Position numbers and translations under genes: made by a program
Notes under the pieces: model-generated
The model's database searches: none
The model's input: only the letters and a program-made list of their open reading frames with translations
What the model was told of the DNA's origin: nothing
NCBI GenBank assembly: GCA_024399195.1
Contig: JAKSHW010000051.1
Span: 1-13,165, forward strand
Origin: an archaeon
GTDB taxonomy: Archaea > Thermoplasmatota > Thermoplasmata > Methanomassiliicoccales > Methanomethylophilaceae
DNA length: 13,165 nucleotides
Direction: 5' to 3'
Shown: positions 1-13,165 of the stretch, piece by piece
How positions within the stretch are numbered: the stretch's first letter is position 1
Layout: the number at the start of each line of letters is the position of its first letter

Positions 1-70
1 TAAAGTAGGTGACAGTCTCGAATACCACAGTAATGTCCATATTCTGATTTTAAACTGATTCGGTAACCGG

Positions 71-96
71 CCAGGACCTCCCCACAGAGGTCCTGG
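71..96. other. GC-rich perfect hairpin (10-bp stem ccaggacctc / gaggtcctgg, 6-nt loop) in the non-coding stretch downstream of apt
   Basis: The inverted repeat is read directly from the sequence. Neither strand has a U-tract immediately 3' of it. A T-rich tract (ctgattttaaa, 45-56) lies just upstream on the plus strand. Confidence 0.5.
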
Positions 97-226
97 CGGT
101 CATCAAAGAAAGAATGACTTTACAGGGACTATTCCCATATTTTTCATCAATTTAGCCCGTATGATCTGTACGGATTGTACCGGAGCCATTAGGACTAAAT
201 TTCGGACTAGTCGGTAAAGGGGATGT

Positions 227-766
227 TTACTTGTCAGGATAACTGAGAAGGCTCTCTACAGAGTAATCCTTCAGAATCGTGTTCTTGGCATCGAATCCGG
301 CAAGTTCAAGGACGAACCCGATCTTCACAACGGTTCCACCAAGTTTCTCGATCATTTTGATGATGGCAAGGGTGGTTCCACCTGTAGCTACGAGGTCATC
401 GATGATAGCGACCTTCATTCCAGGTTTGATAGAATCCTTGTGCATTTCGAGGGTTGCGGTGCCGTATTCGAGTGCATATGATTCGGAGATGGTCTCTCTG
501 GGAAGTTTTCCTTTCTTCCTTGCAAGGACGAATCCCTTTCCTAGTTTGTATGCCACAGGGGTTCCGAAGATGAATCCTCTGGATTCGCTTCCGACGATCG
601 CATCCACTTCGATACCGTCAAGCATTTTCGCAAGTCCATCGATGGCCATCTTGAATCCTTCGGGATCCTGTATGATCGTGGTGATATCTCTGAACATTAT
701 CCCGGGTTTAGGGAAATCGGGGATGGTGGTGACATAGTCCTCGAGGGTCTTTCCGCTCATATCCAA
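227..766 (-). CDS. apt: adenine phosphoribosyltransferase, 179 aa
   Basis: Translation (MDMSGKTLEDYVTTIPDFPKPGIMFRDITTIIQDPEGF...VAIIDDLVATGGTTLAII...) carries the PRTase type I PRPP-binding motif (VAIIDDLVATGGT). Length and motif order match bacterial-type Apt. An SD-like GAGAGGT lies about 10 nt upstream. Coordinates include the stop codon (TAA = tta at 227-229). Confidence 0.9.
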   Translation of the reverse strand: MDMSGKTLEDYVTTIPDFPKPGIMFRDITTIIQDPEGFKMAIDGLAKMLDGIEVDAIVGSESRGFIFGTPVAYKLGKGFVLARKKGKLPRETISESYALEYGTATLEMHKDSIKPGMKVAIIDDLVATGGTTLAIIKMIEKLGGTVVKIGFVLELAGFDAKNTILKDYSVESLLSYPDK

Positions 767-805
767 TCAACCTCTCATATGCTCTTTAATGTTGTGCCAG
801 TGCAC

Positions 806-828
806 CCTACACTTATTGTGTGTGTAGG
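806..828 (-). other. short hairpin (cctacac / gtgtagg, 9-nt loop) in the suhB-apt spacer, abutting the suhB stop
   Basis: The inverted repeat is read directly. No flanking oligo-T is present, so a terminator role is not supported. Confidence 0.3.
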
Positions 829-1635
829 TCAGTATTTGAGTCCGAGGTTGGGATATCTTCTGATTTCGTCCACGACAATGGTCTTCAGGAAGTCCATATT
901 GGTCTCGGTGTTGGTGACGATCACAGTACATGGTTCCTTGAGATCAAGATCCCCTACGGAGGATGAGGTGAACCCTCCTGCCTCTTTTACGATACGTGAT
1001 GCGGCTGCATAGTCCCAGGGAGACAGTCTGATCTCGAACAGCATGTCGCTGGACCCTTTTGCAAGCAGACACATCTCGTAGGCGGCGGTGCCGATCCTTC
1101 TGAGGTCCTCACAGACATAGTAGAGTCTTTGGCTTACTGAAAAACACAAGGGGGCCTTCTTTTTATCATAGGTGGACCAGGCAAGGGACACCAATGCGTT
1201 CTGTTTCTTCCTGGAGGATACGTGGATGGGTTTTCCGTTGAGGAATGCTCCGTTCCCTATTGTTGCATGGAACGTTTCGCGGGTATAGGGGTTGTGTACC
1301 ACGCCTAGGACGACAGTGTCTTTTTCTGCAAGTGCGATCGAAACGACGCTTGCTGGGATCCCGCGTGCATAGTTGGTTGTCCCGTCTATCGGGTCGACGA
1401 TCCAATATTGGCAATCATCGGTTATCTCTGGGATATCCCCCTCTTCTCCCATGAAAAGGGAACCGGGGATCAGTGAGGTGAGTTTTTCGCGGAGGAACTT
1501 CTCGATCTTGATGTCCGTCGATGTGACATAGTTGTCTTTGGTCCCTTTCGTGTCGATTGTCACATCGTTTTCGGAGGTCATCATCCTCCCTGCTTCTTCG
1601 GCAAGCGCGATAACCTTCTCCAGAAGTTCTTGCAT
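829..1635 (-). CDS. suhB: inositol monophosphatase family protein (SuhB / IMPase-FBPase-like), 268 aa
   Basis: Has the IMPase-family metal-binding motifs (EEGD..., WIVDPIDGTTNYARGIP, later WDYAAASRIV). Length is typical of SuhB and archaeal IMPase/FBPase. An SD-like CAGGGGT precedes the ATG. Coordinates include the stop. Confidence 0.85.
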   Translation of the reverse strand: MQELLEKVIALAEEAGRMMTSENDVTIDTKGTKDNYVTSTDIKIEKFLREKLTSLIPGSLFMGEEGDIPEITDDCQYWIVDPIDGTTNYARGIPASVVSIALAEKDTVVLGVVHNPYTRETFHATIGNGAFLNGKPIHVSSRKKQNALVSLAWSTYDKKKAPLCFSVSQRLYYVCEDLRRIGTAAYEMCLLAKGSSDMLFEIRLSPWDYAAASRIVKEAGGFTSSSVGDLDLKEPCTVIVTNTETNMDFLKTIVVDEIRRYPNLGLKY

Positions 1636-1657
1636 ACCCCTGAATCGATGTTTACAT

Positions 1658-1664
1658 CTTTAAC
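1658..1664 (-). promoter_or_regulatory. TATA-like TTAAAGA ending ~22 nt upstream of the suhB ATG (leaderless geometry)
   Basis: The same TCTTTAA (plus-strand) heptamer recurs at 784-790 upstream of apt. Spacing to the ATG matches that of the glnN element. Confidence 0.3.
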
Positions 1665-1700
1665 TACAATGTACAAAGTATGTAGAATAAATCCAACCTA

Positions 1701-1712
1701 ACCTGTACAGGT
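1701..1712. promoter_or_regulatory. 12-bp perfect palindrome ACCTGTACAGGT (14/16 over TAACCTGTACAGGTCA) between the end of the five-gene cluster and the suhB start
   Basis: It is its own reverse complement. It lies ~17 nt downstream of the SPFH-gene stop and ~66 nt upstream of the suhB ATG. The uninterrupted symmetry suggests a dimeric protein-binding site rather than an RNA hairpin. Confidence 0.4.
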
Positions 1713-1728
1713 CAGGCTGGAAATAGGT

Positions 1729-2967
1729 TTACTGGAGTTCTTCAGAACAATAGGGGCAGAACTTGGGGGTCTTTTTCAGACCGCTGAGGTCCTGTCCGCA
1801 GTAGGGGCAGTTCTTGAACATGGTGTTTCCACCTGCGGCAGGTGCTCCCTGTGCAGGCTGGGGGCCGCCCATGGGTGCTCCGGGCTGGGGCTGTCCATAT
1901 CCCATCGGCTGTTGCTGGTACATTCCCTGCTGGGGCTGCTGACCATAGCCCATGGGCTGCTGGTACATTCCCTGCTGAGGCTGTCCGTATCCCATAGGTG
2001 CTCCGCCCTGCTGCTGCATGGGGGAAGGCCTTCCGCAGTTTCCACAGAACTTGTAGGGATATTCGTTGAGTGCACCACAGCTGGGGCACATGACCTTCTG
2101 GGCCTGGGGCTGTTGTGCCTGCATCTGCTGCTGTTGTCCCATGACCCCGTTGACAGGCTGCTGGTTGAGCTGCTGGTACATCTGGGGGAACAGGAGCATT
2201 CCTGCACCCATCGCTGCACCGCCCTGGGAGTTTCCGATGGCGTCTGCCATTCTGTCCATGACCTCATACCTCTTGAAGGCCTCACCGTTCGCACTGCTGA
2301 ACTGGAGGTACTGGAACACTTTCTCTTTCTCTTCCTCGGTGGTGGAGACCTCGTTGATCTTCAAGGAGAGGAGTTCGATACCCCTCTGCTGGAAGTAGGG
2401 GTCCACGAGGATCTTGGTGGAGGTAGATGCGAGCTCGAGGTTGTTGAGCACTTCCATGTAGTACTGCTGGGAGAGCTGTTGGGTGATCTGCTCGTTGATG
2501 AAGCTCTTCATGAAGGCATTGACGTTTCCGGTGCTGAAGCTCTTCATTCCTCCGAGGACCTGGGTGTAGAAGACGGAGGTGTCCTGGATACGGAACTGGT
2601 ACTCTCCGTTCGCCATGAGGGTGATGGGGACCTCGTACCCTTTGGCCGCCTTGATCATTCCTCTGATGCCCCACTTTCCGTTGAACATCTTCAACGAGAT
2701 GAAGACGATCCATACCTTGAAGGGGGTGTCCTTGTAACCGAGGAGTTTGTTGTAGAGGGAGGTGAGCCAGGGGATGTTGTTGCTGGAGATGGTGTGTCTT
2801 CCGGGTTCGAGGACCCCCTGGAGCTGACCGTCCTTGATGAAGAGGGCGACAGCGTGCTCGGGGACGGTGACGGAGGTCACTGTCCTGAGGTCGTCGTCAG
2901 GGGATACGTAGATTATATCGTCGGGGCCCTGGTTTGCCCAGAACACAACATTGGTTTTGTCTGCCAT
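1729..2967 (-). CDS. SPFH/Band-7 family protein (Band_7_1 / B. subtilis YdjI-like) with a C-terminal Q/G/Y/M/P-rich low-complexity region and two Cys4 zinc ribbons, 412 aa
   Basis: The N-terminal ~245 aa (nt 2233-2967) look like the soluble SPFH 'virion-core-like' family (…FIKDGQLQGVLEPGRHTISSNNIPWLTSLYNKL…WIVFISLKMFNGKWG…). aa 246-292 are Q-rich. aa 294-311 are CPSCG…CGNCG. aa 316-378 are PMGYGQPQQGMYQQ repeats. aa 387-407 are CPYCG…CPYCS. Only 5 nt separate it from the upstream gene (translational coupling). Confidence 0.85.
   Translation of the reverse strand: MADKTNVVFWANQGPDDIIYVSPDDDLRTVTSVTVPEHAVALFIKDGQLQGVLEPGRHTISSNNIPWLTSLYNKLLGYKDTPFKVWIVFISLKMFNGKWGIRGMIKAAKGYEVPITLMANGEYQFRIQDTSVFYTQVLGGMKSFSTGNVNAFMKSFINEQITQQLSQQYYMEVLNNLELASTSTKILVDPYFQQRGIELLSLKINEVSTTEEEKEKVFQYLQFSSANGEAFKRYEVMDRMADAIGNSQGGAAMGAGMLLFPQMYQQLNQQPVNGVMGQQQQMQAQQPQAQKVMCPSCGALNEYPYKFCGNCGRPSPMQQQGGAPMGYGQPQQGMYQQPMGYGQQPQQGMYQQQPMGYGQPQPGAPMGGPQPAQGAPAAGGNTMFKNCPYCGQDLSGLKKTPKFCPYCSEELQ
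1884..2022 (-). repeat. imperfect tandem ~45-nt repeats (about 3 copies) inside the SPFH gene, encoding oligopeptide repeats PMGYGQ(Q)PQQGMYQQ(Q)
   Basis: The plus strand shows repeated cccat(c/g)ggctg…tggtacattccctgctg(g/a)ggctg units. On the minus strand they encode MGYGQPQQGMYQQP, MGYGQQPQQGMYQQQP and MGYGQPQPGAPMGG. Confidence 0.7.
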
Positions 2968-2972
2968 TTATT

Positions 2973-3509
2973 TCACTGCTCCACAAGTCCTTTCATGACG
3001 TTGTCTCTCTGGCGGTATGCATCGATGAGGATGTCCACAGACCTTTCGACGTTCCTGAGGTCGGATTTGATGTCGTTCCCATCGTCCGCGTTGTTCATAA
3101 GGGTCTCGGTCGCCTCTTTGAGCATCTCCACACCGTCAATCAGCTGTGCGTCCCAGCTCACGAGGTCGTCCAGCTGGCTCTCAAGTATTTTCATGGAGTC
3201 GCCGAACCCGCTGTATCCTGCGACACCTTTCTTGACGTCGCTGTAGTAACGGTCGACCTTGCTCCTGACCCTTTCCATGTCCCTCATTGCCTGAAGGTCG
3301 CCCACGGTGGCCCTTGCGGCATTGGACAGGTCGGTCTTAGCTCCTCCGATCACTTTGGCGACGACGTCCCTGATGGCCCTGTCCTCGTCCCTGCGGAGGT
3401 TCTTCTGCTTGTATCCCCTGTAGAAGGGGATGTACATCTTGATCTTCTCGCCGAGACTCATTCTTCCTGCTATCGCCGCCTCGGCGCTGTTCTCGAGATT
3501 GTTAGTCAT
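2973..3509 (-). CDS. hypothetical coiled-coil protein, 178 aa, with a basic N-terminal half and an acidic C-terminal half
   Basis: The ORF lies 9 nt downstream of the preceding gene and 5 nt upstream of the SPFH gene, on the same strand. The sequence is predominantly helical and charged (…RDEDRAIRDVVAKVIGGAKTDLSNAARATVGDLQAMRDMERVRSKVDRYY… then …LESQLDDLVSWDAQLIDGVEMLKEATETLMNNADDGNDIKSDL…). The start is ambiguous: ATG at 3509 (weak SD) or the in-frame ATG at 3461 preceded by AGGAAG. Confidence 0.7.
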   Translation of the reverse strand: MTNNLENSAEAAIAGRMSLGEKIKMYIPFYRGYKQKNLRRDEDRAIRDVVAKVIGGAKTDLSNAARATVGDLQAMRDMERVRSKVDRYYSDVKKGVAGYSGFGDSMKILESQLDDLVSWDAQLIDGVEMLKEATETLMNNADDGNDIKSDLRNVERSVDILIDAYRQRDNVMKGLVEQ

Positions 3510-3518
3510 TTCAACAAC

Positions 3519-3899
3519 TCAGTATTTCGATTTCTTGCTGTTCGTAAGTCCTGCACAGAGTCCGATGAGGGCGATTCCGATGAGGAACACCGCTACATAG
3601 ACGAACCAGTCCACACTGAAGGAGTAGAGGACGGCGACGATTCCCACTAGTACGAGGATCGCACCGAACACCATACGGTACATGCTTTCGGAAGGTCCGA
3701 ACTTGTCGGGGGTCTTGCTGTAGGTCAGGGATACCACAATCATCGCGGCACCGAAGATAAGCAGGAAAGCCCCTACGGTTGCACCGACGCCGAGGTCGGT
3801 GAGACCATAGATGAGGACCGCGGCCGCGATAGAGATCAGCAGTGCCGCCAGCATGAAGACCTGGCTGGTCCTGTATTTGTTTCCACTGTTGGTTGACAT
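3519..3899 (-). CDS. small integral membrane protein, 4 predicted TM helices, 126 aa
   Basis: There are four ~20-aa hydrophobic stretches (VFMLAALLISIAAAVLIYGL; VGATVGAFLLIFGAAMIVVSL; MVFGAILVLVGIVAVLYSF; WFVYVAVFLIGIALIGLCAGL). A strong SD AAGAGG lies 8 nt upstream. Short gaps separate it from its neighbours. Confidence 0.75.
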   Translation of the reverse strand: MSTNSGNKYRTSQVFMLAALLISIAAAVLIYGLTDLGVGATVGAFLLIFGAAMIVVSLTYSKTPDKFGPSESMYRMVFGAILVLVGIVAVLYSFSVDWFVYVAVFLIGIALIGLCAGLTNSKKSKY

Positions 3900-3927
3900 G
3901 TCTTTGCCTCTTTATGTTGGAATTGTT

Positions 3928-5475
3928 TTAGAGTAAGATGAGGTTTTCCAGATTGGTCTTCGGGATGCAGTCAGGCAACAGGTTCTTGAAGTCGCCGTTG
4001 GGGGTCAGACTGTTCCCGGATCTGGTGAACGGAACGTAGATGAGGCCTCTGATCTCGGGGTTGACGAGTTTCAGTTTGTTGTCACTGGAACTTATCACCT
4101 GCAGGTAGTTCTCCGCCTGGCGTTCGGCCTCCCTCTTGGTACTGAGGGGGACGATGATGGCCCTTCCACTGATACCGTTCTGTGCCACCGATTTGCAGAT
4201 GCTGTCCACCGGTCCGCTGCTGGTGATCTTGCTTTCGTTTCCGGTGAGTCCTGCGAGGAATCCGTTTCCGCCGTTGGCCTTGAAGACATCGGTGACGGAT
4301 TGCTGGGGGTTGGAGAGGCTCTGTGCGTCTATGACGAAGTTCGCGGAGATCAGGATGGAGTCCTGGACCTCCACGGTGCGTTTCTTCCACATGGTACCAG
4401 TCTGGAAACTGTATCTGAGCTCCACGTCCCAGAATGGCACGAGGACATCTCCGGACCCTGCGGCGATCGCCACGGTGCCTTCTCCGGATTTGGCCTTTAT
4501 GCATGCGGACAGGTTGGAGAGGATCTCCCCGTTCCTGTTCTTATCGTTGAGCATGAACGCCCAGTTACCCTGTGCGGGATAGTGGTAACCGAAGATTTTC
4601 CTGACTGCATCGAATACTTCCCTGGACCCTCCGAGGCTGTTGACGTAGGATGTGAGCTCGATGAGGGACTCGGAGATGACGAGCTCCTGTTTCACGGCCT
4701 GTCCCATGACAGCCACCTTGAGGTTGCCCATAAGTTTGGAGGAGGCCTCCTTGAGCTTTGCATTACCCTGTTGGAACAGGTTGTATGCGGTGGGCACGTC
4801 CCCGTTCATCAGGCTCTCGCCACCCTGGCAGAGAAGTGCCAGTCCTGCAAAGCGGAGAGCCGCAGGCTCGTATCCGGCGGCCCTGGAGAAGTCGTCGGAC
4901 GCCGTCACGAAGTTGTTCATCATGAGGATGAACCTTCCGGGTTTGTCCTCTCCCATCAGGGTGATGTTGTTGATGAGCATCGCATACGCATCGGAAACGT
5001 ACATGGCCTCGGAGAGGATGGTGTTGCTTTCCTGGCTCATCGCGAGAGGGGATACCTCTTTCATTTTGGCACCGAACTCGAACACGGCGGAAGGGGTGTG
5101 GTTGGCCTTCACACTGTGGTCGGTGCTGAACGGCATGACCATCATGCAGTGGGACAGGACGGATATGAGTCCGAACTTGAGCTGGGAGAACTCCTGGTCG
5201 ATCCTGGGTTTGATGTTGGTCATGAAGATGTTGTGCCTTGCGACACTGTCGACGCTCTGTGAGGCCGCCATGGACATTCCTCCGGGGACGGCTTTGTTGA
5301 TCCAGGAACGGACCTGTCCCATGAGCTGGTCGAGGTAGGCCTGGGCATCGAGCTTCTGCTGGGTGGTACCGCAGCTGGAGCAGGTGACGTAGGGGGAGTC
5401 TTCTTTGAGGTCTTCCGCATCGAGAGGTGCACCGCAGTATTTGCACCTGAGTGCGGTCATCGTTTCCAATCCCAT
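3928..5475 (-). CDS. hypothetical protein with an N-terminal Cys4 zinc ribbon (CKYCG…CSSCG, nt ~5371-5445) and a large domain of unknown family, 515 aa
   Basis: It is a long ORF with GC3-biased codon usage like its neighbours. An SD GAGGAA lies 7 nt upstream. The ATG sits 1 nt after the stop of the upstream gene. The C-terminal half is G/S/T/N/V-rich and probably beta-rich. I could recognise no catalytic motif. Confidence 0.8.
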   Translation of the reverse strand: MGLETMTALRCKYCGAPLDAEDLKEDSPYVTCSSCGTTQQKLDAQAYLDQLMGQVRSWINKAVPGGMSMAASQSVDSVARHNIFMTNIKPRIDQEFSQLKFGLISVLSHCMMVMPFSTDHSVKANHTPSAVFEFGAKMKEVSPLAMSQESNTILSEAMYVSDAYAMLINNITLMGEDKPGRFILMMNNFVTASDDFSRAAGYEPAALRFAGLALLCQGGESLMNGDVPTAYNLFQQGNAKLKEASSKLMGNLKVAVMGQAVKQELVISESLIELTSYVNSLGGSREVFDAVRKIFGYHYPAQGNWAFMLNDKNRNGEILSNLSACIKAKSGEGTVAIAAGSGDVLVPFWDVELRYSFQTGTMWKKRTVEVQDSILISANFVIDAQSLSNPQQSVTDVFKANGGNGFLAGLTGNESKITSSGPVDSICKSVAQNGISGRAIIVPLSTKREAERQAENYLQVISSSDNKLKLVNPEIRGLIYVPFTRSGNSLTPNGDFKNLLPDCIPKTNLENLILL

Positions 5476-5476
5476 T

Positions 5477-6397
5477 TCAATTCCTCATGTTCGCTATGCG
5501 CCTTACGGATTCGATCTCTGCCCTGAGCTCCCTCTCGGTGGCCCTGAGCTGTCTGATGGATTCGTCGTAGTATGCGCGGGAAATGTCATCGGACCTGTTG
5601 GAGATGGCGGTGTAGCAGGGTACGCAGACATACACGGAGTTGCAGTCGTCCGAGATGGGTTTGATGATATCGTTCTCGGTACTGGTCCTGAACACGGGAT
5701 TGATAGTGCTCCTCATGGCCATGAAGTGGATTCCTTCCCCGTTGACCGGTCTTCCGCAGATCCAGCATTTCGCGGACCTTGCGTATTTGTTCATGAGGTC
5801 CAGGTCGTCCTCACCGGAATCACCGACCTGTCTGCGGAAGTTGTACGCCATCTGCATGTATTCGGAACCCTGTTTGGGATCTTCGGCGACTACTCCCTTT
5901 CCCATGATCTCGTAAGCCTGAGCCTGGAGGATAAGGGATTCCCTGGACGCGGTAGACATGGTGTTCCCTTTGAATGCCTCGTCGAATTTGAGGGGGGCGT
6001 CACCGAGCATTGCGAACTGCATTGCGACATTGATGTAGGCCTGTCCCTTCTCCATGTAGTTGCGGTCGTCCATGCCTGCGGCCTTGATCTCCTGGATGAG
6101 GAGTTCGCACTCGGTCTTGAGGGCTTCGGTATCGATCTCGGTGAGTCCGAATTTGAAATTGGAAGCGCCGCAGTTAGCGAGCTTTCCGTTGAGGGCGGCA
6201 TATCTGTTGGCATCGCCTCTGTTCTCTCCGACCTCGATGAACGCTATGTACATCTCGGCCATTTTCTCTTTGCCGTCGCATCCTTTCTTTAGAGCGGCTT
6301 CCAGATTTTTCTTGGCTTTGGAATACTCTTTTCTGCCGATCTGGTCGATCGCATCAGTGTAGAGTTTGGATCCTTCTTTGAAGAATGATAATACCAT
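5477..6397 (-). CDS. hypothetical protein with an N-terminal helical-repeat (TPR/MIT-like?) region, an internal Cys4 motif (CWICG…CVPC, nt ~5615-5767) and a C-terminal coiled coil, 306 aa
   Basis: It is the first gene of the minus-strand cluster. An SD AAAGGTG precedes the ATG and a TATA-like ATTTTAAAAG lies about 39 nt upstream. The N-terminal region has amphipathic-helix repeats (KLYTDAIDQIGRKEYSKAKKNLEAALKKG…). The C-terminus reads YYDESIRQLRATERELRAEIESVRRIANMRN. Confidence 0.8.
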   Translation of the reverse strand: MVLSFFKEGSKLYTDAIDQIGRKEYSKAKKNLEAALKKGCDGKEKMAEMYIAFIEVGENRGDANRYAALNGKLANCGASNFKFGLTEIDTEALKTECELLIQEIKAAGMDDRNYMEKGQAYINVAMQFAMLGDAPLKFDEAFKGNTMSTASRESLILQAQAYEIMGKGVVAEDPKQGSEYMQMAYNFRRQVGDSGEDDLDLMNKYARSAKCWICGRPVNGEGIHFMAMRSTINPVFRTSTENDIIKPISDDCNSVYVCVPCYTAISNRSDDISRAYYDESIRQLRATERELRAEIESVRRIANMRN

Positions 6398-6432
6398 GGT
6401 GCACCTTTGTTTTTCATATGTTTTTACAGGCT

Positions 6433-6440
6433 TTTAAAAT
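6433..6440 (-). promoter_or_regulatory. TATA-like element (ATTTTAAAAG on the minus strand) for the five-gene cluster
   Basis: It is centred ~39 nt upstream of the ATG at 6397. That would give a short 5' UTR carrying the SD AAAGGTG. Confidence 0.4.
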
Positions 6441-6633
6441 CTGTGACTGGGTCTTCTGCTGTTGCTTCTCTCATTTCCAGAATGTAGGTCTCCTTCAGGG
6501 GCACCATTCTGACCGAATATCCAATATCTTAATGAATTTTTCTTGATAATTAGACAAATGTCTAAGATTATCCAATCTAATTAATCGAATATACATTTAC
6601 TATTGAGTTAACCCACCATTTTATCGGTTGTAT

Positions 6634-6649
6634 CAGAAAACTATATTAA
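6634..6649 (+). promoter_or_regulatory. BRE-like (cagaaaac) plus TATA-like (tatattaa) element positioned for a leaderless glnN transcript
   Basis: tatattaa (6642-6649) is centred ~25-26 nt upstream of the A of the glnN ATG (6671). It is immediately preceded by the purine-rich cagaaaac. No SD is present before the ATG. Confidence 0.5.
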
Positions 6650-6670
6650 CTACCGTTTAGAGTACCAGCT

Positions 6671-8860
6671 ATGTCCAACGTGAGATTCGATGCCGTTCAG
6701 AAGGCGAACGCGAAGACCCCCGTCATCGCCGTCGCCCCCGCTATCGAGACATCCACCTACTATGGTTGTAATGTTTTCAACAGAGCCGCTATGAGGAAGT
6801 ACCTTTCCGAAGAGACCCGTAGGGCCATCTACGAGACCATCGAGAACGGCGCCACTCTCGAGAAGGACGTCGCAGAGCATGTCGCGGCCGGAATGAAGAG
6901 ATGGGCCCTCGATATGGGAGCCACTCACTACACCCACTGGTTCCAGCCACTCAACGGAGGTACCGCGGAGAAGCACGACTCCTTCGCCGATCCCCGCGGA
7001 CGTGACGAGTCCATCGAAAAGTTCAGTGGAAAGCTTCTTTGCCAGCAGGAGCCCGATGCATCCTCGTTCCCCTCCGGAGGTCTCAGGAACACCTTCGAGG
7101 CAAGGGGTTACACCGCATGGGACCCCTCTTCCCCCGCGTTCATCATGGGAGACACCCTCTGCATCCCCACCGTTTTCATCTCCTACACCGGAGAGGCACT
7201 CGATTACAAGGTCCCCCTCATGAAGTCCGATGCGGCGGTCACCAAGGCGGCCTCCGAGATCCTCGCATACTTCGGTCTCGGGAAGGAGGTCGTCCACTCC
7301 TACCTCGGATGGGAACAGGAGTACTTCCTCGTCGACAAGGAGCTCTATCTCCAGCGCCCCGACCTGATGCTTACCGAGCGTACCCTCATCGGACACTGCA
7401 GTTCGAAGAACCAGCAGCTCGACGACCACTATTTCGCAGCGATCCCCGAGCGCGTGAAGGAGTTCATGAAGGACCTCGAGTTCGAGTGTTACAAGCTCGG
7501 AATCCCCGCTAAGACCAGGCACAACGAGGTCGCACCTGGACAGTTCGAGCTCGCTCCCGTATACGAGGCGGCGAACCTCGCCATCGACCACAACCTGCTC
7601 CTTATGTCCGTCATGAAGACCCTTGCAAAGAAGCACGGCTTCGAGGTCCTTCTCCACGAGAAGCCCTTCGCAGGCGTCAACGGATCCGGAAAGCACTGCA
7701 ACTGGTCCATCGGAACCGAGAGCGGTATCGGGCTTATGTCCCCTGGAAAGACCGATGAGGAGAACCTCAGGTTCTTCTGTTTCATGGCCAACACCCTGAA
7801 GGCTGTCTATGACAACAACGCCCTCCTCAAGGCCTGCGTCCTCAACGCCTCCAACGCACACAGGCTCGGTGCCAACGAGGCTCCCCCTGCGATCATCTCC
7901 TCCTTCCTCGGAACCCAGATCTACGATGCGTTCGAAGAGATGCTCAACTCCACCGAGATGGTCAAGCTCGCCGGAAAGAGGGGATTCAACCTCGGTATCT
8001 CCCAGGTCCCCGTCCTTCAGGTCGACAACACCGACAGGAACAGGACCTCTCCCTTCGCGTTCACCGGAAACAGGTTCGAGTTCAGGGCCGTCGGTTCCTC
8101 TGCGAACTGCTCCGGACCCATCACCATCCTCAACACCGCCCTCGCATACCAGCTCAAGCAGTTCAAGGTCGCGGTCGACAAGAGGATCGAGGCCGGCGAG
8201 GACGTGTTCCACGCCATCCTCAACGAGACCCGTGAGACCTACAGGGCGTCCAAGCCCATCTGTTTCAACGGAAACGGATACTCCGACGAGTGGAAGGCCG
8301 AAGCGAAGGCACGCGGTCTTGACTGCGAGGCGTCCGTGCCTCTCGTGTACGACGAGTACACCTCCGAGCGGACCGTCAGGATCTTCGGAGAGATGGGCAT
8401 CCTTTCCCCTGTCGAGCTTGCGTCCAGGAAGGAGATCTTCTGGGAGATATACTGCAAGAAGCTCGGAATCGAGGCCAGGACCCTCTGCGATCTGACCACC
8501 AACCACATCATCCCCGTCGCCATCAGGTACCAGAACATCCTCATCGAGAACGTCAGGAACCTCAAGGAGATCTGCGGAGACAACGTCGAATCCTTCAAGA
8601 GGATGTCCAAGACCCAGATGGACCTCATCGGATGCATCTCCGACGATATCTCCTGTGCGGAGAACACCGTGGACGATCTCGAAGCGGTCATCGACGAGCT
8701 TTCCGCAAAGGGTGAGGGTCGTGACGTGGCCATCAGGTACCACGACGAGGTCACTCCTATGCTCGAGAAGATCAGGTCCCACGTCGACTCTCTGGAAATG
8801 ATGGTCGACGACCAGATGTGGCCTCTTCCCAAGTACAGAGAATTGCTCTTCATCCACTGA
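6671..8860 (+). CDS. glnN: glutamine synthetase type III (GlnN), 729 aa
   Basis: The length (729 aa) is the GSIII hallmark. Collinear GSIII-specific blocks: THYTHWFQPL, FSGKLLCQQEPDASSFPSGGLRNTFEARGYTAWD, LCIPTVFISYTGEALDYK, GWEQEYFLVD, KTRHNEVAPGQFELAP, HEKPFAGVNGSGKHCNWS, NRTSPFAFTGNRFEFRAVGSSANC, and the C-terminal WPLPKYRELLF. Confidence 0.93.
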   Translation: MSNVRFDAVQKANAKTPVIAVAPAIETSTYYGCNVFNRAAMRKYLSEETRRAIYETIENGATLEKDVAEHVAAGMKRWALDMGATHYTHWFQPLNGGTAEKHDSFADPRGRDESIEKFSGKLLCQQEPDASSFPSGGLRNTFEARGYTAWDPSSPAFIMGDTLCIPTVFISYTGEALDYKVPLMKSDAAVTKAASEILAYFGLGKEVVHSYLGWEQEYFLVDKELYLQRPDLMLTERTLIGHCSSKNQQLDDHYFAAIPERVKEFMKDLEFECYKLGIPAKTRHNEVAPGQFELAPVYEAANLAIDHNLLLMSVMKTLAKKHGFEVLLHEKPFAGVNGSGKHCNWSIGTESGIGLMSPGKTDEENLRFFCFMANTLKAVYDNNALLKACVLNASNAHRLGANEAPPAIISSFLGTQIYDAFEEMLNSTEMVKLAGKRGFNLGISQVPVLQVDNTDRNRTSPFAFTGNRFEFRAVGSSANCSGPITILNTALAYQLKQFKVAVDKRIEAGEDVFHAILNETRETYRASKPICFNGNGYSDEWKAEAKARGLDCEASVPLVYDEYTSERTVRIFGEMGILSPVELASRKEIFWEIYCKKLGIEARTLCDLTTNHIIPVAIRYQNILIENVRNLKEICGDNVESFKRMSKTQMDLIGCISDDISCAENTVDDLEAVIDELSAKGEGRDVAIRYHDEVTPMLEKIRSHVDSLEMMVDDQMWPLPKYRELLFIH

Positions 8861-8875
8861 TCAGGGTGATTCCTG

Positions 8876-11800
8876 ATGAACAGCAAGATCGGTCTTTACG
8901 ACCCCGCAGACGAGAGAGACTCCTGCGGTGTCGGAATGGCTGTAAACATCAACGGGGTCAAGGACCACGGAGTCGTCGAGTACGGTCTCCGTCTCCTTGA
9001 AAACCTCGCCCACCGTGGGGCGGAGAACGCGGACGGCAGTACCGGAGACGGATCCGGTATCACCGTCCAGATCCCCCACGATTTTATCGTCAAGTGCGGA
9101 ATACCGGTTCCGGAGGCCGGCAGGTACGGTACAGGTCTGGTGTTCCTTCCTAAGGACAAGGAGAAAGCTGACCGCTATCTGGACGTTCTGAAAAAGAAAT
9201 GTTCGGAACTGGCACTGTCTGTCATAGGTTTGAGGGACGTTCCTGTGGACGGTTCGGTACCTGGTCCGTTGGCACAGGAGTCCGAACCCTATATCGTGCA
9301 GGTCTTCGTAAGCAGTTACGATTCCCAGGAAACTCTCGAGAGGAAACTGTACACCGCAAGGAAGAGGACCAGCAACTCCATAGACGACCCCGAGTTCTAC
9401 ATCTGCAGTCTTTCCACCAAGACCATCGTCTACAAGGGTATGTTGACGCCTGAACAGATACGCAGATACTATCTCGATCTGGAAGACCCAGAGTTCAAAT
9501 CCGCCATTGCGATGGTCCATTCCAGGTTCAGCACCAACACCGCTCCCCGTTGGAAACTCGCGCAGCCTTTCAGGATGCTGTGCCATAACGGTGAGATCAA
9601 TACGATCAACTCCAACCGTTCCTGGATGGCCGCCAGGGAAGGTGTCCTCGGAACTCCTCGGTTCCCTAAGATGGATACCGTCTATCCCATTATCCAGGAA
9701 GGAATGAGCGACAGTGCGTCCCTTGACAACGTCTTCGAGTTCTTCACCCAGACCGGCATGTCCATGGAGAACGTCATCAGTTCGATGGTCCCCGAATCCT
9801 GGAACAGTAAGAACCCGATCCCCGATTCTCTCAAAGCGTACTATGAATACAATTCGATATTGATGGAGCCTTGGGACGGTCCCGCCGCAATCCTCTTCAC
9901 CGACGGAACCTACGCAGGCGGACTTCTCGACAGGAACGGACTCCGTCCTGCGAGGTATTCCATAACCTCCGACGGTCTCTTCATCATAGCGTCCGAATCG
10001 GGTGCGGTGCAGATCGACGATTCCGAGATCGTGGAATCCGGAAGGTTGATGCCCGGCAAGATGATGCTGATCGACACTTCCGAGGGAAAGATCCATTACA
10101 ACGACAGCATCAAGTCCTCGCTTTCCTCCGCCTATCCTTACAGGGATTGGTTGGAGAAGAACCGTATCGATCTCGGCGACGTATCCTCGGGACGTACCGT
10201 AGGACGTGAGGTGGAGAACATGGAGAGGCTCATGGCCGAGTTCCTCTACGACAAGGAGGACATCGAGAAGGTCATCCGCCCTATGGTGGAAGGTCTCAAG
10301 GAACCCGTCTCATCCGCAGGAAGCGACATCCCTCTGCCGTTCTTCTCTGATAAGCCGCAGCTGTTCTTCAACTATTTCAGACAGAACTTCGCACAGGTCA
10401 CGAACCCTCCTATCGATCCGATACGCGAGGAGCTCGTGATGTCTTTGACGGGATACATCGGGTCGGTCCACAACAACGTCCTGATGCCTACCCCCGACAA
10501 CTGCAAGATCATCAAGGTCAGGCACCCCATCATAACCAACAGGGAGCTGGACCTTCTCAAAAACCTCAGGTACAGAGGATTCGGTACCGCCGTGATCCCG
10601 ATGCTGTTCGATGTGTCGAAGGGGGAGGAAGGTCTCAGGGAGGCCATCGAGGCCATGTGCCAGAAGGCGGAACATGCAATAGATTCCGGTGATTCGTACA
10701 TCATCCTTTCAGACCGTATGGTCGATGAAGGACATGCCGCCGTCCCGTCCCTGCTTGCACTTTCCACCGTCCATCAGTATCTCGTCGAATGCAAGAAAAG
10801 GCTCAAGGGCGGGATCATTGTCGAGACCGGAGAGGCCAGGGAGGTCGAGCACATCGCACTCCTGTTCGCATACGGTGCCAACCTTGTGAACCCCTATCTC
10901 GCATATGCGGTCGTAGAAGAGCTTTGCAGGAACGGAAAAGTCGGTTACGACGCCGATTCCGCAGAATACAGGTACAACCGTGCACTCGAGAAGGGTCTTC
11001 TGAAGATCATGTCCAAGATGGGTATCGCGACCTTGCGTTCGTACCGTGGTTCCCGTCTGTTCGAGGCCATCGGTCTGGACCAGGCCTTCTGTAACAGGTA
11101 CATGTACGGTACCGCGTCCCATATCGGCGGCATCGGTCTCGGACAGATCGCGGAGGACACGGTCGCAAGACACAAGGCGGCTTTCGACGGGTCCGCATCC
11201 ATCAACCTTGACAATGGTTACTACAATTACCATAAGGACGGGGAGAGACACGCCTGGAACCCCGAATCCGTAAGGCTCCTCCATGAGGCCGCCGAGGATA
11301 TCGCGAAGTATCCCGCGTTCCAGAAGAAGATCGACCAGGACAACGGTCTGTTCTTCATCCGCGATCTGATGGATCTGAAACATGGTGAACCGGTTCCGAT
11401 GGAAGAGGTCGAATCCGCCGAGGACATCGTCAGACGTTTCGTCATAGAGGCCATGTCCTTCGGTGCCATCAGCAAGGAAGCCCATGAGACCGCCGCCGAG
11501 GCCGCGAACCTGATGCATTGTCAGAGCAACTGCGGTGAAGGCGGGGAGGATCCCGCTCGTAACAGTTCCTGTCGCCGCTCCGTCGTCAGACAGGTCGCAT
11601 CTGCAAGGTTCGGGGTCAACGCAGAGTATCTCGTCAATGCGGACGAACTCCAGATCAAGGTCGCACAGGGTGCAAAGCCCGGTGAGGGCGGTCAGCTTCT
11701 TGCGTTCAAGGTGGATCCCGTGATCGCTGCCACCAGGCATACGATCCCTGGGATCACCCTCATCTCCCCTCCCCCGCACCACGATATCTATTCCATAGAG

Positions 11801-13165
11801 GATCTGAAACAATTGATCTTGGATCTCCGTGCGGTGAACCCCAAGGCCAGGATCAGTGTCAAGCTGGTCTCCGAGGCAGGTGTCGGTACCGTTGCATCGG
11901 GTGTCGCCAAGGCCGGTGCCGATATGATCCTCATATCCGGATCCGATGGAGGTACTGGAGCAAGCCCCATGTCCTCCATGAGGTACGCAGGTCTTCCCTG
12001 GGAGCTCGGATTGGCCGAAGCCCAGCAGGCGTTGGTCTCCAACGGCCTCAGGGGAAGGGTAAGACTTCAGGTGGACGGTCAGATCAAGACCGGTATTGAT
12101 GTCGTCATCTCCGCCCTGTTGGGTGCAGAGGAATATGGTTTCGCAGCGGCGGTCCTCATCTCCATGGGGTGTATGATGTGCCGCAAGTGTCAGACCAACA
12201 ACTGTCCTGTGGGTATCGCCACCCAGGACCCCGCAAAGCGTGCGAGGTTCAAAGGAACCGTCGATAACGTCAGGAACTATTTCCTCGGTGTCGCAGAGGA
12301 TGTAAGGAGATATCTGTCCGTAATGGGATTCAGGTCTCTCGATGAGATCGTCGGAAGGGCGGACCTTATCGTGCGTAAGGCCGTGGACGGCAGGCCCTCG
12401 ATGGTAGACATATCCGACATCATCGCCGTGGCCGAGGGGCAGAGGACCTTCAACGAGGGACAGCCCGACGTCCTCAGCGGAATGTTGGACAACAAGTTCA
12501 TCGCAGATGCAACCGCATCCATAGGCCGTAACGGCGGAAAGGCGATCCTTTCCTACTCCATACGCAACATCGACCGTTCCGTAGGCGCGATGCTTTCCGG
12601 TGAACTGCTCAGACGCGGCGTCAACCTGGAGGACGATTCGCTTACCGTGAAGTTCGATGGAACCGCAGGACAGAGTTTCGGTGCGTTCCTTACCAGGGGT
12701 GTGACCTTCGTTCTGAAAGGTCAGGCCAACGATTACGTGGGAAAGGGTCTTTCTGGAGGAAAGATAGCAATTTCCCGTAACGGGTCCGAACCTAGGATCA
12801 ACGTCATCGCCGGAAACACCCTGCTGTACGGGGCGACCGCCGGAGAACTCTATGTGGCCGGAAGGGTCGGAGAAAGGTTCTGCGTCCGTAACAGCGGAGC
12901 TATCGCAGTGGCAGAAGGTGTAGGTGACCATTGTTGCGAGTATATGACGGGAGGACGTGTGGTGGTACTAGGCTCCTGTGGAAGGAATTTCGCTGCAGGT
13001 ATGTCCGCAGGTATCGCCTATGTCCTTGACGACGACGGTGATTTCGACCGTCACTGTAACATGGACATGGTGGAATTGGAACTCGTGGAATCCTTGGAGG
13101 ACAAGGCGGAACTGAGGTCTATTCTCGAGAACCATGTACGTTACACAGGCAGTGCAAAGGCATCC
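8876..13165 (+). CDS. gltB: glutamate synthase (GOGAT) large subunit, fused GltB type, 3' partial (1430 aa inside the window; continues past the window end)
   Basis: Frame 2 is open from the ATG at 8876 to the last base, so it is absent from the ORF track. N-terminal Ntn-amidotransferase domain (DSCGVGMAVN…HSRFSTNT). FMN-domain motifs (GEGGEDP; KVAQGAKPGEGGQL). 3Fe-4S cysteine cluster (CMMCRKCQTNNCPVGIATQDP). C-terminal GXGXXG-type domain (GGRVVVLGSCGRNFAAGMSAGIAYVLD). SD-like GGTGAT 7 nt upstream. Only 15 nt after the glnN stop. Confidence 0.93.
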   Translation, partial: MNSKIGLYDPADERDSCGVGMAVNINGVKDHGVVEYGLRLLENLAHRGAENADGSTGDGSGITVQIPHDFIVKCGIPVPEAGRYGTGLVFLPKDKEKADRYLDVLKKKCSELALSVIGLRDVPVDGSVPGPLAQESEPYIVQVFVSSYDSQETLERKLYTARKRTSNSIDDPEFYICSLSTKTIVYKGMLTPEQIRRYYLDLEDPEFKSAIAMVHSRFSTNTAPRWKLAQPFRMLCHNGEINTINSNRSWMAAREGVLGTPRFPKMDTVYPIIQEGMSDSASLDNVFEFFTQTGMSMENVISSMVPESWNSKNPIPDSLKAYYEYNSILMEPWDGPAAILFTDGTYAGGLLDRNGLRPARYSITSDGLFIIASESGAVQIDDSEIVESGRLMPGKMMLIDTSEGKIHYNDSIKSSLSSAYPYRDWLEKNRIDLGDVSSGRTVGREVENMERLMAEFLYDKEDIEKVIRPMVEGLKEPVSSAGSDIPLPFFSDKPQLFFNYFRQNFAQVTNPPIDPIREELVMSLTGYIGSVHNNVLMPTPDNCKIIKVRHPIITNRELDLLKNLRYRGFGTAVIPMLFDVSKGEEGLREAIEAMCQKAEHAIDSGDSYIILSDRMVDEGHAAVPSLLALSTVHQYLVECKKRLKGGIIVETGEAREVEHIALLFAYGANLVNPYLAYAVVEELCRNGKVGYDADSAEYRYNRALEKGLLKIMSKMGIATLRSYRGSRLFEAIGLDQAFCNRYMYGTASHIGGIGLGQIAEDTVARHKAAFDGSASINLDNGYYNYHKDGERHAWNPESVRLLHEAAEDIAKYPAFQKKIDQDNGLFFIRDLMDLKHGEPVPMEEVESAEDIVRRFVIEAMSFGAISKEAHETAAEAANLMHCQSNCGEGGEDPARNSSCRRSVVRQVASARFGVNAEYLVNADELQIKVAQGAKPGEGGQLLAFKVDPVIAATRHTIPGITLISPPPHHDIYSIEDLKQLILDLRAVNPKARISVKLVSEAGVGTVASGVAKAGADMILISGSDGGTGASPMSSMRYAGLPWELGLAEAQQALVSNGLRGRVRLQVDGQIKTGIDVVISALLGAEEYGFAAAVLISMGCMMCRKCQTNNCPVGIATQDPAKRARFKGTVDNVRNYFLGVAEDVRRYLSVMGFRSLDEIVGRADLIVRKAVDGRPSMVDISDIIAVAEGQRTFNEGQPDVLSGMLDNKFIADATASIGRNGGKAILSYSIRNIDRSVGAMLSGELLRRGVNLEDDSLTVKFDGTAGQSFGAFLTRGVTFVLKGQANDYVGKGLSGGKIAISRNGSEPRINVIAGNTLLYGATAGELYVAGRVGERFCVRNSGAIAVAEGVGDHCCEYMTGGRVVVLGSCGRNFAAGMSAGIAYVLDDDGDFDRHCNMDMVELELVESLEDKAELRSILENHVRYTGSAKAS

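What the first reader, a model, noticed from the sequence alone, without database searches (positions are those of the whole stretch)
1729..6397. Tightly coupled five-gene cluster of uncharacterised proteins with no recognisable catalytic domain: candidate novel membrane-scaffold / Psp-ESCRT-like system
Five minus-strand genes are packed with gaps of 1, 28, 9 and 5 nt. Each has an SD-like site, and a single TATA-like element sits upstream of the first gene, so this reads as one operon.

Three products carry Cys4 zinc ribbons, and the SPFH protein has two. None has an obvious catalytic domain. One product is a 4-TM mini membrane protein. One is a ~180-aa charged coiled-coil. The last is a soluble Band_7_1-type SPFH protein.

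In Bacillus subtilis, the Band_7_1 SPFH protein YdjI sits in the pspA-ydjGHI operon with a zinc-ribbon protein (YdjG) and is needed to recruit PspA to the membrane. PspA and ESCRT-III form one superfamily. The set here (zinc-ribbon proteins + coiled-coil + SPFH + small membrane anchor) echoes that logic, but with different, unrecognisable partners and an added prion-like domain.

I could not place proteins A, B or D in any family by eye. That makes the cluster a good candidate for an undescribed membrane-remodelling, envelope-stress or defence-like module.
Basis: partly seen in the sequence, partly recalled or inferred. Interest (0 to 1): 0.8.

Follow-up and report, generated by a model that had tools for sequence, protein, structure and literature searches.

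The report
Conserved archaeal SPFH scaffold operon
This is a real five-gene operon, kept intact across a whole order of gut methanogens, whose core is a widespread but undescribed gene pair (a YdjI-type SPFH membrane-scaffold protein plus a small four-helix partner) that in some bacteria sits next to the membrane-repair protein PspA.

Summary
Five minus-strand genes (A 306 aa, B 515, C 126, D 178, E 412) have gaps of 1, 28, 9 and 5 nt. There is one TATA-like element upstream and a hairpin after E. The order A-B-C-D-E is kept in all 85 Methanomassiliicoccales loci examined, with different flanks.

E is a YdjI-type SPFH protein (Band_7_1 plus two zinc ribbons).

D was thought unplaceable, but it belongs to a large uncharacterised family: 1,191 cluster representatives in archaea and bacteria. 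Wherever I could look, a D gene lies directly upstream of a Band_7_1/zinc-ribbon gene. In two bacterial contigs D is fused to DUF4178, and PspA lies between it and the SPFH gene.

D is a predicted four-helix bundle. It is not PspA/ESCRT-III by sequence or fold.

C-like 4-TM proteins and a short zinc-ribbon protein accompany D-E in two other archaeal lineages.

The "prion-like" stretch is a contig-specific linker expansion.

Best reading: a membrane-anchored SPFH scaffold complex, a new PspA-less variant of YdjI/Psp-type systems. No function has been tested.

The parts
6432..6440 (-). TATA-like element (ATTTTAAAA), 35-42 nt upstream of the ATG of gene A; putative operon promoter
   Evidence: Only TATA-like match on the minus strand of 1650-6700; sequence read. 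Function inferred.
5477..6397 (-). Gene A, 306 aa: N-terminal TPR-like motif (res. 8-42), helical region, Cys4 zinc ribbon (C211/C214/C258/C261), C-terminal coiled-coil-like tail
   Evidence: ORF. No Pfam or PADLOC hit. A profile search of the PDB matches only TPR repeats, at residues 8-42. The cysteines are invariant in 46 homologues. Found only in Methanomassiliicoccales-type loci.
3928..5475 (-). Gene B, 515 aa: zinc ribbon (res. 9-40; nt 5356-5451), all-helical TPR/Bro1-like domain (res. 41-330; nt 4486-5355), alpha/beta domain (res. 335-515; nt 3931-4473)
3519..3899 (-). Gene C, 126 aa small 4-TM membrane protein; putative membrane anchor
   Evidence: Hydropathy scan. C-like 4-TM genes follow the SPFH gene in Bathyarchaeia-like loci (C-HMM E 1e-7 to 4e-15) and, weakly, in a Nitrososphaerota locus (E 0.002).
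2973..3509 (-). Gene D, 178 aa: four-helix bundle with conserved motifs PxYRGYKxKNLRRDEDR (N-terminal) and GYSGFxDSVKIxE (between helices 2 and 3); conserved partner of the SPFH protein
   Evidence: AF2 model: pLDDT 83.2, pTM 0.77. Exhaustive HMM search finds 1,191 representatives. Related to NF047596. Lies immediately upstream of a Band_7_1 gene in every locus long enough to show it, except the two PspA contigs where PspA is interposed.
1729..2967 (-). Gene E, 412 aa YdjI-type SPFH protein: Band_7_1 domain (res. 26-219; nt 2311-2892), conserved Gly-rich hydrophobic segment (res. 245-267; nt 2167-2235), zinc ribbon 1 (nt 2026-2097), low-complexity Q/G/P/Y linker (nt 1819-2025), zinc ribbon 2 (nt 1735-1818)
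   Evidence: Pfam PF13421 E 5e-24, DZR E 2.7e-6. Alignment of 47 homologues. No TM segment.
1692..1721 (-). Hairpin (13-bp stem) followed by a T-rich tail, directly after the stop codon of E; putative end of the transcript
   Evidence: Function inferred.

Best explanation
The cluster is one operon encoding a membrane-associated SPFH scaffold complex. It is a PspA-less, archaeal variant of the YdjI-type systems.

Core. The core is an ancient two-gene module found in both archaea and bacteria. It pairs a soluble Band_7_1 SPFH protein carrying two C-terminal zinc ribbons (E) with a ~175-aa four-helix-bundle partner (D) encoded immediately upstream. In most loci examined the two genes are 0-5 nt apart or overlap.

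Inferred mechanism:
- D and E form a stoichiometric complex. D's two most conserved motifs are predicted to meet at one end of the bundle and form the interaction surface.
- The small 4-TM protein C tethers the complex to the membrane, as YdjG/YdjH do for YdjI in Bacillus.
- The zinc-ribbon proteins B and A act as adaptors that recruit or organise further partners. B has a TPR/Bro1-like solenoid plus an alpha/beta domain. A has a TPR-like motif plus a coiled coil.
- The likely role is membrane organisation, maintenance or stress protection in these archaea, which I recall to be wall-less.

Shown: gene order, conservation, family membership of E, breadth of the D family, the D-E linkage, and the link to PspA/DUF4178 in some bacteria.

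Inferred: physical interactions, membrane anchoring by C, and the physiological role.
For: - Operon anatomy.
- The A-B-C-D-E order is conserved in 85 loci from 119 matching species genomes, with differing flanks.
- E matches Band_7_1 plus DZR. It has the same architecture as B. subtilis YdjI: SPFH, low-complexity region, C-terminal zinc finger, no TM (PMC8581546).
- D family: 1,191 representatives at E<=1e-3, full-length ~170-180 aa. It occurs in Anaerolineae, Bacillota, Nitrososphaerota and Thermoproteota.
- D lies directly upstream of a Band_7_1-ZnR gene in L086-L090, in every locus of L091-L170 long enough to show it, and in L173-L174.
- C-like 4-TM genes lie next to E in other archaeal lineages.
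- TM-D and ZnR-linker-D fusions exist.
- [D-DUF4178]-[PspA]-[Band_7_1] occurs in L171 and L172. DUF4178 is a known PspA-operon partner (PMC11237479).
- YdjI needs the membrane proteins YdjG/YdjH for localisation and recruits PspA (PMC8581546).
- In the two loci lacking C, D carries an extra basic C-terminal tail.
Against: - No experiment or transcript data exist for any of these genes.
- No interaction prediction could be run, so the D-E, C-E and A/B contacts are inferred from gene adjacency alone.
- No PspA or ESCRT-III gene lies in the window or within the flanks of any archaeal locus, so the effector, if there is one, is unknown.
- A and B have no detectable relatives outside the order except B's zinc-ribbon region, so their role is the least constrained.
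- C could be a client (for example a channel regulated by the SPFH ring) rather than an anchor.
- One Nitrososphaerota locus sits among defence-like genes.
Confidence: 0.6

Rival explanations
1. Psp/ESCRT-III-like remodelling system in the strict sense. D is a highly diverged PspA/ESCRT-III-type polymerising protein. The SPFH protein recruits it to the membrane, and B (Bro1-like) and A (MIT/TPR-like) bind its C-terminal helix.
For: - D is all-helical and sits next to a YdjI-type SPFH gene.
- YdjI recruits PspA in Bacillus.
- B's helical domain is closest to Bro1 domains, and MIT domains are also listed.
- Closed ESCRT-III is also a helical bundle (my own knowledge).
Against: - No PspA_IM30 or Snf7 match for the window D, or among the top 25 Pfam families for 61 D-family members.
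- hhalign of the D family against PspA gives 0.3%.
- Where PspA occurs with the module it is a separate gene alongside D. D and PspA therefore co-exist rather than substitute for each other.
Confidence: 0.1
2. SPFH cage that regulates a membrane client. E, with D, forms a ring or cage over the small 4-TM protein C or another membrane protein and controls its activity or turnover. Known parallels are HflK/C-FtsH and stomatin-channel pairs.
For: - SPFH proteins commonly form oligomeric cages around membrane clients (established knowledge of HflK/C and stomatin).
- C-like 4-TM genes are directly adjacent to E in three archaeal lineages.
Against: - No protease or NfeD domain appears in or near the operon.
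- C has no recognisable channel or transporter family; it gives only sub-threshold MFS-like noise.
- The bacterial D-E pairs examined lack a C-like gene.
Confidence: 0.15
3. Anti-virus defence or abortive-infection module that damages or seals the membrane on infection.
For: - No enzymatic domains, and zinc-ribbon sensors are plausible.
- The Nitrososphaerota locus L173 is flanked by SbcCD-like, methyltransferase and GmrSD genes.
Against: - No PADLOC hit for any of the five proteins.
- Flanks in Methanomassiliicoccales are housekeeping genes: GS/GOGAT, APRT, IMPase, chaperones, RuBisCO-like.
- The operon is found in at least 119 species genomes of the order, with a single match per contig fetched and sequence identity declining in step with lineage. 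That suggests vertical inheritance rather than a variable defence island.
- No relatives in viral contigs.
Confidence: 0.07
4. Five unrelated genes that happen to be adjacent.
For: None beyond the lack of shared domains among A-E.
Against: - Order and spacing are kept in all 85 loci at 30-60% protein identity and with different flanks.
- D-E adjacency spans both domains of prokaryotic life.
Confidence: 0.02

Closest known systems
Bacillus subtilis pspA-ydjGHI operon (YdjI-type SPFH / Psp system; PMC8581546, PMC11237479)
   Same: - A soluble Band_7_1 SPFH protein with a low-complexity stretch and C-terminal zinc ribbon.
- It is encoded with small membrane proteins and a zinc-ribbon protein in one operon.
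- The D family occurs with PspA and Band_7_1 in some bacteria.
   Different: - No PspA in the operon or its flanks.
- No TPM-domain YdjH.
- B has one zinc ribbon, no TM segment and a large helical domain, unlike YdjG (two zinc ribbons, NTF2-like domain, TM).
- D, A and C have no counterpart described for the Bacillus operon.
NCBIfam NF047596, LIMLP_15305 family (Leptospira hypothetical protein)
   Same: D and its relatives align over nearly the full 175-position model. The window protein scores E 7.5e-7 and distant relatives reach E 2.8e-17.
   Different: Scores of 29-63 bits are far below the equivalog cutoff of 210 bits. D is therefore a distant relative within a larger unnamed family, not a member of that equivalog. 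Nothing is known about its function.
Eukaryotic Bro1 domains (ALIX, HD-PTP, BROX, yeast Bro1)
   Different: - No sequence similarity. No Pfam BRO1 hit in the window protein, and BRO1 is not among the 25 most-matched families for the 28 members. hhalign against ALIX Bro1 gives 0.1%.
- Foldseek E-values are not significant.
- B adds a zinc ribbon and an alpha/beta domain.
- No ESCRT-III ligand has been identified.
SPFH-NfeD and HflK/C-type operons
   Same: An SPFH protein is co-transcribed with a small membrane protein and presumably forms a membrane-proximal oligomer.
   Different: - E lacks a TM anchor.
- There is no NfeD/OB-fold partner and no protease.
- The partner here is a four-helix-bundle protein.

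Membership tests
YdjI-type SPFH (Pfam PF13421 Band_7_1 with C-terminal zinc ribbon) - protein E | Band_7_1 HMM above the gathering threshold | tested here: met
   85.5 bits against a cutoff of 24, E 5e-24, residues 26-219.
YdjI-type SPFH - protein E | No TM anchor; low-complexity region and zinc finger near the C-terminus (as described for YdjI, PMC8581546) | tested here: met
   No hydrophobic segment. DZR/Zn_ribbon hits at residues 291-312 and 386-411. The cysteines are invariant.
YdjI-type SPFH system (pspA-ydjGHI) | PspA gene in the same operon | tested here: not met
   No PspA_IM30 hit among A-E. No PspA-like ORF in the window or in any archaeal locus flank. PspA is present only in the bacterial loci L171 and L172.
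YdjG / YdjH partners | YdjG: two zinc ribbons, NTF2-like domain and TM. YdjH: TPM domain and TM (PMC11237479) | tested here: not met
   B has one zinc ribbon and no TM segment. No TPM_phosphatase hit for any of the proteins.
PspA / ESCRT-III superfamily - protein D | Match to PspA_IM30 or Snf7 profiles | tested here: not met
   No hit at E<=1 for the window D, and neither family appears among the 25 most-matched for the 61 family members scanned. hhalign of the D family against PspA gives probability 0.3%.
PspA / ESCRT-III superfamily - protein D | Fold with a long alpha1-alpha2 hairpin plus shorter alpha3-alpha5 | tested here: not met
NF047596 LIMLP_15305 family - protein D | Score above the curated equivalog cutoff (210 bits) | tested here: not met
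   29.2 bits, although the match covers 26-173 of 175 positions. It is a distant relative only; other family members score 30-63 bits.
Bro1 domain (Pfam PF03097) - protein B | Sequence-profile match to Bro1 | tested here: not met
   No BRO1 hit for the window protein at E<=10, and BRO1 is not among the 25 most-matched families listed for the 28 B homologues. hhalign against the ALIX Bro1 sequence gives 0.1%. The PDB profile search finds no Bro1 entry.
Bro1 domain - protein B | Bro1-type helical solenoid fold | tested here: inconclusive
Bro1 domain - protein B | Binds a C-terminal helix of an ESCRT-III protein | not testable with these tools
   No ESCRT-III or PspA partner was identified, and no complex prediction was available.
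MIT domain - protein A | Match to MIT profiles or structures | tested here: not met
   No Pfam hit at all for A. The PDB profile search matches only TPR repeats at residues 8-42.
DUF4178 (PF13785) | Profile match in any of A-E | tested here: not met
   No hit. However, D-domain proteins fused to DUF4178 exist elsewhere, at E 2e-16 and 5e-20.
Known anti-phage defence systems (PADLOC-DB) | Match of any component | tested here: not met
   0 families for all five proteins at E<=1.

The most novel reading that the evidence does not exclude
B's helical domain is a true prokaryotic counterpart of the eukaryotic Bro1 domain. The operon would then be an SPFH-centred platform that recruits an ESCRT-III-superfamily protein (PspA- or CdvB-like, encoded elsewhere) to the membrane of these archaea. 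That would make it an archaeal adaptor layer for ESCRT-III/PspA outside the Asgard and TACK Cdv systems, and the D-E pair would be a universal, previously unrecognised SPFH co-factor module.
Probability: 0.12. Interest if true: 0.85.

Novelty: new variant of a known kind. Interest (0 to 1): 0.62.

Why it matters
SPFH proteins are universal, but how they work is poorly understood. The soluble YdjI class is known from a single Bacillus study.

Here its conserved partner turns out to be a family with over a thousand 50%-identity clusters that has no Pfam model and no literature. The partner gene is tightly linked to the SPFH gene in both bacteria and archaea, and is sometimes wired into PspA/DUF4178 operons. 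This gives a concrete, testable core (D+E) for how this SPFH class works.

The Methanomassiliicoccales version adds a candidate Bro1-like adaptor. If that is real, it would extend ESCRT-III adaptor logic to a euryarchaeal, host-associated methanogen lineage. As I recall, these organisms lack a cell wall, so membrane maintenance should be critical for them.

Tried and rejected
1. Sequence placement of A and B. Pfam, NCBIfam, PADLOC and PDB profile searches found only zinc-ribbon and TPR noise.
3. B as Bro1 by sequence. hhalign against a PDB-verified ALIX Bro1 sequence gave 0.1%.
4. Homology of B to the short zinc-ribbon protein ('B-mini') that precedes D in other archaea. Only the zinc ribbon plus the first helix is significant (hhalign 94%). 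The C-terminal domains share a PFW/YxF-like motif but gave no significant score. Left as inconclusive.
5. A versus B, D and B-mini. No relationship.
6. The afdb50 fold library was not available.
It was repeated with a narrower alignment, which biased the 80 loci toward one Bathyarchaeia-like clade.
8. Viral contigs hold no D relatives.
9. Literature on LIMLP_15305 gives only a locus tag in an RNA-seq table.
10. No solved structure exists for E-type SPFH proteins at E<=0.01.
Full report
**Observation.**
The window is an entire 13,165-nt MAG contig; the D protein is NCBI 'MJZ68_04820 [archaeon]'.
- A, 5477-6397, 306 aa
- B, 3928-5475, 515 aa
- C, 3519-3899, 126 aa
- D, 2973-3509, 178 aa
- E, 1729-2967, 412 aa

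The gaps are 1, 28, 9 and 5 nt. SD-like purine runs precede A, B, C and E; D has only a weak one. On the minus strand of the cluster, the only TATA-like match (TTTTAAA) lies 35-42 nt upstream of A's start. A 13-bp hairpin with a T-rich tail follows E. The flanks are unrelated housekeeping genes. On one side are a divergent type-III glutamine synthetase and a glutamate-synthase-like ORF that runs off the contig. On the other are an inositol-monophosphatase-family gene and an adenine phosphoribosyltransferase.

**Conservation.**
B has 166 homologues at 39-60% identity. Every homologue that carries a source name is Methanomassiliicoccales/Thermoplasmata (Methanomethylophilaceae, Methanoplasma, Methanomassiliicoccaceae, BRNA1); most are unnamed. 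A scan of one genome per GTDB species found relatives in 119 stretches. Those listed are Methanomassiliicoccales by title, or mis-binned contigs with bacterial labels.

In the 85 loci fetched, tblastn and ORF extraction recover A-B-C-D-E in that order wherever the contig is long enough. Spacing is similar and short, while the flanking genes differ: GS III and chaperones in BRNA1, and RuBisCO-like/IF-2B or P-type ATPase genes elsewhere. Two related loci (L056, L080) lack C, and there D carries a basic C-terminal extension. This is a conserved operon, not a chance arrangement.

**The parts.**
*E* matches Pfam Band_7_1 (85.5 bits, cutoff 24) and double-zinc-ribbon models. The alignment of 47 homologues shows these regions:
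- the SPFH domain
- an invariant Gly-rich hydrophobic segment (GGAAMGxGMLLFPQMYQQL)
- a Q-rich stretch
- zinc ribbon 1
- a variable linker
- zinc ribbon 2

The 'prion-like' GYGQPQQGMYQQ repeats are an expansion of the linker seen only in this contig. The architecture (soluble SPFH, low-complexity stretch, C-terminal zinc finger) is the one described for B. subtilis YdjI. YdjI needs the membrane proteins YdjG/YdjH for localisation and is required for PspA foci (PMC8581546; PMC11237479).

*C* is a 4-TM mini-protein.

*A* has one TPR-like motif (residues 8-42), an invariant Cys4 site and a C-terminal helical tail. It has no other detectable relatives.

**D is the key result.**
It has no Pfam family, but it gives a sub-threshold, full-length match to NCBIfam NF047596, 'LIMLP_15305 family'. 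An exhaustive HMM search of 1.84 billion cluster representatives with a D profile found 1,191 proteins at E<=1e-3 and 541 at E<=1e-10. Nearly all are 165-185 aa and match end to end. Named members come from Anaerolineae, Bacillota, Nitrososphaerota and Thermoproteota/Bathyarchaeia. The family shares two motifs: [IV]PG[FY]xGY[KR]EKExRR[ED]xD..R and GY[ST]GFFDxVKVxExxLD....FD.

**Gene context of distant D homologues.**
In every case examined, the D gene is followed by a Band_7_1 gene with zinc ribbons. The two are 0-5 nt apart or overlapping in most loci and up to ~35 nt apart in one bacterial locus. The cases are:
- three Thermoproteota-type contigs
- an Anaerolineae and a Bacillota MAG
- a Nitrososphaerota MAG
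- all of the 80 metagenomic loci that extend past D

In the Bathyarchaeia-like and Nitrososphaerota loci, a C-like 4-TM gene follows E (C-HMM E down to 4e-15 in the former and a weak 0.002 in the latter). A 247-275-aa zinc-ribbon protein ('B-mini') precedes D in 68 loci and in L173. B and B-mini share a significant zinc ribbon plus first helix (hhalign 94%). The rest is not significantly similar.

Domain fusions point the same way: TM-D, ZnR-low-complexity-D, and D-DUF4178. The two D-DUF4178 genes sit in the arrangement [D-DUF4178]-[PspA_IM30]-[Band_7_1]. DUF4178 is a recognised PspA-operon partner (PMC11237479). The D family is thus a bona fide component of YdjI/Psp-type neighbourhoods, yet most D-E modules, including all archaeal ones examined, have no PspA nearby.

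**B.**
The AF2 model (pLDDT 83.7, pTM 0.71) has three parts: an N-terminal zinc ribbon, a ~290-residue all-helical domain and a C-terminal alpha/beta domain.

Foldseek gives no significant E-value, but its highest probabilities (0.85-0.87) again go to HD-PTP and BROX Bro1 domains.

Sequence tests are negative. No Pfam BRO1 hit is listed for the window protein or among the top families of 28 members. hhalign against an ALIX Bro1 sequence, which I first verified against the PDB, gives 0.1%. I treat 'Bro1-like solenoid' as a fold-level lead, not as membership.

**Mechanism.**
The best-supported reading is a membrane-proximal SPFH scaffold complex:
- D and E form the conserved core. This is inferred from near-universal adjacency, frequent start/stop overlap and co-variation across domains of life.
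- C tethers the complex to the membrane. This rests on the analogy with YdjG/YdjH, the TM-D fusions, and the basic tail on D where C is missing.
- The zinc-ribbon proteins B and A act as lineage-specific adaptors.

The physiological role is probably membrane organisation or stress protection. That fits the housekeeping context and the wide, single-match-per-contig occurrence in the order. It also fits the absence of a cell wall in this lineage, which I am recalling from memory.

Rivals:
- a strict Psp/ESCRT-III-like polymer system with D as the polymer (disfavoured by sequence, by fold and by the co-occurrence of D with PspA)
- an SPFH cage regulating C as a client
- a defence module (no PADLOC hits, no viral relatives, housekeeping flanks, though one defence-like neighbourhood exists in L173)

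**Comparison and novelty.**
The system works like, and is related to, the YdjI/Psp-type SPFH systems. It fails the membership tests for PspA presence and for YdjG/YdjH-type partners. The D-E core and the archaeal four- and five-gene versions are not described in the literature I could search. I therefore rate it a new variant of a known kind.

The most novel reading still open is that B is a genuine prokaryotic Bro1 counterpart that recruits an ESCRT-III-superfamily protein encoded elsewhere. I give this about 12%.

Noticed in passing
window 6671-8860 (+) and 8870-13165 (+, runs off the end): A type-III glutamine synthetase (729 aa) is followed by an ORF of at least 1,432 aa whose N-terminus resembles a glutamate synthase large subunit (identified by eye, not by a family scan). 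This would be a GS-GOGAT pair transcribed divergently from the operon. The same GS III flank is present in BRNA1 (L001).
   Followed up: partly
window 6650-8857, 8861-10096, 10709-12931 (all minus strand): Very long stop-free minus-strand ORFs (735, 411 and 740 aa) lie antisense to the GS and GOGAT genes. Their composition (G/V/D/R/H-rich) looks like shadow ORFs rather than genes.
   Followed up: partly
L056:8565-9152 and L080:4289-4876: Two related Methanomassiliicoccales loci lack the 4-TM gene C. Their D proteins (195 aa) carry an extra basic C-terminal tail (…PETEKEGIVNKLKNKLR), possibly a direct membrane-binding substitute.
   Followed up: partly
L174:1363-3117: A deep-branching relative has a second, shorter Band_7_1 paralogue (283 aa) next to a VCA0040-like membrane protein, just upstream of its A-B-C-D-E cluster.
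   Followed up: no
L173:1-4723 and 11937-12531: The Nitrososphaerota version of the module (B-mini, D, E, C-like, plus a 509-aa secreted protein) is flanked by DUF87, SbcCD-like, N6/N4 methyltransferase and GmrSD genes. This is a defence-island-like context, unlike the housekeeping flanks elsewhere.
   Followed up: no
L089:939-3410: In an Anaerolineae MAG, the D-E pair is preceded by a DUF2207 membrane protein (635 aa, Gly-rich tail) and a 172-aa protein with 2 TM segments and a C-terminal zinc ribbon. These may be bacterial membrane-anchor analogues of C and B.
   Followed up: partly
window 2167-2235 (E residues 245-267): A nearly invariant Gly-rich hydrophobic segment (GGAAMGAGMLLFPQMYQQL) follows the SPFH domain. 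It is also recognisable in bacterial homologues (GxGxGxGMxLxP). It may be a membrane-dipping or oligomerisation element and is not covered by any Pfam model.
   Followed up: partly
L010, L012, L058, L060, L062, L066, L068: Contigs that carry this archaeal operon are deposited under bacterial bin names (Faecalibacterium, Acutalibacteraceae, Bacteroides ovatus, Lachnospiraceae, Ruminococcus, Firmicutes bacterium, Bifidobacteriaceae). This is likely bin contamination in those assemblies.
   Followed up: no
P0210 (258 aa): This D-family protein has an N-terminal zinc ribbon and a P/T/Q-rich low-complexity linker fused in front of the D domain. It mirrors the linker-plus-zinc-ribbon tail of the SPFH partner.
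   Followed up: partly
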